The notes under the pieces: model-generated | Told to the model about the DNA's origin: nothing | Databases searched by the model: none | What the model saw: only the letters and a program-made list of their open reading frames with translations | Assembly: GCA_039988235.1 (NCBI GenBank) | Contig: JBDXKB010000004.1 | Span: 185,643 to 249,642, forward strand | From: Erythrobacter sp. | Lineage (GTDB): Bacteria > Pseudomonadota > Alphaproteobacteria > Sphingomonadales > Sphingomonadaceae | Direction: 5' to 3' | Length of the DNA: 64,000 nt | In this document: positions 1-64,000 of the stretch, in pieces | Position numbering within the stretch: the stretch's first letter is position 1 | How the letters are laid out: each line of letters starts with the position of its first letter | Position numbers and translations under genes: made by a program

Positions 1-30
1 AATTGCAGGACTGGTATTGGCGCGACATGG

Positions 31-45
31 TAAACATTGCGTTAA
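31..45. promoter_or_regulatory. CtrA-like box (TAAA-N7-TTAA; TTAA-N7-TTTA on minus strand)
   Basis: taaacattgcgttaa is one mismatch from the TTAA-N7-TTAA consensus. Its target gene would lie left of the window. Confidence 0.3.
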
Positions 46-134
46 GTTGCGCCGGAAATCAGTGACTAACGTTTTGCGGCTGAGGTATTGTGGTTAGCAT
101 GACGTCACGCCGCCTCTAGAACAAATAGGGCGAA

Positions 135-578
135 TTAGAGCAGATATCGCATCTTGATGGTCAATTCTTGGCCCTTACCGGTATAGTCAAACACAGCATC
201 TTTGAACTTTGGTGGGCCCATTCGTACCTTGGCGTCACGCGAAAAGCCGAAGCCTTCCTTTGGCATCATGCCCAGCGCCCGGTCTGCCTTGCCATTGTCG
301 TTTTCATCATGCAGCAACGCGATCGCATATTTGCCTGGCTTCACTCCGGCAAAGCGCAATTCAAGGTTCTCGGCTGCGTCCACCACCGTTCGGTGCGATT
401 CGGGATCTTTGCGGCATCGCGGGAAGATGTCTGGATTGGTCGTCATACAGGCCCGCACGACCCCTTTGGTAGAGCGTAAGTCGGTGATGGAGATCACCAC
501 CTCGCCCTCGGCTGGCGGGGATGCTGCCCCCAACAGGATGGCTGCTCCGCCCAAAGCCAAGGCGCTGGCTCTTTTCAT
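135..578 (-). CDS. DUF2141 family exported protein
   Basis: Signal peptide MKRASALALGGAAILL, then G-YAIALLHDENDNGKAD and EGFGFSRDA..MGPPKF motifs. The ATG at 578 overlaps the upstream stop (ATGA). The ORF-track extension to 1010 is not used. Confidence 0.8.
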   Translation of the reverse strand: MKRASALALGGAAILLGAASPPAEGEVVISITDLRSTKGVVRACMTTNPDIFPRCRKDPESHRTVVDAAENLELRFAGVKPGKYAIALLHDENDNGKADRALGMMPKEGFGFSRDAKVRMGPPKFKDAVFDYTGKGQELTIKMRYLL

Positions 579-1321
579 ATGGGTCGCGCCGAAGATCGAT
601 TGGCGATCGGTGTGTCGGAAAGGCCTTGATCGGTTCCGCACAATTTGTCCCAAAAACGGAAATACAGTCCAAAATTGCATAGATATTGCTCGTGATGTTT
701 TTCGTGGTGACTGGCTGTTATCACCCAATTGCCGAATGGGGAGTGAACAAGCCTTCGAGGAAACATTTCCCATCCCATGTGATTGGTCACACCCATGATA
801 GTCATGATCGTCAGGACAAGGCCAAGAATGCCAATATGCACCGGGATCAAGAACACCAGCGCAGGTATGACAATAGCACCCGTGATGGCTTCTGTGGGGT
901 GAAAACTCATCGCGGTCCATGCCGTCGGGGGCTTGCTGGCATGGTGCACGGCATGGGCGATGCGGAACCATTGTGGGCGATGCATCAATCGATGGGTCCA
1001 ATAGAACCACGTGTCATGCGCGAAGAGATATAGCAGCAAGGATGCAGGCAGATACCATAGGGAGTATGCGCCCGGATCGGTGTAAATCCGGGTCCAGCCC
1101 AAATTCTGCCAACCCCACGCCACGACCCCAGCTGGAACTCCGTAAATGGCAGCTGAGGCAAGAGACCATGCGATCTCTTTGCGGATTTGTCCGTCGAGCC
1201 GTGAATACAGCCCTGGGTTTACCCGGGAGGTTAGCCAAGCGAACAACCCGCTGCTGGCGAGGTACCGCACGGCGACGATGGCTGTCATTGCAAATGCAGA
1301 AAGTGTTATCGCCCAAATCAT
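575..1321 (-). CDS. Sterol desaturase / fatty acid hydroxylase family membrane protein
   Basis: His boxes HRLMH, HAVHH and HHEKHH plus the NFGLYFRFWDKLCGT tail. Start placed at ATG 1321 (GTG 1339 is an alternative). Confidence 0.88.
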   Translation of the reverse strand: MIWAITLSAFAMTAIVAVRYLASSGLFAWLTSRVNPGLYSRLDGQIRKEIAWSLASAAIYGVPAGVVAWGWQNLGWTRIYTDPGAYSLWYLPASLLLYLFAHDTWFYWTHRLMHRPQWFRIAHAVHHASKPPTAWTAMSFHPTEAITGAIVIPALVFLIPVHIGILGLVLTIMTIMGVTNHMGWEMFPRRLVHSPFGNWVITASHHEKHHEQYLCNFGLYFRFWDKLCGTDQGLSDTPIANRSSARPI

Positions 1322-1370
1322 AGCCAACCTATGCCCCACTGCTCGCCTCAGCGACAGAGGAAAATTTGCT

Positions 1371-1901
1371 CTATTGCCCGTTCACAGCTTGGGCATATCG
1401 CGCATCGAGCAAGCCATTGTGTCGTCGCAAAGCCGCGCGAGCCAAGCGCTCAATTTCCACTTTGCGCCTTGCCGCTGCGAGCGGTAGCAAAGGCGCTGGC
1501 CGCAAGATCTCTGCATCGTAACCATCGGCCACAATCACTCCACAGCTATCGGGCTGATAGGCCTCACTTTCGAGCGGCCCCCGATCCAAATCAGGCGGGA
1601 CGCCCCAGAAAAAGCGGTCGCAATAGTCAAGATAGTCCGGCCATTTCCCATCGCCCAATAAATCCGACCGAGCGACCTTGATCTCAACAATGATCACATG
1701 ACCCTTGGCGTCGATCCCCATCAAGTCTGCCCGTCTATTGTTGCGCAGGGGCATTTCCGTCAGGCACCAGATATCATTGCGAGCGAACATCCGACAAACG
1801 CCGCGCGCGACATCTTCTGCACCGTGCTGGCTGGTTGGCGCGGTTACGCCCGAATTATCTGCCGAGAGCGAATCAATTGCAGAGGGATTGTTACTGGCCA
1901 T
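1371..1901 (-). CDS. mmcB: MmcB family DNA repair protein (PD-(D/E)XK nuclease-like)
   Basis: RRADLMG..IVEIKVARSDLLGDGKWPDYLDYCDRFFW motif, with an SOS box directly upstream. Confidence 0.85.
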   Translation of the reverse strand: MASNNPSAIDSLSADNSGVTAPTSQHGAEDVARGVCRMFARNDIWCLTEMPLRNNRRADLMGIDAKGHVIIVEIKVARSDLLGDGKWPDYLDYCDRFFWGVPPDLDRGPLESEAYQPDSCGVIVADGYDAEILRPAPLLPLAAARRKVEIERLARAALRRHNGLLDARYAQAVNGQ

Positions 1902-1912
1902 GCCTAAAGCTG

Positions 1913-1927
1913 GAACATACAGCGAAC
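1913..1927 (-). promoter_or_regulatory. Alphaproteobacterial LexA (SOS) box GTTC-N7-GTTC
   Basis: Plus strand GAAC-atacagc-GAAC equals minus strand GTTC-N7-GTTC, ending 11 nt before the mmcB ATG. A -35-like TTGACT lies at 1935-1930. Confidence 0.85.
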
Positions 1928-1972
1928 GCAGTCAAGCGTCCGATTTTCAAGAAAGGCCTATTAAGCGGGAGA

Positions 1973-2374
1973 TTATTCAGAGGATCGCAAATCAGCAGGC
2001 GCACACATGGCCAGCATGGATTGGCGCGCCGCATGAAATTCGCGCCACAATGCCAGCGCTGGTGCAGTGGTATCTTGACCGCGTGCTTCGATGGCTAGCA
2101 ATGCGGTAACACCCGGCTGGATAATCGCATCCATATCCTGCAATCCTTGTTCCGCTAGCTCGTGCTTTGTTGGGCCGGCCAAAACGATGGCATTGGGAAA
2201 CGCTGCAAGCTCACCCTTATAATCCTCGTGAGCAAGCTGAGCCATGGTTCCGATTAGCTGCGCTGTTTCATGCAGGGCCTCCCATTTTTCGCGCAGGGTC
2301 CGCGGCGCGGCAAGGCCCTCAGCAAATGCATCGTGCATGGCGCGGGATTGTTCGGGAGATTGAAAGGCCGACAT
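1973..2374 (-). CDS. Hypothetical protein (133 aa, predicted helical)
   Basis: Clean ATG ORF filling the gap between mmcB and the tRNA, with natural composition and a PALALWREFHAAR motif. No family recognised. Confidence 0.7.
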   Translation of the reverse strand: MSAFQSPEQSRAMHDAFAEGLAAPRTLREKWEALHETAQLIGTMAQLAHEDYKGELAAFPNAIVLAGPTKHELAEQGLQDMDAIIQPGVTALLAIEARGQDTTAPALALWREFHAARQSMLAMCAPADLRSSE

Positions 2375-2572
2375 GATGATCGAGTTGTTAGCCCATTGCC
2401 TATTGCCAAATTGCTAACGCCGGTCTTTCGGCGCGGTTCAGCATTGGGCTTTGCGTCAATGGACCCGGCCAGCGACATAAAGGCATGTGCGTTTTTTGTT
2501 GGCGCAGCCGAAACGCCTTTGCTAAGCGCCGCGCCGGCCAATAAAGCGCAATTGGTTTTGGCCTTGCGCGAG

Positions 2573-2649
<77 letters not shown>

Positions 2650-2676
2650 TTTTGGGAAAGTGGTGGGCGTTATGAG

Positions 2677-4197
2677 CTAAGCAGTGGCTGGGCAGTAATT
2701 TTGCACATATTCGCCATGGCCCTTCAAGTTTTGGACCATAAACCGGATCGATTTTTCCATCTCGTCTAGCTCGCCCAATGTCTCTTTCTGGTCTAGCGTA
2801 TCAGCAACCGGATTGTGACCCTGCATGGCAATGCCCTGTCCCATCATGACCGCCGCCCAGCTCGTCTCGGTAAAAAGCTCGTCCTCTTCGCGGAAGATCA
2901 GCCCATTGGATTGAAACAGGTCCATCTTTTCCTGGAGCGTGTCCGGCACACTCATGGTGCGGCAATAATTCCAGAACTCCGAATCATCGCGACTGGTGGC
3001 GTGATAATGCAAGATCAGGAAGTCGCGAATACGGGCATATTCCTTAGCTGTGAGCCGGTTGTATGTCCGCTCCATCGAAGGTGTAATTCCATCGAGCGAT
3101 AGCATCGCCATCAATTTGTCTATGCCGGTGTTGATCAAATGGATTGAGGTCGATTCCAAGGGCTCCATGAAGCCAGAGGCAAGACCGAGCGACACTACAT
3201 TCTTGTTCCAGAACTTCTTTCGGTGGCCGGTCACAAAGCGCAGGAAGTTGGGATCAGCTGTTGGCTTGCCAGCCAAATTGTTGACCAAAATGTCGTGCGC
3301 CTCGTCATTCTCCATATAGGCGCTGCAATAGACGTGCCCATTGCCATTGCGGTGCTGCAACGGGACCTGCCATTGCCAACCGGCGGAATGCGCGGTTGCC
3401 CGCGTGTACGGTGCCGGCGGACTGCCATCATCCCTATTGCACGGCAGCGCCACCGCGCGATCGCAAGGCAACCAATGGGTCCATTCTTCATAGCCGGTTT
3501 TGAGCGCTTGCTCGATTAAGAGCCCGCGGAAACCGGAGCAATCGATGAACAAATCGCCTTCAAGCTCTTCACCGCTTTCCAGCTTGATGGATGTGACAAA
3601 ACCACTTTCCCCATCGAGCTGCACATCGCAGACGCGCCCCTCCTGGCGGACAACACCGCGGTTCTCGGCAAACTGCCTGAGGAATGCGGCATAGCGGCCA
3701 GCATCAAGGTGGTAAGCGTAATTGATCGGCGGCAGATCATCGCGTTGGAAATCGTCCGTTTTCCCGAATTTCCCGAAGTGAGCGGCGAGCGTTTCGATGT
3801 TGAAAACCTGGATCGGTCGTTTGTCACCCAACTCGCGGAATTTGTGCCAAATTTGCAGGAAGGAAATGCCGCCCATGGTGTACCCATAGGCACCGAACGG
3901 GTGGATATAGCTGTCACCAAGCTTGCCCCAATTTGAGAATTGAATGCCCAGTTTGAAGGTGGCCTGTGCGGCCGACATAACCTCACGTTCCTGAACGCCA
4001 AGCAGCTCGTTAAAGCCAACAAATGGCGGAATTGTCGCTTCTCCGACACCAACAGTGCCAATTTGCTCGGATTCAACCAAAGTTATGGAAACCGGCTTGC
4101 CGCCCTTGGCCTGAACTTGCCTCAAGCGAGAAAGTGCGGCGCCAGCCATCCAACCGGCGGTTCCGCCACCTACGATCACGATTTTCTCAATTGCCAT
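2677..4197 (-). CDS. Tryptophan halogenase family flavin-dependent halogenase
   Basis: GGGTAG FAD motif, [10 protein letters not shown], catalytic Lys in ATFKLGI, HPFG, WQWQVP (WxWxIP-like), [10 protein letters not shown]. Start [12 protein letters not shown] at 4197. Confidence 0.92.
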
Positions 4198-4243
4198 ATC
4201 GCGCCTTTGCATTTCCCCCTTGAAATATCCAGAACCCTTTCAG

Positions 4244-4281
4244 AATGTGAACGTTCATTTTAGGGCTTGTGAACGCTAACA
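4244..4281. promoter_or_regulatory. Tandem LacI-family operator-like palindromes
   Basis: TGAACGTTCA (4248-4257, perfect) and TGTGAACGCTAACA (4268-4281). Both have a central CG and their centres are 22 bp apart, in the divergent halogenase/TBDR gap. Confidence 0.7.
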
Positions 4282-4347
4282 ATGTCGGTTATGTTTCAAG
4301 AACACAAGGGCGGAAATTTATACCGCTCGGTGTTTTGGGAGGGTAAC

Positions 4348-7300
4348 TTGACACCGGTAAATACACTCGGAAACGCGCCATCACGTCGCTTTTTGGCTTT
4401 GAGCACTGCTTCGGGCTTGGCTTTGTCTGCTGTAATGGCGGCGCCTGCTTATGCACAAGATGCTCCGGATGATAGCGACGCTGAAGCGACGCCACTGGAA
4501 ACCGAAAACGAGATTATTGTTAGCGGCTTCCGCGCATCGCTTGAGAACGCACAGAACGTCAAACGCGATGCGGATACATTTGTTGATGCCATTACCGCTG
4601 AAGACATTGGCGCATTGCCCGATCGATCTGTTGCCGAGGCGCTTCAGCGCGTGCCCGGTGTCAACATTGGCCGATTTGAAAAGACTACTGACCCTGACCG
4701 TTTCTCGGTTGAGGGTACCGGTGTTATTATTCGCGGACTTCCCTATGTTCGCTCCGAACTGAATGGCCGCGACATCTTTTCTGCAACGGGCGGCCGCTCG
4801 TTGAGCTTCAATGATATTTCTCCTGAGCTTCTTGGCCGGGTTGAGGTTTTCAAAAACGTAACTTCTGACATGGTTGAGGGCGCGATTGCCGGTACCGTGA
4901 ACCTTGTCACGCGCAAGCCGCTCGATTCGGGTGGTTTGAAAATCGCCGGTACAGTCGGTGCAAACTATGGCGATCTGCGCGAGGAATGGTCGCCTGAGTT
5001 CTCTGGCCTCATTTCGAACAGCTGGGATACTGACGCAGGCTCGTTTGGGCTGCAATTTGGTTACGCTAAATCCGAGCTCAAGAGCCGCACTGATGCATCG
5101 CAGGTTGCTGACCCCTGTTACAGGGCTGACACATTGGACGGGCCTTGCATCCGAGCCTTATCAGTGGGTTCAGGCGGTTTTGTTGGTGATCCAAACTTCG
5201 ATGCCACCAACTTCCCGCCGGACAATACGTTGGTCGTTCCGAAAGGCGCTGGCGTTCGCACAACCGACCTTGATAGAGACCGCGAGGCATATTCATTCGT
5301 TGGGCAATATGAAAGTGCAGACAGCCGTTTCTTGGCAACAATCGAATGGCTGCGTTCTGAGACCAGCTTCGATACAGAAGAGTTTGCTCTAATCTCTCGC
5401 GTCGATGATGAGGGACTTTTCCCTGTCCCAGCGGCCGGCAGTACATGGCAGTTTGATGAAAACGGCGTGTTTGAAAGCGGCGTTCTCACACAGCGCCCTG
5501 GCGATGCTTATGCGACGCCATTTGGCCGGGGTGGCATTCCGATTGATTCCCTGCGCTTCCTGCGCGGCGCCGAGTCGGTAACCGAAGATTTCTCGATGGA
5601 CATAAAATTCGAGGCAACGGATCGACTGCGCTTCAATCTTGAGGCTCAGCAGATCACTTCGCGCCTAAGCCGCGACTCCGTATTCGGAGCACTCAGCACA
5701 TTTGCCAATGTCGATCTCGACCTTTCCGGCAGTACGCCAAGTGTTCAATTCTTGGCGCCTCCGGGATCTCCGGCTGACTATTTCTCCTCGGGCGAAAGCA
5801 CTTATTACTGGTTTGGCCTCGACAGCCGCGAGAAGAACGAGGGCGAGTTGAGCAGTGTCCGTTTCGACGCAGAATACGACATCAGTGATGAAGGATTCTT
5901 CAGGAGCGCCCGCTTTGGTGCGCGTTGGGCTGAGCGTGATCGCACAACCCGCAACACCGACTTCAGCACATGGGGTAATCTGTCTGCGCCATGGGCCGGC
6001 CGCGCAGGCTGTGCACCGTGGAACGCTGGGCCGGGTTGTGCAGCGACAGGTGGTTTCCAGCCAGGCCGCTGGTTCACTGGTCTGCCGGGCCAAGAGTTCG
6101 CGATTGCTGGCGGAGCATTCACGGATGAGTTCCCGAACTATTCACAATATCGTGATGTGTTCAACAATGGCTTCCAGCGCGGCAACTCGCCAACTCCGAT
6201 TGAAAACGGTGCTGGCTGGTTTTTTGGAGGGGATGATTTCCTCGGAGAGTATCTTGCCGGAACAACAGACGAGCAATTTGCTGAAATTCAAGAATTTGGT
6301 CAGTCACCAGAACGCTTTAACTATGGCGTCAATGGACGGACCGATGCCGATGGCGCATGCGATATCGAAGGTGTCTATTGCCGCGGTGAAGTCTCGACTG
6401 TTTCTGAAGTAACCAATGCCGCTTATGCGCGGATCGATTTCGGAAGTGATTTCGCCAATGGCATGACATTGGAAGGCAATTTCGGCCTGCGTTATGTAGA
6501 AACAAAGGTAACCAGCGAAGGAAGCATCGGCTTTCCTACTGCCAGCCGTTTCGACACTCCAACCAATGGCGTGTCCAATGGTGACGGGATCGTCCAAGTT
6601 TCCGAACTTCAGGCGCTTTGTGCTACTCCGGATGTCCCGGGCATCCAGCGCGGATATTGCCGCCTATCGGATGCGCGCTTGGCTGAATTTGCTGCGGCGC
6701 ATACTGGCGAAGTAATCAGTGGCGATCGAGAGATTACCTTTGAAAATTGGCTGCCTAGCTTCAATGCGAAACTGGATGTTGGAGGTGGTTTGCTGTTCCG
6801 TGCTGCCGTCTCAAAAGGGCTCTCTCGACCTGATCTTCAGCTATTCCGCACCGGCGGCGGCCTTGGTGACAACACCAATGCGCTGGAAGATGCTGGAACG
6901 CTTGAGACAGGGGACTTGTTTGTTTACGAGAGCGGAAACCGTGATCTGCGACCTGTAACATCATGGAATTACGATCTGTCCGCAGAATGGTATTTCGATG
7001 ACGTAGGCTCGCTGACGGTCTCGGCATTCTTGAAAGACATTCAGGGTATCGTGAACACGGGCTTCCAAGACGTGACGTACACTAGCCCAAGCGGTGTTGA
7101 AGTAGACGCCCAATTCAAGGGCCCAATCAATGATCAGGGCGGCAATCTGAAGGGCTTTGAGCTTGCCTATCAGCAGACTTACGACTTCTTGCCGGGCCTG
7201 CTCAGCGGTTTGGGATCGCAGCTAACTTATACTTATGTAGATGGCAGTGATTTCTCCAACCCGAACCTGGCGGCCGTTGGTCAATCTTCGGTCACAACTA

Positions 7301-7683
7301 GCATCGATGAGCTTGGCGGCGGTTCCTTTACCGATGCGCAGCCGCTTGCTGGATTGTCGAAGCATACGGTTAATGGCACGATCTTTTACGAGAAAGGTCC
7401 ATTGGCTTTGCGGGCCGCATACAATTGGCGCTCTGCATTCCTGATCACACCGCGTGACGACATCTTTCCATTCTCGCCAATCTGGCAGGAATCGACGGGC
7501 CAGCTTGATGCCTCAATATTCTTTGCTGTCACCGACAATGTGAAGCTGGGCGTCCAAGGGGTGAACTTGTTGGATGAAGTTACCCGAACTTCGCAAATTG
7601 TAGACTTCGATGGCCTTCGAGTGACGCGCTCGGCATTCCGTAACGATCGCCGCTTTACATTCTTGGCCCGCTTCGACTTCTGA
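4348..7683 (+). CDS. TonB-dependent receptor (carbohydrate-locus type)
   Basis: Signal peptide ..AYA-Q, TonB box EIIVSG, plug DAITAEDIGALPDRSVAEALQRVPGV, C-terminal F. TTG start at 4348 inferred from the GGGAGG RBS. Confidence 0.95.
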   Translation: MTPVNTLGNAPSRRFLALSTASGLALSAVMAAPAYAQDAPDDSDAEATPLETENEIIVSGFRASLENAQNVKRDADTFVDAITAEDIGALPDRSVAEALQRVPGVNIGRFEKTTDPDRFSVEGTGVIIRGLPYVRSELNGRDIFSATGGRSLSFNDISPELLGRVEVFKNVTSDMVEGAIAGTVNLVTRKPLDSGGLKIAGTVGANYGDLREEWSPEFSGLISNSWDTDAGSFGLQFGYAKSELKSRTDASQVADPCYRADTLDGPCIRALSVGSGGFVGDPNFDATNFPPDNTLVVPKGAGVRTTDLDRDREAYSFVGQYESADSRFLATIEWLRSETSFDTEEFALISRVDDEGLFPVPAAGSTWQFDENGVFESGVLTQRPGDAYATPFGRGGIPIDSLRFLRGAESVTEDFSMDIKFEATDRLRFNLEAQQITSRLSRDSVFGALSTFANVDLDLSGSTPSVQFLAPPGSPADYFSSGESTYYWFGLDSREKNEGELSSVRFDAEYDISDEGFFRSARFGARWAERDRTTRNTDFSTWGNLSAPWAGRAGCAPWNAGPGCAATGGFQPGRWFTGLPGQEFAIAGGAFTDEFPNYSQYRDVFNNGFQRGNSPTPIENGAGWFFGGDDFLGEYLAGTTDEQFAEIQEFGQSPERFNYGVNGRTDADGACDIEGVYCRGEVSTVSEVTNAAYARIDFGSDFANGMTLEGNFGLRYVETKVTSEGSIGFPTASRFDTPTNGVSNGDGIVQVSELQALCATPDVPGIQRGYCRLSDARLAEFAAAHTGEVISGDREITFENWLPSFNAKLDVGGGLLFRAAVSKGLSRPDLQLFRTGGGLGDNTNALEDAGTLETGDLFVYESGNRDLRPVTSWNYDLSAEWYFDDVGSLTVSAFLKDIQGIVNTGFQDVTYTSPSGVEVDAQFKGPINDQGGNLKGFELAYQQTYDFLPGLLSGLGSQLTYTYVDGSDFSNPNLAAVGQSSVTTSIDELGGGSFTDAQPLAGLSKHTVNGTIFYEKGPLALRAAYNWRSAFLITPRDDIFPFSPIWQESTGQLDASIFFAVTDNVKLGVQGVNLLDEVTRTSQIVDFDGLRVTRSAFRNDRRFTFLARFDF

Positions 7684-7709
7684 TTGCGGTTAGGATGAAT
7701 GATAAGGAT

Positions 7710-7746
7710 ATGGGCTCTTGTTTCGCGCAAGGGCCCATTTCTGTTT
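7710..7746 (+). terminator. Rho-independent terminator after the TBDR
   Basis: ATGGGCTCTTG-7 nt loop-CAAGGGCCCAT stem (one G:U pair) followed by TTCTGTTT. Confidence 0.7.
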
Positions 7747-7908
7747 CGACTTTCCAATTGGCACGCAAATCGTCAGAAGCATCCGCAAAACTCCACCACA
7801 GGCTTTGCAAATTGGGCAGGTACACCACCTTGGACTTGATGCGACCATGGAGACAGGCAATGATAGCCTTGAGCATTTACGCAGCGGGATCAGGGCTGGA
7901 GAATTGTA

Positions 7909-8970
7909 ATGGCTAGGCGGCGGCAAGCGGTCACCATCAAGCACGTAGCAGCAGATGCTGGGGTTTCCCTGCAAACGGTCAGCCGTGTCATCAACAATGA
8001 ACCCAATGTTCGCGATGCCATGAAGCAACGCGTGCAGGATTCGATTGACCGGCTGGGCTATGTGCCATCCATCGCGGCTCAACGGATGAGCGGATCGAGG
8101 TCCTATCTCATTCTGGCCCTGAACGATCGCGAGAGAACCATTGCTGACTGGCGTGCCCGCCAAGGTACCGACTGGGTCGACCAGATGTTGCTGGGCGGAA
8201 TGCTGACATGTGCCGAACATGGATACCGGATGATGGTTGAGCTGGTGGACACCCACAATGACCATGTCGAACGCGAGCTCGGCGCAGCAGTGGCCGCGCT
8301 GCAACCCGATGGTGTGGTGCTTACCCCTCCGCACTCTGAAAACCCGCTCATCACCAACCTTCTGGCCAAGCTGGATATTCCTTTCGCACGTATTGGATCG
8401 GTCGATCCTGGGCCCGGTATCGCCATGACGATGGATGATGAAGGCTCAGCGAAATTGGCGACCAACCATCTTATCGAATTGGGCCATCGGCGGATCGGAT
8501 TTATCGCAGGGCCGGCTGATTACAGCCTGAGTGGCTGGCGTATTGATGGTTGGCGCAAGGCAATGGAGACGCGCGGGCTCGACACAAATGGCCTGTGCGA
8601 ACGGGGTGACTTTGGCTTTCAATCCGGGATTGAGGCCGCGCGCAAATTGTTGCGGACGGAAGACCGCCCCACGGCAATTATCGCGAGCAGTGACCAAATG
8701 ACCTTGGCGACTTTGGAAACGGCGCGCGCGATGGAGCTGTCCATTCCAGCCGACCTCTCTCTCATAAGCTTCGACAACACGCCGATTGTGCGGTTCACCG
8801 AACCGGCGCTGACCGCGATCGATCAACCCATTGCTGAAACAATCTCACGCGCCGTTAGCCTCCTGATCAATGCAAATGGAGAGCCGCCGCCGGATGCTCC
8901 GGTGATCGTATCGGGTTCCTTAGAAGAAAGAGGCTCGACCGCCCGCCCGCGGGTCGATGTCACCGCCTGA
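7909..8970 (+). CDS. LacI family transcriptional regulator
   Basis: N-terminal TIKHVAADAGVSLQTVSRVIN helix-turn-helix, YVPSIAAQ hinge, periplasmic-binding-protein-like core. Confidence 0.95.
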   Translation: MARRRQAVTIKHVAADAGVSLQTVSRVINNEPNVRDAMKQRVQDSIDRLGYVPSIAAQRMSGSRSYLILALNDRERTIADWRARQGTDWVDQMLLGGMLTCAEHGYRMMVELVDTHNDHVERELGAAVAALQPDGVVLTPPHSENPLITNLLAKLDIPFARIGSVDPGPGIAMTMDDEGSAKLATNHLIELGHRRIGFIAGPADYSLSGWRIDGWRKAMETRGLDTNGLCERGDFGFQSGIEAARKLLRTEDRPTAIIASSDQMTLATLETARAMELSIPADLSLISFDNTPIVRFTEPALTAIDQPIAETISRAVSLLINANGEPPPDAPVIVSGSLEERGSTARPRVDVTA

Positions 8971-10174
8971 CCCACCCCAGCTACACCAGCCGCACACTAT
9001 GCAATCGTGGCGCTTTCTGCTGCTCTATGCATTGGCGGTGGCCGGCGGTGCGGCAGCCTATGTTCCCTTTTTAACCATCCTGTTACCGCTCAAAGTCACC
9101 GGTATGGCTGGCGACGATGGGGTCCGCCTGCTGGCCTACGTCGCCTTCGCAGGCGCGATTTTTGCCAGCGGTTCGAATGTCCTGTTCGGCTGGCTGAGCG
9201 ACATTACCAAGAACCGCAGAGGCTGGATTCTGGCAGGGCTGGCAAGTTCCAGCGGCTTGCTCATTCTGTCGGGTGAGGCTCGCGACACAACCACGCTGAT
9301 AGCCTTGATCTGCGCTTGGCAAATCGGGCTCAATATGATGCTCGCTCCATTGGCAGCATGGGCAGGCGATTGTGTGCCCGATGGCCAAAAAGGTTTGCTA
9401 GGCGGGCTGCTGTCTTTCAGTCCGGCTGCAGGGGCAATGGCGGGCGCATTGGTCACAATACCGGGGCTGGCAGGCCCCGACGCCCGGCTTGAACTGGTCG
9501 CATTGATAGTGGCTTGTCTGGTGCTGCCAGTGGTCGTTTTTGGAAACGCCCGTCCGATGCCGCATCTTGTACGACCGGCCAGCCCGGTGCCTGATCAAGA
9601 CACGCCCTATCTGCAAAACCGCTCCGCAACCGTGCGTATGTGGATGGCAAGGTTGCTCGTCCAGATCGCTGAAGCGGCATTGTTTGCCTATTTGTTGTTT
9701 TGGTTCCGCTCGATAGATGGGGATTTTCGAGACAATGATACGGCGATCTTGTTTGGCGCGGTTTTATTGGCGGGCGTGCCGCTCGCACTGTGGCTTGGCA
9801 GATGGTCAGACCGCCATGAACGGCCAATCCTGCCGCTAACGCTGGGTGCAGCGGGCATAGCCTGCGGGCTGTTGATCATGGCCGCCGCGCCAGATTTGGG
9901 CATGGCGGTGGCCGGTTATGTTGTTTTTGGATTGGCCTCGAGCGTATTTCTTGCCCTTCATTCTAGTCAGACCTTGCGCGTGCTCCCCAAACCGCAAAAT
10001 CGCGGCCGCGATCTGGGCCTATTCAATCTAACCAACACCACGCCGTCCTTGGTAATGCCTTGGTTGGCGCTGGCCCTGGTGCCGGTATTCGGCTTTGGCG
10101 CGCTATTTGTGTGTCTGGCGGTTTTGTCCGCGGTTGCCGCGCTCATTCTGATGACGTTGGTGCCACGCAAATAG
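8957..10174 (+). CDS. MFS transporter (sugar-related)
   Basis: About 12 hydrophobic segments, GWLSD..RR and GRWSDR loop motifs. The start may be ATG 8999. Confidence 0.88.
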   Translation: MSPPDPPQLHQPHTMQSWRFLLLYALAVAGGAAAYVPFLTILLPLKVTGMAGDDGVRLLAYVAFAGAIFASGSNVLFGWLSDITKNRRGWILAGLASSSGLLILSGEARDTTTLIALICAWQIGLNMMLAPLAAWAGDCVPDGQKGLLGGLLSFSPAAGAMAGALVTIPGLAGPDARLELVALIVACLVLPVVVFGNARPMPHLVRPASPVPDQDTPYLQNRSATVRMWMARLLVQIAEAALFAYLLFWFRSIDGDFRDNDTAILFGAVLLAGVPLALWLGRWSDRHERPILPLTLGAAGIACGLLIMAAAPDLGMAVAGYVVFGLASSVFLALHSSQTLRVLPKPQNRGRDLGLFNLTNTTPSLVMPWLALALVPVFGFGALFVCLAVLSAVAALILMTLVPRK

Positions 10175-10213
10175 GCGCTTGATTTTGACCCTTGCCCGTG
10201 CAATTCATGCAAA

Positions 10214-10229
10214 ATGGGAACGTTCTCAT
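10214..10229. promoter_or_regulatory. LacI-family operator-like palindrome upstream of GH3
   Basis: ATGGGAACGTTCTCAT has 14 of 16 positions symmetric and shares the GAACGTTC core with the 4248-4257 site. Confidence 0.72.
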
Positions 10230-10259
10230 AGAGAGCGATTTGATGGAGAGGGAATAATT

Positions 10260-12710
10260 ATGCGGGCTGCAACCTTGCTAGCAACGCTATCACTGGTGCT
10301 CACCGGCTGTGCTTCGGCTTACGGGCCCGCTCAAATACCGGCCCAACCATCGGCCCAACCACTCGCTTCTGCGCCTGAACAGGCGCAAACGGTCGATCTC
10401 AAGGCTGAGGAGAACTCTGTCGTCGCATCGCTGCTGGCTCGCATGAGTGTGGAGCGCAAGGTGGGGCAGCTCATCCAGCCGCAAATCAACTCTTTCACTG
10501 CCGAAGATATGGAGCGCTATCGCTTTGGCAGCTATCTCAATGGCGGCAATGGCGGCCCGTATGGCGATGAATTTGCCCCTGCTTCTGAGTGGCTGAAATT
10601 GGCGGACGAGATGTATGACGCATCGGTCAAGCCGCTTGCCAATGGTGAGCCGGCGATCCCGGTCATGTGGGGCACCGATGCCGTCCACGGCCATTCCAAT
10701 ATCGTTGGTGCGACCCTATTTCCGCACAATATCGCATTAGGAGCCGCCGGCGACGCTGATCTGGTGCGCAGAATTGGCGCCGCAACCGCGACCGAGATCG
10801 AGGTAACCGGCATCGACTGGAACTTCTCTCCGACCGTTGCGGTGGCTCGAGATGACCGCTGGGGCAGGACCTATGAAAGCTATTCTGAAAACCCGGATTT
10901 GGTCGCCAAATTGGGCGCTGCGCTGGTCGAAGGGCAGCAGGGCATCCGGGGCGAAGCGAATTATCTGGGTGACGGAAAAGTCATCGCCACGGCCAAACAC
11001 TTCTTTGGTGATGGCGGTACCGCGCGCGGGGTCGACCAAGGCGAAGTGAATGGCGATATTGACGCTCTGATCGCATTGCATGGGCGGCCCTATCCCGCTG
11101 CCATTAAGGCAGGCGTTGAAACGATCATGGCTAGCTTCAATTCGATCAATGGCCGCAAGATGCACGGCAATAAGGACCTGCTGACCGACGTTTTGCGGGG
11201 CGACATGGGCTTTGACGGTCTGGTCGTTGGTGACTGGAACGGACATGGGCAAATCAAAGGGTGCGAGGTCACCGATTGTCCGCAATCTCTGATGGCCGGC
11301 CTCGACATCTATATGGTGCCGGATGAATGGAAGCCCTTGATGGAGTCGCTGATCGCTCAAATTGAGGACGGGACCATACCTATGGCTCGTCTGGACGAGG
11401 CAGTGACCCGTATCCTGAGGGTAAAATATCGCGCCGGCCTGCTGGGCCCAGATGCAAAGCGACCATCTGAGCGTGGCGTTGCTGGTCGATATGAGCTGTT
11501 GGCTTCAGCGCAGCACCGCGCACTGGCCCGTGAGGCCGTCGCCCGTTCGCAAGTGGTTTTGAAGAATGACGGTGTATTGCCGTTGGCGGCTGGGGCAAAT
11601 GTCCTGGTGACCGGTGACGCTGCCAATCACATTGGCATCGCTTCTGGCGGATGGACTCTCGAATGGCAGGGCATGACCGAGAGCAACGCCACTCTATTCC
11701 CCAAGGCATCGACCATTTGGAGTGGTATTCGCGAAGGTGTTGAGGCCAATGGCGGGACCGCAACATTGTCAAAAGATGGCTTGTTTGAAACGAAACCCGA
11801 TGTTGCTGTCGTGGTGTTTGGCGAGCGTCCTTATGCTGAATTTGTCGGCGATCAGTCTGATCTTGTGTTCCGTGACGAAGCCGGGTTGAAATTGCTGCGC
11901 GAATTCAAAGCGCAAGGAATACCTGCTGTGGCAGTGTTCCTGTCAGGCCGTCCGATGTGGATGAACCGCGAGCTCAACGCATCCAATGCTTTTGTGGCGG
12001 CATGGCTGCCGGGCAGTGAAGGCGCAGGCGTCGGCGATGTATTGACCGGGCGTGTCGCGGCATCTGGCAAATTGTCATTCAGCTGGCCCGCCGCATGCGA
12101 GGGCGAACCCTTGAACGGCCCCGACGGCGCTTTGTTCGCGCTGGGCTATGGACGATCACTTCAGGACATCGGCGTAATGCCCGAGCTCAGTGAGGAATGT
12201 GGTCCGTTGTCAGCGGTCGATTTGTCTGAACTGTTCGTGGCTGGGCGATTGGGAGCCGGCGTTAGCGCGCTTGCCATCAATGCTGAGGGCAATTTTGCCA
12301 AGCTCGACCAACTTCGCGGATCAGCCAATGGAGTAAGCGCGATTGGTGTCGATCGGAACGCGCAAGAAGATGCGCGCGAAGTGACTATCGAGGCTGGCTC
12401 AACGCTTACTCTGACCAGCGAAATTGACAGCACGGCCGCATTTCGCATCGTGTACCAATTGGTTGGCCGCCCGACGGCGCCGGTGACATTGCAGGTGGGA
12501 ACGGCGGCCGATGGGCCGCGATCTTCCGTCGACATCACTCAGGCGCTTGCGATTGCAGACGGAAAAGGGTGGCGAGAAATGGTGATCACCAGCGCTTGTG
12601 CAGCAGGCGGTGGATCGGCCCTATCTGTGAAACCACAGCAAGAGCTGACGATCCAAATCGCGTCGGTCACCAGAGAAGAATTGCCGCAAGGCACCGCTTG
12701 CGCATTGTAG
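10260..12710 (+). CDS. GH3 exo-beta-glucosidase/glucanase lipoprotein (ExoP-like C-terminal domain)
   Basis: Lipobox LTGC, GTDAVHGH, RWGRTYESY, ATAKHF, VVGDW nucleophile, AQEDAR C-terminal motif. ATG 10260 follows a GGAGAGGGA RBS. Confidence 0.92.
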   Translation: MRAATLLATLSLVLTGCASAYGPAQIPAQPSAQPLASAPEQAQTVDLKAEENSVVASLLARMSVERKVGQLIQPQINSFTAEDMERYRFGSYLNGGNGGPYGDEFAPASEWLKLADEMYDASVKPLANGEPAIPVMWGTDAVHGHSNIVGATLFPHNIALGAAGDADLVRRIGAATATEIEVTGIDWNFSPTVAVARDDRWGRTYESYSENPDLVAKLGAALVEGQQGIRGEANYLGDGKVIATAKHFFGDGGTARGVDQGEVNGDIDALIALHGRPYPAAIKAGVETIMASFNSINGRKMHGNKDLLTDVLRGDMGFDGLVVGDWNGHGQIKGCEVTDCPQSLMAGLDIYMVPDEWKPLMESLIAQIEDGTIPMARLDEAVTRILRVKYRAGLLGPDAKRPSERGVAGRYELLASAQHRALAREAVARSQVVLKNDGVLPLAAGANVLVTGDAANHIGIASGGWTLEWQGMTESNATLFPKASTIWSGIREGVEANGGTATLSKDGLFETKPDVAVVVFGERPYAEFVGDQSDLVFRDEAGLKLLREFKAQGIPAVAVFLSGRPMWMNRELNASNAFVAAWLPGSEGAGVGDVLTGRVAASGKLSFSWPAACEGEPLNGPDGALFALGYGRSLQDIGVMPELSEECGPLSAVDLSELFVAGRLGAGVSALAINAEGNFAKLDQLRGSANGVSAIGVDRNAQEDAREVTIEAGSTLTLTSEIDSTAAFRIVYQLVGRPTAPVTLQVGTAADGPRSSVDITQALAIADGKGWREMVITSACAAGGGSALSVKPQQELTIQIASVTREELPQGTACAL

Positions 12711-12773
12711 CAATATTGGATCGCATCGCCGGATCTGCCGAAGAAGCCAGGCTGGCACCAGAGGGGAAATAGA

Positions 12774-14357
12774 ATGACGCTCGAGACTATCGATATCATC
12801 ATCATTGCAGGTTACGCGATCGCGTTGCTGGGCATCGCCCTGTTCGTCAGCCGCGAACCTGCTGGACATGAGAAAAACACCGAGGACTATTTTCTCGCCG
12901 GGCGCGCTCTGCCGTGGTGGGCTATCGGTGCTTCGCTGATCGCGTCAAACATTTCCGCTGAGCAGATCATTGGCCAGTCGGGAGAGGGTTTCGCCATCGG
13001 GATCGCGATTGCCGCCTATGAATGGCAGGCCGCGATTGTCCTATTGATTGTCGCGAAATACTTTCTGCCGATCTTCTTGAAACGTCAGATTTACACAATG
13101 CCGCAATTCCTTGATCAAAGGTATGGCGCGGGCGTCAAAACGCTGATGAGCGTGTTTTGGGTGTTCCTCTACACCGCCGTCAATCTCACCGCCGTATTGT
13201 GGTTAGGCGGCCTAGCGGTCGATACCCTCACCGGTTGGGGCGTGATGCCATCGATGATGGCGCTGGCTGGATTTGCCGTTCTTTATTCGCTTTATGGCGG
13301 ACTGAAGGCGGTCGCATTGACCGACATCATTCAGGTGGTGATCCTGATCATCGGCGGCCTCGCCATCACATGGTTTGCGCTCGATGCGCTCCCTGCCGAT
13401 GGTGCGATTGCCGGCCTTGGTTTCTTGATGCAGGAAATGCCGGGCCATTTCGAGATGATCTTGGATCAGGGCGACAATGGATATGACAAGTTGCCGGGCA
13501 TCTGGACCTTGCTGGGCGGGCTGTGGGTGCTCCATTTCAGCTATTGGGGGTTCAACCAATATATCATCCAGCGTGCGCTGGGCGCAGAGAATTTGGGCGA
13601 GGCGCAAAAGGGTCTGGCCTTTGCCGCCTTCCTAAAACTGCTGGTGCCGTTTATTGTTGTGATACCGGGGATTGCAGCTGTGATCCTTGCCCAACAGGGC
13701 ATGTTGGACGGAGCTGCCTTGGCTGAAAAATCAGACCGCACCTATGGTCAGTTGATGGGCTTTGCTCCGGCGGGCCTGAGAGGCCTGGTGTTTGCCGCGT
13801 TGATCGCAGCAATCGTATCGTCGCTCGCTTCGATGATGAATTCGATTTCGACGATCTTCACCATGGATCTTTATCGTACCGCACGACCCGACGAAGCAGA
13901 GCAGCACTATGTTCTCATCGGCAGGATCACTGCATTTGTCGCGATGGCATTGGCGCTTGTTCTGGCTCGTCCGTTCCTAGGCGGGTTTGAGAGCGCCTTT
14001 CAAACGGTGCAGGAATATACCGGCTATATCGCGCCGGGCATCGTGATCGTCTTCTTGCTGGGCTTCTTTGACAAGCGCGCCAATGCGGCGGGCGCTTTTA
14101 CCGCGCTGATCGGATCGGTTGTGCTCAATTTGGCGGTCAATGCGGTGTTCCCGGAATTGCCATTCGTGGTTCGCATTTGGATCGTGTTTGTGGTTGGGCT
14201 GATTGTCGCGATGATCGTCTCGCGGATGTCCGCAGCTCCAGACGAGGGGCGCACGGTCAAGCTGGGCGATATTGGATTTGCCACCAGCATGCTGTTCAAT
14301 ACGTTGGGCATGCTGACGGTCGCAATTCTGGTGGCGCTATATGTCTTTCTTTGGTGA
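12774..14357 (+). CDS. Sodium:solute symporter (SGLT-like sugar transporter)
   Basis: DYFLAGRALPWWAIGASLIASNISAEQ, YGGLKAVALTDIIQ, NQYIIQRALGA. Confidence 0.93.
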   Translation: MTLETIDIIIIAGYAIALLGIALFVSREPAGHEKNTEDYFLAGRALPWWAIGASLIASNISAEQIIGQSGEGFAIGIAIAAYEWQAAIVLLIVAKYFLPIFLKRQIYTMPQFLDQRYGAGVKTLMSVFWVFLYTAVNLTAVLWLGGLAVDTLTGWGVMPSMMALAGFAVLYSLYGGLKAVALTDIIQVVILIIGGLAITWFALDALPADGAIAGLGFLMQEMPGHFEMILDQGDNGYDKLPGIWTLLGGLWVLHFSYWGFNQYIIQRALGAENLGEAQKGLAFAAFLKLLVPFIVVIPGIAAVILAQQGMLDGAALAEKSDRTYGQLMGFAPAGLRGLVFAALIAAIVSSLASMMNSISTIFTMDLYRTARPDEAEQHYVLIGRITAFVAMALALVLARPFLGGFESAFQTVQEYTGYIAPGIVIVFLLGFFDKRANAAGAFTALIGSVVLNLAVNAVFPELPFVVRIWIVFVVGLIVAMIVSRMSAAPDEGRTVKLGDIGFATSMLFNTLGMLTVAILVALYVFLW

Positions 14358-14422
14358 TCGGTAATGTGGTGCGCGCTCTAGGAATTGCTTAGTCGCGCGC
14401 CACCTAAGTTCGAGAGGTCGGT

Positions 14423-15634
14423 TTAGTCGGCGAAGCCTTCAGCCAAAAACTCCAACGCGCAACCGGCCAACACTGCTGTGCCGCGCGGAAGCGCTTTCTC
14501 GTCCACATGCATACGGGGAGAGTGGATGGCGCAGCAAGCGGTCCAGTCTTCGCCTTCGAGCGCGACGCCCAAGAAGAACATTGCGCCGGGCACTTTCTCC
14601 AAAACATAGGAGAAGTCTTCGGCACCCATCAGCGGGTCCCTCAACTGGTTCCAGGCCTCTTCACCGCCCAATTGCTTGGTGACCTTGCTGCCCAATTCGA
14701 CGGCGCGCGGATCGCAAACCGTGACCGGGAAGCCGAGGGTAAGTTCGCACTCAGCTTGCAAGCCATATGCAGCTGCAGTTTGCTCAGCGACCTCCACGAT
14801 CAGCTTGTGGATTTCCTCGCGATGTTCAGCGGAAAGGGTGCGGATCGTTCCGCCCAGTTTCGCATCATCTGCGATCACATTGTGGGCCGTCCCGACATGC
14901 ATTTGGGTGACGGTCACCACAACCGGATCGGCGGCCTTGAAGCGGCGAGTGACCATGGCCTGAATTGCGCCAACTACGGCGGCGGCGCATGGCACTGGGT
15001 CCTTGCAGTCATGTGGCATGCTGGCATGGCCGCCTTCGCCCTTAACAGTGATGTCGAACTGATCGGCGGCGGCCAGCAGAGGTCCGGCCCTGCCGCCTAC
15101 AACACCAAAAGGCGCATTGGGCATGATGTGCAGGGCAAATGCGGCATCAGGCAGCGGATCAATCAATCCATCGTCCAGCATGAAACGCGCACCATGATAG
15201 CCTTCTTCGCCGGGCTGAAACATGAAATCCACTGTGCCGGCGAAACTGTCTCGCTGGGCGCAGAGCAATTGAGCAGCCCCGGCCAACATGGCGGTGTGAG
15301 TGTCGTGGCCACAGGCATGCATGCGGCCCGGAATGGTTGAGGCAAAGTCGAGATCGGTTTTTTCGTCCATCGGCAGCGCGTCCATATCGCCGCGCAGCAA
15401 TACGCGACGATCAGCACCCGCACCCTCGCCCGTTCCGACCAGTGTTGCGATTGCACCTGTGCATGATGGCCCCTCGCGCCACGTCAGCGGTAATCCTTCG
15501 AGAGCGGCGCGCACTTTTGCCAAGGTTTTTGGCGTCTCCAAACCCAGCTCGGGTTCTTTGTGAATCGCGCGGCGAAGCGACACAATGTTTTCGGATAGGC
15601 CATTGGCCGTTTCGAGCAGGTCCTGAGTAAGCAT
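14423..15634 (-). CDS. M20 family amidohydrolase (hippurate hydrolase-like)
   Basis: HKEPELG, LRGDMDALP, MHACGHD, FQPGEEG, GAEDFS motifs. Confidence 0.92.
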   Translation of the reverse strand: MLTQDLLETANGLSENIVSLRRAIHKEPELGLETPKTLAKVRAALEGLPLTWREGPSCTGAIATLVGTGEGAGADRRVLLRGDMDALPMDEKTDLDFASTIPGRMHACGHDTHTAMLAGAAQLLCAQRDSFAGTVDFMFQPGEEGYHGARFMLDDGLIDPLPDAAFALHIMPNAPFGVVGGRAGPLLAAADQFDITVKGEGGHASMPHDCKDPVPCAAAVVGAIQAMVTRRFKAADPVVVTVTQMHVGTAHNVIADDAKLGGTIRTLSAEHREEIHKLIVEVAEQTAAAYGLQAECELTLGFPVTVCDPRAVELGSKVTKQLGGEEAWNQLRDPLMGAEDFSYVLEKVPGAMFFLGVALEGEDWTACCAIHSPRMHVDEKALPRGTAVLAGCALEFLAEGFAD

Positions 15635-15790
15635 GAAGAGTTTGTAGCGCGCTGTATCGAATCGTCCAATGATTTTGGCGTTCAATGGTTCTGTTGCAGT
15701 GTGATTGCGCGCATTCGCCAGCGATCAAACCGGCAAAACTTCAAAAAGCTCTAGTGGGGCGCACCCTTATGCGGCTAAAGCAGTGGCGCT

Positions 15791-16834
15791 ATGCCTTCTC
15801 CGGTCCATGAATTTAGCGATTTGCCGCGTCAGACTGAGGTGGCCAAACGCGCCCAGACGGTTGAAAAGGCTGACAAGATTGAGCCGTGCGCAGACGACGC
15901 CTGTATTGGCATGATCTACAATCCGCGCAGCCATCGCAATCGTGGCCGCGATCTGGATGCCAGCATAGCACCACATATCTTTTTGGCTCAGCCGGGCAAT
16001 CGCGATCAATTACCCCAAGCCTTGGCCGAGTTTGCAGAGCGCAAGATCAACCTCCTGATTATCAATGGTGGCGATGGAACAGTGCGCGATGTGTTGACCA
16101 GCGGCATGGCGGTTTTCGGCGACAATTGGCCCGATATCGCAGTTCTGCCCAAGGGCAAGACCAACGCCCTGACGGTCGATCTTGAGGCCCCAAAGGATTG
16201 GTCTTTGCAAGGCGCGATTGAGGCCTTCGACAGCGGTCGCAGAATTACTCGCAAGCCGGTGATGATCCACCCCGCCGATGATCCAGATGCTAAGGCCTAT
16301 GGCTTTATCTTGGGCGCAGGCGCACTGACCATCGGAACGCAAGCTGGCCAAGGCGCGCATAAACTCGGTGCTTTTAACAGCCTTGCTGTTGGCGCAACGG
16401 CGGTGTGGGGGGTCGTGCAATTTCTGTTCAGCGGCAACACCAACCAATGGCGGCGCGGGGTTAAGTTGGACGTGGTGCTTGATGATGACGGGTCTGCTCT
16501 GGCCCATAGCGGGCTTGGCGACCCCGAAAGGCGGCAGCTTCTGCTGGCCTCAACACTGCAGAAATTGCCTGCTGGTTTGAAGGCATTTGGGGCCCATCGA
16601 GAGGGCCTGAAGCTGGCGGTGCTTGATCAGATCACCCGCCGAACGGCAGCTTCACTGCCTCTGATAGTGAGCGGTTGGGCTCCGGATAATTTGTCAGAGA
16701 AAGGTTTTCATCAGTTGAGCACACAAGGCTTTACGATGGAGCTGGACGAGGCATTTATCCTTGATGGAGAAGCCTTCCCGGCGGGTCGCTACCGTGTGTG
16801 CACCGGACCAGAGCTCCAATTCGTTGCACCCTGA
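15791..16834 (+). CDS. Diacylglycerol kinase catalytic-domain lipid kinase (DAGK/sphingosine/ceramide kinase superfamily)
   Basis: IYNPRS, GGDGT, LPKGKTNAL and C-terminal FILDGE motifs. Confidence 0.85.
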   Translation: MPSPVHEFSDLPRQTEVAKRAQTVEKADKIEPCADDACIGMIYNPRSHRNRGRDLDASIAPHIFLAQPGNRDQLPQALAEFAERKINLLIINGGDGTVRDVLTSGMAVFGDNWPDIAVLPKGKTNALTVDLEAPKDWSLQGAIEAFDSGRRITRKPVMIHPADDPDAKAYGFILGAGALTIGTQAGQGAHKLGAFNSLAVGATAVWGVVQFLFSGNTNQWRRGVKLDVVLDDDGSALAHSGLGDPERRQLLLASTLQKLPAGLKAFGAHREGLKLAVLDQITRRTAASLPLIVSGWAPDNLSEKGFHQLSTQGFTMELDEAFILDGEAFPAGRYRVCTGPELQFVAP

Positions 16835-17718
16835 TGGATCCGCTGCACACCCGCATTGCAGAGCGTTTGGCAGCGCCAATTCATGCCGATGTTGCCGCGT
16901 TCGGTGAAGCTTTGGCCCGCGATGCCGGCGCGGTTGCCGTGCTGTTCTATGGCTCCAACCTTCGCACCGGTTCGTTAGAGGGCGTTCTCGACTTTTATCT
17001 TTTGTTGCCCGGCCCACAGCAAGAGCGCATTTGGCCCCGTGTTAGCTATCACGAAAGGCGCACAGATAGCGGCGAGCAATTGCGTGCAAAAGTCGCGACC
17101 ATGTCGCTTGAGCGGTTTTCCGAGGCTGCTGCGGGCGAACGGATGGACACAACCATCTGGGCGCGATTTGTTCAGCCCAGTGGGCTAGTCTGGGCTGTGG
17201 ATGAGGCCACGAAGGCGCAAGTAATCTCGGCCATCAGATCGGCAGCAACAAGCGCGGCCAGACTTGCGGCGGCCCTTGGCCCGACAAGCGGCGCGGCGGA
17301 GGATTATTGGCGGGCATTGTTTCAGGCGACCTATAAGGCTGAATTTCGGGTCGAGAAGCCGGGTCGCGAGGATTCAATCCTGTCGGTGAACGCAGCGCAT
17401 TTCGATGGCCTGTTTCCGCTAGCGCTTGATGCGGCGGGTATTGCTTACGATCAGGCAGAAGGTGTCATCACCCCCACGCTTGGCATAGCGGAACGGGCTG
17501 ATATTCGCGCATGGTGGAGCAAGCGCAGGCGCATGGGCAAGCCGCTGAATGTTGTTCGGTTGGTCAAGGCAAGCACAACATTTGAGGGCGCCGCGCGCTA
17601 TGCCGCTTGGAAGATTGAGCGCCATACAGGTGTGCCGGTCAAGGTAACGCCATTTCGGGAGAAATACCCTCTGCTGGCGGCACCATCTGTGTTGTTCGAT
17701 GTGTGGCGGAAAAAGTGA
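16834..17718 (+). CDS. Hypothetical protein, Tam41/Mmp37-like nucleotidyltransferase by motif resemblance
   Basis: TGATG overlap with the kinase stop. Motifs FYGS..GVLDFY, WARFVQP, TYKAEFRVE and ARYAAWKIERH. The CDS itself is solid; the family call is inference. Confidence 0.7.
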   Translation: MDPLHTRIAERLAAPIHADVAAFGEALARDAGAVAVLFYGSNLRTGSLEGVLDFYLLLPGPQQERIWPRVSYHERRTDSGEQLRAKVATMSLERFSEAAAGERMDTTIWARFVQPSGLVWAVDEATKAQVISAIRSAATSAARLAAALGPTSGAAEDYWRALFQATYKAEFRVEKPGREDSILSVNAAHFDGLFPLALDAAGIAYDQAEGVITPTLGIAERADIRAWWSKRRRMGKPLNVVRLVKASTTFEGAARYAAWKIERHTGVPVKVTPFREKYPLLAAPSVLFDVWRKK

Positions 17719-17751
17719 GCGTCTGATCGCCGCGCTGCGCCAAAGGCGGGC

Positions 17752-18285
17752 TTACATATACCGCATTCTGATCGAGATTCTTTCAACCCCGGGGCCGATA
17801 TTGAACCGTGTCTTTTTGTAACTCGGTTTGCCTAGATTGAAGATGTTGAGCGATGGGTTGTTCGACATCGCACCGCCATCCTTTCTGATCTCGGTCTTGC
17901 CATTGTTATTGGTATCGTGGCGCACAGCGATGCCATAAACACCCGATACCGGCACTGGCATGCAGACTGTCATCGAACCTGCTTTGGCGGGCAGTTCGAT
18001 CCGGTTGATCCATTTGCCTTTCTCCAGCCATTCTTGCTTTGTCCCGCGATAGCTTTGCACGCGGATCGTCCCAGACGAGCTTTTGATCTCGTTGATTGTG
18101 ACCAGAACAGAGGGGCCGCGACCCGAGGTGCAATGGGCGGTATTGTGGGCAATCTTGTTGCGAAAACCGTTCGAACTGGCGGGTTGAGCGAGCACAGAGG
18201 TGGAGGCCAGAATCAAGGCGCACACACCCATAGCGCGGCCCAATGGTTGGGCGCGTTTCAGAGAATGTCGCAAGTGATTGCTCAT
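17752..18285 (-). CDS. DUF2141 family exported protein (second paralogue)
   Basis: SGTIRVQSY, GVYGIAVRHDTNNNGK, GAMSNNP..GKPSY motifs and a signal-like segment. Start at 18285 (or 18231). Confidence 0.78.
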   Translation of the reverse strand: MSNHLRHSLKRAQPLGRAMGVCALILASTSVLAQPASSNGFRNKIAHNTAHCTSGRGPSVLVTINEIKSSSGTIRVQSYRGTKQEWLEKGKWINRIELPAKAGSMTVCMPVPVSGVYGIAVRHDTNNNGKTEIRKDGGAMSNNPSLNIFNLGKPSYKKTRFNIGPGVERISIRMRYM

Positions 18286-18455
18286 CGTGACCTCGTAAAA
18301 ACCTTGGGTGGAGCGGGCCAATCGGCGCGCAGAAACAGAGACCTGGAGGTGTCCAGCGGCACCGGAAATCCCGGCTATGAGAGAAGGTTTACACAGGCGG
18401 GCCTTAATTGTCGCTGAATTGTTCTTAGCAAGCGCATTCAGCCAACGCATTCTGG

Positions 18456-18500
18456 CAATTTTGCCAAATTCGTCAATTTTGCCAATTTTGCCAATTTTGA
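18456..18500. repeat. 9-bp tandem repeat (CAATTTTGC)x5, degenerate
   Basis: CAATTTTGC CAAATTCGT CAATTTTGC CAATTTTGC CAATTTTGA read directly from the sequence. Confidence 0.85.
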
Positions 18501-18621
18501 GCGCCTTGCATGTGGAAAGCCGTGCTGCGCGGCCTAAGGCGTGTGGAAAAGGGCCCCTGCTGCGCTTGTTACGATTAACCATGCCTCCTACGCCGTAGAT
18601 CTGCTTGCGATCGGACCCAAC

Positions 18622-19284
18622 ATGGCGCCACCCCTGATTTCCCCCTCAATTTTGTCGGCTGATTTTGCGCGGCTGGGCGAAGAAGTGCGCGCAATTGACG
18701 AGGCTGGTGCGGATTGGATCCACGTCGATGTGATGGATGGGCATTATGTTCCGAATCTGACGATCGGACCCATGGTGGTCAAAGCGTTGCGTCCGCACAC
18801 TACCAAGATTTTCGATGTTCATTTGATGATTTCTCCGGTCGATCCTTATCTGGAAGAATTCGCCGAGGCTGGCGCAGACATCATCACGGTTCATCCTGAG
18901 GCGGGCGCGCACACCCACCGCACTGTTCAGGCGATTAAGGCGCTGGGCAAACAGGCGGGCGTATCGCTCAATCCGGCAACACCGGCGAAGATGCTCGACT
19001 ATCTGATCGAGGATGTCGATCTGGTCTTGGTGATGAGCGTCAATCCCGGCTTTGGCGGACAGAGTTTTATTCATTCGCAGCTGCGCAAGATCGAAGCGAT
19101 CCGGAAAATGATCGACAAGACGGGCAAGGATATCCGGCTTGAGGTGGATGGCGGAGTCAATCCCGAAACGGCGCGCTTGTGTGTTGATGCAGGGGCGGAT
19201 GTGCTGGTCGCAGGATCAGCCACGTTTAAGGGAGGCCCTGATCACTACGCCGCCAATATTGCAGCCTTGAAGGGCGAGAATTGA
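18622..19284 (+). CDS. rpe: Ribulose-phosphate 3-epimerase
   Basis: [39 protein letters not shown]. Confidence 0.97.
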
Positions 19285-21197
19285 TGGACGCGCTGCTTTC
19301 CAGAGCGAGTGAGGAAAAGGACCTGTTCGGCCATATTTCCGAGAGCGACAATGAGGAAGCGGCCCAAGCGGTCCCTCTTACCGACAAGGAAGAGCCCGGA
19401 GTAGAGAGCGGTGCCCAGCCCGGAGTAGAGGTCGTCGACGGTGTTGGCATTGCACCGACCGAGCCATTGGAGCCTTCACGAGCGCTCACCATTGGTGATT
19501 TCGTACCGCCATCTTCGGGTGCGAGAGCACGTTTGATTCGGCTGGCTTATCGCATGGGTGTTCCCGGAGCGACAATTGCCGCGCCGTTTCGCAAACCCGG
19601 CAAGATTCGCCTGCTGGCGACGGTGGAGGCCCCAGCCTTAGGCGACCGCACCACAGGGATTGCGCTGCGCGCCGGACATTTTCTGGCCCACGAAGTAAAG
19701 GCACCCATTGGCCAAGTGGAATTTGGCTCTAGCTCAACCGGATTGACGCCGCCGTTTGAACGGGTCGTGCATGGTTTTGACTGGCTGGCCGATCTGGCGT
19801 GTTCCGCCCCGCGCGAACAATGCGTTTCCACCGCCGAGCGGATTGCCGCGGCATGGCTCAATGCCAATCCCGCTCCCGCCAAAGGGCCTGCGTGGGAGAT
19901 TGAACATGTTGGGCACCGATTGCTGGCCTGGCTGGTTCATGCGCCACTTGTCTTGTCCGACCAAAAGGCCGGGCTACGCGCTCGCATGCTCGAGGCGATC
20001 GATACAACGGCTCGCTGGCTCGATCGCAATGTGACCAACGCCGCCGACCGGTTGGGCGAAGTGGCCGGTTGGTCAGCGATCACCGCGGCTGGACTGCTGC
20101 TTCCCTTGGGCAAGCCGCGCCGGCTTTACGGCGAGGCCGGATTACTCAAAGCTCTGGGCGAGCTTGTTGCTGAAGACGGCGGCGTGCTGTCGCGCAGCCC
20201 CATGGCGCAAATGGATGCCATTGCGATGCTGACCAATTTGCTGGCGTGTTACCGGGCGGTTGATCGCGACCCGCCACAGGCGCTGGGTGTGATGCTTGAA
20301 CTGCTCGTGCCGCCCTTGCTTGCGCTGCGCCATGGCGATGGCGGGTTGGGCAGTTGGCAGGGTGCCAATGCTGTTCGTGCAGACCGTGTTGCCGCTCTGG
20401 TTGATGCAAGCGGAGTGCGAACGCGCCCGCTCAAGGATGTTCGGCATTGGGGTTATCAGCGCCTGACCGGCGGCAAAGCGACCGTGCAATTTGATGCCGC
20501 ACCTCCGCCCAAGGCGCGCCATGCCCGTTGGGGCAGCGCGTCAACACTGGCGTTTGAAATGTCCGATGGCGATCACCGGCTGATCGTCAATTGCGGCGGC
20601 TCTGCGCTTGCTGGCGGATTGGTGCCTGCGCGAATTGAGCAGGGGCTTCGTGCCAGTGCGGCGCATTCTGCCTTGGTTTTGGACAATGCCAATTCCACAG
20701 CGGTGCTGATCAATGGCAAGCTGGGCAAGGGTGTTGAACAGGTTGAGGTTGATCGGCGGACACTTGGGGCTGGTGGTCAAGAGGCGACACGGGTCGAAGC
20801 CAGCCACGATGGCTATGCCGCGCGCTATGGCCTTACCCATCGCCGGATATTGATGTTGCGGGCCGATGGCACCGAATTGCGCGGCGAAGATATTCTGCAG
20901 CCACAGGCGAAACGTGGCCAGCGCGGCAAGATCGCTTATGCGCTGCGGTTTCACTTGGGTGTCGCGGTTGAAACGCGACTGGCCGATGATCGCGGCGGGG
21001 CCAGCCTTGTTTTGCCCAATGGCAGCCTGTGGCAGTTCCGCATTGCTGGCGATGAAACCGGCGCACGCGTTTCGCTGGAAGAAAGCCTGTGGGTCGATGG
21101 AACCGGCAGGCCGCGCCCGACCCAGCAATTGGTGATCGAGGGCATGACACAGCGCGGCGGGGGACAATTCTCCTGGCTGCTGAAGAAAATGGGGTAG
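19284..21197 (+). CDS. Heparinase II/III family protein
   Basis: [10 protein letters not shown]-x-S-x-LAFEMS..LIVNCG, R-x-S-A-A-H-S and ASHDGY motifs. TGATG overlap with rpe. Confidence 0.82.
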
Positions 21198-21205
21198 TTT
21201 TTCAG

Positions 21206-22795
21206 GTGAGCGAGATTGCAATCAAGCGGGCGCTGCTATCAGTGTCCGACAAAACCGGATTGGTGGAACTGGGCAAGGCTCTGGCGGCGCGCGGTGTGGA
21301 TTTGGTGTCGACCGGCGGTACGGCCAAGGCGCTGCGCGATGCAGGACTGGATGTGCGCGATATCTCTGATCTGACTGGATTTCCCGAGATGATGGACGGG
21401 CGGGTTAAGACGCTCCACCCAAAGGTGCATGGCGGACTGCTGGCGGTGCGCGACAATGCTGAACATGCCGCGGCGATGGAAGAACATGAAATCGGTGCGA
21501 TCGATTTGGTGGTGGTCAATCTCTATCCGTTTGAGGCAACTGTGATGCGCGGTGCAGATCGCGACGAGATTATCGAGAATATCGATATCGGCGGGCCCAG
21601 TATGGTTCGCTCATCTGCAAAAAATCACCAATTCGTCACGATTGTGACCGACCCGGCAGATTATTCTGTTTTGATGGACGAGCTTAAAGCCAGCGATGGC
21701 GCTACTTCGCTGGAATTTCGCAAATCTATGGCGGCAAAGGCTTTTGCTGCAACAGCGAGCTATGATTCGATGATCAGCCAGTGGTTTGCCTTTGCCGATC
21801 AGGGGCAAATGTTCCCCGATATGCTGGCGATCAACGGACGCGCTCCAACGCAATTGCGCTATGGCGAGAATCCGCACCAAAAAGCGGCGCTTTATACTCC
21901 GGTCGGCCCGCACCAACCCGGCATTGCTCAGGCCGAACAATTGCAGGGCAAGGAATTGTCCTACAACAATTACAATGATGCCGATGCGGCGCTGGAATTG
22001 TGTGCCGAATTTGCTGACGGCGAACCGGCAGTTGTCATTGTGAAGCATGCCAATCCGTGCGGTGTGGCTCAGGGCGCGACTTTGCTGGAAGCGTGGGAGG
22101 GCGCGCTTCAATGCGACAGCGTCTCGGCCTTTGGCGGCATTGTTGCGGTCAACCGGGAATTGGATGGAGCGACCGCACAGGCGATTGCCCAGATATTTAC
22201 CGAAGTTGTGATCGCTCCGGCAATTTCAGCAGAAGCGCGTGACGTCTTCGCCAAGAAAAAGAATTTGCGCCTGCTGGTTACTGGCGATTTGCCCGATCCA
22301 CGCCGTGGCGGGCTGGCGGTAAAACCGATCACTGGCGGCTTGCTGGTCCAATCGCGTGATAATGGGACGATCACAGCGGAAGAATTGAAAGTCGTTACAG
22401 AACGTGCACCGAATGAGCAGGAACTCAAAGACTGCTTGTTCGCATGGACCGTTGCGCGTCACGTCAAATCGAACGCAATCGTCTATGCCAATGGCGGCAC
22501 GACAGCGGGCATTGGGGCTGGTCAGATGAACCGCCGTGATTCCTCCCGAATTGCCGCTATGAAAGCGGCGGAAGCTGCAGAGAAATATGGTTGGGATCAG
22601 TCGAAAGCGGTCGGCAGCGCGGTGGCCTCTGACGCTTTCTTCCCCTTCGCAGATGGGCTCCTTGCAGCGGCTGAGGCTGGCGCAACCGCGGTGATCCAAC
22701 CGGGCGGTTCAATTCGCGATGACGAAGTGATTGAGGCGGCCAACCAAGCAGGACTGGCGATGGTATTCACCGGCATGAGGCACTTTAAGCATTGA
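21206..22795 (+). CDS. purH: Bifunctional AICAR transformylase / IMP cyclohydrolase
   Basis: [46 protein letters not shown] start at 21206. Confidence 0.98.
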
Positions 22796-22808
22796 TTTGT
22801 GAAGGCCC

Positions 22809-24389
22809 CTAACGGCGGCGCTTGAGGCCAAATAAACCTTTTCCCCGCAATATCGCCTCTGCACAATTGTGACCGGGCGCGCCTGTAACACCCCCTCCCG
22901 GATGGGTTCCGGCACCGCACAGCCACAAACCATCGATGGGCGTTTGATAGCTACCAGAACCAAGGAAGGGACGCGCCGACCACAATTGGTCAAGGCTCAT
23001 CCGGCCATGAAAAATGTCCCCGCGCCAAAGGCCGAATTTGCGCTCCAGCGCTCGCGGCGTATGGATTTGCTTGTGTAGGATCAGCTCGCGAAAGCCCGGA
23101 GCATGAAGCTCAATTATCGCCAGCACGGCTTCGACAGCACCTTCTTCGCTCTCGTCCGGCAAATCGGGATCGACATGTTGGCAAAACAGGCTGGCCACAT
23201 GCTTACCGACCGGAGCTAAGCTGTCGTCCACCAGGCTGGGTATCAGCATCTCGACAATCGGCTCGCTAGAGAAGCCATTGTCGCGCGCTTGCTGATAGGC
23301 TCGGTCCATATAATCAAGCGAGGGCGCGATGATAATGCCCGAACGCAGATGGATATCGCCCGGCGGTGCATGAGTAAATTTGGGCAAGCCAGAAAGCGCA
23401 AGGTTCATCCGAAGCGAGCCAGATCCCCCGCGATAAGAGCGCATGGATTGCTGGACGTGGTCGGGCTGGGAGGCGTGCGGCACCAGCCTATCGAACAGGG
23501 GTTTGGGACCAAGATTGGCAATCACCCGCTTGGCACGGATTTCCTCACCACTTTCCAGCCGGACGCCCACCGCAGTGCCGCCATCCATCACGACTTGCTC
23601 GACCGGAGCGCCTGTAGTGATTTCAACCCCTTGCTCGCGGGCCGCCACTCCCATCATCTGGGTGATCGCACCCATCCCGCCAATGACGTGGCCCCAACTG
23701 CCCTTATTGCCATTCACTTCGCCAAACACATGATGGAGCAGCACATAGGCACTGCCAGGACTATCGGGCGAGGCGTAATTACCGACGCAAGCATCGAAGC
23801 CGAAAGCTGCCTTCACAACATCACTTTCAAACCAATCGTCGAGCACTTCGCGGGCGGACCGGGTGAATAATTTGAGGACCGCTGCTTGTCTTTCCACTGG
23901 TAGCTTGGCGAGATCGCGGGTTTGCACAGCGGCGTCTATTAGAGAGCGGAGGCCGCCCTTGGGATTGGGCGGAATCTTAAGCGCCAACGAGCGCAGGACG
24001 TCCGCTGCATCCTCCAACATGGCATAGTAAAGCGGCAATGCCTCCGCATCATTTCGGCTATAGCGCGCAACTTCTGTCTGGCTTTGCGAAAGCTCACCTC
24101 CCATCGTGAGAAAGCCTTGCTCGATTGGGAGATAATTAGAGATAGGCCGCTCGATCACCTTGTAACCGCGTGACGGCAAAGCCATGTCTGCGATGATCTT
24201 GGGCTGCAGCAAGCTGACCGTATAGCTGGCCGTCGAATTGCGAAACCCGGGCGAAAATTCCTCGGTGACAGCAGCTCCGCCGATCACATCGCGCGCCTCC
24301 ACTATGCGAATTTTCATCCCTGCCTTGGCAAGATAGAACCCACACGTCAGGCCGTTATGGCCCGCTCCGATGATGACAGCGTCCAACAT
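22809..24389 (-). CDS. Phytoene desaturase-like (PYROXD2-like) FAD-dependent oxidoreductase
   Basis: [50 protein letters not shown]. Confidence 0.88.
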
Positions 24390-24530
24390 GAATTTTGCTG
24401 TGTAACTTTTTTCGCTCTCGCTGCGAACTGCAAAATACCAACCCAAATAATAACGGCGCGTTCACCGGATTGAAAGCGGTGATGGCTATACGCACCAGCG
24501 AAACGACTTAACCAGAGTTACGAGATCACT

Positions 24531-24683
24531 ATGAGCCTGTTCAAATCTGACCTATCCCGCAATTTCGGCATCGGCTTCTTGTTGGGCGCTGTGCTTGTGG
24601 TGATGAGCGCTGCGCCAGACTGGCGCGCTGAACTGGCTGCACCGGCACAAGCCGCAACAACCGAAACTCCTGCCGCTCGCTGA
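24531..24683 (+). CDS. Small membrane protein, 50 aa (below the ORF-track cutoff)
   Basis: ATG..TGA read by hand: MSLFKSDLSRNFGIGFLLGAVLVVMSAAPDWRAELAAPAQAATTETPAAR. One hydrophobic helix, and it fills an otherwise empty gap. Confidence 0.65.
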   Translation: MSLFKSDLSRNFGIGFLLGAVLVVMSAAPDWRAELAAPAQAATTETPAAR

Positions 24684-24790
24684 ACAGCTGAACAGATCGG
24701 TTAGCTCAACCCAATAGGGCTGATGACCCCCAAAACCAATATTGCAGTCTGACGCTGGCGCAATGGGTATGGGATCGCTATATTGGCGTT

Positions 24791-25255
24791 ATGGCGGCAC
24801 ATTCACACGCACATAAAGAGCATTCCGGCCAGACTTTGGTCGAAGAAGCACGCAATTCGCTGACCAGCGCGGGCGAGCAATGGACCAGCATGCGTGAGGC
24901 AGTGTTCGCCGAACTTGCCCGGCATGAACGGCCGACCTCCGCCTATGACATTGCCGATAATCTCTCGCGAGACCGGGGCAAGCGGGTTGCCCCAAATAGC
25001 GTGTATCGGATCCTTGATCTGTTTGTGACCAACAACCTTGCGATGCGGGTTGAGAGCGCGAATGCCTATCTCGCCAACAGCCATCCGGGATGCGAGCATG
25101 ACTGCATCTTCCTGGTTTGCGACGAATGCGGCGAGGCGACACATGTTGATGATGATGAAGTGAGTCGAAGCGTGCGCAATATCGCGCAAGGCAGGAGCTT
25201 TAAGGCGGAGCGACCCATCATCGAAATTCGCGGGTTGTGCCGCAGCTGCGCCTAA
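24791..25255 (+). CDS. Fur family transcriptional regulator, Zur-like
   Basis: His-rich N-terminus, SAYDI..VAPNSVYRILD, two CxxC pairs (CDEC, CRSC). Confidence 0.9.
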   Translation: MAAHSHAHKEHSGQTLVEEARNSLTSAGEQWTSMREAVFAELARHERPTSAYDIADNLSRDRGKRVAPNSVYRILDLFVTNNLAMRVESANAYLANSHPGCEHDCIFLVCDECGEATHVDDDEVSRSVRNIAQGRSFKAERPIIEIRGLCRSCA

Positions 25256-25348
25256 CCCCTGCCCCCAGCCGATCGTCGACCAGCCGTGTTGTTTTATCGG
25301 CAAACCGTTCATCGACAGTTTTGATTTTCGAGTGTAAGGCTTTGAGTT

Positions 25349-27271
25349 ATGAGTGAGACACCGAATACGCCACTGCTCGACACAGTCGATACGCCACACG
25401 ATCTTCGCAAGCTTGATTCTTCAGATCTGCGCCAATTGGCAGACGAATTGCGCACGGAAATGATTGACGCCGTTGGGTCCACTGGTGGCCATTTGGGGTC
25501 TGGGCTCGGTGTGGTCGAATTGACCGTTGCCCTCCATTATGTGTTCAACACACCTGATGACCGGCTGATCTGGGATGTGGGCCATCAGGCCTATCCTCAC
25601 AAGATTTTAACCGGGCGCCGTGATCGGATTCGCACTCTTCGCCAAGGTGGCGGTCTGTCTGGCTTTACCAAGCGCAGCGAAAGCGAATATGATCCGTTTG
25701 GCGCTGCCCACTCGTCCACCTCTATTTCGGCCGCGCTGGGTTTTGCGGTGGCCAACAAGCTCAAGAATCAACCGGGCCGCGGGATTGCTGTGATCGGCGA
25801 TGGCGCGATGAGCGCTGGGATGGCCTATGAGGCGATGAACAACGCCGAGCAGGCTGGCAATCGCTTGGTCGTGATCCTCAATGATAATGACATGTCGATC
25901 GCTCCGCCGGTTGGTGGCCTTAGCGCCTATCTCGCGCGGATGGTCTCCTCCAGCGAATATCTTGGTCTTCGCTCGCTCGCTTCGAAAGTGGTCAAAAAGC
26001 TCTCTCGCCGGGTTCACTCAACGCTGGACAAGGCGGAGGGTTATACGCGCGGTATGGTCACCGGCGGAACGTTGTTTGAAGAACTTGGCTTCTATTACGT
26101 TGGCCCGATTGATGGCCACAATCTGGACCATCTGCTGCCGGTGTTGGAAAATGTGCGCGACAGCGATCAAGGCCCGGTCCTGATCCATGTGGTTACGACC
26201 AAGGGTAAGGGCTATGCCCCCGCTGAAGACAGCGCCGACAAATATCATGGCGTTCCCAAATTCAATGTTGTGACGGGCGAGAAAGCCAAGGGTAAACCTG
26301 GGCCACCAGCGTATCAGAACGTGTTTGGCGACACTTTGGCAAAACTGGCCGATGATGATGACCGTATCTGCGCCATCACTGCGGCGATGCCTTCTGGCAC
26401 CGGTGTAGACCGCTTTTCCAATGCCCATCCCGAGCGTAGTTTCGACGTCGGCATTGCCGAGCAGCATGGCGTGACCTTTGCTGCCGGATTGGCGGCACAG
26501 GGCATGCGTCCCTTTGCGGCGATTTACTCGACATTCCTTCAGCGCGCCTATGACCAAGTGGTCCATGATGTTGCGATCCAGAACTTGCCAGTGCGCTTTG
26601 CAATCGACCGTGCGGGCTTGGTTGGTGCCGACGGCGCGACCCATGCCGGCAGTTTTGACATCACCTATCTGGCGACATTGCCGAATATGGTGGTCATGGC
26701 CGCGGCTGACGAGGCTGAGCTGGCGAATATGACGTACACGGCGGCCGAGTATGACGATGGCCCGATTGCCTTCCGCTATCCGCGTGGATCGGGCGTTGGT
26801 GTGCCGATTCCTGAAACACTGGAAAAGCTTGAGATCGGCAAAGGCCGTATGGTTCGCGAAGGCAGTAAGGTGGCCATCCTATCGCTTGGTGCTCGTTTGG
26901 AAGAGGCAAAGAAGGCTGCTGACCAATTGGAGGCCAAAGGGCTGTCCACTTCGGTTGCGGATATGCGTTTTGCCAAACCGCTCGACACTGAATTGATTGA
27001 GCGCTTGATGCGTTCTCACGATATTGTTGTGACGGTAGAGGAGGGCGCGATTGGCGGTCTGGGCGCGCATGTGCTGACCTATGCCAGCGATTCGGGGTTG
27101 ACCGATACTGGCCTGAAAGTACGCACTTTGCGCTTGCCTGACAGTTTCATCGACCAGGACGCGCCAGAGAAGCAATATGATGCAGCCGGCCTCAACGCGC
27201 CCCAGATCGTTGATACGGTCCTGACGGCATTGCGCCACAATTCTTCTGGGGTGGAAGAGGCTTGGGCTTAG
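25349..27271 (+). CDS. dxs: 1-deoxy-D-xylulose-5-phosphate synthase
   Basis: [49 protein letters not shown]. Confidence 0.98.
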
Positions 27272-27274
27272 GCT

Positions 27275-28105
27275 TTGGCAGGTGGCGCGCACGGCAAGGT
27301 TTCACGTGCTGTGATTACACTGCTGGGCGCCTTGGCCATTGCATATGTGGCCATTGCGGCAGTGCTGTATTTTTCGCAGCGTAGCTTTATCTATCCAGCG
27401 CCTACCGGGCCGGGTGCGGAGCCCGCTGGTTTCGAGACAGTTCAATACACAACCGCCGACGGGTTGGATTTGCGTGCCGGCCATCGCCCTGCTGCCGATG
27501 GCAGGCCGACAATCCTCTATTTCCATGGCAATGCCGCCGACTGGCAAAGTTCCGCAGTGGCAACCGACCGTCTGACACCGTCGGGTTATGGCGTGTTGGC
27601 CGCTGAGTATCGCGGTTATCGTGGCAATCCGGGCAAGCCAAGCGAGGCTGGGCTCTATGCTGATGGCAGAGCGGCCATCGCTTGGTTGGCAGGGCAGGGC
27701 GTGCCGCCATCTGAATTGATAATCATCGGCAATTCGATTGGCTCGGGTGTCGCGAGCCAGATGGCTGCCGAAGTTACTCCGCGCGCGCTTGTCCTGATCT
27801 CACCCTTCGCGAGCCTTTCCCAATTGGTGCATGAGAAGCTGAGGTTTCTGCCAACGTCGGTGTTGTTGAAAGACCACTTTCGCAATGACGATAAATTGGC
27901 TCAAATTGATGCGCCGATCGTCATTCTGCATGGCACAGCAGACACGCTGATACCGATCCATCATGCCCGGCAATTGGCGGCGCAAACCGATCGCGCAAAA
28001 TTGATCGAATTTGAGAATATCGGTCATGATCTCGCATGGTATGATCCTGCAGAAATGGCATTGCTTCGTTTCTTGGAAGACCTGCCGCCTCAGGAGAATA
28101 GATAA
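27275..28105 (+). CDS. Alpha/beta hydrolase with N-terminal membrane anchor
   Basis: YFHGNA, GNSIG nucleophile elbow, HGTAD..H triad. TTG start. Confidence 0.85.
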   Translation: MAGGAHGKVSRAVITLLGALAIAYVAIAAVLYFSQRSFIYPAPTGPGAEPAGFETVQYTTADGLDLRAGHRPAADGRPTILYFHGNAADWQSSAVATDRLTPSGYGVLAAEYRGYRGNPGKPSEAGLYADGRAAIAWLAGQGVPPSELIIIGNSIGSGVASQMAAEVTPRALVLISPFASLSQLVHEKLRFLPTSVLLKDHFRNDDKLAQIDAPIVILHGTADTLIPIHHARQLAAQTDRAKLIEFENIGHDLAWYDPAEMALLRFLEDLPPQENR

Positions 28106-28902
28106 TGAGCCTTCTCACCATCACGCGCGACGCACATGTCACCACTTTGGAGCTCAATCGCCCCGACATGATGAACGCGCTGGGCGCAGACGGGGACGGT
28201 GACGAATTTGTCGCCGCCTGTGATGCGATCAACACCGATCTGAACGTGCGCTGCGCCATCCTAACCGGTACGGGCCGCGCCTTTTCGGCGGGTGGGGACA
28301 TCAAAGCGATGAAAGAGCGCAGCGGCAATTTTGGCGGCACCCCGCCGGGTATTTCCGATGGCTATCGCAACAATATTCACCGCATATTGCGCGCGCTGCA
28401 TGGGCTGCGCGTGCCCTTGATTGCGGCAATCAACGGCCCGGCGATTGGTCTGGGCTGCGACCTTGCCTGCCTGGCCGATATCCGCATTGCGAGCGAGCGG
28501 GCGAAATTCGGTGTGACATTCCTCAAACTGGGCATCATTCCTGGGGATGGCGGCACGTGGATATTGCCTCGCGTGATTGGGCAAAGCCGCGCGGCCGAAT
28601 TGTTCTACACCGGCGATGTAATCGGTCCGGAGCAAGCGATGGAATGGGGTTTGGTCAGCCGGGTCATCGCTGGCGAGGAATTGATGTCTGAAGCAAATGC
28701 GTTGGCGCAAAAAATCGCCGCGCAGCCGCCGCACGCCTTACGGCACACCAAGAATTTGCTGCGGCAAGGCCAGTCGATCACCTATGATACGGCGCTGGAA
28801 ATGGCGGCCAATACGCAGGCGCTAATGCATCTGACCGATGACCATATGGAGGGCATCGACGCTCTGCTGGAGAAGCGATCGGCTAACTTCAAAGGGGAGT
28901 GA
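28105..28902 (+). CDS. Enoyl-CoA hydratase/isomerase (crotonase) family protein
   Basis: AFSAGGDI and GPAIGLG oxyanion motifs, GIIPGDGG. Confidence 0.92.
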   Translation: MSLLTITRDAHVTTLELNRPDMMNALGADGDGDEFVAACDAINTDLNVRCAILTGTGRAFSAGGDIKAMKERSGNFGGTPPGISDGYRNNIHRILRALHGLRVPLIAAINGPAIGLGCDLACLADIRIASERAKFGVTFLKLGIIPGDGGTWILPRVIGQSRAAELFYTGDVIGPEQAMEWGLVSRVIAGEELMSEANALAQKIAAQPPHALRHTKNLLRQGQSITYDTALEMAANTQALMHLTDDHMEGIDALLEKRSANFKGE

Positions 28903-28913
28903 AGGCCACCTAG

Positions 28914-30083
28914 TTAGCTTTGGGGCAGAGGCTGGACGACTTCTTCGCTGATGTAGATGATCTGCGGAACCACCGGTTGGACTGGTTCAGGGGTCTGTTC
29001 GGCCTCGGTTTCAGTGTCGAGCGCAGGTGTGTTGGCATCTGTTGCTGCTGCCAAATCGGCGGGCGTTAGGTCAGCGCCCACACCAACCAGAGGAGCGCCC
29101 TCAGCCATCAATGCCTCAATGCTGCAATCGCGCGGTGGTGGGCGGTTCTTCAATGCAGCGATGTCCGCCTCGCGGTTGCATAGATAGCTTTCACGCGCTG
29201 CGAAATAGGGGTCATCGGACTCGCGGATTTGCCCCAGCTTCTCATCAAATTCGATCCGAAATTCGAGCGAATTCACCGTGTAGGCTGGGATTGCATAATA
29301 GGGCGTGTTGAACGGTTTGCCCAAAGCCAGCGGGACCACAGATTGGTCCAGAAAACTGCCTACCAGATCGCGCAATGTGGTCGCCCCGACCAGCGGAATG
29401 AACAGAAATGGACCGTGACCAACACCGTAATAACCCAACGTGTTGGAAAAGCCGTTGCGGCGATAGGGCAGGTTAAACGGCTTACGCTCTGCCACATCGA
29501 TCAAGCCGCCAATCCCAACCGTAGAATTGATCGCAAACCGGCCAAGGGTCTCAAACGCTTTGCCCGGCTTGAACTGCAGCAGATAATTGATGAAATTCAC
29601 CGGCTCCAGCAAGTTGCGGAAGAAATTGCGCAATCCTTTGCGGATAGGTCTGGGCAAGCGATCTTCGTAAGCGTTGGCAATAGGGGCCACGAGTGCCTGA
29701 TCAACCTCTTGGGTGATGGCGAAAGATGCTTCGTTCAATTCGACCAAGGGATCGCGGCCAATGACCTCTGAAGAACCGGTTACAACGATAGCGTCGCCCC
29801 CAGTTGCCGTTGCTTGCGTGCCGGGTGCTTGCGCGTCGGGGGCCTCAGTATTTGCGCCCTCTTCCTCGATCACCTCCCCTTCTTCAGGAGGAGCCAGATC
29901 GGTGGGTCCATCAACCGGCGTTACTTCGGCAGAAATGACTTCGTCTACGCCTTCTTCGGGCGCGACCAATTGCGCCGCCTGTTGAGCCGCGACGACTTGG
30001 GCCAACATTGAATGCTGGGGCAGCTCAATGGCGACTGGTGATGATGTTGCCAGCCAAACAGAGGCGGCGAGCGACGAAAACAT
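28914..30083 (-). CDS. mlaA: MlaA/VacJ family phospholipid-transport protein with long extensions
   Basis: DPLVELN, RFAINSTVGIGGLID, TLGYYGVGHGPFLFIPLVGATTLRD, DPY. Confidence 0.88.
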   Translation of the reverse strand: MFSSLAASVWLATSSPVAIELPQHSMLAQVVAAQQAAQLVAPEEGVDEVISAEVTPVDGPTDLAPPEEGEVIEEEGANTEAPDAQAPGTQATATGGDAIVVTGSSEVIGRDPLVELNEASFAITQEVDQALVAPIANAYEDRLPRPIRKGLRNFFRNLLEPVNFINYLLQFKPGKAFETLGRFAINSTVGIGGLIDVAERKPFNLPYRRNGFSNTLGYYGVGHGPFLFIPLVGATTLRDLVGSFLDQSVVPLALGKPFNTPYYAIPAYTVNSLEFRIEFDEKLGQIRESDDPYFAARESYLCNREADIAALKNRPPPRDCSIEALMAEGAPLVGVGADLTPADLAAATDANTPALDTETEAEQTPEPVQPVVPQIIYISEEVVQPLPQS

Positions 30084-30181
30084 TCAAACTCCTTGCCGGG
30101 CACTATTGAACACTATCGACGGGCAAAACAATTAAAAGCGTCTTCCGAACGCAAATTTGATCGCGGTGTCAGGCGGTTGCC

Positions 30182-30862
30182 TCAGAACCAACGCCATATG
30201 CCCGCAGGAATATCGCCGATGGGCAGATGCAACCAGCTGATGAAAACCCACAAAGCGATTCCTATCGCCCAGGGTAACGCCCCTGCTGAAAACATTTTGT
30301 GCCACCGCGGCCAATAGGAAGTGCGGCTCTGCCATTGATCCCATGCATCGCCCATCAGCGCGCGCTTCTTGCGGTCCTGCAAATGCGCGCCAATCAAGCT
30401 CAATGCGCCGATCGTGACCGCGACAATCATTGTGCGCCAACTCCACAACAAAACGATGTGCGACAGTGCCCATAGTGCGAATGACCACATCATCGGATGG
30501 CGAGTGACCAGAAACACACCGCGCGGTTCGGCGCGTGCTTGCTTTTCCGCACTCGGCGTCGGCAGAGCTGGGTTGCCAGAAAATGCCCCAGCGTAAAGGA
30601 CCAATCCGGGGATCAGCAACAGGCTGGCAATGATCCAGCCTGTATCTCCCGATCCTGGCAAATCGGCCGTTGGTGCAGCCTTAAAGGCAAAGTAAATCCA
30701 CACAATCGCCGCCAGGCTGACTAGCGAATAGACCGCCTGGAAACCCTTTTGGCCCAGCACGCCTTCCATCGGCGCCCGTAAGGGGTGCGACATGGCAAAA
30801 TGGGTTCCAATCAGCGTAAGGCTGGCAGCAAGAAGCTCGGTCAGCGCATGGTCCATGGTCAA
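30182..30862 (-). CDS. NnrU family membrane protein
   Basis: GTHFAMSHPLR, TRHPMMWSFALWALSH, W..RTSYWP motifs. Confidence 0.85.
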   Translation of the reverse strand: MTMDHALTELLAASLTLIGTHFAMSHPLRAPMEGVLGQKGFQAVYSLVSLAAIVWIYFAFKAAPTADLPGSGDTGWIIASLLLIPGLVLYAGAFSGNPALPTPSAEKQARAEPRGVFLVTRHPMMWSFALWALSHIVLLWSWRTMIVAVTIGALSLIGAHLQDRKKRALMGDAWDQWQSRTSYWPRWHKMFSAGALPWAIGIALWVFISWLHLPIGDIPAGIWRWF

Positions 30863-30913
30863 TTCCCTTAGTCAAAATTGCAGCAGAGGCGAGCCCCTAC
30901 CAATAAAGGGCCC

Positions 30914-32203
30914 CTACCAATCATATGCCTTTGGCAGATCGCTCTCGTCCAGATCGCGGTACCGCTCTCGCAGCCTCGTTTGGTGGTTATCCAGCGGCTG
31001 CTCGACACCCTCAATATAGACCCGAACCGGCGTGGACGAGACCTCAAGCGGATCACCATCCCAAATCACCAGATCGCCCATCGCGCCCGCTGCCAAAACA
31101 CCAATCTTACCACCCATGCCCATCGCCTCCGCAGGACGCGAAGTAATCGTGGCGAGCGCTTCACCCCAGGACAGTCCAGTGGCTCGCGGAACCCGGGTCA
31201 AAGCAACCAAATTTCCGGCATGCTGTGTCAAATGGTGGATGTTTCTGAGCGTATCGGCGTTTAGCGCAACGGTAACGCCGGCCGCCTGCATGCGTCCGAT
31301 ATTGCTTTGCGTGGCGGCCAATTGTTCGAAACGGTCGGGCAAATCCTGCAGGCTTTCGGCGATCACCGGGATGCCCGATTGCGCAAGTTCGTCAGCGACT
31401 GTCCAACCTTCTGTCGCGCCCACAAGAACAATATCAAGTGCGCCGAATTCTTTCGATAGAGCGATAACACTGCGAATATCGGATGCGCGATCGACGTGGA
31501 TGAGCAGTTTCTGCCGACCAGAGACAATTGGTGCCAAAGCCTCGGCATCAGCGCGGGTGAGCAAGTTTCCATCCCCGCTCCACCGACCGGCAACAAAATC
31601 CCTCGCCTCTCGCAGAGCATTGCGCAATTCGACATGGCTGGCGGTGCGACTGCCACCCGCGATACTCGCGCCGCGCTCGGCCAAAGTGACATATTGGAAC
31701 GCCTTGCTGCGGGTAATCGGATCCGGATCTGCCCCAGTATCGATAATGGCGCCTTGCCCCCCGAAGATAGCATCGGACGGGTTGCTCATCACAACCGCCC
31801 TAGTGACACCTTCGCCTCGGCTGACAAGCAAATGCTGGGACGCGGGGTTGATCGCAGGTGTCACATCCAATGCTGCATTGAAACGGGAGGAGCTTGCTGA
31901 GGCATCATTGCTGTCGCTGACTGCGCGCACGTCAACAAGACCCAGATTGGTGACAGCGGCAATAAGGCCGGGAGTGACCCAAGTGCCTGCCCCATCCAAT
32001 GCTGGAATATCGGCCGGAACGCTGACCCCAGCGCCAGCGGCAACGACCTTGCCTCCGCGGATGATCACTGTCGCGTTCTGGATCGGCTCGCTACCATCAC
32101 CGGTCGCGACCGTCGCGTTCTGGATGGCAATATCTTGAGCGTTCAAGGGCGCAGACACCAGCGTCAATGCCGCCGCCGCGAGAGAGAATGTAAGACGGTT
32201 CAT
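30914..32203 (-). CDS. Exported amidohydrolase-fold protein lacking the metal-binding motif
   Basis: Signal peptide, VTPGL.., GDLVIWDGDPL. The DxHxH motif is replaced by AAVTN. Confidence 0.85.
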   Translation of the reverse strand: MNRLTFSLAAAALTLVSAPLNAQDIAIQNATVATGDGSEPIQNATVIIRGGKVVAAGAGVSVPADIPALDGAGTWVTPGLIAAVTNLGLVDVRAVSDSNDASASSSRFNAALDVTPAINPASQHLLVSRGEGVTRAVVMSNPSDAIFGGQGAIIDTGADPDPITRSKAFQYVTLAERGASIAGGSRTASHVELRNALREARDFVAGRWSGDGNLLTRADAEALAPIVSGRQKLLIHVDRASDIRSVIALSKEFGALDIVLVGATEGWTVADELAQSGIPVIAESLQDLPDRFEQLAATQSNIGRMQAAGVTVALNADTLRNIHHLTQHAGNLVALTRVPRATGLSWGEALATITSRPAEAMGMGGKIGVLAAGAMGDLVIWDGDPLEVSSTPVRVYIEGVEQPLDNHQTRLRERYRDLDESDLPKAYDW

Positions 32204-33588
32204 TTCACGTCTCCTTCACCGGGTTGGCCCAACTCAAAATCGGCCACGGGACGGCGTTTGGGGTCCAGCGCATCGTAAAGCAGAGCGCCATCGATCCACA
32301 CTTTCTCAGGCCGAGAATAGACGCTCAGCGGGTCACCATTCCACAGAACCACATCGGCCATTTTGCCGGGTTCAAGGCTGCCGGTCTGGTCGGCAATACC
32401 CATGGCCTTCGCCGCGTTCAGGGTGATCCAGCCGATCGCTTGTGCGTCGGTGATCTCAATACCCATCCGCGTACCAGCTGCGCGGGCTTTGCCCGCAGAT
32501 TGGTTGAGACGTTGGATGACTTGGTCGCTATCAGAGTGGATGACGACACAGGCACCTGCCTGATGCAACAAAGCAGCATTTTCAGGAATGCCATCATAGC
32601 TTTCCATCTTAAAGCCGTACCAATCGGCCCAGATGGCGCTGCACACTCCATTTTCACGGAGCAGATCGCCGATTTTGTAGCTTTCAACGGCGTGATGGAA
32701 TGCGGTGACCCGGTATCCCATCTCCTTGGCCATATCCATAACAAGCGCCATTTCGTCCGCGCGGTAACAATGGTTGTGGACCAGAATGTCGCCCTTCAAA
32801 ACGCCGACAAGTGTCTCATTTTCTAGGTCGCGGTCACGGTCTGCATCTTCGGCATAGGCGCGCGCATCAAGCCATGTTTGGCGGTTGACGGCAAAATTGC
32901 CCATTCGTGTGCTCGGCTTGCGGCCCTTACGGCCATAAACCCGCTTGGGGTTTTCGCCGCAGGCCATTTTGAAGCCATAAGGCGCGTCCGGAAACTTCAT
33001 CCCCTGAACGGTCCGGGCAGGTACATTCTTAAGTGTGACCGTGCGACCGCCCATCAAATTTGCCGAGCCAGGAAGAATTTGAAGCGATGTTACGCCGCCA
33101 TTGGCCAACGCTCGGCTGAAGCCGGGGTCTTGGGGCCAGACGGAATGCTCGGCCCAGACATCAGGCGTCGTCGGGCTGGTTGATTCATTGCCATCGCTGT
33201 GCGCGGATACGCTGGGCGAAGGATAATCACCAAGGTGCGAGTGGATGTCGATGATGCCCGGCGTTACGAATTTCCCCGCACCATTGATGATTGTGTAGCC
33301 CGAAGTATCGAGCCCGGTGCCAACTGCTTCAACCTTGCCGTTGCGAAACAGCACTGTGGAGTCATCAAATTGGCGGCCTGTTCCATCAAACACGGTCGCG
33401 CCGACCAGCGCTGTGGGAGCGCCGGGATAGGCGCGGTAGGTTGACGGATAGGGCACATCAGGTGTGGCAGGCAGATTGACTGTCGCTGCGGAGGCGCTGC
33501 GTGTGCTGCCGGCCTCTTCCGCGGTTGCCGTGGTGCATGCTGATAGCGCAAGCGCGACCATGCCGGTTAAAGTCAAACGTGTGACCAT
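32200..33588 (-). CDS. Amidohydrolase family lipoprotein
   Basis: Lipobox LSAC, PGIIDIHSH, HCYR, HHAVE, HSD metal ligands. Confidence 0.9.
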   Translation of the reverse strand: MVTRLTLTGMVALALSACTTATAEEAGSTRSASAATVNLPATPDVPYPSTYRAYPGAPTALVGATVFDGTGRQFDDSTVLFRNGKVEAVGTGLDTSGYTIINGAGKFVTPGIIDIHSHLGDYPSPSVSAHSDGNESTSPTTPDVWAEHSVWPQDPGFSRALANGGVTSLQILPGSANLMGGRTVTLKNVPARTVQGMKFPDAPYGFKMACGENPKRVYGRKGRKPSTRMGNFAVNRQTWLDARAYAEDADRDRDLENETLVGVLKGDILVHNHCYRADEMALVMDMAKEMGYRVTAFHHAVESYKIGDLLRENGVCSAIWADWYGFKMESYDGIPENAALLHQAGACVVIHSDSDQVIQRLNQSAGKARAAGTRMGIEITDAQAIGWITLNAAKAMGIADQTGSLEPGKMADVVLWNGDPLSVYSRPEKVWIDGALLYDALDPKRRPVADFELGQPGEGDVK

Positions 33589-33644
33589 CTTGGTACGACC
33601 CTTTCTGGTTGGGCAATGCCCTGTGTTGTTGCCTGCAATTATGA

Positions 33645-35261
33645 TTAACGAGTGGCAGGATGCACCCCGCCCTCCTGCGCTTCAAGACCTGCAGCCGCAG
33701 ACCCTTCGAGTCCATCGTCGGTCAGTGTGTCGAGATGCATCCAGCGCTTCACAATTGGACTGAGAGCCAGAACGACCACACCCACAGCAATCGCAACCCA
33801 TCCGATCTCTGTGTAGATTTCAAGTGTTAGATCTTTGGACATCTCACCGCTTTCACCGCCGGTCAGCTCTCCGATCTTGCCGCCCACGAAGCTACCAACT
33901 GCAGTCATGTAGAACCATGCGCCCATGATCAAAGACGCCATGAAGCTGGGTGCAAGACGGTTCATTGCGGAAAGACCGACCGGGCTTAGACAAAGCTCGC
34001 CCGTCGTATGTAGCAAGTAGATCAGGAACAGGAACAAGACCGGCGTCAACGCTTCGGCACCGACTGATTGCGCCCCCCAGGCAAAGACCAGGAAGCCAAT
34101 CCCGAGCTGGAACAAAGCCAAGGCAAACTTTGCTGGCGCGGATGGTTCCCAACCTCGATTGCCAAGCCATTGCCACAACATGGCGAAAAATGGCGCGAAG
34201 ATGATGATATAAATCGGGTTGATTGACTGGAACACTGATGCCGGAACATTCCCGATATCTACGTATCGGTCGGTGTAGAGGTTGAGGCTGCCGCCTGATT
34301 GCTCGAACAAACCCCAGAACAATGGGTTCAGTGCGATCAGGAACAGAATTGCCCAGATGCGTTGACGCGGTTCTTTCTCCAATTTGGACGCTTGATAAAG
34401 AACCCAGCCAAGCAGGCCGACGCCTGCTACGATCAAGAGTGATTGAATGATCTCACGATATTGGATCAGGCCCCACATCAATGCGACCGCGGCAATGCCG
34501 ATTATATAGATCGAAAATTCCTTACCCTTAGCGAGTAAGGCTGGCGGTTCGCCGATGCCACGCAGTGCGCTCTTGCCAAGGACAAATACCACCAGCCCAG
34601 CGAACATGCCGACGCCTGCCGCGCCAAATCCATAGGCCCAGCCAAGCGTTTGGCCAAGGTAACCGGCGAGGATCGTGCCTGCCGCAGCACCCACATTAAT
34701 TCCCATATAGAAAATGGTGTACGCTGCGTCCCGCCTGGTGTCGGTGAGATTGTACAATTGACCGACCATCACAGATATATTCGCTTTGAGGAAGCCGGAG
34801 CCTACGATGATAAGGGCCAGAGCCAACCAGAAGACATTAATGGCCGGATCGCCTTGGCCGCCATCCCCTTCGATCGCCATCGCGATATGTCCTAATGTCA
34901 GCAGTATACCGCCAAACAGCACTGCTTTGCGCTGACCAAGGTATCGATCGGCCAACCAACCACCAAGAACCGGGGTTATGTAAACCAGACTGCCGTATGC
35001 GCCATAGATCACCGTCGATTCGCCATCGCTGAAGAGCCAGTGCTGGGTCAGATAGAAGATCAGCAGAGCGCGCATGCCGTAGAAGGAGAAGCGCTCCCAC
35101 ATCTCGGCAAAAAACAGCATGTAAAGACCTTTGGGATGGCCCAACGCTTCCGGTTTCCGGCTGGCTGCGATTAGCCCTCCTGCAACCAGAAAGGCGACAA
35201 GGATAACAGTTGCGATAACGGCAACCCAATCACCTTCATTCCAAAGTGCAAAGTCTTTCAC
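33645..35261 (-). CDS. POT/PTR proton-dependent oligopeptide transporter
   Basis: EMWERFSFYGMR (ExxERFxYY-like), GGWLADRYLG, YMGINVGA, GELCLSPVG. GTG start after a GGGGAAG RBS. Confidence 0.95.
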   Translation of the reverse strand: MKDFALWNEGDWVAVIATVILVAFLVAGGLIAASRKPEALGHPKGLYMLFFAEMWERFSFYGMRALLIFYLTQHWLFSDGESTVIYGAYGSLVYITPVLGGWLADRYLGQRKAVLFGGILLTLGHIAMAIEGDGGQGDPAINVFWLALALIIVGSGFLKANISVMVGQLYNLTDTRRDAAYTIFYMGINVGAAAGTILAGYLGQTLGWAYGFGAAGVGMFAGLVVFVLGKSALRGIGEPPALLAKGKEFSIYIIGIAAVALMWGLIQYREIIQSLLIVAGVGLLGWVLYQASKLEKEPRQRIWAILFLIALNPLFWGLFEQSGGSLNLYTDRYVDIGNVPASVFQSINPIYIIIFAPFFAMLWQWLGNRGWEPSAPAKFALALFQLGIGFLVFAWGAQSVGAEALTPVLFLFLIYLLHTTGELCLSPVGLSAMNRLAPSFMASLIMGAWFYMTAVGSFVGGKIGELTGGESGEMSKDLTLEIYTEIGWVAIAVGVVVLALSPIVKRWMHLDTLTDDGLEGSAAAGLEAQEGGVHPATR

Positions 35262-35457
35262 GTAGCCACTTCCCCGTCATTATTGTTTATCGAGCTCCCC
35301 CCGGAGCTTTATCAGGCGGCACCCTAGCGCCTCTATTCCTGCTGTGAAGCGCAAGTTTCACAAGAAACCGGAATATTGGCGCAACTGAGTAGATCGGACA
35401 CGAAACTTGACGCGCCCCGCTGTATTATGGCACTGAGGCACCTAAAGAGGGACCGAG

Positions 35458-35796
35458 ATGAGCCAGAACCGACCAGTCTATCTAAAGCTGCGCGATCAAA
35501 TCGCGGCTGCCATTATCGAAGGCGCCTATGCCGAAGGGGCTATGCTGCCATCGGTGCGCGCGCTGGCGGCAGAACAAGGTGCAAACCCGCTGACGGTCGC
35601 CAAAGCCTACCAACAGTTCCAAAATGATGGCTTGGTAGAGGTCCAGCGCGGTGTTGGCATGTATGTCGTTCAAGGTGCCGCAGAGCGCTTGCGCTACGCC
35701 GAGCGGGAACAATTTTTGCAAGAAGAATGGCCTGAAATTCGCGCGCGGATGAACAGGTTGGGCATTGATCCGGCGGAACTGTCTGAAGACGCTTGA
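35458..35796 (+). CDS. GntR family (YtrA subfamily) transcriptional regulator
   Basis: PVYLKL, LPSVRALA, NPLTVAKAY, RGVG motifs with a short C-terminal domain. Confidence 0.92.
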   Translation: MSQNRPVYLKLRDQIAAAIIEGAYAEGAMLPSVRALAAEQGANPLTVAKAYQQFQNDGLVEVQRGVGMYVVQGAAERLRYAEREQFLQEEWPEIRARMNRLGIDPAELSEDA

Positions 35797-35985
35797 TTAT
35801 TTTGCAAACGCCGCAGATTAGTTGCGGCACATAAAAATTGCCTGTGCCAGCTTGCGGTCTCTCGCTCGCTCTGGCACCATCGGTAACTTGAGAACGAGCC
35901 GTTTCGGGTCGCAGAAATGGAACGCCGGATTGCAAAAGCAATTGGCATTCGATCGCAACCGAGAGGAAGCGATGCGGAGGTGGAA

Positions 35986-36267
35986 ATGATAAGATCCGAA
36001 TTGTTGCAGGCGCTCCAGGACGATAATCCTGAACTGCGCAGCGAAGAAATCGAACAAGTGGTCGACATCTTTTTTGACGAGATCGCCGAACGATTGGCCG
36101 AAGGTGGCCGCGTTGAATTGCGCGGCTTTGGTGCATTTTCGACCCGAGAACGCGAAGCGCGCAGAGGCCGCAATCCGCGCACTGGCGATGCGGTTGATGT
36201 ACCGGCCAAACGCGTGCCATATTTCAAAGCGGGCAAGGATATGCGTCGGCGCTTGAACGACGATTGA
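35986..36267 (+). CDS. ihfB: Integration host factor beta subunit
   Basis: [41 protein letters not shown] before ATG 35986. Confidence 0.95.
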
Positions 36268-36388
36268 CCCGGGCGCTGCTCGCAGCGTCTTAGCGAACAC
36301 TCCTCTGCACCCAACCCGAGTTATGTTTGGCGCAAAGCCATGTTCTCGATTGTCCCATCAATAGAGTGCCGCTAGGGCACACCCGGTA

Positions 36389-36475
36389 GCGGGTGTGGCG
36401 GAATGGTAGACGCCGGGGACTTAAAATCCCCTGATCCTATAGATCGTGCGAGTTCGAGTCTCGCCACCCGCACCA
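36389..36475 (+). tRNA. tRNA-Leu(TAA)
   Basis: Acceptor stem GCGGGTG/CACCCGC, anticodon arm GGGGA-CTTAAAA-TCCCC, long variable arm, GTTCGAGTC, CCA, 87 nt. Confidence 0.97.
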
Positions 36476-36603
36476 TACATTAACCGCGATTTCGCGTTAT
36501 CTCCGTTTTAACCCGTAGGCTCCTATAGCGTCTCCGTTAGGTACAGCTGGCCTAACACATTCTGTGTGGTCAATCGGGGCCACTCAGCTTGGGGTATGCG
36601 ATT

Positions 36604-37230
36604 ATGGATCATACGGTGGTCAAGCCGGAATCCAATGATGGTGAGACAGAGGGGGCGGCCGAACTTCGGAGCGCGCCCCGTTTTTCGTTGCTCATCAGGG
36701 CGGCCAAGCTGGTCAGTGGCCAGGGCGAATTTGTCTGCGTGATCCGCGACGTTTCTGCCACCGGCATCAGCGTCAAACTGTTCCACAAACTGCCGCAGGG
36801 CGCAGAGCTGGACCTCGAACTGCAATGCGGTGAAGTCTATCGAATCAAATTGGTGTGGGAACGCGAAGGCGAGGCCGGATTTCAATTTGTTGAGCAAATC
36901 GATGTCGAACAATTTGTCTCTGAAGTGGGTAGCTTTCCCAAACGAGGCCTGCGTTTGAACATCGAAATCTCGACCACTGTCAAAACTCTGACAGAGCGGT
37001 CCGCAGCAACCATCAAGAACCTGTCCCAGCAAGGCGCGCGGTTCGAATGCGATACGATGTTCGCCCTTGATCAGAATTTGCGCATCGAAAATAATCGCAT
37101 GGGGGAGTTTTACGCCAAGGTTCGGTGGCGACGTGATGCCGAGTATGGCGTGGTGTTTGATGACGTCATGACACTGGGCGACTTTGCCCGCACTGCAGCC
37201 CGATTGCAGGCCCCAACGCTCATTGCCTAG
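36604..37230 (+). CDS. Tandem PilZ-domain protein (putative c-di-GMP receptor)
   Basis: RSAPR and DVSATG in domain 1; KRGLR and NLSQQG in domain 2. Confidence 0.88.
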   Translation: MDHTVVKPESNDGETEGAAELRSAPRFSLLIRAAKLVSGQGEFVCVIRDVSATGISVKLFHKLPQGAELDLELQCGEVYRIKLVWEREGEAGFQFVEQIDVEQFVSEVGSFPKRGLRLNIEISTTVKTLTERSAATIKNLSQQGARFECDTMFALDQNLRIENNRMGEFYAKVRWRRDAEYGVVFDDVMTLGDFARTAARLQAPTLIA

Positions 37231-37319
37231 CGCCAAGCAGCGCCTCAACTCATCTGGCGATTTTGCCCAATAATCTGGGTTTTGTTTACTTCTCGCTAAC
37301 CATTTTCGTTCACTCCCGC

Positions 37320-37333
37320 TAAGAATATTCTTA
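37320..37333. promoter_or_regulatory. Perfect 14-bp palindrome TAAGAATATTCTTA (candidate operator)
   Basis: Exact self-complement just upstream of the RBS of the 37346 operon. Confidence 0.45.
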
Positions 37334-37345
37334 CTGGGGGTTTCC

Positions 37346-38938
37346 ATGGTCTCGACCACTACTGAAAATACCGGAATCATTGACGTTGATGTCGCCATCG
37401 TTGGCGCGGGGCCGGCCGGCCTGACAGCTGGCTATCTGCTGACCAAGCAAGGCAAGACCGTAGCCATCATCGAGAAAGATGAGGCCTATGTCGGCGGGAT
37501 CAGCCGCACGGTTGAGCACGAGGGCTATCGTTTTGACATTGGCGGGCATCGGTTTTTCTCCAAGAGCCAGCAAGTTGTCGATCTGTGGAACGAGATCTTG
37601 CCCGATGACTTTATCCAGCGCCCGCGGATGAGCCGGATCTATTACGAGGGTAAGTTCTATTCTTACCCTTTGCGCGCTTTCGAAGCGTTGGGCAATTTGG
37701 GCATTTTGCGGTCGACCGCCTGCATGCTGAGCTATCTGCGTTACAAGCTGTTCCCGATCAAGAACGTCAGAAGCTTTGAAGATTGGACCACAAACCAGTT
37801 CGGCAAAAAGCTCTATTCGATCTTTTTCAAGACCTATACCGAGAAGGTGTGGGGCATGCCGTGTGACGAGATGAGCGCCGATTGGGCAGCACAACGTATC
37901 AAAGGCCTGTCGCTGTGGAATGCTGTGATCGACGGGCTCAAGCGCTCTATGGGTCTGAACAAGAAGCCCAATGACGGGCAGGCTGTCAAAACCTTGCTCG
38001 AGACATTTCGTTATCCGCGGCTCGGCCCTGGCATGATGTGGGATGCTGCCCGCGACAAGATTATAGCAACGGGCAATGGCCAAATTCTGATGGGCCGTTC
38101 GCTCAAGCAATTGGCCAGCGATGGCAATGGCGGCTGGATCATGAGCGCAGAAGGCCCTGGCGGTGACGTGCAAATTCGCGCGAAACACGCGATTAGCTCG
38201 GCCCCGATGCGCGAGCTGTCTAAGCGCCTCCACCCATTGCCACAAAGCAGCTTGGAAGCGAGCAATTTGCGCTACCGAGACTTCCTGACCGTCGCTTTGA
38301 TGGTGAAATCGGAAGATTTGTTCCCAGACAATTGGATCTACATCCATGATGACCGGGTGCAAGTGGGCCGAGTCCAAAACTTCCGTAGCTGGTCACCTGA
38401 AATGGTACCAAGTGAAGATATGGCTTGCGTCGGACTTGAATATTTCTGTTTCGAAGGTGACGGATTGTGGTCTTCTGATGACAATGATCTGGTCGAATTG
38501 GCCAAGAAAGAAATGGCTATTCTTGGCCTGTGCGACCCGGACAAGGTTGAAAGCGGGGCGGTGGTCCGTCAGGAAAAAGCCTACCCGGTTTATGACGATG
38601 ATTATGAAGCCAATGTAGACGCCATGCGGCTGGAGTTGGAAGAGAAGTTTCCGTCCCTCCATATGGTCGGCCGCAATGGCATGCACCGCTACAACAATCA
38701 GGATCACGCCATGATGACGGCGATGCTGACGGTTGAAAATATCCTGGCGGGTGAGCGGGTTTACGATACGTGGTGCGTCAATGAAGACGCTGAATATCAC
38801 GAGGCCGGTGACGAAGGTGCAGAGAAGGTATTGCCTAGCCAATCTGGCGAGGCTGCAGCCAATCCTGTGACCGACGATCAAGCGGCGGCGTTGAATTCGG
38901 TGCGCGAAGTGCCAGAGCGGATTAAGAAGTCAGCCTGA
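37346..38938 (+). CDS. FAD-dependent oxidoreductase, UDP-galactopyranose-mutase/HemY-like
   Basis: GAGPAG, GG..RT..EGYRFDIGGHRFF, YPVYD, GRNGMHRYNNQDH. Confidence 0.85.
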   Translation: MVSTTTENTGIIDVDVAIVGAGPAGLTAGYLLTKQGKTVAIIEKDEAYVGGISRTVEHEGYRFDIGGHRFFSKSQQVVDLWNEILPDDFIQRPRMSRIYYEGKFYSYPLRAFEALGNLGILRSTACMLSYLRYKLFPIKNVRSFEDWTTNQFGKKLYSIFFKTYTEKVWGMPCDEMSADWAAQRIKGLSLWNAVIDGLKRSMGLNKKPNDGQAVKTLLETFRYPRLGPGMMWDAARDKIIATGNGQILMGRSLKQLASDGNGGWIMSAEGPGGDVQIRAKHAISSAPMRELSKRLHPLPQSSLEASNLRYRDFLTVALMVKSEDLFPDNWIYIHDDRVQVGRVQNFRSWSPEMVPSEDMACVGLEYFCFEGDGLWSSDDNDLVELAKKEMAILGLCDPDKVESGAVVRQEKAYPVYDDDYEANVDAMRLELEEKFPSLHMVGRNGMHRYNNQDHAMMTAMLTVENILAGERVYDTWCVNEDAEYHEAGDEGAEKVLPSQSGEAAANPVTDDQAAALNSVREVPERIKKSA

Positions 38939-38993
38939 TCAGGCTTGCACCAATCGGGTTTGAGTTCGTCGCGGCGATAGGGGGAAGTCGGTC

Positions 38994-39404
38994 ATGACGT
39001 TATTGGCCAAGCTGCAAGACATTCGCTTCATTCGCTATATTCTGGCGAGTGTTGGTGCGTTGGTGGTCGATTTCGGCAGCTTCCTCCTGATGCTTTCGAG
39101 CGGAACGAACGCTGCAATTGCTTCTGCATTTGGCTATTCCTTCGGGATTTTGGCGCATTGGGTGCTGTCCAGCAGGACAGTGTTTCAAGACACCGTCGCC
39201 CAAGAAGCGCGCGCGCGGACCAAGCAAAAGGCGCTGTTTGTCGTTTCGGCTCTGGTTGGGCTGGTGCTGACTGCGACCATCGTCGGCATTGCCGATGCTA
39301 GCGGCATTGATGCACGGGGAGCAAAACTGGTCGCGATCATCGTCAGTTTTTCAGTTACGTATTATCTGCGCGCCAAAGTTGTCTTTTCGAGCGAGCCGGA
39401 TTGA
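38994..39404 (+). CDS. GtrA family polyprenol-sugar flippase-like protein
   Basis: Four TM helices, RFIRYILASVGALVVDFG, LSSRTVF, KLVAIIVSFSVTY. Confidence 0.9.
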   Translation: MTLLAKLQDIRFIRYILASVGALVVDFGSFLLMLSSGTNAAIASAFGYSFGILAHWVLSSRTVFQDTVAQEARARTKQKALFVVSALVGLVLTATIVGIADASGIDARGAKLVAIIVSFSVTYYLRAKVVFSSEPD

Positions 39405-41263
39405 TGGTCGCTGATCGCCGCCTGCGAACGAACGAGAAGCCCAATCGGGCCATCCTGTTGTCGTGGATTGCGGTCTCTATCGTATTGCTGCTGATGACGG
39501 GGCCCTATGTTCTGGAGGGCCGCTATCCTGGTCCCGACGATTCGCTTCGTTTGGTTCAGGTCCGCGATTTATTGGCGGGACAAGGCTGGTACGACCTCCA
39601 CCAATATCGGATAACTCCTCCCGATGGCACGCTGATGCATTGGTCGCGGCTGGTTGATGCACCCATCGCTGCGCTGATTTGGTTGTTGTCCTTCTTTTTC
39701 GAACAATCCTTGGCAGAGCGAATTGCGATGGTGATCACGCCATTGCTGATCTTGTTGCTCATCATGGTAGCGATTGGCCGCTTGGCGTGGCGGATGTTTG
39801 ATACACAGATCGCTATCTTCGCCTGTCTTGTGCTGGCAGCTCTGCCGCCTATCGTTATGCAAACCCAACCGCTCAGGATCGACCATCACGCATGGCAGAT
39901 TTTTGCAGTGGCTCTGTCGGCATGGGCGCTGTCATGGCGTTCTCCGTTTAAGGGCGGGGCCGCGGCCGGGATCGCAATGGGTCTGGGCATGATGATTTCG
40001 CTCGAGACACTGCCGATGAGCGCGGCCTTCGCGCTGGTCTTGGGCCTGCGTTGGATGCGCAGCGACAAAGAACGCTGGTGGCTGGTCAGCTATATGCAGG
40101 CGTTGGCTGGATCCTTGGTGCTCGGCTTTGCCGCAACCAGAGGTTGGGCTGATTTGGCACCGCATTGCGATGTGATATCGCCCGCCCATCTCGGCCTGTT
40201 TTTGATCACAGCATTGGCCACCGGAGCTTTTGCGGCCGTCCCGTCTATGCCTCGCGTAGTGCTGGTAATTGGGATGGCGGCAGCTGGCGCATTGGGTGTC
40301 GCGTTCATGGCCTGGTCGACCCCGCAATGTATTGGCAATCCGTTCACCGATCTCGACCCTCTCGTGCGGCAGCATTGGTATGAGAGCGTGCTAGAGGGCC
40401 GGCCGATTTGGTTAGGCAATGTCGATGCATGGTTGCCAGCTATCATCCAGTCGGTGACGGCGCTGGTGGTTGCGCTTCGGCTCGGTTTGAAAGGGCGTGA
40501 CTGGGCGCGAGTATGGTGGTTTGAATACGCGCTGCTGCTGGGCCTTGCGATCTTGGGAGGGATTTTGACCGCACGATCTATCGCCTTTGCCTCTGCTTTG
40601 TCAGCAATTCCTCTAGCTTGGTTGCTCAACCGCATATTCAAATATTGGAAAACCAGCAGTGAAATCGGCCCGAAATTGGTCGCGGCCCTCGCCATTTATG
40701 CGATTTTCTTGTCCGCCGGACCATTGAAGCTCGCTCGAGAACAATTGGCGCCGCTGACCTCTAGCGATGGTGTTGTTACGACCACGCGCGAATCCAAATG
40801 CGAAATCCGCGAGAATGCGCCGCTGTTGAACCAATTGAAGCCAAGCACAGTGTTTGCACCGCTCGACATCGGGCCAGCTTTGTTGCTGAATTCGCATCAT
40901 AGCGTGGTCGCATCGGGTCATCATCGCGCCCAACCAGCCATGCGGGATGTGATCGTGGCCTTTACCAGCACTCCTGAGCAAGCGCGCCCGATCATCGTTG
41001 GTCGGGACGCCGACTATATTGTTGCCTGTATTGATCTAACCGAGGCGAGCAATCTTGCTGCTGGCGGCGGCAAGGCCTCACTGATGCATCAATTGATGAA
41101 CGGCAATGCGCCCGAGTGGCTGGAAATTGTCGAGGTGGGCGGCCCGGACGAGCTCAAAGTATGGAAGTTTGGTTCGCTACCAATTGCGGGACAAAATCCC
41201 GTGGCGCCTCTTTCTGAGGCTTCAATGCCGGATTCTCCAGCGCCTGCTGTTACGCCGGAATAA
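39404..41263 (+). CDS. GT-C fold membrane glycosyltransferase, STT3/AglB-like
   Basis: About 13 TM segments plus a C-terminal soluble domain. Motifs GPDD, RIDHH, SVLE, ARS and APLDIG. TGATG overlap with the GtrA gene. Confidence 0.72.
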   Translation: MVADRRLRTNEKPNRAILLSWIAVSIVLLLMTGPYVLEGRYPGPDDSLRLVQVRDLLAGQGWYDLHQYRITPPDGTLMHWSRLVDAPIAALIWLLSFFFEQSLAERIAMVITPLLILLLIMVAIGRLAWRMFDTQIAIFACLVLAALPPIVMQTQPLRIDHHAWQIFAVALSAWALSWRSPFKGGAAAGIAMGLGMMISLETLPMSAAFALVLGLRWMRSDKERWWLVSYMQALAGSLVLGFAATRGWADLAPHCDVISPAHLGLFLITALATGAFAAVPSMPRVVLVIGMAAAGALGVAFMAWSTPQCIGNPFTDLDPLVRQHWYESVLEGRPIWLGNVDAWLPAIIQSVTALVVALRLGLKGRDWARVWWFEYALLLGLAILGGILTARSIAFASALSAIPLAWLLNRIFKYWKTSSEIGPKLVAALAIYAIFLSAGPLKLAREQLAPLTSSDGVVTTTRESKCEIRENAPLLNQLKPSTVFAPLDIGPALLLNSHHSVVASGHHRAQPAMRDVIVAFTSTPEQARPIIVGRDADYIVACIDLTEASNLAAGGGKASLMHQLMNGNAPEWLEIVEVGGPDELKVWKFGSLPIAGQNPVAPLSEASMPDSPAPAVTPE

Positions 41264-41759
41264 AGTCCAACGCTGCGCCGTTAATGCAGTGCCGCTGACC
41301 GGTCGGCTTTGGGCCGTCACTGAAAATATGGCCCAAATGTCCGCCGCAATCGGCGCAATGCACCTCGGTGCGGGGGAAGCCGATCTTAAAGTCGCGTTTT
41401 GTGCCAACAGCGCTTTTGTCGATCGCAGCGTAAAAGCTGGGCCAGCCGCTGCGGCTGTCATATTTTGTTCTCGATGAATACAGCCTGTTGCCGCACCCCG
41501 CGCAAACGAAGGTGCCCTTGCGCTTTTCATTATCCAGAGGTGAAGAAAAGGCACGTTCGGTGCCTTCTTGGCGCAAGACGTAAAACTCGTCTTTGGTCAG
41601 TATGCGCGACCATTCGGCTTCGCTCTTCGAAACGCGGAATTTGGCCGAGCGCGCGCTGGCGCTTCCACATGCCGAAAGTAGGGGCAAAGATAGGGCAATG
41701 CCCAAACCACCACCCAGGCCGGACAGTACGTTTCGGCGGCCTGTCTGTTTGTCGCGCAT
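41250..41759 (-). CDS. msrB: Peptide-methionine (R)-S-oxide reductase with export signal
   Basis: GTERAF, CAGC, KYDSRSGWPSF, RTEVHCADCGGHLGHIFSDGP, RHCING. N-terminal RR motif and LSAC. Confidence 0.95.
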   Translation of the reverse strand: MRDKQTGRRNVLSGLGGGLGIALSLPLLSACGSASARSAKFRVSKSEAEWSRILTKDEFYVLRQEGTERAFSSPLDNEKRKGTFVCAGCGNRLYSSRTKYDSRSGWPSFYAAIDKSAVGTKRDFKIGFPRTEVHCADCGGHLGHIFSDGPKPTGQRHCINGAALDFIPA

Positions 41760-41848
41760 AACTATCACCCTTCAATTGTCTCAATACCCACAATGGTAAA
41801 TACGTGGGAACAGTTGGAAAGGTTTCACATTGTCAGAAAATGCGCAGC

Positions 41849-43162
41849 CTAAAACTCGGAAACTTCGACTTCTAGCTTGCGGAAACCATGGACGAAATTG
41901 GCGCGCACTCGCTCCACTTCGCCAACCACATCCACGCGCATCCGGCGCTTGTGCATTTCTTCCAGCAAAATCCGCAATTGCAGTTCGGCAAGACGCGCCC
42001 CAACACAGCGATGGATGCCATAGCCAAATGCAATGTGGCGACGTGCATTTTCGCGCGTCAGATCAATCTTGTCGGCATTTTCGAACACTTCTTCGTCGCG
42101 ATTGGCAGACAGATACCACATCACCAGCTTGTCGCCCTTTTTGATCTTCTGGCCAAACTGTTCGGTGTCTTCTGTTGCAGTGCGCCGCATATGGGCGAGC
42201 GGCGTCTGGTAACGGATACACTCCTGAACCGCGTTCGGGATCAAATCGGGATTTTCCTCGAACAATTTGCGCTGATCAGGGAATTTATCGAGACCATGGA
42301 TAATGCCCGACATGGTGTTGCGGGTGGTGTCGTTGCCGCCAACAATCAGCAGCACCAGATTGCCAATAAATTCGCGCGGATCCATCGCGCTCATCGCTTC
42401 TGAATGCAGCATCATAGAGATGAGATCATTGGTCGGCTCGGCCTGTGACCGCTCCTGCCACAACATCCCGAAATACATCGCCATTTCCTGTTGGATGGCG
42501 TCGCGTGTGTCGTCCAAAGCTGGTGCCAGTGCGAGTTCGGTATCGCCTGACCAATCCGACCAAAATGTCAGCAGCCGACGATCTTCCCAAGGGAAGCCGA
42601 ACAGAAGGGCCAGCATCCCGGTGGTCAATTCGATCGATACGGTATCGACCCAGTCGAACTTTTCGCCTCGGGGCAAGGAATCCAGCACCTCACCCGTGCG
42701 GGCGCGGATCTCTGTCTCCATGTCCGCCATATTGCTGGGCGTAAATTTGGGGGCAACAGTGCGGCGTTGTCCGGTGTGCTCGGGCCGGTCCATGGCGATA
42801 AACATCGGCAGCTCGCGCCCTTCTTCGGCCGGGCGCGGTTCGAGGATAGTGATGCCGCCATATTCCCAACTGGAGGAGAACAATTCGGGCAGGGCTTCGA
42901 TGTGTTGGATCGCCTTGTGGCCAACGACATTCCAATAAGGGCCAAATGGGCTGTCGGGCACATAGTGCAGCGGACCTTTGGCGCGCATTTCGGCAAAGAT
43001 CGGCTGCCAACGGTCCTCGGCATAGATGTCCGAACGGCTGACATCATAGGGATGAGTATGCTCCGGACGCTCGTCAGGATGCTCTGCGAAGTACTGGTCC
43101 AGCGCTTCGTGTGCCTGAGGACTGGTGCGCCATTGCGGCTTTTCCGGGGCGATAGTGGCCAT
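41849..43162 (-). CDS. Cytochrome P450 (CYP153-like)
   Basis: MFIAMD, VGGNDTT I-helix, ECIR, FGYGIHRCVG heme motif. Start at ATG 43162 after an AGGGAGAG RBS. Confidence 0.95.
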   Translation of the reverse strand: MATIAPEKPQWRTSPQAHEALDQYFAEHPDERPEHTHPYDVSRSDIYAEDRWQPIFAEMRAKGPLHYVPDSPFGPYWNVVGHKAIQHIEALPELFSSSWEYGGITILEPRPAEEGRELPMFIAMDRPEHTGQRRTVAPKFTPSNMADMETEIRARTGEVLDSLPRGEKFDWVDTVSIELTTGMLALLFGFPWEDRRLLTFWSDWSGDTELALAPALDDTRDAIQQEMAMYFGMLWQERSQAEPTNDLISMMLHSEAMSAMDPREFIGNLVLLIVGGNDTTRNTMSGIIHGLDKFPDQRKLFEENPDLIPNAVQECIRYQTPLAHMRRTATEDTEQFGQKIKKGDKLVMWYLSANRDEEVFENADKIDLTRENARRHIAFGYGIHRCVGARLAELQLRILLEEMHKRRMRVDVVGEVERVRANFVHGFRKLEVEVSEF

Positions 43163-43223
43163 AATTCTCTCCCTAGCAGGCGACTCGATTGGACGCCTGT
43201 CTCGTGTGATGTCCATCCTGCGT

Positions 43224-43245
43224 CTATTGACAGCCTTGTCAATAG
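43224..43245. promoter_or_regulatory. Perfect inverted repeat CTATTGACA-N4-TGTCAATAG (operator over a -35 hexamer)
   Basis: Exact 9-bp arms, each containing TTGACA, about 60 nt upstream of the P450 start. Confidence 0.65.
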
Positions 43246-43263
43246 TGAGTTGCGTTTTGCGAC

Positions 43264-44544
43264 TTAACTGGTTGAGCGCTTGAACTGATACCAACGGCGC
43301 TTGTTCGAATTGTGCCCGCCGCCGCCAGACTTCATCACCCGTTTGCGGAACAGGGTTGATCCCATCTTGATAAATATCGCCACCCACAAGGCTTGATAGC
43401 CAATCGCGATAAGGATCGGCCATATTTCCTCGCTCTGCGCCGCGCGTGCAGTCATCGCAAAGGGCGAGCTTAGCGGGAACAAAATTGCCATTGCCTCCAG
43501 CACTGGCGCGCCATCGATCAAGGTGAAGCTGGCGAAGAAGAAGATGAACAATTGAAGCATGGTCACTGGCATCGATAGCGTCTGCACCTCGCGAACCGTG
43601 CTGGCCAATGCGCCAATAGCGAGGAAGATCGAGCCGATCAGCAAATAGCCCATCGAGAAATTGACCACGAACAAGACACTGAACAATGGCCACCCAACGC
43701 CAGGATCGGGCATTCCCATCAGGGTTTGCTTAACATTGCCAAAGTCACTGCCCGACAAAATCACCAATCCGATGAGCGAGAACCACACCGCTATACCCAC
43801 CAGAGATACCGCGAGCATGGCAAACAGTTTGCCCAGGAATACGGCCTCCATCGGCAGAGCGGCGGCCAAGATTTCGATGATCTTGTTGGCTTTTTCCTCG
43901 ACCAGATTGGACAAGACCATTCCAGCCAACAGCATCATCAAAAGGAACAGCAAGGTCATGGATATTTGCGCTGTATCGCGGCGGCGATCCTTGGTGGTTG
44001 CTCCGCTTTTGGTGACCAGACTGGTGGATAGCGCGGGATAGGACACATCGGCTTGGTTGCGCGCAAGGGCCAAATGCATAGTGACATGACCGCTCCACAT
44101 GCGCAGCCTGTCTTGCGTGCCGGTTAGGATAGGCTCTTCGAGCGTTCCGGTTAGGGCGGCCCCGTAAATACCGCTGTTGTCGGCAATTAAGGCCTCTGGA
44201 TCAATCGTGTCATGGCCGTCTGCCGGGTCGAACAGATAGAAATGAGGAACGCCCCCGCGCCCCAATTCGCTTTCGATACGTTCATGTGCGGCTAGAATGG
44301 CGGCCATATCCTCGCTCGGCATTTGCAAAGCTATGCGGACATCGGGCGCGTTCTGGTTGGCCGCCGCGCCCAATCCGCCTGACATTCCGAACACAACAGC
44401 GGGAAACAGCGGGCCGAGCAGAAAGAATAGGAAGCTACGGCTGAAAAGAATTGCGACAAAGTCTCGCCGGGCAACGACCATCGCCGCCTGAAAATTGGAA
44501 AGCCGCGCCTTTTGGCTCATGTCGACTTCGTTGGAAGCGCTCAT
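43264..44544 (-). CDS. ABC transporter permease (NatB/YhaP-like)
   Basis: LVEEKANKIIEILAA..FLGK motif and six TM segments. Confidence 0.9.
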   Translation of the reverse strand: MSASNEVDMSQKARLSNFQAAMVVARRDFVAILFSRSFLFFLLGPLFPAVVFGMSGGLGAAANQNAPDVRIALQMPSEDMAAILAAHERIESELGRGGVPHFYLFDPADGHDTIDPEALIADNSGIYGAALTGTLEEPILTGTQDRLRMWSGHVTMHLALARNQADVSYPALSTSLVTKSGATTKDRRRDTAQISMTLLFLLMMLLAGMVLSNLVEEKANKIIEILAAALPMEAVFLGKLFAMLAVSLVGIAVWFSLIGLVILSGSDFGNVKQTLMGMPDPGVGWPLFSVLFVVNFSMGYLLIGSIFLAIGALASTVREVQTLSMPVTMLQLFIFFFASFTLIDGAPVLEAMAILFPLSSPFAMTARAAQSEEIWPILIAIGYQALWVAIFIKMGSTLFRKRVMKSGGGGHNSNKRRWYQFKRSTS

Positions 44545-45548
44545 TGTCCATTCCCCGCATGCCCATCGGCCTCAAGCTGCTTTGCGGCTGCTTCCCCAGC
44601 GATATGGACGAAGGCATCATGCAATCCGGCACGTTCGATAGATAGTGAGAGTATGCCAGCATCGCCTTCGATCAATTGCCGCAGCAATGGCTCAACCCCA
44701 GTATCGGGCAGGGAGAACATGAAATAATCGCCCTCGCGCCGGGCATCTTCAGGCAATGCCGCTGTCCACGCCCCTTCACGGGCGCGCGTTTCCAGACGCA
44801 CTTGTGCAGGAATGCGGTCGCGCGCAGCCTCAACCGAGCCAGCATAGGGCACCTTGCCCCCGGCAATGATGGCGACACCTTCGCACAGGCGTTCTGCATG
44901 GTGGATCACATGGGTGGAGAAAATCACCGTGGTACCTTCGTCGGCCAAGGCGCGGATCATGCGCTCCAGCTTGCCCTGATTGATCGCATCGAGGCCAGAA
45001 AAGGGCTCGTCCAACACCACCAGTTTGGGCCGGTGAACCAAAGTGCCGAGCAATTGCACTGTTTGGGCCATGCCTTTGGACAATTGGCGGATTTGCCGGT
45101 CAGCAGCATGGGCGAGATCGTGCCGCTCAAGCAATTCGAGACCGCGCTCGCGCCCCTCCGGCAACGAAAGCCCGCGCAATGCACCCATGAAGGCAATTGC
45201 TTCGATGGCTTTCATTGAAGGGTAGAGTCCGCGCTCTTCGGGCAAATAGCCGATTAAACGTGCGATATCATGTGGTCGGTCATGACCAAACACACGGCGC
45301 ACACCTTCGTCGGGGTCAATAATGCCCAACAACATGCGCAATGTCGTAGTCTTGCCAGCGCCGTTGGGTCCCAGCACGCCATAGATGGCGCCTTCAGGCA
45401 CAGAGATGTCCACGCCATCAACCGCCAAAGTCCCGTCGAACCGTTTGACCAGCCCACGCGCCTCGATCGCCAATGGGTGACCGGCGCTTGCCTGTTCCGT
45501 TTGCACGGCATTGCCCGCCTGCACTTGATCGCTTACCGCAATATCCAT
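44541..45548 (-). CDS. ABC transporter ATP-binding protein
   Basis: GPNGAGKTT, LSKGM, LDEPFSGLD, H-loop. ATGA overlap with the permease. Confidence 0.95.
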   Translation of the reverse strand: MDIAVSDQVQAGNAVQTEQASAGHPLAIEARGLVKRFDGTLAVDGVDISVPEGAIYGVLGPNGAGKTTTLRMLLGIIDPDEGVRRVFGHDRPHDIARLIGYLPEERGLYPSMKAIEAIAFMGALRGLSLPEGRERGLELLERHDLAHAADRQIRQLSKGMAQTVQLLGTLVHRPKLVVLDEPFSGLDAINQGKLERMIRALADEGTTVIFSTHVIHHAERLCEGVAIIAGGKVPYAGSVEAARDRIPAQVRLETRAREGAWTAALPEDARREGDYFMFSLPDTGVEPLLRQLIEGDAGILSLSIERAGLHDAFVHIAGEAAAKQLEADGHAGNGQ

Positions 45549-45592
45549 GTCGCCCGGTTAACCTTAGGGCATGAACGGGAGCAACCCCAAGA

Positions 45593-46645
45593 GTGGTTAA
45601 TACCGCTGAAACTAATGAATTGCGTAAGGCCTTGCAGGAAAAAGCCCGCGAGCTTGGCTTTGCTGCGTTCGGGATTGCGTCTGCGCAAGACGATCCAATT
45701 CGCGCCGAGCGGTTGGAGAATTGGTTGGGCGAGGGCCGCCACGGATCGATGGAATGGATGGAGGCGCGGGCCGACGTGCGGCGCGGGCCGCAATCCATGT
45801 GGCCAGTGGCCAACAGCGTGATCGCGCTGGGGATGAGCTATGCCCCGTCGGATGATCCTTTGGCTTTAGAAGGACAGCCGGAGCGCGGCCGCATATCGGT
45901 CTATGCCCGCGGCAAGGATTACCACGACACGGTCAAGAAACGGCTCAAGGCACTGGCCCGCTGGCTGGTCGAGCAGGCCCCCGATAGCGAGCTAAAGGTC
46001 TTTGTCGATACTGCGCCGGTCATGGAAAAACCCTTGGGCGAGGCGGCGGGTATTGGATGGCAAGGCAAGCACACCAATCTGGTCAGTCGGGATGAAGGCA
46101 ATTGGTTATTTCTCGGCGCGATTTACACCACTGTTCGGTTTGAACCGGATGCACCGCATTCTGACCGGTGCGGGTCATGCAATGCCTGTCAGACAGCCTG
46201 CCCGACCGATGCCTTCCCTGCCCCTTATCAGCTGGATGCGCGGCGCTGTATCTCTTATCTCACTATTGAGCATAAGGGCCCCATTGCTGAGGAGTTTCGC
46301 GAGGCGCTCGGTAACCGCATCTATGGCTGTGATGATTGTCTGGCGGTTTGTCCGTGGAACAAATTTGCGCAGAGTGCTGCCAGCCACCGTGACTTTCTGC
46401 CGCGCGCCGAACTGGTCGCGCCCAGACTGGCCGAATTGCTGCAATTGGATGATGCGGGATTTCGCCAGCTGTTCTCAGGCTCTCCGATCAAACGGATCGG
46501 CCGGGACCGCTTTGTCCGAAACTGCCTTTATGCGGCGGGAAACAGTGCGAATGTCAATTTGCGGCATGCGGTAGAGGCGCTGCTGGGTGACCCTGATCCT
46601 GCCGTTGCGGATGCAGCGCGCTGGGCGCAGGCCCGTCTCAAATAG
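45593..46645 (+). CDS. queG: Epoxyqueuosine reductase
   Basis: [51 protein letters not shown]. Confidence 0.96.
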
Positions 46646-46652
46646 TCCAGCC

Positions 46653-47882
46653 TCATAGCAGTGATTTAAGCGGAATTTCAGCGTCAGCCAGTGCGTCTAG
46701 ATCGACTTCGTCAATGCCGCTCTCGATCAATTTGCGCCCTTGAACATAATCTTTGGTGTTGTTGACGCAATCAAAGGCAATTGGCTTGCCCTCTTTCAAG
46801 TAAACGACAGTGAATTTCCGCGTCGCCGGATCACCGCGCAATATTGTCGCATCGAAATCGAGCGATAGTCCGGCGGTCTGCAAACGCAGATCATATTGAT
46901 TGGACCAGAACCAGGGCAGCGCGTGATAGGGCTGCTTGTCGCCCATAATCGCCTTGGCGACGGTATTGGCCATATCGTTGGCATTTTGGACCGATTCGAG
47001 CCGGATGACCGCTTGGTCCGCGAACGGATTGGCATGGGCGGCGCAATCACCAACGGCATAGATATCGTCCAGCGTCGTGCGGCAGAACACATCGACATCA
47101 ACGCCATTTGAACCCGCTGCTCCTGCCGCGATCAGAGGTGCGACAGAAGGCACAATTCCAATTCCGACGATCACCATATCGCAGGGCACAGATTCGCCAT
47201 CTGCCAGCAAGATAGAGCTGGCCACAGCATCCTCACCCTCGATTGCCTCGACCCCGGTATCCAGCCTGACGTCGACACCCTGCCTGCGGTGCTCGTCTTG
47301 ATAGAAAGTGGACAAATCTTCGCCAGCGACCCGCGCCAGAACGCGGGGCAAAGCCTCGATCAAGGTTACTTCGCAGCCCAATTTGCGCAGGACTGCGGCT
47401 GCCTCCAGCCCGATGTAACCACCGCCGATAACGGCAACGCGTTTTGCGCCCGCGTCCAGCGCGGCCATGATCGCATCCACATCGCGTTTGTTGCGAACCG
47501 AATGAACATTTTTGAAGTTGCCGCCGGGGCAGGAAAGTCTGCGCGGATCGCCTCCGCCAGCCCAGATGAGCTTGCGATAGCCGATGCGTTCACCACTGGT
47601 CAGCTCCACCTCATGAGCGATTGGATCAACCGTATCGACGGCGCTTTGCAGCCGTAGATCAATGCCCTTGTCGGCCCAGAATTGTTGCGGACGGATCATG
47701 ATCCGCTCGAACGGTTTGTCACCAGCCATATACTCTTTGGACAAGGGTGGCCGTTCATAGGGAGGCTCGGTGTCCCGGCCCAACATGATGATAGTGCCGT
47801 CATGGCCTTGCTGCCGCAAAGCGACGGCTGCCTGTGCACCGCCGTGCCCGGTACCCACGATCAAAACGTCTGCAGTTGTCAT
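46653..47882 (-). CDS. NAD(P)H-ferredoxin reductase (putidaredoxin reductase-like)
   Basis: [44 protein letters not shown]. Confidence 0.93.
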
Positions 47883-47962
47883 GGCGCTGTGGGTCGCCCC
47901 AAAAACCGGCTGCGTCAAGTTTAGATCACTTTATGCCAAGCCTCAGATGGTCTGAAATCACC

Positions 47963-50900
47963 TCAACGTTCGAGCAAATTGCGAGCCTGACTTGCGATTT
48001 GTGCAAGCATAACCGGGGCAACTGGGGTGTGGGTTTGGGCCCGGCTAATCATAGTGCGAAACTGCTTCACGCTGACCTGATTATACTCGGCCCAGTCACT
48101 CACTGCTGCGGCAGGATCGGCTTTGCCTTCCTTCCGGCGCAAGAGGCGGCGCAGGAATTCGAGCCGCATCTGTTGGAAATCACGGGCCAGCCCGCTGACC
48201 AATGGTCGTTCCCAAATATCCGATGGGTTCATCAAGGCTGCAACGCTTTGCGCCCAGTCCAGCCCCAGGGTTTCGCCCACATCAGTGAAGGCTTGGGTCA
48301 GCGCATGTGGATCCATACCAGTTTCGTTGGCCAACCGGGCCAGCCCTATGGCCCCGTCGATATCAAACATATGGCTGACTTTGTCGGCAAGCTTTGGCGG
48401 AGCGCCAGCTTCAACCAACTGTTCGCACAATTGTTTCGACTGCTCGCGCGCTTGATCCGCCAGCAATTTGTCGGACGCTTTTGACAGCAAACGCACGCCA
48501 GCGCCTAGATCGGCAACCAGAGCAGCGGTATCAATACGTCCGGCGGTGGTCCTGAGCATATCAGACATCAGATTAGCGACGGCTGCGGCCAAGCGGTCAA
48601 ACAATTGGAGCCGGGGCTGTTCGGACATTTTGGCGCGATCAATCTCTGACCACAGCGCCTCCAGATCGAACATAGTGTCGACAGCGACAAAGGCCGCCGC
48701 AATTGTTGCCAAATCGACGCCTTCTTCCTCGGCCAGTTCGAACGGGTGGATAATGCCCAAACGGTTGACGATCCGATTGGCCAGCTTGGTCGCGACGATT
48801 TCGCGGCGCAAGCGATGGCTGGCAATCTGTTGTTTGAACTTGCCCCGCATCGCCGAGGGAAAGCTGGAATAGAGCAGCGCCTCAAGGACCTTGGAATCGG
48901 CCAAGGGACTGCTCTCAATTGCATCCTGCAGCACCAGCTTGGCAGAGGATAGCAAGACGGCAAGCTCTGGCCGCGTCATCCCGGCACCGTCGGCGGCCCG
49001 GCGATTGAGCGACTGACTATCGGCAATGCCTTCGGTCCGCCGGTCAAGCGCGCCGCGCTCTTCAAGTGTCTCGATCAAATGCAATTGCGATGCCATTGCC
49101 CGCGGTCCGCCGGCTTCTGCAACCGACAGCGCCAATGCTTGCAACCGATTGTTTTCAAGGACAATCTCGGCAACTTCATCGGTCATGTCGGCGAGCAAAA
49201 TGTTGCGCTTCTTGACCGATAATTTGCCCGCCACGCGCGCCGCGGCGAGCGCGATCTTGATATTCACTTCATTGTCCGAACAATCGACGCCTGCCGAATT
49301 GTCGATGAAGTCGGTGTTGATACGTCCGCCGTTTAGCGAAAATTCGATGCGGCCCGCTTGGGTAACCCCCAGATTGGCACCTTCACCGATCACCTTGGCA
49401 CGGACATCTGCTGCATTGATCCGCAATGGATCATTCGCCGGATCGCCGACCGTTGCGTTATTCTCCGCCTCGCCCTTGATATAGGTGCCAATACCGCCGA
49501 ACCAGACGAGGTCGACGCTCGCACCAACAATGGCACTCATCAAAGCCTCTGGTTCCATTTCTTTGGCATCGATACCCAGCGCTTCCCGCGCTTGTTTGGA
49601 CAGCTTGATCTTCTTTGCATCGCGCGGGAAAACACCCCCGCCTTTGGAGATCAGCTTGGCAGAATAATCTTCCCAGCTCGACCTGGGCAGGTCGAACAAT
49701 CGCTTGCGTTCGGCCCAGCTTTTGGCCGGATCGGGATCAGGATCGATAAAAATGTGCCGGTGATCAAAGGCAGCCACCAGCTTGATCGCCTTGGACAACA
49801 ACATGCCATTGCCGAAGACGTCGCCTGACATATCGCCACAGCCGACCACGCGAACCGGGTCCTTCTGAACATCCACGCCCATCTCGAGGAAATGGCGCTG
49901 GACCGAGACCCACCCTCCGCGTGCGGTGATGCCCATGGCCTTGTGGTCATAGCCGTTGGAACCGCCACTGGCGAAAGCATCGTCTAGCCAAAAATCCGCT
50001 TTTTCGGCAATTGCATTGGCCACGTCGGAGAACCGCGCAGTGCCTTTGTCGGCGGCGACAACAAAATAGGGGTCCTCGCCATCACTGGCGACCACTGATT
50101 CTGGATGGACCACCTTACCATCCGCAATGTTGTCGGTGATCGACAGCAATGTCCGAATGAAGACTTCATAACTGGCTTGGCCTTCTGCGGCCCAACCTTC
50201 GCGGTCCTTGGCAGGCGAGGGAAGCTGCTTGGGATAGAAGCCGCCCTTTGCGCCAGTTGGCACGATCACGGCATTTTTGACCCGCTGAGCCTTCATCAAG
50301 CCCAATATCTCGGTTCGGAAGTCATCGCGCCGATCGGACCAGCGCAGGCCCCCGCGCGCAATCGGTCCAGCCCGCAGATGGATGCCCTCTACTCTGCGCG
50401 AATAGACGAAGATTTCGCGCCATGGGATCGGCTTGGGCAGATTGGGGACCAGCTGGGAATCGATCTTGAACGCAAGCGCTTCGCTGGCCGCCGGGGCAAA
50501 GGCATTGGTCCGCAAGATCGCCTCGATCAATGCCTGATAAAGGCGCAGCAAACGGTCGTCATTGATTGCGCTGACTTTGGCCAAGCCGCGCTTGATCGCA
50601 TCCTTGGCTGCCTTTGCCTCATCGGCCCGGTTGCCGCTGAATTTTGGATCATGATGGGTAGCGAACAAAGTGAGCATGGCACGGGTCACATCGCCCGCTG
50701 CACTCAAGGCGTCGACCACAGTGTAGATTGTAAAGCCCATACCCGCTTGGCGCAGATAGCGATAAAAGGCGCGCAGCCAATCGGCCTCGCGCGCGGTCAA
50801 TTCGGCCTCGGCCACCAATCTGTTAAACGGGTCGTTTTCCGCAGCACCGTTGAGCACTTGTGCGATTGCCCGTTCGATCGACTCCGAGCGTTCAAGCAGG

Positions 50901-52678
50901 CTTGCGACTTGCCCGCCACCGACCAGATCAAGGGTAAATTCGTGTATCGTATCGAGGGCGTTGCCACCCAGGATAGTCGGGATTTCCTTTATCACGCTGA
51001 AGCCAAAATTCTCTAGAACAGGCACCGCATCGGACAGCAGCAAATCGCCCTTTTGCTGATAGATTTTGAGGCGTAGCCGGTGCGGTGGGTCCTTGGCCAA
51101 ACTGTATGTTCTTACGTCGCGCAATGCCCCTTCTTCGGCGGATAGAGAGCGTATCCGTGCAATATCAATAGCAGCCTCTGCAGCGCCATAGCGGGCACGA
51201 TATTCTGGCGGGAACGCGCTGGCATATTGGGTTGCCATGGCTGCTGCTTGGCCATTGGTGTGCGTCTGCGCCAATTGGCGCTCAACCGCATCACTCCAAC
51301 CGCGCAGCATGTCTTGCAACATGGCCTCTAGCTCGGCTTCGGATGGGAAAGAGCTGACCTGGCGGATATCCAGTACAAAACGCAGCAAGGCCAAATTGCC
51401 GCCTTCGACTTGCAGGCTCCAGTCGAGCAGATCCGCACCACAGGCGTCTGTCATCAGATCTTGAATTTGGGTCCGCGTCTGCGTCGATAACAGGTCTCTG
51501 GGTAGCCAGACAAAGCCGAACAAATGGCGCGCCAATGGGGCTTCGACCAACGCCAATCGCGGCCTAGGGCGATCAACCAGACCCATCATAATGGTTGCGA
51601 CACGGGCAATATCTGGCGTGTTGAAGCCGATCAGCAGATCGTGGGGCAAGACCGTGAGCGCATGAACCAGCGCTTTGCCTGCATGACCGGATCGATCAAA
51701 TCCGAAGGTCTCTGCCAATCCGTCTAAGGCTTTGCGTAGGCGCGGGACATTGTTCGGCGGGCTGGCGAGGGCTGCGCTGGTCCACACGCCCGCATGCACG
51801 GACAATGCGGTCACTTTGCCCTTGGTGCGAATGGGAACGATGAACAGATCCAGCGGCACACGTCGGTGGACATTGGCCATCCGGTTGGCCTTCACCACCA
51901 GCAGATCTTTATCCGCTCCATCAGCATCGGGCTGCTCGAAATAGGCGAATGCGCGATCATAGGATGCATCGGCCAGCAATTGGCGCGAACTTCTGCAGCA
52001 GATACCATGCAAATTGGCATGGCTGCCATCGCGTTTGCGGGTCAGATGGCCAAGCTGGGTCAGCATGCCGTCGTTGAACCAATGCAGCAAAGCGGCATCT
52101 TCTGGATTGGTCATGCGTTCCGCATCTTCGCGCATTGCCGCTTGCGCTTTGGGCCAGTCATTCACTGCTGCGCGGACATCGCCCAAGGTGACGCGCAGCT
52201 TCTCTTCCAATTCGCGCAAACTCGCCTCATCAGCGCGCTCGGTTTCGATATAGATCATCGATTCGCGCGCATCTGCGTGGTTTTGTCTGTCACCCAGATG
52301 GGTCAGCATACCCTTAGCATTGCGGCGTACAGGGACGATCGGGTGAACCAGCCGGCGTATCTCCAACCCTTGTTCGGCCACCGTTGCGGCAATCGAATCA
52401 ACCAAGAAGGGCATATCGTCATTGACGATAGCGATACGTTGAGATCGGCGCTTTTCGTCACCGATTTCAAGAATGAGTGAAGATCGTGCTGGCTCTCTGA
52501 CAGCGGCCGCTTGCAGGACAAATTTGGCAGCGCCGATCAATTCCGCTTTCTTGAATGGCGTATCGCCGGGCAATATCGCGCTGTGCATCTGGGCCGCGAG
52601 CAACTCGTCTCGGCTGGGCCCCTTGTTGGACTTGGCGGCAGTGGCTCCAGATTTAGAAGCCCCGGATCGAGAATTCAT
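47963..52678 (-). CDS. gdhB: Large NAD-specific glutamate dehydrogenase
   Basis: 1571 aa; EGIHLR..ARGGLRWSDR..DFRTE, VVAADKGTA, GDMSGDVFGNGML, NSAGVDCSDNEVNIKI. Confidence 0.96.
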   Translation of the reverse strand: MNSRSGASKSGATAAKSNKGPSRDELLAAQMHSAILPGDTPFKKAELIGAAKFVLQAAAVREPARSSLILEIGDEKRRSQRIAIVNDDMPFLVDSIAATVAEQGLEIRRLVHPIVPVRRNAKGMLTHLGDRQNHADARESMIYIETERADEASLRELEEKLRVTLGDVRAAVNDWPKAQAAMREDAERMTNPEDAALLHWFNDGMLTQLGHLTRKRDGSHANLHGICCRSSRQLLADASYDRAFAYFEQPDADGADKDLLVVKANRMANVHRRVPLDLFIVPIRTKGKVTALSVHAGVWTSAALASPPNNVPRLRKALDGLAETFGFDRSGHAGKALVHALTVLPHDLLIGFNTPDIARVATIMMGLVDRPRPRLALVEAPLARHLFGFVWLPRDLLSTQTRTQIQDLMTDACGADLLDWSLQVEGGNLALLRFVLDIRQVSSFPSEAELEAMLQDMLRGWSDAVERQLAQTHTNGQAAAMATQYASAFPPEYRARYGAAEAAIDIARIRSLSAEEGALRDVRTYSLAKDPPHRLRLKIYQQKGDLLLSDAVPVLENFGFSVIKEIPTILGGNALDTIHEFTLDLVGGGQVASLLERSESIERAIAQVLNGAAENDPFNRLVAEAELTAREADWLRAFYRYLRQAGMGFTIYTVVDALSAAGDVTRAMLTLFATHHDPKFSGNRADEAKAAKDAIKRGLAKVSAINDDRLLRLYQALIEAILRTNAFAPAASEALAFKIDSQLVPNLPKPIPWREIFVYSRRVEGIHLRAGPIARGGLRWSDRRDDFRTEILGLMKAQRVKNAVIVPTGAKGGFYPKQLPSPAKDREGWAAEGQASYEVFIRTLLSITDNIADGKVVHPESVVASDGEDPYFVVAADKGTARFSDVANAIAEKADFWLDDAFASGGSNGYDHKAMGITARGGWVSVQRHFLEMGVDVQKDPVRVVGCGDMSGDVFGNGMLLSKAIKLVAAFDHRHIFIDPDPDPAKSWAERKRLFDLPRSSWEDYSAKLISKGGGVFPRDAKKIKLSKQAREALGIDAKEMEPEALMSAIVGASVDLVWFGGIGTYIKGEAENNATVGDPANDPLRINAADVRAKVIGEGANLGVTQAGRIEFSLNGGRINTDFIDNSAGVDCSDNEVNIKIALAAARVAGKLSVKKRNILLADMTDEVAEIVLENNRLQALALSVAEAGGPRAMASQLHLIETLEERGALDRRTEGIADSQSLNRRAADGAGMTRPELAVLLSSAKLVLQDAIESSPLADSKVLEALLYSSFPSAMRGKFKQQIASHRLRREIVATKLANRIVNRLGIIHPFELAEEEGVDLATIAAAFVAVDTMFDLEALWSEIDRAKMSEQPRLQLFDRLAAAVANLMSDMLRTTAGRIDTAALVADLGAGVRLLSKASDKLLADQAREQSKQLCEQLVEAGAPPKLADKVSHMFDIDGAIGLARLANETGMDPHALTQAFTDVGETLGLDWAQSVAALMNPSDIWERPLVSGLARDFQQMRLEFLRRLLRRKEGKADPAAAVSDWAEYNQVSVKQFRTMISRAQTHTPVAPVMLAQIASQARNLLER

Positions 52679-52839
52679 AGTCCTGCTCCAAACACGGCGG
52701 CAATATAATTATGTCCCGCCGCAGCAATAATGCGCGATACGCCCGCTTTGCGCTTCGGGCAAGCGGACAATTGCCCAATTCTTGAGCCACAATCCAGCCA
52801 ACTCTCGCCCGCAATTATGCCAAATGGTCTATATCATAA

Positions 52840-52922
52840 ATGCGGAGGCTGCTTTCCCGTTTTCCCTTCTGGGCCCGGCAGTCTCCGCATAAGCCCCCTG
52901 CCTCAACAGCGGGTTGAGCTTT
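52840..52922 (+). ncRNA. Candidate small RNA (13-bp stem, UUCCC-rich loop, terminator-like hairpin)
   Basis: ATGCGGAGGCTGC/GCAGTCTCCGCAT stem pairs as G:U only on the plus strand. It is followed by CTCAAC-AGCGG-GTTGAG-CTTT. There is no expression evidence. Confidence 0.35.
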
Positions 52923-52929
52923 GATGTGG

Positions 52930-53913
52930 TCAGCCGGCCAGTGCTTGTGCGGTAAGTTCTAGCGAACGGATTCTGACCTGCGGATCATATGTGGCACCAG
53001 CGGCGATGATTTCATCCGCCCCTGTGCGCTCGGCAAAGGCCTCAATAGTCTCCCGAACCATTTCTGGTGTGCCAACCGCGGCGGCTTGACCGACATGGTC
53101 CAGCATGGCGCGCGCGGGCGCAGGCAGAGTGGCAAGGTAATCCGGGATGGGCGGCTGCAATTTGCCCGGCTCGCCAGTGCGCAGGCGGACAAAGCTTTGT
53201 TGCTGACTGGACGCGGCCAGAACGGCGTCTTCCTCCTTCTCAGCAGCAAACACATTCATCGCAACCATGACATGCGGTTTGTCGAGCCATCTCGACGGCT
53301 CAAAATCGCGGCGGTACAGCGCCAGCGCCGCGTCGAGATGGGTCGGCGCAAAATGGGCCGCAAAAGCGTAGGGCATGCCCAGCTTGGCGGCCAATTGCGC
53401 GCCGAACAGGCTGGAGCCAAGCATCCAAAACTCGACATCGGCACCAAATCCCGGCGTCGCTTTCAAGGGCAGATCAACGTCGCCGGTCATCAGCGCGCGC
53501 AGCTCCATCACATCATTGGGGAACATTTCAGCCGCTTGCTGCAAATTCTTGCGGAAGGCGGCCTGAATGCGCCCGTCGGCCCCTGGCGCTCTGCCCAGCC
53601 CGCAATCGATCCGGCCGGGGAACAATGCGTCGAGCGTGCCAAACTGCTCGGCGATTACAAAGGGGTTGTGATTGGGCAGCATGATGCCGCCCGAACCGAT
53701 GCGAATGGTGGATGTGGCATTGCCAATATGGGCGAGCACGACCGACGTCGCTCCGCCAGCAATGCCCTCCATCGCGTGATGTTCGGCCACCCAGAACCGC
53801 TTATAGCCAGCGTTTTCTGCTGCCTGCGCCAATGCGACTGCATCCGAATACGCTTGTGACACAGTGCCGCCTTCGCGCACTGGCACCAGATCCAAAACCG
53901 ATAGAGCTACCAT
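52930..53913 (-). CDS. LLM class flavin-dependent oxidoreductase (luciferase-like monooxygenase)
   Basis: LSVLDLVP, FWVAEHH, RIGSGGIMLPNH, EQFGTL..GRIDCGLGRAPG. Confidence 0.95.
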   Translation of the reverse strand: MVALSVLDLVPVREGGTVSQAYSDAVALAQAAENAGYKRFWVAEHHAMEGIAGGATSVVLAHIGNATSTIRIGSGGIMLPNHNPFVIAEQFGTLDALFPGRIDCGLGRAPGADGRIQAAFRKNLQQAAEMFPNDVMELRALMTGDVDLPLKATPGFGADVEFWMLGSSLFGAQLAAKLGMPYAFAAHFAPTHLDAALALYRRDFEPSRWLDKPHVMVAMNVFAAEKEEDAVLAASSQQQSFVRLRTGEPGKLQPPIPDYLATLPAPARAMLDHVGQAAAVGTPEMVRETIEAFAERTGADEIIAAGATYDPQVRIRSLELTAQALAG

Positions 53914-53915
53914 TT

Positions 53916-54770
53916 CTATTGTCCTGCGGGACCCAGTTGATCCAGATAGTCACGCGCAGTGGTGGCTGCGGGATGATCGGGGTTGGTTGCGACCACCAAT
54001 TCCCAGCTCGACCGGGCGGTGTTGTCCCGTCCATCCAGCACGGCGATGACACCCGCCTCAAGACCAATTTCGGGGTCTGTCGGGGCAAGTTTCAGCGCTT
54101 GCTCAATTTGCATTTGCGCCGCGCTCAATTGCCCTTGGCGGCGAAAAAAAGTGGCCGATAGCAGCCGCGTTTCCGGATCATTGGGGCGCAAGTTTAACGC
54201 CTCTACCAACAATGGCCCTGCTTCCTCCAAGCGATCCAGCCCGACCAAAACGCGAGCCTGATCCAGCGCCACCAAAGCGGCCAGATCGCCCGAATTGCTG
54301 GCCAGTGCATCGGCCCGCGATGCGTCGAACAGCGTCAAAGCAGTTGCACTGTCTTTGCGCGCTAGCGCAGCATTGCCCGCCATCGCTCCCATGCGGGCGC
54401 GCAGCGGCAATTCCTCTGCCGGCACCTCGTTCCGTGCAGCGATGAACGCAGCTTGCGCTTGGTCCCACAGTTCCATCTTAGTCGCAGCAAGGCCCAGACA
54501 ATGGTTCGCCAATACGCGCTCGGTCCCACTGGTTGAATCGCGCTTGATCTGGGCCAGGGAGTTGGCCCGCGCTGGATCGGTATCGACCAGCTCAAAGCAT
54601 TCGTTCAACCAGACAGACTGGGGCAGGGGAGCAGCGGCGACCTCGCCAACGACTTCAGCAGCTTGGCGAGGCGGCCTGTCGCGCACCATATCGTGCGGAT
54701 CACCAACAGGGCCCGCCTGTCCGCTGGGGCCAACTTGCAACATCATAAATAGGGCAATGCTAATCGACAT
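53916..54770 (-). CDS. Tetratricopeptide repeat protein
   Basis: Ala/Leu-rich helical repeats (ALNLRPND, ALKLAPTDPEI) and an N-terminal signal-like segment. Confidence 0.8.
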   Translation of the reverse strand: MSISIALFMMLQVGPSGQAGPVGDPHDMVRDRPPRQAAEVVGEVAAAPLPQSVWLNECFELVDTDPARANSLAQIKRDSTSGTERVLANHCLGLAATKMELWDQAQAAFIAARNEVPAEELPLRARMGAMAGNAALARKDSATALTLFDASRADALASNSGDLAALVALDQARVLVGLDRLEEAGPLLVEALNLRPNDPETRLLSATFFRRQGQLSAAQMQIEQALKLAPTDPEIGLEAGVIAVLDGRDNTARSSWELVVATNPDHPAATTARDYLDQLGPAGQ

Positions 54771-55547
54771 CTATGTTTGAGCCTCTTGTGTTTCGAGCAT
54801 GCTCCAGATTGTTCGCAGCAAAAGCTCTATATCTTGATCGCGTGACAAGCGATGATCGCCGTCCTTGACCAGTGTTACCTGTACATCATCGGAACGCAAT
54901 TGCTTCGCGAGTGCCATGGCAATCTCCCACGGCACATCGGCATCCTGTTGGCCGTGCAACAAACGCACCGGTGCATCGAGCGGAATTGGTTCGTGCAGCA
55001 TCAAATGGGTTTGGGCATCGGCCCAAAACTTTGCATAGGTGGGTGTCGGTTCGGGGCCATAGGGATTGTCCTCTAGAACCGTCTCGCCCCGTTCCAGCCT
55101 GACCTTTTGTTCGTCAGTAAAGCCCCAGGTGGAAAAATCTGGCGCAGCTGCAATGCCGACGATCCCGGCCAATCGGTCTTCCAAAGCCTGCGCCACCAAC
55201 AGCATCAGCCAGCCGCCCATCGACGATCCGATGACAATCACTGGTCCGTTCTTTGGCCCGCCCAGCTCTGCATCAACCAGCGCAAGCACTTCATCCCGCC
55301 ATTGGCTTAGGCTGCCATCGGCAAAGTCTCCCTCGCTCGAGCCGCAACCTGAATAATCAAGCAAAAGACAGCCATGACCGGTTTCGACCGCGCGTTCAAA
55401 CACCGTGGTCGCCTTGCCGCCATCCATGTCCGACATATAGCCGGGCAGGAACACCAACGTCGGGCCAAAATTAGGACCAGCGCCGGGATGATGGCGAAAG
55501 GCGATCTGCCGCCCGTCGGGCATCGCGTGATAGGAAATATCGGTCAC
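54771..55547 (-). CDS. Alpha/beta hydrolase (ABHD10-like)
   Basis: FLPGYMSDM.G.KA, DYSGCGSS, GSSMGG, HGQQD, DGDHRLS. GTG start inferred. Confidence 0.88.
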   Translation of the reverse strand: MTDISYHAMPDGRQIAFRHHPGAGPNFGPTLVFLPGYMSDMDGGKATTVFERAVETGHGCLLLDYSGCGSSEGDFADGSLSQWRDEVLALVDAELGGPKNGPVIVIGSSMGGWLMLLVAQALEDRLAGIVGIAAAPDFSTWGFTDEQKVRLERGETVLEDNPYGPEPTPTYAKFWADAQTHLMLHEPIPLDAPVRLLHGQQDADVPWEIAMALAKQLRSDDVQVTLVKDGDHRLSRDQDIELLLRTIWSMLETQEAQT

Positions 55548-55607
55548 GATTGCGTCATGCCCAAGCAGGTGGGGCAATGGCAAGGGGTGTCTGCACAAGG
55601 GTTGTGT

Positions 55608-55799
55608 TCAGTCGTTGCTGAAGATTTCTTCTATGGCGAGGTCAAACACATCAGCGATTTTGAATGCCAATGGCAGCGATGGGTCATAGCGCCCCTTCTC
55701 AATCGCATTGACACTTTGCCGGCTGACTTCGAGCCGGTTCGCCAGATCCTGCTGACTCCAATCACGTTCTGCACGTAAGACTTTGAGGCGATTTTTCAT
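55608..55799 (-). CDS. XRE family helix-turn-helix regulator (COG1476-like)
   Basis: MKNRLKVLRAERDWSQQDLA..VSRQSVNAIEKGRYDPSLPLAFKIA..F. Confidence 0.93.
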   Translation of the reverse strand: MKNRLKVLRAERDWSQQDLANRLEVSRQSVNAIEKGRYDPSLPLAFKIADVFDLAIEEIFSND

Positions 55800-56401
55800 A
55801 AAGACTCACCGAAAGAGCCAAGCTGCACCTTGTTTACTATTGCCCCGATGCCAAGGCCAAAGAACCAGACAACCGGCCACCAGTATGAGTCGATGTGTTG
55901 CACCAGCTCAAAGTTTTCAAGAAAGCCCCATATTGCAGCGAGTGAAAGCGCAATTGCTGTTGCAATCAATGCTTGTCGAACAATCAGCAACCGTTGAAAT
56001 TCATCTTTTTGCTCGATGATAAGACTGCCGATGGCCCAGAAATATCCAGATACTGCGACACCAGGGATGATCGCCAAAGCGATCGCAATCAGCGTAATTT
56101 CCTCGCCTTTTTCGATCAACTCAGATGCCAGAAACAGTGACCCAAGATAGGCCAAGCTGACCATAACCATCCGCATCAAATAGCGCCTCGTAGGTTCGCC
56201 CAGTGACCCTTGCTGCTTTGCGTTTGACATTGCGTTGCGAACCATTGGAATCAGCAAGACTAAGGGGGTCAACATCAGAACGCTGGCCAGCATCTTGCTT
56301 TTGACATCCAGCACATCAACCGCGACACCCATCGCGACCATACTTGCCAAGAAAACGACAAGCCAAGGCCACACACGCCTGGTCGAATTGGTTTTGGTCA
56401 T
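55796..56401 (-). CDS. Integral membrane protein of unknown function (201 aa)
   Basis: About six hydrophobic segments and a DEFQR motif. ATGA overlaps at both ends. Confidence 0.82.
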   Translation of the reverse strand: MTKTNSTRRVWPWLVVFLASMVAMGVAVDVLDVKSKMLASVLMLTPLVLLIPMVRNAMSNAKQQGSLGEPTRRYLMRMVMVSLAYLGSLFLASELIEKGEEITLIAIALAIIPGVAVSGYFWAIGSLIIEQKDEFQRLLIVRQALIATAIALSLAAIWGFLENFELVQHIDSYWWPVVWFFGLGIGAIVNKVQLGSFGESL

Positions 56402-56574
56402 TGGTGAAGGCCTTTCGAGAGTGCTTCACTGCGCCCAACGTGGAACACAGCCAACATGGCCACGCCGCAAATGAAGGCGGATGCCAATTTTTGGCCGATG
56501 CCAAGGGCATTGGCCAGTAAGCCAAATGCGATAAGTATGGTGGCCCAAAACAGACCCAATTGAACATTGTTCAT
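56398..56574 (-). CDS. Small membrane protein, 58 aa (below the ORF-track cutoff)
   Basis: Read by hand: MNNVQLGLFWATILIAFGLLANALGIGQKLASAFICGVAMLAVFHVGRSEALSKGLHQ. AAAGGGAA RBS; its stop overlaps the next ATG (ATGA). Confidence 0.75.
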   Translation of the reverse strand: MNNVQLGLFWATILIAFGLLANALGIGQKLASAFICGVAMLAVFHVGRSEALSKGLHQ

Positions 56575-56596
56575 CAGTTAAGTTCCCTTTCAACTA

Positions 56597-56646
56597 TGGA
56601 AAGGTTACTTGTCATCGATTCGTCTAAAAGTCAAGCAAACCTTCCA
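56597..56646. promoter_or_regulatory. Pair of inverted operator sites for the XRE operon
   Basis: TGGAAAGGTTACTTGTC (56597-56613) and GTCAAGCAAACCTTCCA (56630-56646) are 13/17 complementary. The second overlaps a minus-strand TTGACT. Confidence 0.6.
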
Positions 56647-56740
56647 AAAAGACTGGCTTCCTTGTCATTTCAATGATTGTTGAGCCTGTCAGTCAGTCAA
56701 GGTAATGACATCGCAACCTTCCCTCCCTATATCACTGCGC

Positions 56741-56812
56741 ATGGCACAGATGCTGACCAACGCGACCACCGCCACCACCTCGGTTTTCCGGGGGCGGTTG
56801 GTCACGCATTAG
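56741..56812 (+). CDS. Thr-rich leader peptide of thrS (23 aa)
   Basis: MAQMLTNATTATTSVFRGRLVTH: 5 of codons 6-13 are ACC (Thr). It sits directly upstream of thrS and just after a CTATAT -10-like element. Confidence 0.78.
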   Translation: MAQMLTNATTATTSVFRGRLVTH

Positions 56813-56866
56813 TCGCGAGACCCAGCCACCCCCGCCCGGTTTTGGGCCGGTTTCGGGTGGCTCTGG
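56762..56866 (+). promoter_or_regulatory. Attenuator-like alternative hairpins in the thrS leader
   Basis: Segment 56792-56803 can pair with the Thr codons or with CCGCCC at 56832-56837. A competing stem AGCCACCC (56824-31) / GGGTGGCT (56855-62) follows. Confidence 0.6.
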
Positions 56867-56968
56867 TGTCAGCCTCATCCGAAAAAGTGCAGAAGACATG
56901 ACACCGCCCTTCCGGCGCGGACCTGCTTGTGGCAGGGCGTCGGGCAAACAGACGGTATGAGACACGCA

Positions 56969-58996
56969 ATGACACAACTCCTCAAGATCAGCCTTCCCGA
57001 TGGCACTGTCCGCGAAGTGGAAGAAGGATCAACGCCTGCCGACATTGCGGCTGCGATCGGTCCGGGCCTTGCTAAGGCTGCGCTGGCGGCGCGTGTGGAC
57101 CATGGTTCGGGCGCGGAAGTGCGTGACATTAATCGTCCATTTGAGGGCGATGCTCAGCTGGAATTGATCACTTCGCGCGACGAGGAAGATGCGCTCGAGT
57201 TGGTTCGCCATGACTATGCGCATATTCTGGCAGAGGCGGTTCAGGCGCTTTGGCCGGGCACTCAAATCACCTTTGGTCCGGCGACCGATGACGGATTTTA
57301 CTATGACGTGATGGCACCAGCCGATCGCGATCCGTTCAGCATGGATGATTTGCCCGCAATCGAAGCCAAGATGCGCGAGATTATCGCGGCCGACAAACCG
57401 CTGGTGCGCGAGGTTTGGTCGCGCGAAGCTTTGATCGAAAAATGGTCGTCCGATGGCGAGGCGTTCAAGGCAGAATGGGCCAAGGAACTGCCCGAAAATG
57501 AAGAGCTGACCGTATATTGGTCGGGCGAACCTCGATCAGAAGGGGCGTGGCTCGATATGTGCCGCGGGCCCCATCTGGCTAGCACGGGAAAGCTTGATCC
57601 AGCCGCGTTCAAACTGTTGCGCGTGGCGGGCGCCTATTGGCGCGGCGATCAACGCAATGCTCAGCTGACGCGGATTTACGGCACCGGCTGGCTCAATAAG
57701 AAACAGCTCAAGCAGCATCTTCACAATCTGGAAGAGGCGGGCAAACGCGATCACCGCAAATTGGGCCGCGAGATGGAATTGTTCCACCTCCAGGAAGAGG
57801 CGCATGGCAGCGTTTTCTGGCACCCCAAGGGCTATATGATCTGGCGTGAGCTGGAGGCCTATATGCGCCGCGCGATTGACGAAGGCGGCTATCAAGAGGT
57901 CAAGACGCCTCAGGTGATCGATGCCAAGCAATGGGAGAAATCCGGCCATTGGGGCAAATATCGCGAGAACATGTTTGTCGTGCCGGACGAGGTGCCCAAC
58001 ACCGAGGATGAGGGCGAGGTTATCTCTGGCGATGCCGATTGGATGGCGATCAAGCCGATGAATTGCCCGGCCCATGTTCTGGTCTTTAAGCAGGGCATCA
58101 CATCCTATCGCGATCTGCCGCTGCGGATGTATGAAAACGGCTGCTGCCATCGCAATGAACCGCATGGCGCTCTGCATGGATTGATGCGTGTGCGCCAATT
58201 CACTCAGGATGATGCCCATATCTTCTGCACCGAAGATCAGATCATCGACGAGGTTCAGAAATTCTGCCAGCTGGCGGACCGGGTCTATAAGGACTTCGGC
58301 TTTACCTATAAAATCAAGCTCGCTTTGCGGCCTGAGCAACGCTTTGGCTCGGACGAGGATTGGGACAAAGCCGAATCCGAACTGCGCCAAGCGGTGGTGG
58401 ATGCTGGCATGGCTACGGAAGAATATGGTTGGGGCGAATTGCCCGGCGAAGGGGCATTTTATGCGCCCAAGCTGGAATGGCATTTGACCGACGCCATCGG
58501 GCGCACATGGCAGGTTGGAACGATCCAATCAGACCGGGTATTGCCCGAACGATTGGATGCGACCTATATTGGCGAAGACGGCGGACGGCATCGTCCGGTC
58601 ATGCTGCATCGGGCGATTTTCGGGTCATACGAACGCTTCATCGGCATTCTGATCGAGCATTTTGCCGGGCGTTTGCCAGTGTGGCTCGCGCCAGTGCAAG
58701 CGGTTGTCGCGCCGATTGTCACCGATGTTAATGGATATGCCAATCAGTTGGAGGCCAAGCTGAAAGCGGCTGGCATTCGGGTGGAAACCGATCTGCGCAA
58801 CGAGAAGATCAACTATAAGGTGCGCGAGCATAGCCTTGCCAAAGTCCCGCATTTGCTGGTTGTCGGCAAGCGCGAGGAAGATGAAGGCACCGTCGCCATG
58901 CGGACACTGGGCGAGAAGGAGCAGCGCGTCTTGTCGCTCGACGATGCGATTGCCTTCTTGACCGACGCAGCGACACCGCCGGATTTGAAAGGGTGA
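56969..58996 (+). CDS. thrS: Threonine--tRNA ligase
   Basis: TGS domain, [55 protein letters not shown]. Confidence 0.98.
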
Positions 58997-58998
58997 TT

Positions 58999-59406
58999 AT
59001 GAAGAATTCCGTTTTTGTTTTGCCGGCTTTTGCCCTGCTTGCGGTTGGCGGCTTGACCGCCTGTGGAGCAGAAAATGCTGAGCCTGCCGCGACAATGCAC
59101 GGTGGCATGGATCACTCCCAACATACCGCCTCGGCGCAAGACCAGAATGATGCTCAGCGTGCCTATGCCGAAGTGAATGATCGGATGCATGAGGGCATGT
59201 CTCAAATCGATGCGGATGCCGATGTTGCTTTCATGGAAGGCATGCTTGCCCACCATCGCGGCGCGGTGGAAATGTCCGAGGTCGAGCTGCAATATGGTAG
59301 CGACGAGCAAGCACGCGATCTGGCTCAGCGCATCATTGATGCACAGCAAGCGGAAATCGAAGAGATGGAAGTGTGGTTGGCTGATCGCACCGCAACGGGC
59401 GACTAA
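58999..59406 (+). CDS. DUF305 / CopM-like metal-binding lipoprotein
   Basis: Lipobox LTAC, MHGGMDH, MHEGM, FMEGMLAHHRGAVEMS, IIDAQQAEI. Confidence 0.88.
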   Translation: MKNSVFVLPAFALLAVGGLTACGAENAEPAATMHGGMDHSQHTASAQDQNDAQRAYAEVNDRMHEGMSQIDADADVAFMEGMLAHHRGAVEMSEVELQYGSDEQARDLAQRIIDAQQAEIEEMEVWLADRTATGD

Positions 59407-59419
59407 ATCTAACTGTCAG

Positions 59420-59545
59420 TCAAAAAGGAAACGCGCGGTCTGCGGCGACTAGCGCCAAGGCGCATGTGCACACCAGAATGGAGCGGAATGCTTCCATTTG
59501 ATATTCCGCAAACCGCGCGCGTGAAAGTGATATGACTTTGGACAT
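59420..59545 (-). CDS. Small protein, 41 aa (below the ORF-track cutoff)
   Basis: Read by hand: MSKVISLSRARFAEYQMEAFRSILVCTCALALVAADRAFPF. Hydrophobic C-terminal half; a CtrA-like box lies upstream. Confidence 0.62.
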   Translation of the reverse strand: MSKVISLSRARFAEYQMEAFRSILVCTCALALVAADRAFPF

Positions 59546-59568
59546 GGGTTCAATATCGCGGCCATATC

Positions 59569-59583
59569 CTAAGGATGGGTTAA
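59569..59583 (-). promoter_or_regulatory. CtrA-like box TTAA-N7-TTAG
   Basis: Plus strand CTAA-GGATGGG-TTAA, one mismatch from consensus, about 24 nt upstream of the 41-aa ORF. Confidence 0.55.
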
Positions 59584-59587
59584 AGCT

Positions 59588-60562
59588 CTAACTGAGCTTT
59601 GGCATCTGCTGGCTGGCGCAGTGAAATCCGCCACCACCGGCCAGAACCGCGCTTGCGGGAAGGCCGATGGTCGCCCGATCCGGGAACAGCGCCGCAATCG
59701 CCTCGACCGCTGCCTCGTCCTGAGCAGAGCCGAATGTCGGCACGATCACCGCATGTGAGGTAATCGCAAAATTGACATAGCTGGCGGGCTCTATCGCCCC
59801 ATCGCGCATGATCAGGCCGGGCGAGGGGATGGAGACCACGTCCAGTCCAAAAGCCTGCGCCCGCCCGGTGGCATCGGCATAAATCGCGGCATTGGGATCG
59901 TCCTCTTCCGTTGCCCGTGGCACCACCAAACGGCCCGGAGCGACAAAGCGAGCGAGATTGTCGACATGGCCATCGGTGTGATCGTTGATCAGTCCGTCGC
60001 CCAGCCACAGCACCCGGTCGAAGCCGAGGTCAGTGTGAAGCACAGCCTCAATCTGCGCTTTGTTCATGGCAGGGTTGCGATTGGGGTTGAGCAGGCACTG
60101 TTCGGTCGTCACGACAAGGCCAGTTCCGTCGCCATCAATCGCGCCGCCCTCCAAAACATAGGCTGCGCTTTGGATGGGGAGGTCTGCTGACTGAGCCAGC
60201 TCGTCCCCGATCGTCTCGTCACCGGCCATTTGATATTTTCCGCCCCAACCATTGAACGCTGGCCGCAAGGCTGTGCCATCGCTGCGAACCAGCGGGCCGG
60301 TGTCGCGCAGCCAGATGTCGCCATAGGCGCGCCTTTCCAGCGTTATCGCCTCGCTGACCAAGGCGCGGGCGCTGGCCTCGTTCGCCTCATCACGAACAAT
60401 CAAGCGCACTTGCTGTCCGCTGTCCGCCACCGCATTGGCGAAGGCTGCGACTTCTTCCTGTGCAGCCTCAAGGAAGCCGGGCCATTCCTCGGCGAGATGC
60501 GGAAAGCCGATCCACAGCCAATCCTGCGGCGCCCATTCGGGCGGCATCAATCCATCGGACAT
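59588..60562 (-). CDS. Agmatine deiminase (Porphyromonas-type peptidyl-arginine deiminase family)
   Basis: MPPEWAP, DIWLRDTGP, LEGG, DHTDGHVD, SYVNF, GGGFHCASQQ. Start at ATG 60562. Confidence 0.93.
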   Translation of the reverse strand: MSDGLMPPEWAPQDWLWIGFPHLAEEWPGFLEAAQEEVAAFANAVADSGQQVRLIVRDEANEASARALVSEAITLERRAYGDIWLRDTGPLVRSDGTALRPAFNGWGGKYQMAGDETIGDELAQSADLPIQSAAYVLEGGAIDGDGTGLVVTTEQCLLNPNRNPAMNKAQIEAVLHTDLGFDRVLWLGDGLINDHTDGHVDNLARFVAPGRLVVPRATEEDDPNAAIYADATGRAQAFGLDVVSIPSPGLIMRDGAIEPASYVNFAITSHAVIVPTFGSAQDEAAVEAIAALFPDRATIGLPASAVLAGGGGFHCASQQMPKLS

Positions 60563-60581
60563 TACCCGTTTTCCAAGCGGC

Positions 60582-62264
60582 TCAGCAGCCGCTTTCGTTG
60601 GCGGCGCAGCTTTCATCGCGAGTGGCTTTGAACTCGTCCCCTTCGACCCAATTGGGCCAGCTGGAACTTTCACCCAGCATCCGTCCAAGAGTATAGAGCA
60701 GTCGCAAATTGCTCATCACGCCTGACCAGTCCCAACTCTCGTCAAATTCATCCTTGGGTCCGTGATAGGCGTCGGCATAATACGTCGCAGAAATTGCTGC
60801 TCCAGCCTCTTTCCCGCCATCGATCAAGTCTTCACCATCGCGGATGTAGAACATAGGCACGCCGCGCTTGGCCAGTGCGAAATGGTCGGAGCGATAGTAA
60901 AAGCCAGCCTGCGGTGTTGGGTCTGGCGTGGCGGCTTTACCGGTTTTGGCAAGCGCAGATTCGAGAAACTGATCGAGCTGAGACTTGCCGCCGCCAACAA
61001 CGGTGACGTTCCGTGCCTCGGGCATAACCTTAAACGCATCCATATTCACACCGCCCACGGTCTGTGCGAGCGGGAAGACTGGGTTTGCGGCGTAATAATC
61101 TGCACCCAACAGGCCCTGCTCCTCAGCGGTTACCGCGAGGAACACCAGACTGCGTTTGGGCGCGCCAGATTTGATATGGGCCTCAGCCAAAGCAACCAGG
61201 GCTGCTGTGCCGGTCGCATTGTCGACCGCGCCGTTGCAGATGTCATCGCCATCTGGTGCCGCTGGGCAGCGACCGAGATGGTCCCAATGGGCGGTATGGA
61301 TGACATATTCATCGGGTGCCTCTGTTCCCGGCAACACGCCGATTACATTTTGTGAGGCATAGGTGCGTACATCATTGCGGAAGCTGGTCGATGCGGTCAG
61401 TCCAAGCGGCACCGCAGCAAAACCTTGCTCCTTTGCCGCAGCGCTCAATGCGTCCAGATCCTGTCCCGCTGCGGCCAGAACTTCGCGTGCGCTCTCTTTC
61501 TGAATCCAACCATTCATGGTGGTCATCGGTGGAGGGTTTTCGCCGCGTTGGGCATAGGCTTGCGGGCCTGACCAAGAGCTCGAAACGACATTCCAACCGT
61601 AAGAGGCAGGCTCTGTATCATGGACAATGATCGCGCCTGCCGCGCCCTGCCGTGCCGCCTCTTCATATTTATAGCTCCAGCGACCGTAATATGTCATCGC
61701 GCGGCCATTGAAGGGGCCGTCCAACCCCTCGGTCTCGTAATCGGGATCATTGACCAGAATGACGGCGGTTTTGCCCGCCATATCCAGCCCTTCATAATCA
61801 TTCCAGTCACGCTCTGGAGCATTGATGCCATAGCCGACGAACACCAGCTCGCTGTCTTCAAGCGTAGTGTTCACTTCTTCGCGATAGGTCACCCCGACCC
61901 ATTCGTCGAAGAAAGCGTAGGACAGATCGACATTCTCCCCACTTATCGTCAGGGGGGCATGATCCTTGCCTGTAATTTCGACCAAGGGAACTTCTTGTAT
62001 CCAGCTGCCATTGTTACCTGGTTGAAGCCCCACTTCAGCGAATTTCTCGGTCAGCAAAGCGATCGTTTTTTCTTCGCCTGCGGTGCCTGGCATGCGCCCT
62101 TCAAACTCGTCCGAGGACAGAGTGCGGGTGATGTCGATCATTGTCGCTTCGGACAAATCGCCCGCTTCAACTTCGGGAATGTCGAGCTGGTCACCTGCTT
62201 CGGTCAAGCCGCCGCATGCAGTCAGGGCGAGCGCCGATAATGCTGCAAATGTGTGTTTGATCAT
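60582..62264 (-). CDS. M28 family metallopeptidase lipoprotein (PA domain)
   Basis: Lipobox LTAC, FEGRMPGT, AHWDHLG, NGAVDNATG, TAEEQG, RSDH. Confidence 0.93.
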   Translation of the reverse strand: MIKHTFAALSALALTACGGLTEAGDQLDIPEVEAGDLSEATMIDITRTLSSDEFEGRMPGTAGEEKTIALLTEKFAEVGLQPGNNGSWIQEVPLVEITGKDHAPLTISGENVDLSYAFFDEWVGVTYREEVNTTLEDSELVFVGYGINAPERDWNDYEGLDMAGKTAVILVNDPDYETEGLDGPFNGRAMTYYGRWSYKYEEAARQGAAGAIIVHDTEPASYGWNVVSSSWSGPQAYAQRGENPPPMTTMNGWIQKESAREVLAAAGQDLDALSAAAKEQGFAAVPLGLTASTSFRNDVRTYASQNVIGVLPGTEAPDEYVIHTAHWDHLGRCPAAPDGDDICNGAVDNATGTAALVALAEAHIKSGAPKRSLVFLAVTAEEQGLLGADYYAANPVFPLAQTVGGVNMDAFKVMPEARNVTVVGGGKSQLDQFLESALAKTGKAATPDPTPQAGFYYRSDHFALAKRGVPMFYIRDGEDLIDGGKEAGAAISATYYADAYHGPKDEFDESWDWSGVMSNLRLLYTLGRMLGESSSWPNWVEGDEFKATRDESCAANESGC

Positions 62265-62398
62265 GGCCTATGGGGCTCCTCTTATTCGCTTTATTGCCGC
62301 CGTCATTGCAGAGCGACCAAAAATGGGCAAGCTGGCCGATGATTTGATTGCCTCATGCAAGCTTGTGCTGTTCGCGCGCTACGGGCAGGAGAGCGCAG

Positions 62399-64000
62399 AT
62401 GGCGATTGATTGGCAAAATGCATTGGCGCGGGCGCAGGCAGAGGCGCCCTTTCTGGCGCAGGCTTTGCGTCGTCAGCCAGAACTTGCTGACCGGTTGGCG
62501 GCTGGCGATGGCGCCGCGGCGCTCGCATGGGCCAAGCAAGCGGGAGACAGTACGCAAGACGTCGCGGTTGCACTTCGGCGGGAAAAACTGGCGCTGGCCA
62601 CGGCATTGGCGATCGGCGATTTGGCGGGCGCGTTTCCGCTGAGCCAAGTGATGGGTGAGCTGTCCGAATTTGCCGACCGTGCGCTAACCCAGGCTATCAA
62701 TGCCGCGATCATTCGCCGGATGCCCGATGCCCAGCCGCACGGCATGTTCGGGCTGGCGCTGGGCAAGCATGGAGCGGGCGAGCTCAATTACAGTTCAGAC
62801 ATTGATCCGATCCTGCTCTATGATCCCGACACTTTGCCCCGGCGTGAGCGTGACGAGCCGGGCGAGGCGGCGCAGCGATATGCCCGTGAAGTTGTCAATA
62901 CGCTCAGTGAGAATACGGCTGAAGGCTATGTCTTCCGGGTCGATTTGCGCCTGCGACCCGCTTCCGAAGTCAGCCCGTTGGCCATCTCGTGTCCGGCCGC
63001 CCTATCGCATTATGAAAGCTCTGCCTTAGCCTGGGAGCGGGCGGCTTTTATCCGCGCTCGCTCGGCCTCAGGGGATATTGCAGCAGGGGAGGAGTTTCTT
63101 GCTGCGATCAACAATTTCATCTGGCGAAGCAGCCTCGATTACGGAGCGATTGAAGAGATACGGCGCCTGACGCAGCGTATCCGCGCCAATTACGACGGGC
63201 CGCAAACTCCGGGGGCGGAATTTGATCTCAAGCATGGCCGTGGCGGCATCAGAGAGATCGAGTTTTTCGCCCAGACTCACCAATTGATCCACGGCGGCCG
63301 GGACCGCTCCTTGCGGGTGCGCGGAACCAGAGGCGCGCTGGATGCCTTGGCAAATTCTGGCCATATCCCTGTCGCAGAGGCGAGCGCTCTCGGCGATGCT
63401 TATGACCGGTTGCGGGTGATCGAACACCGGCTGCAAATGGTCAATGACCGGCAGACGCATGCTCTGCCATCGGGCGATGCGCTGGACTCGGTTGCTCGGC
63501 TCGATGGGCTCGACAATGGTGCAGCGCTGGTTGCCGAGATAACCCAAATCACCGACCGGGTTGCGGCGGCTTACGACACATTGATCGGGGAGGATGAAGG
63601 GCCGGAGGGATTGGGAGCAAAACCGGCGTCGCTGTCCGATCAATTGAGCAAACGCGGCTTCGCTGATCCGGGCCGCCTCGCACAACGGATCGCGGGATGG
63701 CGCGACGGACGTTATCGTGCCTTGCGCAGTCCGGCTGCGCTCAGCGCATTTGATGCTTTGCTGCCTGCGCTGATTGACGCCTTTGCCGATGCCGATGATC
63801 CCGACCGTGCCTTGCTGCGGTGGGAAAGCCTACTGACCCATGCCTCCTCTGCGATCAATCTGTTCCGCCTCTTGGAAGCGCGGCCAGCCTTGCTCGATCA
63901 GTTGGTCGCCATTCTGACGCTTGCTCCGACTTTGGCGGATGAGTTGGGCCGCCGCCCCGGCCTGCTCGACACTTTGATTGATCACAGCGCGCTCGATCTG
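62399..64000 (+). CDS. glnE: Bifunctional glutamine synthetase adenylyltransferase/adenylyl-removing enzyme (partial, runs off the window)
   Basis: ATG 62399 after AGGAGAG; LGKHGAGELNYSSDID, RVDLRLRP, WERAAFIRAR, GGIREIEF. Absent from the ORF track, presumably because no stop lies inside the window. Confidence 0.93.
   Translation, partial: MAIDWQNALARAQAEAPFLAQALRRQPELADRLAAGDGAAALAWAKQAGDSTQDVAVALRREKLALATALAIGDLAGAFPLSQVMGELSEFADRALTQAINAAIIRRMPDAQPHGMFGLALGKHGAGELNYSSDIDPILLYDPDTLPRRERDEPGEAAQRYAREVVNTLSENTAEGYVFRVDLRLRPASEVSPLAISCPAALSHYESSALAWERAAFIRARSASGDIAAGEEFLAAINNFIWRSSLDYGAIEEIRRLTQRIRANYDGPQTPGAEFDLKHGRGGIREIEFFAQTHQLIHGGRDRSLRVRGTRGALDALANSGHIPVAEASALGDAYDRLRVIEHRLQMVNDRQTHALPSGDALDSVARLDGLDNGAALVAEITQITDRVAAAYDTLIGEDEGPEGLGAKPASLSDQLSKRGFADPGRLAQRIAGWRDGRYRALRSPAALSAFDALLPALIDAFADADDPDRALLRWESLLTHASSAINLFRLLEARPALLDQLVAILTLAPTLADELGRRPGLLDTLIDHSALDL

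Follow-up and report, generated by a model that had tools for sequence, protein, structure and literature searches.

Oligosaccharyltransferases (OSTs), represented here by archaeal AglB, eukaryotic STT3 and bacterial PglB (CAZy GT66; PDB 7e9s, 3waj, 6s7o, 6s7t, 8age and 5ogl), are GT-C enzymes with a 13-helix core and a C-terminal globular domain. In A. fulgidus AglB, Asp47 is a metal ligand, the second DXD motif reads Asp161-His-His163, and His81 and Arg426 lie near the phosphate site (PMC8342417). In the three-component systems, GtrA/GtrB/GtrV of Shigella and Salmonella phages and CsbB/GtcA/YfhO of Gram-positives, a GtrA-family protein stands beside a GT-C (PMC8035078). A third arrangement, consisting of a polyprenyl-phosphoribose synthase, a MATE flippase and a GT136 enzyme, provides side-chain pentofuranoses (Kelly et al. 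2024, PMC11127046). Its donor is made from PRPP by a UbiA-type synthase and its GT-C, of yet another family, works without a flavin mutase or GtrA (PMC11127046).

The 64,000-nucleotide stretch of Erythrobacter sp. DNA analysed here (the window) carries, at 37346-41263, a trio of co-oriented genes for a flavoenzyme, a GtrA-family protein and a 619-residue membrane protein, hereafter the GT-C. We propose, at a probability of about 0.5, that the trio is the core of a lipid-carrier extracytoplasmic glycosylation system delivering a furanose sugar to a non-sequon acceptor; the donor, the furanose sugar, the polyprenol monophosphate carrier and the acceptor are what we infer. Such a system would resemble the GT136 pathway, where a GT-C working outside the cytoplasm adds a furanose taken from a lipid-linked donor and auxiliary enzymes diversify the sugar (PMC11127046). 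It resembles the three-component systems in placing a GtrA-family protein beside a GT-C and, in some lineages, a GtrB-sized GT2 in the operon. Unlike them, it has the flavoenzyme in the place of the GT2 in this operon; its GT-C, unlike GtrV or YfhO, is OST-like, and the module is not phage-borne. No publication on a mutase-like/GtrA/AglB-like gene set was found, nor any furanose-containing sphingomonad glycoconjugate in the literature. The conserved set is probably undescribed, and probably attaches an unusual sugar outside the cytoplasm.

Table 1. Genes and motifs of the trio and its upstream neighbour, in positions of the window.
Feature	Positions	Strand	Basis
PilZ-domain protein, 213 aa	36589..37230	+	Pfam PilZ 3.1e-19, two stretches
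FAD enzyme, eukaryote-type UDP-galactopyranose-mutase fold, 530 aa	37346..38938	+	NCBIfam PRK07208.1-1
GtrA-family small membrane protein, 136 aa	38994..39404	+	Pfam GtrA_DPMS_TM 2.8e-15
AglB/STT3-like GT-C membrane glycosyltransferase, 619 aa	39404..41263	+	AF2 model, Foldseek
First outer loop motif G43-P-D45-D46-S-L-R49	39530..39550	+	family motif D-P-D-D-x-L-R
R158-I-D160-H161-H162	39875..39889	+	same letters as AglB second DXD motif
EL5 motif W325-Y-E-S-V-L-E331-G-R-P-I-W336	40376..40411	+	candidate TIXE/SVSE equivalent
R391, candidate phosphate-binding Arg	40574..40576	+	AglB Arg426 position
C-terminal domain core P486-L-D488-I-G490, then G505-H-H-R508	40859..40927	+	hhalign, HMMER

The GT-C is counted from ATG 39404, although TTG 39401 is also open. 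The TGATG overlap of the last two genes, described in the initial annotation, is seen at the junction GGATTGATGGTC, where the GtrA stop TGA (39402-39404) has one base in common with this ATG. Every GT-C residue named in that annotation is correctly numbered, including T482-V-F-A-P486-L-D488-I-G490, and the GGH and GR..xxYxNQDH motifs ascribed to the flavoprotein are present as D-I-G-G66-G67-H68-R-F-F and G442-R-N-G-M-H-R-Y449-N-N-Q-D-H454. The motif matches of both proteins are far more than chance would give.

In a Foldseek comparison of the AlphaFold (AF2) model of the GT-C (pLDDT 88.8, pTM 0.89) with the PDB, OST catalytic subunits fill the first 15 places and make up 19 of the 21 matches below E 1e-3, DPY19 being the other two. 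STT3A/B, AglB, yeast Stt3 and PglB give TM(query) 0.51-0.64, with E down to 2e-10. The C-mannosyltransferase DPY19 (PDB 7zlg, 7zli), whose PDB title names Dol25-P-Man, is the second-best fold class (TM 0.60, E 2e-7); ALG9, AftA and ArnT trail far after. DPY19 shows that an OST-like GT-C can work with a single sugar on a monophosphate carrier and with an acceptor other than Asn. It differs from the GT-C here in being eukaryotic and in having as acceptor the Trp of a WxxW motif, and no sequence-level match between the two was found. Neither Pfam STT3 nor its core-domain model detects the GT-C, and a deep family HMM retrieves only 10 PDB sequences at E<=10, among them AglB C-terminal domains, STT3A and AglB-L. 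The initial reading of an STT3/AglB-like membrane transferase thus holds: when the model is set against AglB, PglB, STT3 and ArnT the GT-C fold is recovered with the OSTs well ahead of ArnT, and the model supports a place for the protein with AglB/STT3-type enzymes.

A plain lipid or protein glycosyltransferase of ArnT/PMT type, whose likeness to OSTs reflects only the generic GT-C fold, is very improbable. ArnT reaches a TM of only 0.34-0.46, the C-terminal domain has its specific homologue in the WWDYG domain of OSTs, and the second DXD motif is Asp-His-His, letter for letter as in AglB. Such an enzyme would fit the sub-threshold Pfam PMT_2 match (1e-4) that 4 of 25 family members show, and a few database source names do include 'ArnT family glycosyltransferase' and 'RgtA/B/C/D-like'. 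It would also fit the EptA/LtaS-like sulfatase-family gene found inside the operon at 11 of 80 loci, which recalls ArnT and EptA on lipid A.

The model and topology give 13 helices, an inside N-terminus and a periplasmic C-terminal domain. This alternating topology puts every motif residue, as well as four conserved Cys, on the outer side. The EL5 motif is carried by the long outer loop (306-339) that joins helices 9 and 10, and helix 12 has R391 at its outer end. Conservation was counted in 134 representative relatives (27-46% identity). R49, D160, H161 and E201 are kept in all of them; D45, H79, W325, R391, H507 and R508 in 133; D46, H162 and E331 in 132; P334 in 130, D488 in 129 and G332 in 128. 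G43 is a local variant of a position that is Asp in 114/134, and S328 and L330 also vary, the EL5 family motif being W-Y-x-x-V-x-E-G-x-P-x-W. The near-invariant residues follow the AglB order (EL1 Asp, phosphate-near His, Asp-His-His, EL5 Glu, Arg) at nearly the AglB residue numbers, the first outer loop motif lying in the chain where AglB has Asp47 (PMC8342417). D45/D46 are candidate metal ligands or catalytic Asp residues, the EL5 motif is a candidate TIXE/SVSE equivalent, and R391, at the AglB Arg426 position, may bind phosphate. The family HMM puts residues 106-185 on AglB-L 106-186 with a weak E of 7.5, the EL5 motif gives no significant sequence alignment with STT3 SVSE, and the membrane-core motifs as a whole do not align significantly with those of STT3/OSTs by sequence alone; their equivalence rests on fold, order and spacing.

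The C-terminal domain, of only about 150 residues, aligns with OSTs over the WWDYG strand and the next helix. Its matches to fungal STT3 reach hhalign P 1.2e-4 to 1.5e-3, and HMMER places the family on the C-terminal domains of AglB-S1 (E 0.037) and AglB-S2 (E 0.097). In three independent alignments P486-L-D488 falls on W-W-D, so that the enzyme has (A)-P-L-D-I-G where OSTs have WWDYG. The replacement of WWD by PLD, first noticed in this one protein, proves to be family-wide, with no Trp at position 486 or 487 in 134 relatives. Likewise G505-H-H-R508 stands at the OST DGGK or DNXTZNX(T/S) site, and the family has neither a DK nor an MI motif. In gene context, too, the GT-C departs from OSTs: it is accompanied by GtrA and a mutase-like flavoenzyme, not by a pathway for LLO assembly. 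Because the Trp pair and the DK/MI pocket are absent family-wide, the acceptor should not be an N-x-S/T sequon.

This loss of the Ser/Thr pocket in all members also weighs against a true OST, one that would transfer a preassembled glycan from undecaprenyl diphosphate to protein Asn at some signal that is not N-x-S/T. In that case the mutase would supply one sugar of a glycan put together by unlinked cytoplasmic transferases, and no GT2 would be required in the operon. The nearest folds are all N-OSTs, the AglB Asp/Glu pair, metal ligands and His/Arg phosphate site are retained, and so is the Asp of the WWD motif in most relatives. Nevertheless, DPY19, a Dol-P-Man user, has an almost equal fold score, and neither a Wzx-type flippase nor an initiating phosphoglycosyltransferase lies near the locus. 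A GtrA partner is the usual mark of a system for single, monophosphate-linked sugars; here GtrA adjoins the GT-C in 72 of 76 loci, while GtrB-sized GT2 genes enter the operon in some lineages. A true OST is thus unlikely.

The predicted synteny of the trio across Sphingomonadales is evident in a sample of 80 named loci. The flavoenzyme gene lies 5' of the GT-C gene in 76, with the GtrA gene sandwiched between them in 72 of these. The pairing of flavoenzyme and GT-C reappears in unrelated alphaproteobacterial families: G283, G188 and G172, with a distant full-length homologue as partner (hhalign E 1e-21), itself a weak Pfam STT3 match. A 338-aa GtrB-sized GT2 with a membrane C-terminal part follows the trio 3' in the same strand run at three Sphingomonas-type loci, and in two of them a paralogous GT-C comes next; at a fourth locus a related GT2 is on the opposite strand. 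In G363, GtrA, flavoenzyme and a GT2 are found together. A GT-C paralogue that lacks the flavoenzyme pairs with GtrA or with a GT2. Within this window no GT2 loading enzyme was found in the operon, in agreement with the initial report that a GtrB-like glycosyltransferase is missing from it. The genome has only two GtrA domains, one of them in the protein described here, where the Pfam profile is covered in full (positions 1-117 of 117). The sole GT2-GtrA fusion of the genome adjoins its own PMT-family GT-C.

The flavoenzyme matches NF005545 at 920 bits (cut-off 451). Its best PDB sequence match is the A. fumigatus UDP-galactopyranose mutase (UGM; 2e-21, or 6e-42 with the family profile), and in Foldseek the UGMs of A. 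fumigatus and T. cruzi take the top 34 places (E about 1e-33, TM 0.72-0.74). It shares the long-form architecture and GGH loop of these eukaryote-type enzymes (3ute/3ukh, 4dsg), whereas its GR...Y..NQDH loop is two residues shorter and it ends in a disordered acidic tail (488-530). The equivalents of UGM H63, R182, W315, Y317, R327, Y419, R447, Y453 and N457 are invariant in the family. Flavin, diphosphate and sugar contacts are kept, and uracil contacts only in part, with F106L, Q107R, N163T and Y334W on the nucleotide side. Retention of the active site, together with the best matches by sequence and fold, bears out the mutase-like assignment, and the sequence makes a nucleotide-sugar pyranose/furanose mutase the probable function. 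It scores below both the Pfam GLF and TIGR00031 cut-offs, which, with the altered uracil contacts, makes any assignment of its substrate or carrier tentative.

These same deviations would suit an enzyme that is not an NDP-sugar mutase but acts at the membrane, with GtrA, on the lipid-linked intermediate or its carrier, by ring contraction, oxidation, epimerisation or a change to the polyprenol chain. The logic would be comparable to that of DprE1/DprE2 on decaprenyl-phosphoribose. Flavoenzyme and GtrA form the tightest pair, adjacent in 72/76 loci and also in G363, where no GT-C is nearby. By its Pfam name, PF04138 also serves as membrane domain in synthases of polyprenol-phosphate sugars, and folds of lipid-acting protoporphyrinogen oxidases (close second, TM 0.70) and carotenoid desaturases lie near. 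However, UGMs lead the oxidases both in Foldseek E-value, by some six orders of magnitude, and in identity (21-23% vs 14-18%), the residues that hold the diphosphate and sugar and flank flavin N5 are all invariant, and no membrane segment is predicted in the flavoenzyme. Action on a lipid intermediate is thus doubtful.

In the furanose-delivery system that we favour, the reduced flavoenzyme would interconvert pyranose and furanose forms of a cytoplasmic NDP-sugar, like the fungal and trypanosomal UGMs. A GT2 polyprenol-phosphate glycosyltransferase encoded outside the operon would put the sugar on undecaprenyl phosphate, and the GtrA protein may help this lipid-linked sugar reach the periplasmic face of the inner membrane. 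The flippase role of GtrA proteins is not firmly established. The GT-C would hold the carrier phosphate via H79 and R391, with a divalent metal on D45/D46 and D160/H162 and with E331 from the long outer loop, and move the sugar onto a periplasmic acceptor other than an N-x-S/T sequon, perhaps a glycolipid or glycan of the envelope, or some other kind of protein site. Against this proposal, the H79/R391 site would fit a diphosphate-linked oligosaccharide no less than a monophosphate-linked sugar; the missing GT2, the sub-threshold GLF/TIGR00031 scores, the changed uracil contacts, the closeness of the protoporphyrinogen oxidase folds and the failure to find a furanose-containing sphingomonad glycoconjugate in the literature also count against it.

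The PilZ-domain protein encoded upstream is possibly a c-di-GMP-responsive regulator of the module and may couple its activity to this nucleotide. Co-transcription with the trio is uncertain because the two are separated by a 115-bp gap with a weak terminator-like hairpin (37265-37280). A PilZ gene is found immediately upstream, on the same strand, in 41/80 named loci and 6/14 genome loci, and also in Pontixanthobacter.

The three co-oriented open reading frames proposed in the initial annotation are present as described. They encode a flavoenzyme resembling the eukaryote-type UDP-galactopyranose mutases (UGMs), a GtrA protein and an AglB/STT3-like membrane protein of the GT-C class. Reading of the sequence bears out the TGATG overlap between the last two genes, and the G+C content of the region is not unusual. 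We favour a lipid-carrier pathway in which the GT-C protein would deliver a furanose sugar, outside the cytoplasm, to a non-sequon acceptor. From sequence and predicted structure, we give this reading a probability of about 0.5.

Features of the module and its surroundings. Plain positions refer to the window; L denotes a locus handle.
Feature	Position	Strand	Remarks
Short GntR-family regulator (112 aa) and HU/IHF-type DNA-binding protein (116 aa)	35458-36267	+	Upstream of PilZ gene
PilZ-domain protein	36589-37230	+	Two PilZ stretches; directly upstream of flavoenzyme
Weak terminator-like hairpin	37265-37280		Separates PilZ gene from flavoenzyme
Flavoenzyme	37346-38938	+	530 aa
Acidic tail of flavoenzyme	38807-38938		Residues 488-530 (~43 residues); low-confidence, one short predicted helix 510-517
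GtrA protein	38994-39404	+	136 aa
GT-C membrane protein	39404-41263	+	619 aa
MsrB (SelR), then cytochrome P450 and ABC-2 transporter pair	41250-41768 and 41849-43693	-	Convergent on GT-C gene
GT2-GtrA fusion (396 aa, DPMS-like architecture) and convergent 426-aa PMT-family GT-C	C5:716799-719274 (L040:8800-11274)		Same genome as window
Triplet, ~520-aa ORF without Pfam match, 338-aa GT2	L149:8794-12121, L156:8828-11397, L159		Allosphingosinicella, Sphingomicrobium, Sphingomonas
Sulfatase-family insertion	L081:6633-8018	-	
Sulfatase-family insertion	L093, L095, L121, L141, L142, L144, L151, L153, L155, L160, L163		
GT2, NodU/CmcH-type carbamoyltransferase, GtrA and flavoenzyme	L061:7139-12589	-	Genome G363
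Distant GT-C homologue	L063:5939-7756	-	Genome G172

Sequence databases say little about the GT-C protein. Pfam gives nothing beyond a PMT_2 match below threshold, and TIGR04154, the NCBIfam model of archaeal STT3, reaches 19 of the 450 bits that its cut-off requires. The Pfam STT3 models (PF02516, PF21436) are absent from 25 members of the family at E<=10 and also from the whole genome, and searches of PDB sequences with the single protein or with a 25-sequence profile return no significant match. The family is nevertheless large, with 1,269 matches in a 90%-clustered collection; clustered at 50% identity it still comprises 1,051 clusters or more (E<1e-30), and the matches are full-length. 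Nearly all its members carry blank or 'hypothetical' names and a few are mis-named 'AcrB/AcrD/AcrF'.

The AlphaFold model (AF2, 25 homologues) is confident (pLDDT 88.8, pTM 0.89) and adopts the GT-C fold, as had been anticipated. Catalytic subunits of oligosaccharyltransferases (OSTs) provide the 15 best PDB fold matches in Foldseek and 19 of the 21 below E 1e-3. They comprise human STT3A/B, Archaeoglobus fulgidus AglB, yeast Stt3 and PglB, at TM(query) 0.51-0.64 and with E values as low as 2e-10; both remaining matches are to the C-mannosyltransferase DPY19 (TM 0.60). The model has 13 membrane helices leading from a basic N-terminus inside to a C-terminal domain outside. With this orientation, the motif residues, four near-invariant cysteines and the C-terminal domain all lie on the outer side. 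The OST hallmark of a 13-helix fold with long outer loops EL1 and EL5 and an outer globular C-terminal domain is thus present in the prediction. A plain ArnT/PMT-type enzyme, as database names and the sub-threshold PMT_2 match would have it, was rejected because the fold match to ArnT (TM 0.34-0.46) is much poorer than those to the OSTs, and we hold this identity to be extremely unlikely. ALG9 and AftA likewise fall well behind the OSTs. Homology of the membrane core to OSTs is suggested by the predicted structure, with no significant alignment by sequence.

The structural study of AglB lists Asp47, Asp161-His-His163 and Glu360 (TIXE), with His81 and Arg426 near the phosphate, followed by WWDYG, DGGK and DK/MI; DNXTZNX(T/S) is also defined there as an OST motif (PMC8342417). 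The residue numbers first given for the motifs of the GT-C protein proved right throughout, and the OST-like order and spacing hold: D45/D46, H79, D160-H-H162, E331 and R391 follow the order of AglB at near-AglB numbers. Of 134 relatives, which are family representatives at 27-46% identity, 132 or more retain each of these residues. In AglB, Asp47 and Asp161-His-His163 belong to two DXD-type motifs that bind the metal. The near-invariant D45/D46 and D160-H-H162 stand at AglB-like positions, in a region whose sequence alignment to OSTs is weak (E 7.5) or not significant. EL5 reads S-V-L-E331, of which the family keeps only V329 (107/134) and E331 (132/134), and the family pattern W-Y-x-x-V-x-E-G-x-P-x-W gives no significant alignment to SVSE.

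For comparison by profile, fungal STT3 proteins were fetched with a yeast Stt3 sequence that served as bait; only the fetched database proteins entered the alignments. The sole hhalign alignment sets F-A-P-L-D-I-G on A-W-W-D-Y-G-Y and AFTSxPExARxII..xADYVV on AMxSPEExSYEILKxHDVDYVLV. Its P value falls from 1.5e-3 (shallow profile) to 4.9e-4 when 138 representatives are used, and to 1.2e-4 when the C-terminal domain is aligned by itself. This domain is the only part of the GT-C protein that aligns to fungal STT3 segment by segment, since local alignments of the EL1, DHH, EL5 and R391 segments were neither significant nor in register. An HMM of 134 GT-C sequences finds 10 PDB sequences at E<=10, seven of them OSTs, each match being weak. 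Among these are AglB-S1 and AglB-S2, each as an isolated C-terminal domain (E 0.037 and 0.097, both weak), again with PLD on WWD, as well as STT3A (109-542 over 117-580) and AglB-L (106-185 over 106-186, at a weak E of 7.5). An N-terminal-only profile of 40 sequences finds nothing in the PDB at E<=10. The weak profile matches and the predicted fold agree on a single register.

In this register the replacement of WWD by PLD, noticed at the outset, extends to the whole family. Position 486 is P, Q, G, A or T and position 487 is L, I, F, M or V, with Trp at neither in any of the 134 relatives; D488, retained in 129 of them, is the sole WWD residue kept. In the GT-C protein of the window, the place of WWDYG reads A-P-L-D-I-G. 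The place of DGGK is taken by G-H-H-R(N), with H507 and R508 each present in 133/134. After the Y-V-V strand the family has no DxxK or MxxI of the DK/MI type, and C542-P-x-x-x-E547 stands there instead. The Ser/Thr pocket of the sequon is formed by WWDYG and DK/MI (PMC8342417). Since the Trp residues and DK/MI are lacking, the GT-C family is unable to read N-x-S/T in the known way, and the pocket change is ancestral to the family rather than decay in the Erythrobacter strain. Within the pathway reading, the transferase is very likely, on the predicted structure, an AglB/STT3-homologous GT-C enzyme devoid of the sequon pocket.

The family shares the fold and catalytic residues of OSTs and has a different acceptor pocket. 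There are two further readings of the GT-C protein. One is a true OST that depends on a lipid-linked oligosaccharide and recognizes a new protein signal, which we find very unlikely. The other, which we consider decidedly doubtful, is a bacterial offshoot of the N-glycosylation enzyme. Such an enzyme would keep the amide-activating Asp/Glu pair and the metal and phosphate sites, and would work independently of the sequon through a new pocket made of P-L-D, G-H-H-R and the Cys/Glu helix. The mutase would then act together with GtrA on a sugar linked to lipid and not to a nucleotide. The acceptor would be of a new class, either protein Asn in another context or the outer-membrane glycolipids, built on sphingolipids, that take the place of LPS in these bacteria.

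The donor side of the preferred lipid-carrier pathway depends on the flavoenzyme. It belongs to NCBIfam NF005545 (PRK07208.1-1), scoring 920 bits against a cut-off of 451 over profile positions 7-503 of 504; this curated family is titled 'hypothetical protein' and has no assigned function. Its scores are below the curated cut-offs of Pfam GLF (17.5 versus 26.3 bits) and TIGR00031 (55 versus 304 bits), and no canonical Glf is found in the genome of the window. The proposed likeness to eukaryote-type UGMs is upheld by both sequence and fold. These are the best PDB relatives: the single sequence matches at 2e-21, and a 21-sequence profile, which also spans Trypanosoma cruzi UGM over 13-470, at 6e-42. 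The predicted model (pLDDT 83.9) has the three-domain UGM fold with FAD, and its top 34 Foldseek matches are all UGM from Aspergillus fumigatus or T. cruzi, with E near 1e-33 and TM of 0.72-0.74 (query) or as high as 0.84 (target). Behind them rank the protoporphyrinogen oxidases (E about 1e-27, TM 0.70), and the short bacterial UGMs reach TM 0.57.

In UGMs a His loop lies at flavin N5, Arg and Tyr residues bind the diphosphate and the sugar, and Phe, Gln and Asn contact the uracil. The motifs DIGGH68RFF and G442-RNGMHRY-NNQDH454 are present in the flavoenzyme, as annotated. The printed alignment, renumbered to the native A. fumigatus positions (three less than the chain index), shows that 14 residues are kept: H63 (H68 in the flavoenzyme), F66 (F71), Y104 (Y107), F158 (F160), Y162 (Y164), W167 (W169), R182 (R184), W315 (W330), Y317 (Y332), R327 (R342), Y419 (Y413), R447 (R443), Y453 (Y449) and N457 (N451). 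The 21-sequence alignment shows no variation at H68, R184, W330, Y332, R342, Y413, R443 or Y449, and at least 90% of it keeps N451. Four residues are changed, namely F106 (L109), Q107 (R110), N163 (T165) and Y334 (W349). On the uridine side, Y104, F158, Y162 and W167 are retained and F106, Q107 and N163 altered. In our reading, the active site is of the mutase type and its nucleotide or carrier pocket is modified, and within the lipid-carrier pathway the flavoenzyme is probably a ring mutase. Alternatively, it may act on a lipid-linked sugar or on the carrier itself, which appears rather unlikely and, for the transferase, overlaps the main reading. Unlike the eukaryotic UGMs, the flavoenzyme ends in an acidic tail, which might serve to dock it onto a partner in the membrane.

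The GtrA protein is well supported (PF04138, 57 bits; cut-off 26.1). Of the Gtr-type three-component set, the window thus offers GtrA and a GT-C-fold transferase predicted to act outside the cytoplasm. The ORFs and Pfam matches of the window agree with the annotation in that the operon has no GtrB-type polyprenol-phosphate loading glycosyltransferase (GT2). Elsewhere in the genome there are ten GT2 matches and only one further GtrA domain, present as a GT2-GtrA fusion. This fusion is an uncertain candidate for the missing GtrB, because its gene converges with that of a PMT-family GT-C, which it plausibly serves. The two look like another lipid-carrier glycosylation pair, distinct from the module and possibly resembling protein O-mannosylation.

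In other genera, a GT2 does accompany the triplet. Among 80 named loci, it follows in the same-strand run in three, and a fourth has a related GT2 nearby on the opposite strand; a downstream GT2 occurs in five loci, four of which have a paralogous GT-C alongside. The GT2 of the three same-strand runs has a membrane-like C-terminal part, and a paralogous GT-C comes next in two of them. These are Sphingomonas and Allosphingosinicella, the latter with a 238-aa ORF without Pfam match between the GT2 and the second GT-C. The in-operon GT2 is the best indication that the GT-C family uses a polyprenol-monophosphate sugar.

The expected synteny of the triplet across Sphingomonadales is evident. In a sample of the GTDB order, 24 of the 27 genomes belonging to the family of the window encode the GT-C protein, versus none of 93 from other families. 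The 80 named loci come from Qipengyuania, Erythrobacter, Pontixanthobacter, Novosphingobium, Croceicoccus, Blastomonas, Sphingorhabdus, Sphingopyxis, Sphingobium, Sphingomonas and others. In 76 of them the flavoenzyme gene lies directly upstream of the GT-C gene on the same strand, two of the four exceptions being truncated contigs, and gtrA stands between them in 72 of the 76. The commonest layout, found at 18 loci, is that of the window, GntR-HU-PilZ-flavoenzyme-GtrA-GT-C followed by convergent MsrB and P450 genes. The MsrB/P450/ABC-2 block lies beside the module in many genera with no obvious functional link; in the window, the MsrB ORF overlaps the 3' end of the transferase gene by 14 bp. 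In roughly half of the named loci, the GntR and HU/IHF genes accompany the module in synteny. Since the PilZ gene is likewise syntenic (upstream in 41/80), there is a hint that the glycosylation module, and with it envelope glycosylation, is under c-di-GMP control.

Across genera, the flavoenzyme retains 82-89% identity, the transferase only 45-57%, which suggests a fixed donor and evolving acceptors. About six of the 80 loci have a tandem second GT-C. In 11 of them, a sulfatase-family membrane gene (about 460 aa, EptA/LtaS/OpgB-like) lies inside the operon, at two different positions. This suggests that the product of the operon is further decorated, or that the sulfatase-family enzyme and the GT-C modify the same envelope molecule. 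Sphingomonads have no LPS, and for this reason the target may belong to their glycosphingolipid envelope, which is poorly understood. The lack of LPS, the recurrent EptA/LtaS-like gene and the duplication and fast divergence of the GT-C together weakly favour an envelope glycolipid or glycan over protein as acceptor.

To our knowledge, the bacterial OST-type enzymes are essentially PglB of Campylobacter-like and Desulfovibrio-like organisms, and furanose sugars are absent from animals. Our literature search found no paper on the alphaproteobacterial STT3-like family, on PRK07208 or on UGM-like bacterial enzymes, and nothing on furanose in sphingomonad glycolipids or on furanose-bearing sphingomonad glycoconjugates. 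Among published systems, that of Kelly et al. 2024 (PMC11127046), with three components and a pentofuranose, comes nearest in concept; it differs from the triplet in its enzymes at every step. The GT-C family, near-universal in one Sphingomonadales family, would show how the OST scaffold was adapted to another acceptor, and would provide glycoengineering with a transferase of new specificity. Assigning a ring-contraction (or other) activity to PRK07208 would annotate thousands of genes, and could reveal furanose sugars in the envelopes of common environmental bacteria.

At the level of the class, the distribution of both proteins is patchy. In a class-wide sample of 251 genomes, the GT-C occurs in 19 and the flavoenzyme in 16; they share six, that of the window included, versus about one expected, a contrast inflated by genome relatedness. 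A phage search for the module gave no match, and the only plasmids that carry it are large secondary replicons, four in number. The flavoenzyme and GT-C genes also lie side by side in three families unrelated to one another (genomes G283, G188 and G172). In G283 the run is YfhO-like GT-C, GT2, GT-C, GT-C and flavoenzyme, and in G188 the pair is convergent. The partner in G172 is a 606-aa distant GT-C homologue (hhalign E 1e-21) that matches Pfam STT3 PF02516 at E 0.006. At the position of D160, invariant elsewhere, its sequence carries Asn (A-N-H-H), and it may be inactive or have another metal geometry. The gene cluster of G363 suggests a carbamoylated sugar in that lineage. In S. parapaucimobilis, a GT-C paralogue without the flavoenzyme pairs with GtrA and a methyltransferase. 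The Pfam STT3 model also gives a match in the model organism Caulobacter vibrioides, used as a control genome and perhaps a practical study system, where a related STT3-like protein is probably encoded.

Follow-up and report, generated by a model that had tools for sequence, protein, structure and literature searches.

A putative threonine leader peptide and competing RNA helices upstream of thrS in Erythrobacter and related genera

The thrS locus

The window analysed here is a 64,000-nucleotide stretch of the Erythrobacter sp. assembly GCA_039988235.1 (contig JBDXKB010000004.1, positions 185,643 to 249,642), and all coordinates are given within it. We identified one thrS gene, encoding threonine--tRNA ligase (ThrRS), at 56969-58996 on the plus strand (TIGR00418, 628.5 bits, cut-off 384); with a single match in the genome, thrS is single-copy. 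Upstream of it, on the same strand, lie a candidate promoter, a short open reading frame rich in threonine codons, a chain of helices of which several exclude one another, and a promoter-like segment that adjoins the gene.

Leader ORF and its promoter

The leader ORF occupies 56741-56812 on the plus strand. Its 23 codons run from the ATG at 56741 to a TAG at 56810-56812 and encode the peptide MAQMLTNATTATTSVFRGRLVTH. The Thr run (56756-56779) has ACC codons at 56756, 56765, 56768, 56774 and 56777, which amounts to five ACC codons within eight. The first-pass annotation of this DNA had reported such an ORF, and each of the positions it gave agrees with the sequence. If the interpretation offered below is correct, a functional ORF of 23 codons has been overlooked by gene callers. 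The ORF also contains a small hairpin, CCTCGG-TTTT-CCGGGG (56778-56793, plus strand), which is present in the MFE fold and has a counterpart in relatives, CCCGGA...UCCGGG, at the same place. This hairpin would be melted by a ribosome positioned in the Thr run.

The candidate promoter, P1 (56705-56733, plus strand), was assigned from its sequence and its conserved geometry, and is composed of a -35 box, ATGACA (56705-10), and a -10 box, CTATAT(C) (56727-33). The arrangement ATGACA-N16-CTATAT at 56705-56732 had likewise been described beforehand, with the suggestion that transcription starts at about the leader ATG, and it too is borne out. Between the end of the -10 box and the ATG there are 7-8 nt and no Shine-Dalgarno sequence. 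In 44 of 52 orthologues a scripted search returned a TGAC/TTGA box and a spacer of 16-17 nt, followed by a CTAT-type box whose end is 7-9 nt from the leader ATG; the remaining eight calls were artefacts of the script, the -10 box itself containing an ATG. An SD-like motif ahead of the leader ATG occurs in five of the 52. Given that essentially all loci have a CTAT-type -10 box 7-9 nt before the ATG and that SD-like motifs are few, the leaderless start appears to be a conserved design. The mRNA is probably leaderless, as had been suggested, with its start placed by a promoter geometry that is kept in about 50 orthologues.

Conservation and distribution of the leader

Conservation of the Thr codons among relatives had been set beforehand as a test of this reading. 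The codons are conserved: an ORF with a Thr run is found at the same place upstream of thrS in 29 of 30 genomes of the same genus (for example, MAKLLTTTTTTTTSDIRGRLVAA). Among 99 other genera of the family, sampled at one genome per genus, 23 have it. This is far more than chance would produce. The genera with the ORF are mostly those whose ThrRS is closest to that of Erythrobacter. No leader ORF was found in 20 genomes from other families of the order.

Across 52 orthologous loci the run comprises 4-11 Thr codons, with a median of seven. ACC is the most frequent (213 occurrences), followed by ACU (63), ACG (52) and ACA (24), so that the AC is nearly invariant and the third base varies, a pattern that points to selection on a translated Thr run. 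Because all four ACN codons are used, the run reads all of the tRNA(Thr) isoacceptors, which suits the sensing of ThrRS output. In 31 of 50 orthologues 33 nt separate the last Thr codon from the stop codon, and in 25 of 50 the same codon lies 13 nt ahead of the G-run in region 2 (described below). Both spacings are what would be expected if the footprint of the ribosome left region 2 just free.

A covariance model, R1, was built from 50 orthologues of the element. In the Erythrobacter genome R1 has one match, at 96 bits, and when 150 families of the class were searched, a strong match was obtained only in the representative of the same family. R1 also confirmed the element in Qipengyuania aquimaris, in an Alteraurantiacibacter metagenome-assembled genome (MAG) and in an uncultured Erythrobacter. 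There were 15 weak R1 matches outside the family; of the eight that were inspected, seven are ACN repeats inside genes and one is real (locus L156, discussed at the end of this paper). A DNA pattern scan of contigs proved too loose, its 120 matches being mostly due to chance in GC-rich genomes; of 14 loci checked against the model, three proved genuine. The element is single in its genome, and in every case thrS follows it directly and in the same orientation.

Two genomes of the same genus depart from this picture. The first, L013, has lost the leader entirely and retains a CTTCAA-N17-CCATGA segment, and the second, L018, retains the leader ORF and has a deletion that runs from the T hairpin to the F hairpin (both described below). 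Given these losses, the element must be dispensable. A search for further leader ORFs rich in Thr or His codons in the Erythrobacter genome returned three matches, all inside other genes, and so gave no second attenuator of the same genome with which to compare this one.

Competing helices in the leader

Region 2 (CCGGGGGCGGTTGGTC..., 56788-56807, plus strand) can pair either with the Thr-codon region (helix 1:2) or with region 3 (helix 2:3, the anti-hairpin), and region 3 can alternatively pair with region 4 (helix 3:4) to form what we call the T hairpin. T extends from 56824 to 56862 on the plus strand, with arms AGCCACCC (56824-31) and GGGTGGCT (56855-62), and was defined by folding and from 50 orthologues. 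The first-pass annotation had proposed that these three pairings exclude one another, citing GGGCGG at 56792-97 and CCGCCC at 56832-37 for 2:3, and both of these positions are confirmed. The further evidence supports its proposal. When the bases under a ribosome in the middle of the Thr run were masked before folding, region 2 (CCGGGGGCGG...) paired with region 3, and with the mask moved to the stop codon, region 3 paired with region 4, giving T. Under equilibrium folding, T is often the preferred structure even when the mask represents a stalled ribosome.

The T hairpin has a predicted energy of -23.8 kcal/mol in Erythrobacter and of -15 to -29 kcal/mol in the 50 orthologues. In its core 91% of cells are paired, and one covarying pair occurs as GC in 27 cases, AU in 13 and GU in eight. 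The lower stem of T, analysed column by column, is 63% paired, which equals the value for shuffles and lends it no support. Duplexes of 2:3 average -27.9 kcal/mol, against -24.7 kcal/mol for non-cognate partners and -21.5 kcal/mol for shuffled ones. T carries an inserted inner stem-loop, CCGCCCGG-TTTT-GGGCCGG (56832-56850), which is common only to the closest relative, L002. The insertion supplies a perfect CCGCCC partner for region 2; other relatives use the main 5' arm of T.

The single-sequence fold is weakly better than those of shuffles (z = -1.8), and since it is this near to them, support for the helices comes from the comparison with relatives. RNAalifold, applied to the whole leader, recovered only the core of 3:4 and a doubtful long-range helix, and for this reason the helices were defined by hand. 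In the comparative alignments, 2:3, 3:4 and the 4:5 and E helices described in the next section are supported relative to shuffles, slid registers or swapped partners.

Helices downstream of the T hairpin

Two pairings that had been overlooked in the first reading lie beyond T. In the first, 4:5 (56849-56885, plus strand), region 4, which consists of the T loop and 3' arm (GGTTTCGGGTGGCT, 56849-62), pairs with region 5 (AGCCTCATCCGAAAA, 56871-85). Its general form is GGUUUCGGG(U/C)GGC paired with a downstream CCUCCCGAAAUC, the T loop and 3' arm covarying with a C-rich downstream segment of the type CCUCCCGAAA. In the alignment 87% of 4:5 cells are paired, compared with 40-69% when the partner is slid, and there are 32 double-change cells, compared with 11 +/- 2.7 in shuffles (none of 500 reaches 32). 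The per-sequence duplexes range from -11 to -21 kcal/mol, and lineage-specific compensations include UACCGGG:CCCGGUA, GGUUCGGG:CCCGAACC and CGAAAGGG:CCCUUUCG. Covariation of the T loop with segment 5 is not needed in a simple terminator loop, which argues for 4:5 as a functional alternative to 3:4.

The second overlooked pairing is the E helix (56865-56905, plus strand), formed by 4' (GGTGTCA, 56865-71) together with region 6 (TGACACC, 56899-905), with region 5 in the loop. Its general form is GCGGYGU, immediately 3' of T, with ACRCCGC. In about 36 of 50 orthologues the best partner is found downstream at a constant distance of 21-26 nt, and the variants include GGUGU:ACACC, GGCGU:ACGCC, GGCGUCG:CGACGCC, GGCAUC:GAUGCC and GGUGUUGG:UCAACACC. 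E is compatible with T, and it could, speculatively, combine with 4:5 as an H-type pseudoknot.

The 5' arm of a further predicted hairpin, F (56904-56920, plus strand), overlaps region 6, so that F excludes E. The F loop contains an invariant CTT. Judged by eye, its stems differ by genus around this constant CUU, with CACCG/CGGUG, CCGGA/UCCGG, CCCC/GGGG and CAUC/GAUG among them.

In several genera segment 5 and its 5' flank (56871-56880 in Erythrobacter) read UCACCUCC(C), which is the same sequence as the 3' end of 16S rRNA, the anti-Shine-Dalgarno sequence. Region 4, the partner of segment 5, is correspondingly SD-like (GGGUGG). A second ORF, starting from a GUG in 4' and leading towards thrS, was considered and rejected, the indels among relatives not being multiples of three.

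The segment adjoining thrS

A conserved motif, CAAACAGACGG (56945-56955, plus strand; genus form CAAACGAGACGGA), is situated 14 nt upstream of the thrS ATG and is the probable ribosome-binding region of thrS, although a weak one. We found no conserved pairing partner for it.

Ahead of this motif is a promoter-like segment (56909-56941, plus strand) of conserved spacing, likewise overlooked in the first reading, consisting of CTTCCG (56909-14), 17 nt and GCAGGG (56932-37). It overlaps the G hairpin, CCTGC-TTGTG-GCAGG (56922-36, plus strand). A CTTNNN-N16-GCCATGG-like motif with identical spacing is present in 20 of the 23 leader-bearing genera. At the matching place, 17 of 76 genera that have no leader contain a promoter-like motif of the form TTGNNN-N16-18, which in 13 of these is TTGNNN-N17-GCATAAG. 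Given the matching motif in leader-less genera, the attenuator module has seemingly been placed upstream of an ancestral thrS promoter. On this view the old promoter may still be present as P2, a weak internal promoter for basal expression of thrS; should P2 instead be the main promoter, only some of the transcription of thrS would come under the switch.

Several further features of this segment were observed. Among the loci compared (L074, L086, L096, L098 and others), it corresponds in position to TTGCCC-N17-GCATAAG, the promoter of genera that have no leader. The G hairpin, as RNA CCUGC-UUGUG-GCAGG, resembles the anticodon arm of tRNA(Thr)(UGU) from the same genome, CCUGA-UUUGUAA-UCAGG. Relative L024 has a perfect palindromic insertion of about 110 nt between the G hairpin and thrS.

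Proposed mechanism

The leader probably controls thrS by way of its peptide, as a ribosome-mediated sensor of how much tRNA(Thr) is charged. In this mechanism the transcript from P1 would start at or next to the leader AUG, and a ribosome would load on the leaderless mRNA. When Thr-tRNA(Thr) is plentiful, the ribosome would reach the stop codon and cover region 2, leaving region 3 to pair with region 4 as the T hairpin. In this low-expression state, with T formed, the C-rich segment 5 would be single-stranded. When Thr-tRNA(Thr) is scarce, the ribosome would stall in the Thr run, at least 13 nt upstream of region 2, and region 2 could then capture region 3. In the resulting high-expression state the freed region 4 would pair with segment 5, and 4' could pair with region 6, displacing F. 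We infer translation of the ORF, stalling within it and the direction in which the switch operates. In the model, the two states are distinguished by segment 5, which is single-stranded in one and paired in the other, and by the choice between E and F.

The leader poses the question of how a conserved, covarying switch acts without a terminator or contact with the ribosome site of the gene that it precedes. The roughly 50 natural sequence variants that are available can guide mutagenesis.

Read-out of the switch

Rho-dependent termination on the exposed stretch from segment 5 to region 6, as in mgtA, corA and tna, is the leading candidate for the read-out and the most economical one, although we would put it at somewhat below an even chance. 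The genome has a rho gene (676 bits), and in nearly all orthologues the most C-rich and G-poor 60-nt window starts right after T. The C/G ratio there ranges from 1.2 to 3.0, with most values at 1.5-2.2. In Erythrobacter it is 1.5, which falls in the top 12.5% of the windows of the genome and is a modest bias; the Rho step is therefore weak. According to equilibrium folding, the exposure of segment 5 changes little between the states, from 0.61 to 0.50.

More tentatively, the read-out may involve no intrinsic terminator and no masking of the ribosome-binding site (RBS). On stalling, refolding of the 3' half of T to 4:5, possibly as a pseudoknot with E, may hide the single-stranded, C-rich stretch resembling the anti-Shine-Dalgarno sequence from Rho or from a ribonuclease. 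The module would then have been inserted ahead of the old thrS promoter, and this promoter would survive as an internal basal one.

The T hairpin could itself be a terminator, either factor-assisted or acting as a hairpin alone, despite having no U-tract. It is a strong GC hairpin located exactly where the 3:4 terminator of a classical attenuator is found, and the same picture is seen in Streptomyces lividans thrL (PMC8079986). The tail that follows it is CTGGTGTCAGCCTCATCC, and a terminator scan found none at T. All 50 orthologues have U(U)CCUCCC at this point and none has a U-tract, in keeping with the earlier remark that no poly-U follows 3:4; the tail is kept for pairing with region 4 and not for richness in U. 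To our knowledge, the purified RNA polymerases tested so far require a U-tract, and ordinary U-tract terminators are in use in this same genome, which has 254 sites with a hairpin and a U-tract, compared with 103 in a block-shuffled genome. We consider this explanation unlikely.

Equally unlikely, in our estimation, is control by RNA decay, in which formation of T would leave segment 5 and the spacer after it open to RNase E, and 4:5 and E would protect them. The exposure of segment 5 is just what differs between the states, and the spacer is A/U-rich within a GC-rich leader and has hairpins on both sides. However, we found no conserved cleavage motif in it, and the sequence of the spacer is not conserved.

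The first-pass annotation had also raised translational coupling as a possible outcome of stalling. In such translational attenuation, the stalled ribosome would remodel the leader and unmask the RBS of thrS. Several features would suit it: there is no terminator, the leaderless layout is like that of the mycobacterial poly-Cys short ORFs (bioRxiv 10.1101/834739), the chain of alternative helices extends towards thrS, and there is a weak trend for the RBS to be more open when 4 and 4' are free (19 sequences vs 7). Against it, the leader stop codon is 112-169 nt from the thrS ATG, and three tests failed. The predicted accessibility of the RBS (-14 to +6) is 0.44 in the free leader, 0.45 in the stalled state and 0.45 with the ribosome at the stop codon (Wilcoxon p = 0.79, 0.93), and is 0.48 vs 0.51 when the two states are forced. 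A single pairing with the GAGACGG motif recurs, at -10.85 kcal/mol for cognate and non-cognate partners alike, and shuffled partners do better. In these folding models the switch has no link to the ribosome site of thrS; we rejected a translational read-out on these grounds, and regard this form of attenuation as improbable.

We likewise give little credence to autoregulation of the E. coli type, in which a hairpin close to the thrS start would mimic the anticodon arm of tRNA(Thr) and bind ThrRS, either alone or together with the leader. The resemblance of the G hairpin to the tRNA(Thr)(UGU) arm would be in line with such a role, as would the persistence of the G-hairpin segment in relatives that lack the leader. 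An NGU-type loop, however, occurs in only 13 of 50 orthologues, which makes an operator like that of E. coli unlikely as a conserved function; in addition, the register of the stem is not alignable, and the same segment has a fixed, promoter-like spacing.

It is very improbable that the ORF is a gene in its own right, for a small protein or a small RNA, with thrS no more than its neighbor, as the conserved C-terminal RGR motif and the promoter-like segment between ORF and thrS might suggest. The RGR codons belong to the G-run from which 1:2 and 2:3 are made, conservation is limited to Thr identity and the RNA pairings, and the element never occurs apart from thrS.

Relationship to known regulatory systems

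In E. coli, ThrRS binds to an operator in its own mRNA that mimics the anticodon arm, and the Firmicutes use Thr T-boxes. The Erythrobacter leader has the same gene and the same physiological aim as these systems, but its sensor would be different: no T-box was matched, and the resemblance to the anticodon arm is not conserved. If the proposed mechanism is correct, this would be a third solution to the control of thrS, with the ribosome sensing Thr-tRNA directly, conserved across the group of Erythrobacter, Qipengyuania and Alteraurantiacibacter.

The closest classical attenuator is E. coli pheM-pheST, which likewise regulates a synthetase; thrL-thrABC, trpL and hisL belong to the same class. 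The Erythrobacter leader shares with them a short ORF of cognate codons, competition among 1:2, 2:3 and 3:4, and the geometry of the ribosome footprint, and in the proposed logic, as in theirs, scarcity of charged tRNA leads to more enzyme. Unlike the classical attenuators, its 3:4 hairpin has no U-tract, its ORF has no Shine-Dalgarno sequence, the mRNA being probably leaderless, and the covarying 4:5 and E helices and F follow downstream; there is no sequence or Rfam relationship. An Rfam scan of the leader with permissive E-values, which included Thr_leader, T-box and riboswitch families, gave best scores of 12-19 bits, far below gathering, and to unrelated families. Among attenuators on synthetase genes, pheST is established, and those of Streptomyces trpS and leuS were predicted (PMC1262725). 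We found no description in the literature of a Thr leader on an alphaproteobacterial thrS; Lopatovskaya et al. 2010 (Mol Biol 44:128) may list thrS attenuators.

A similar arrangement has been described for thrL-thrS of S. lividans, which is leaderless and has two Thr codons and no U-rich terminator (PMC8079986). There, as in Erythrobacter, a leaderless short ORF precedes thrS and is followed by a hairpin that has no U-rich tail. The two differ in that S. lividans belongs to another phylum, its thrL has only two Thr codons and there is no sequence relationship; that study did not analyse the conservation or the switch helices of thrL. The mycobacterial leaderless poly-Cys short ORFs act on translation, the stall opening a duplex that hides the next RBS (bioRxiv 10.1101/834739). 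They resemble the Erythrobacter leader in having a cognate-codon ORF, probably leaderless in our case, and no terminator, but an RBS-hiding duplex is not detectable in the Erythrobacter leader.

A further group for comparison consists of Rho-dependent leader-peptide attenuators. Translation of the leader exposes or hides a C-rich segment in tnaC-tnaAB, mgtL-mgtA and corL-corA, and the outcome depends on Rho. The proposed Erythrobacter mechanism would resemble these systems, which are reviewed in PMC12360218, in making a choice of RNA structure that bears on a C-rich segment, and there is no intrinsic terminator in either. It would differ from them in its signal, the charging of Thr-tRNA, in its modest C bias and in a role of Rho that is putative.

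Another candidate Thr leader is found outside the family, in an alphaproteobacterial genus of a different order. In all 17 of the genomes of this genus, an ORF of 35-51 codons precedes yidD-thrS (L156, at about 1500-1760 on the minus strand, and L161-L177). It is led by a Shine-Dalgarno sequence and has a Thr-rich end, for example ...ALTTTTTLTITGSA. The ORF is absent from 13 loci of a sister genus. It has the appearance of an independent Thr leader of thrS.
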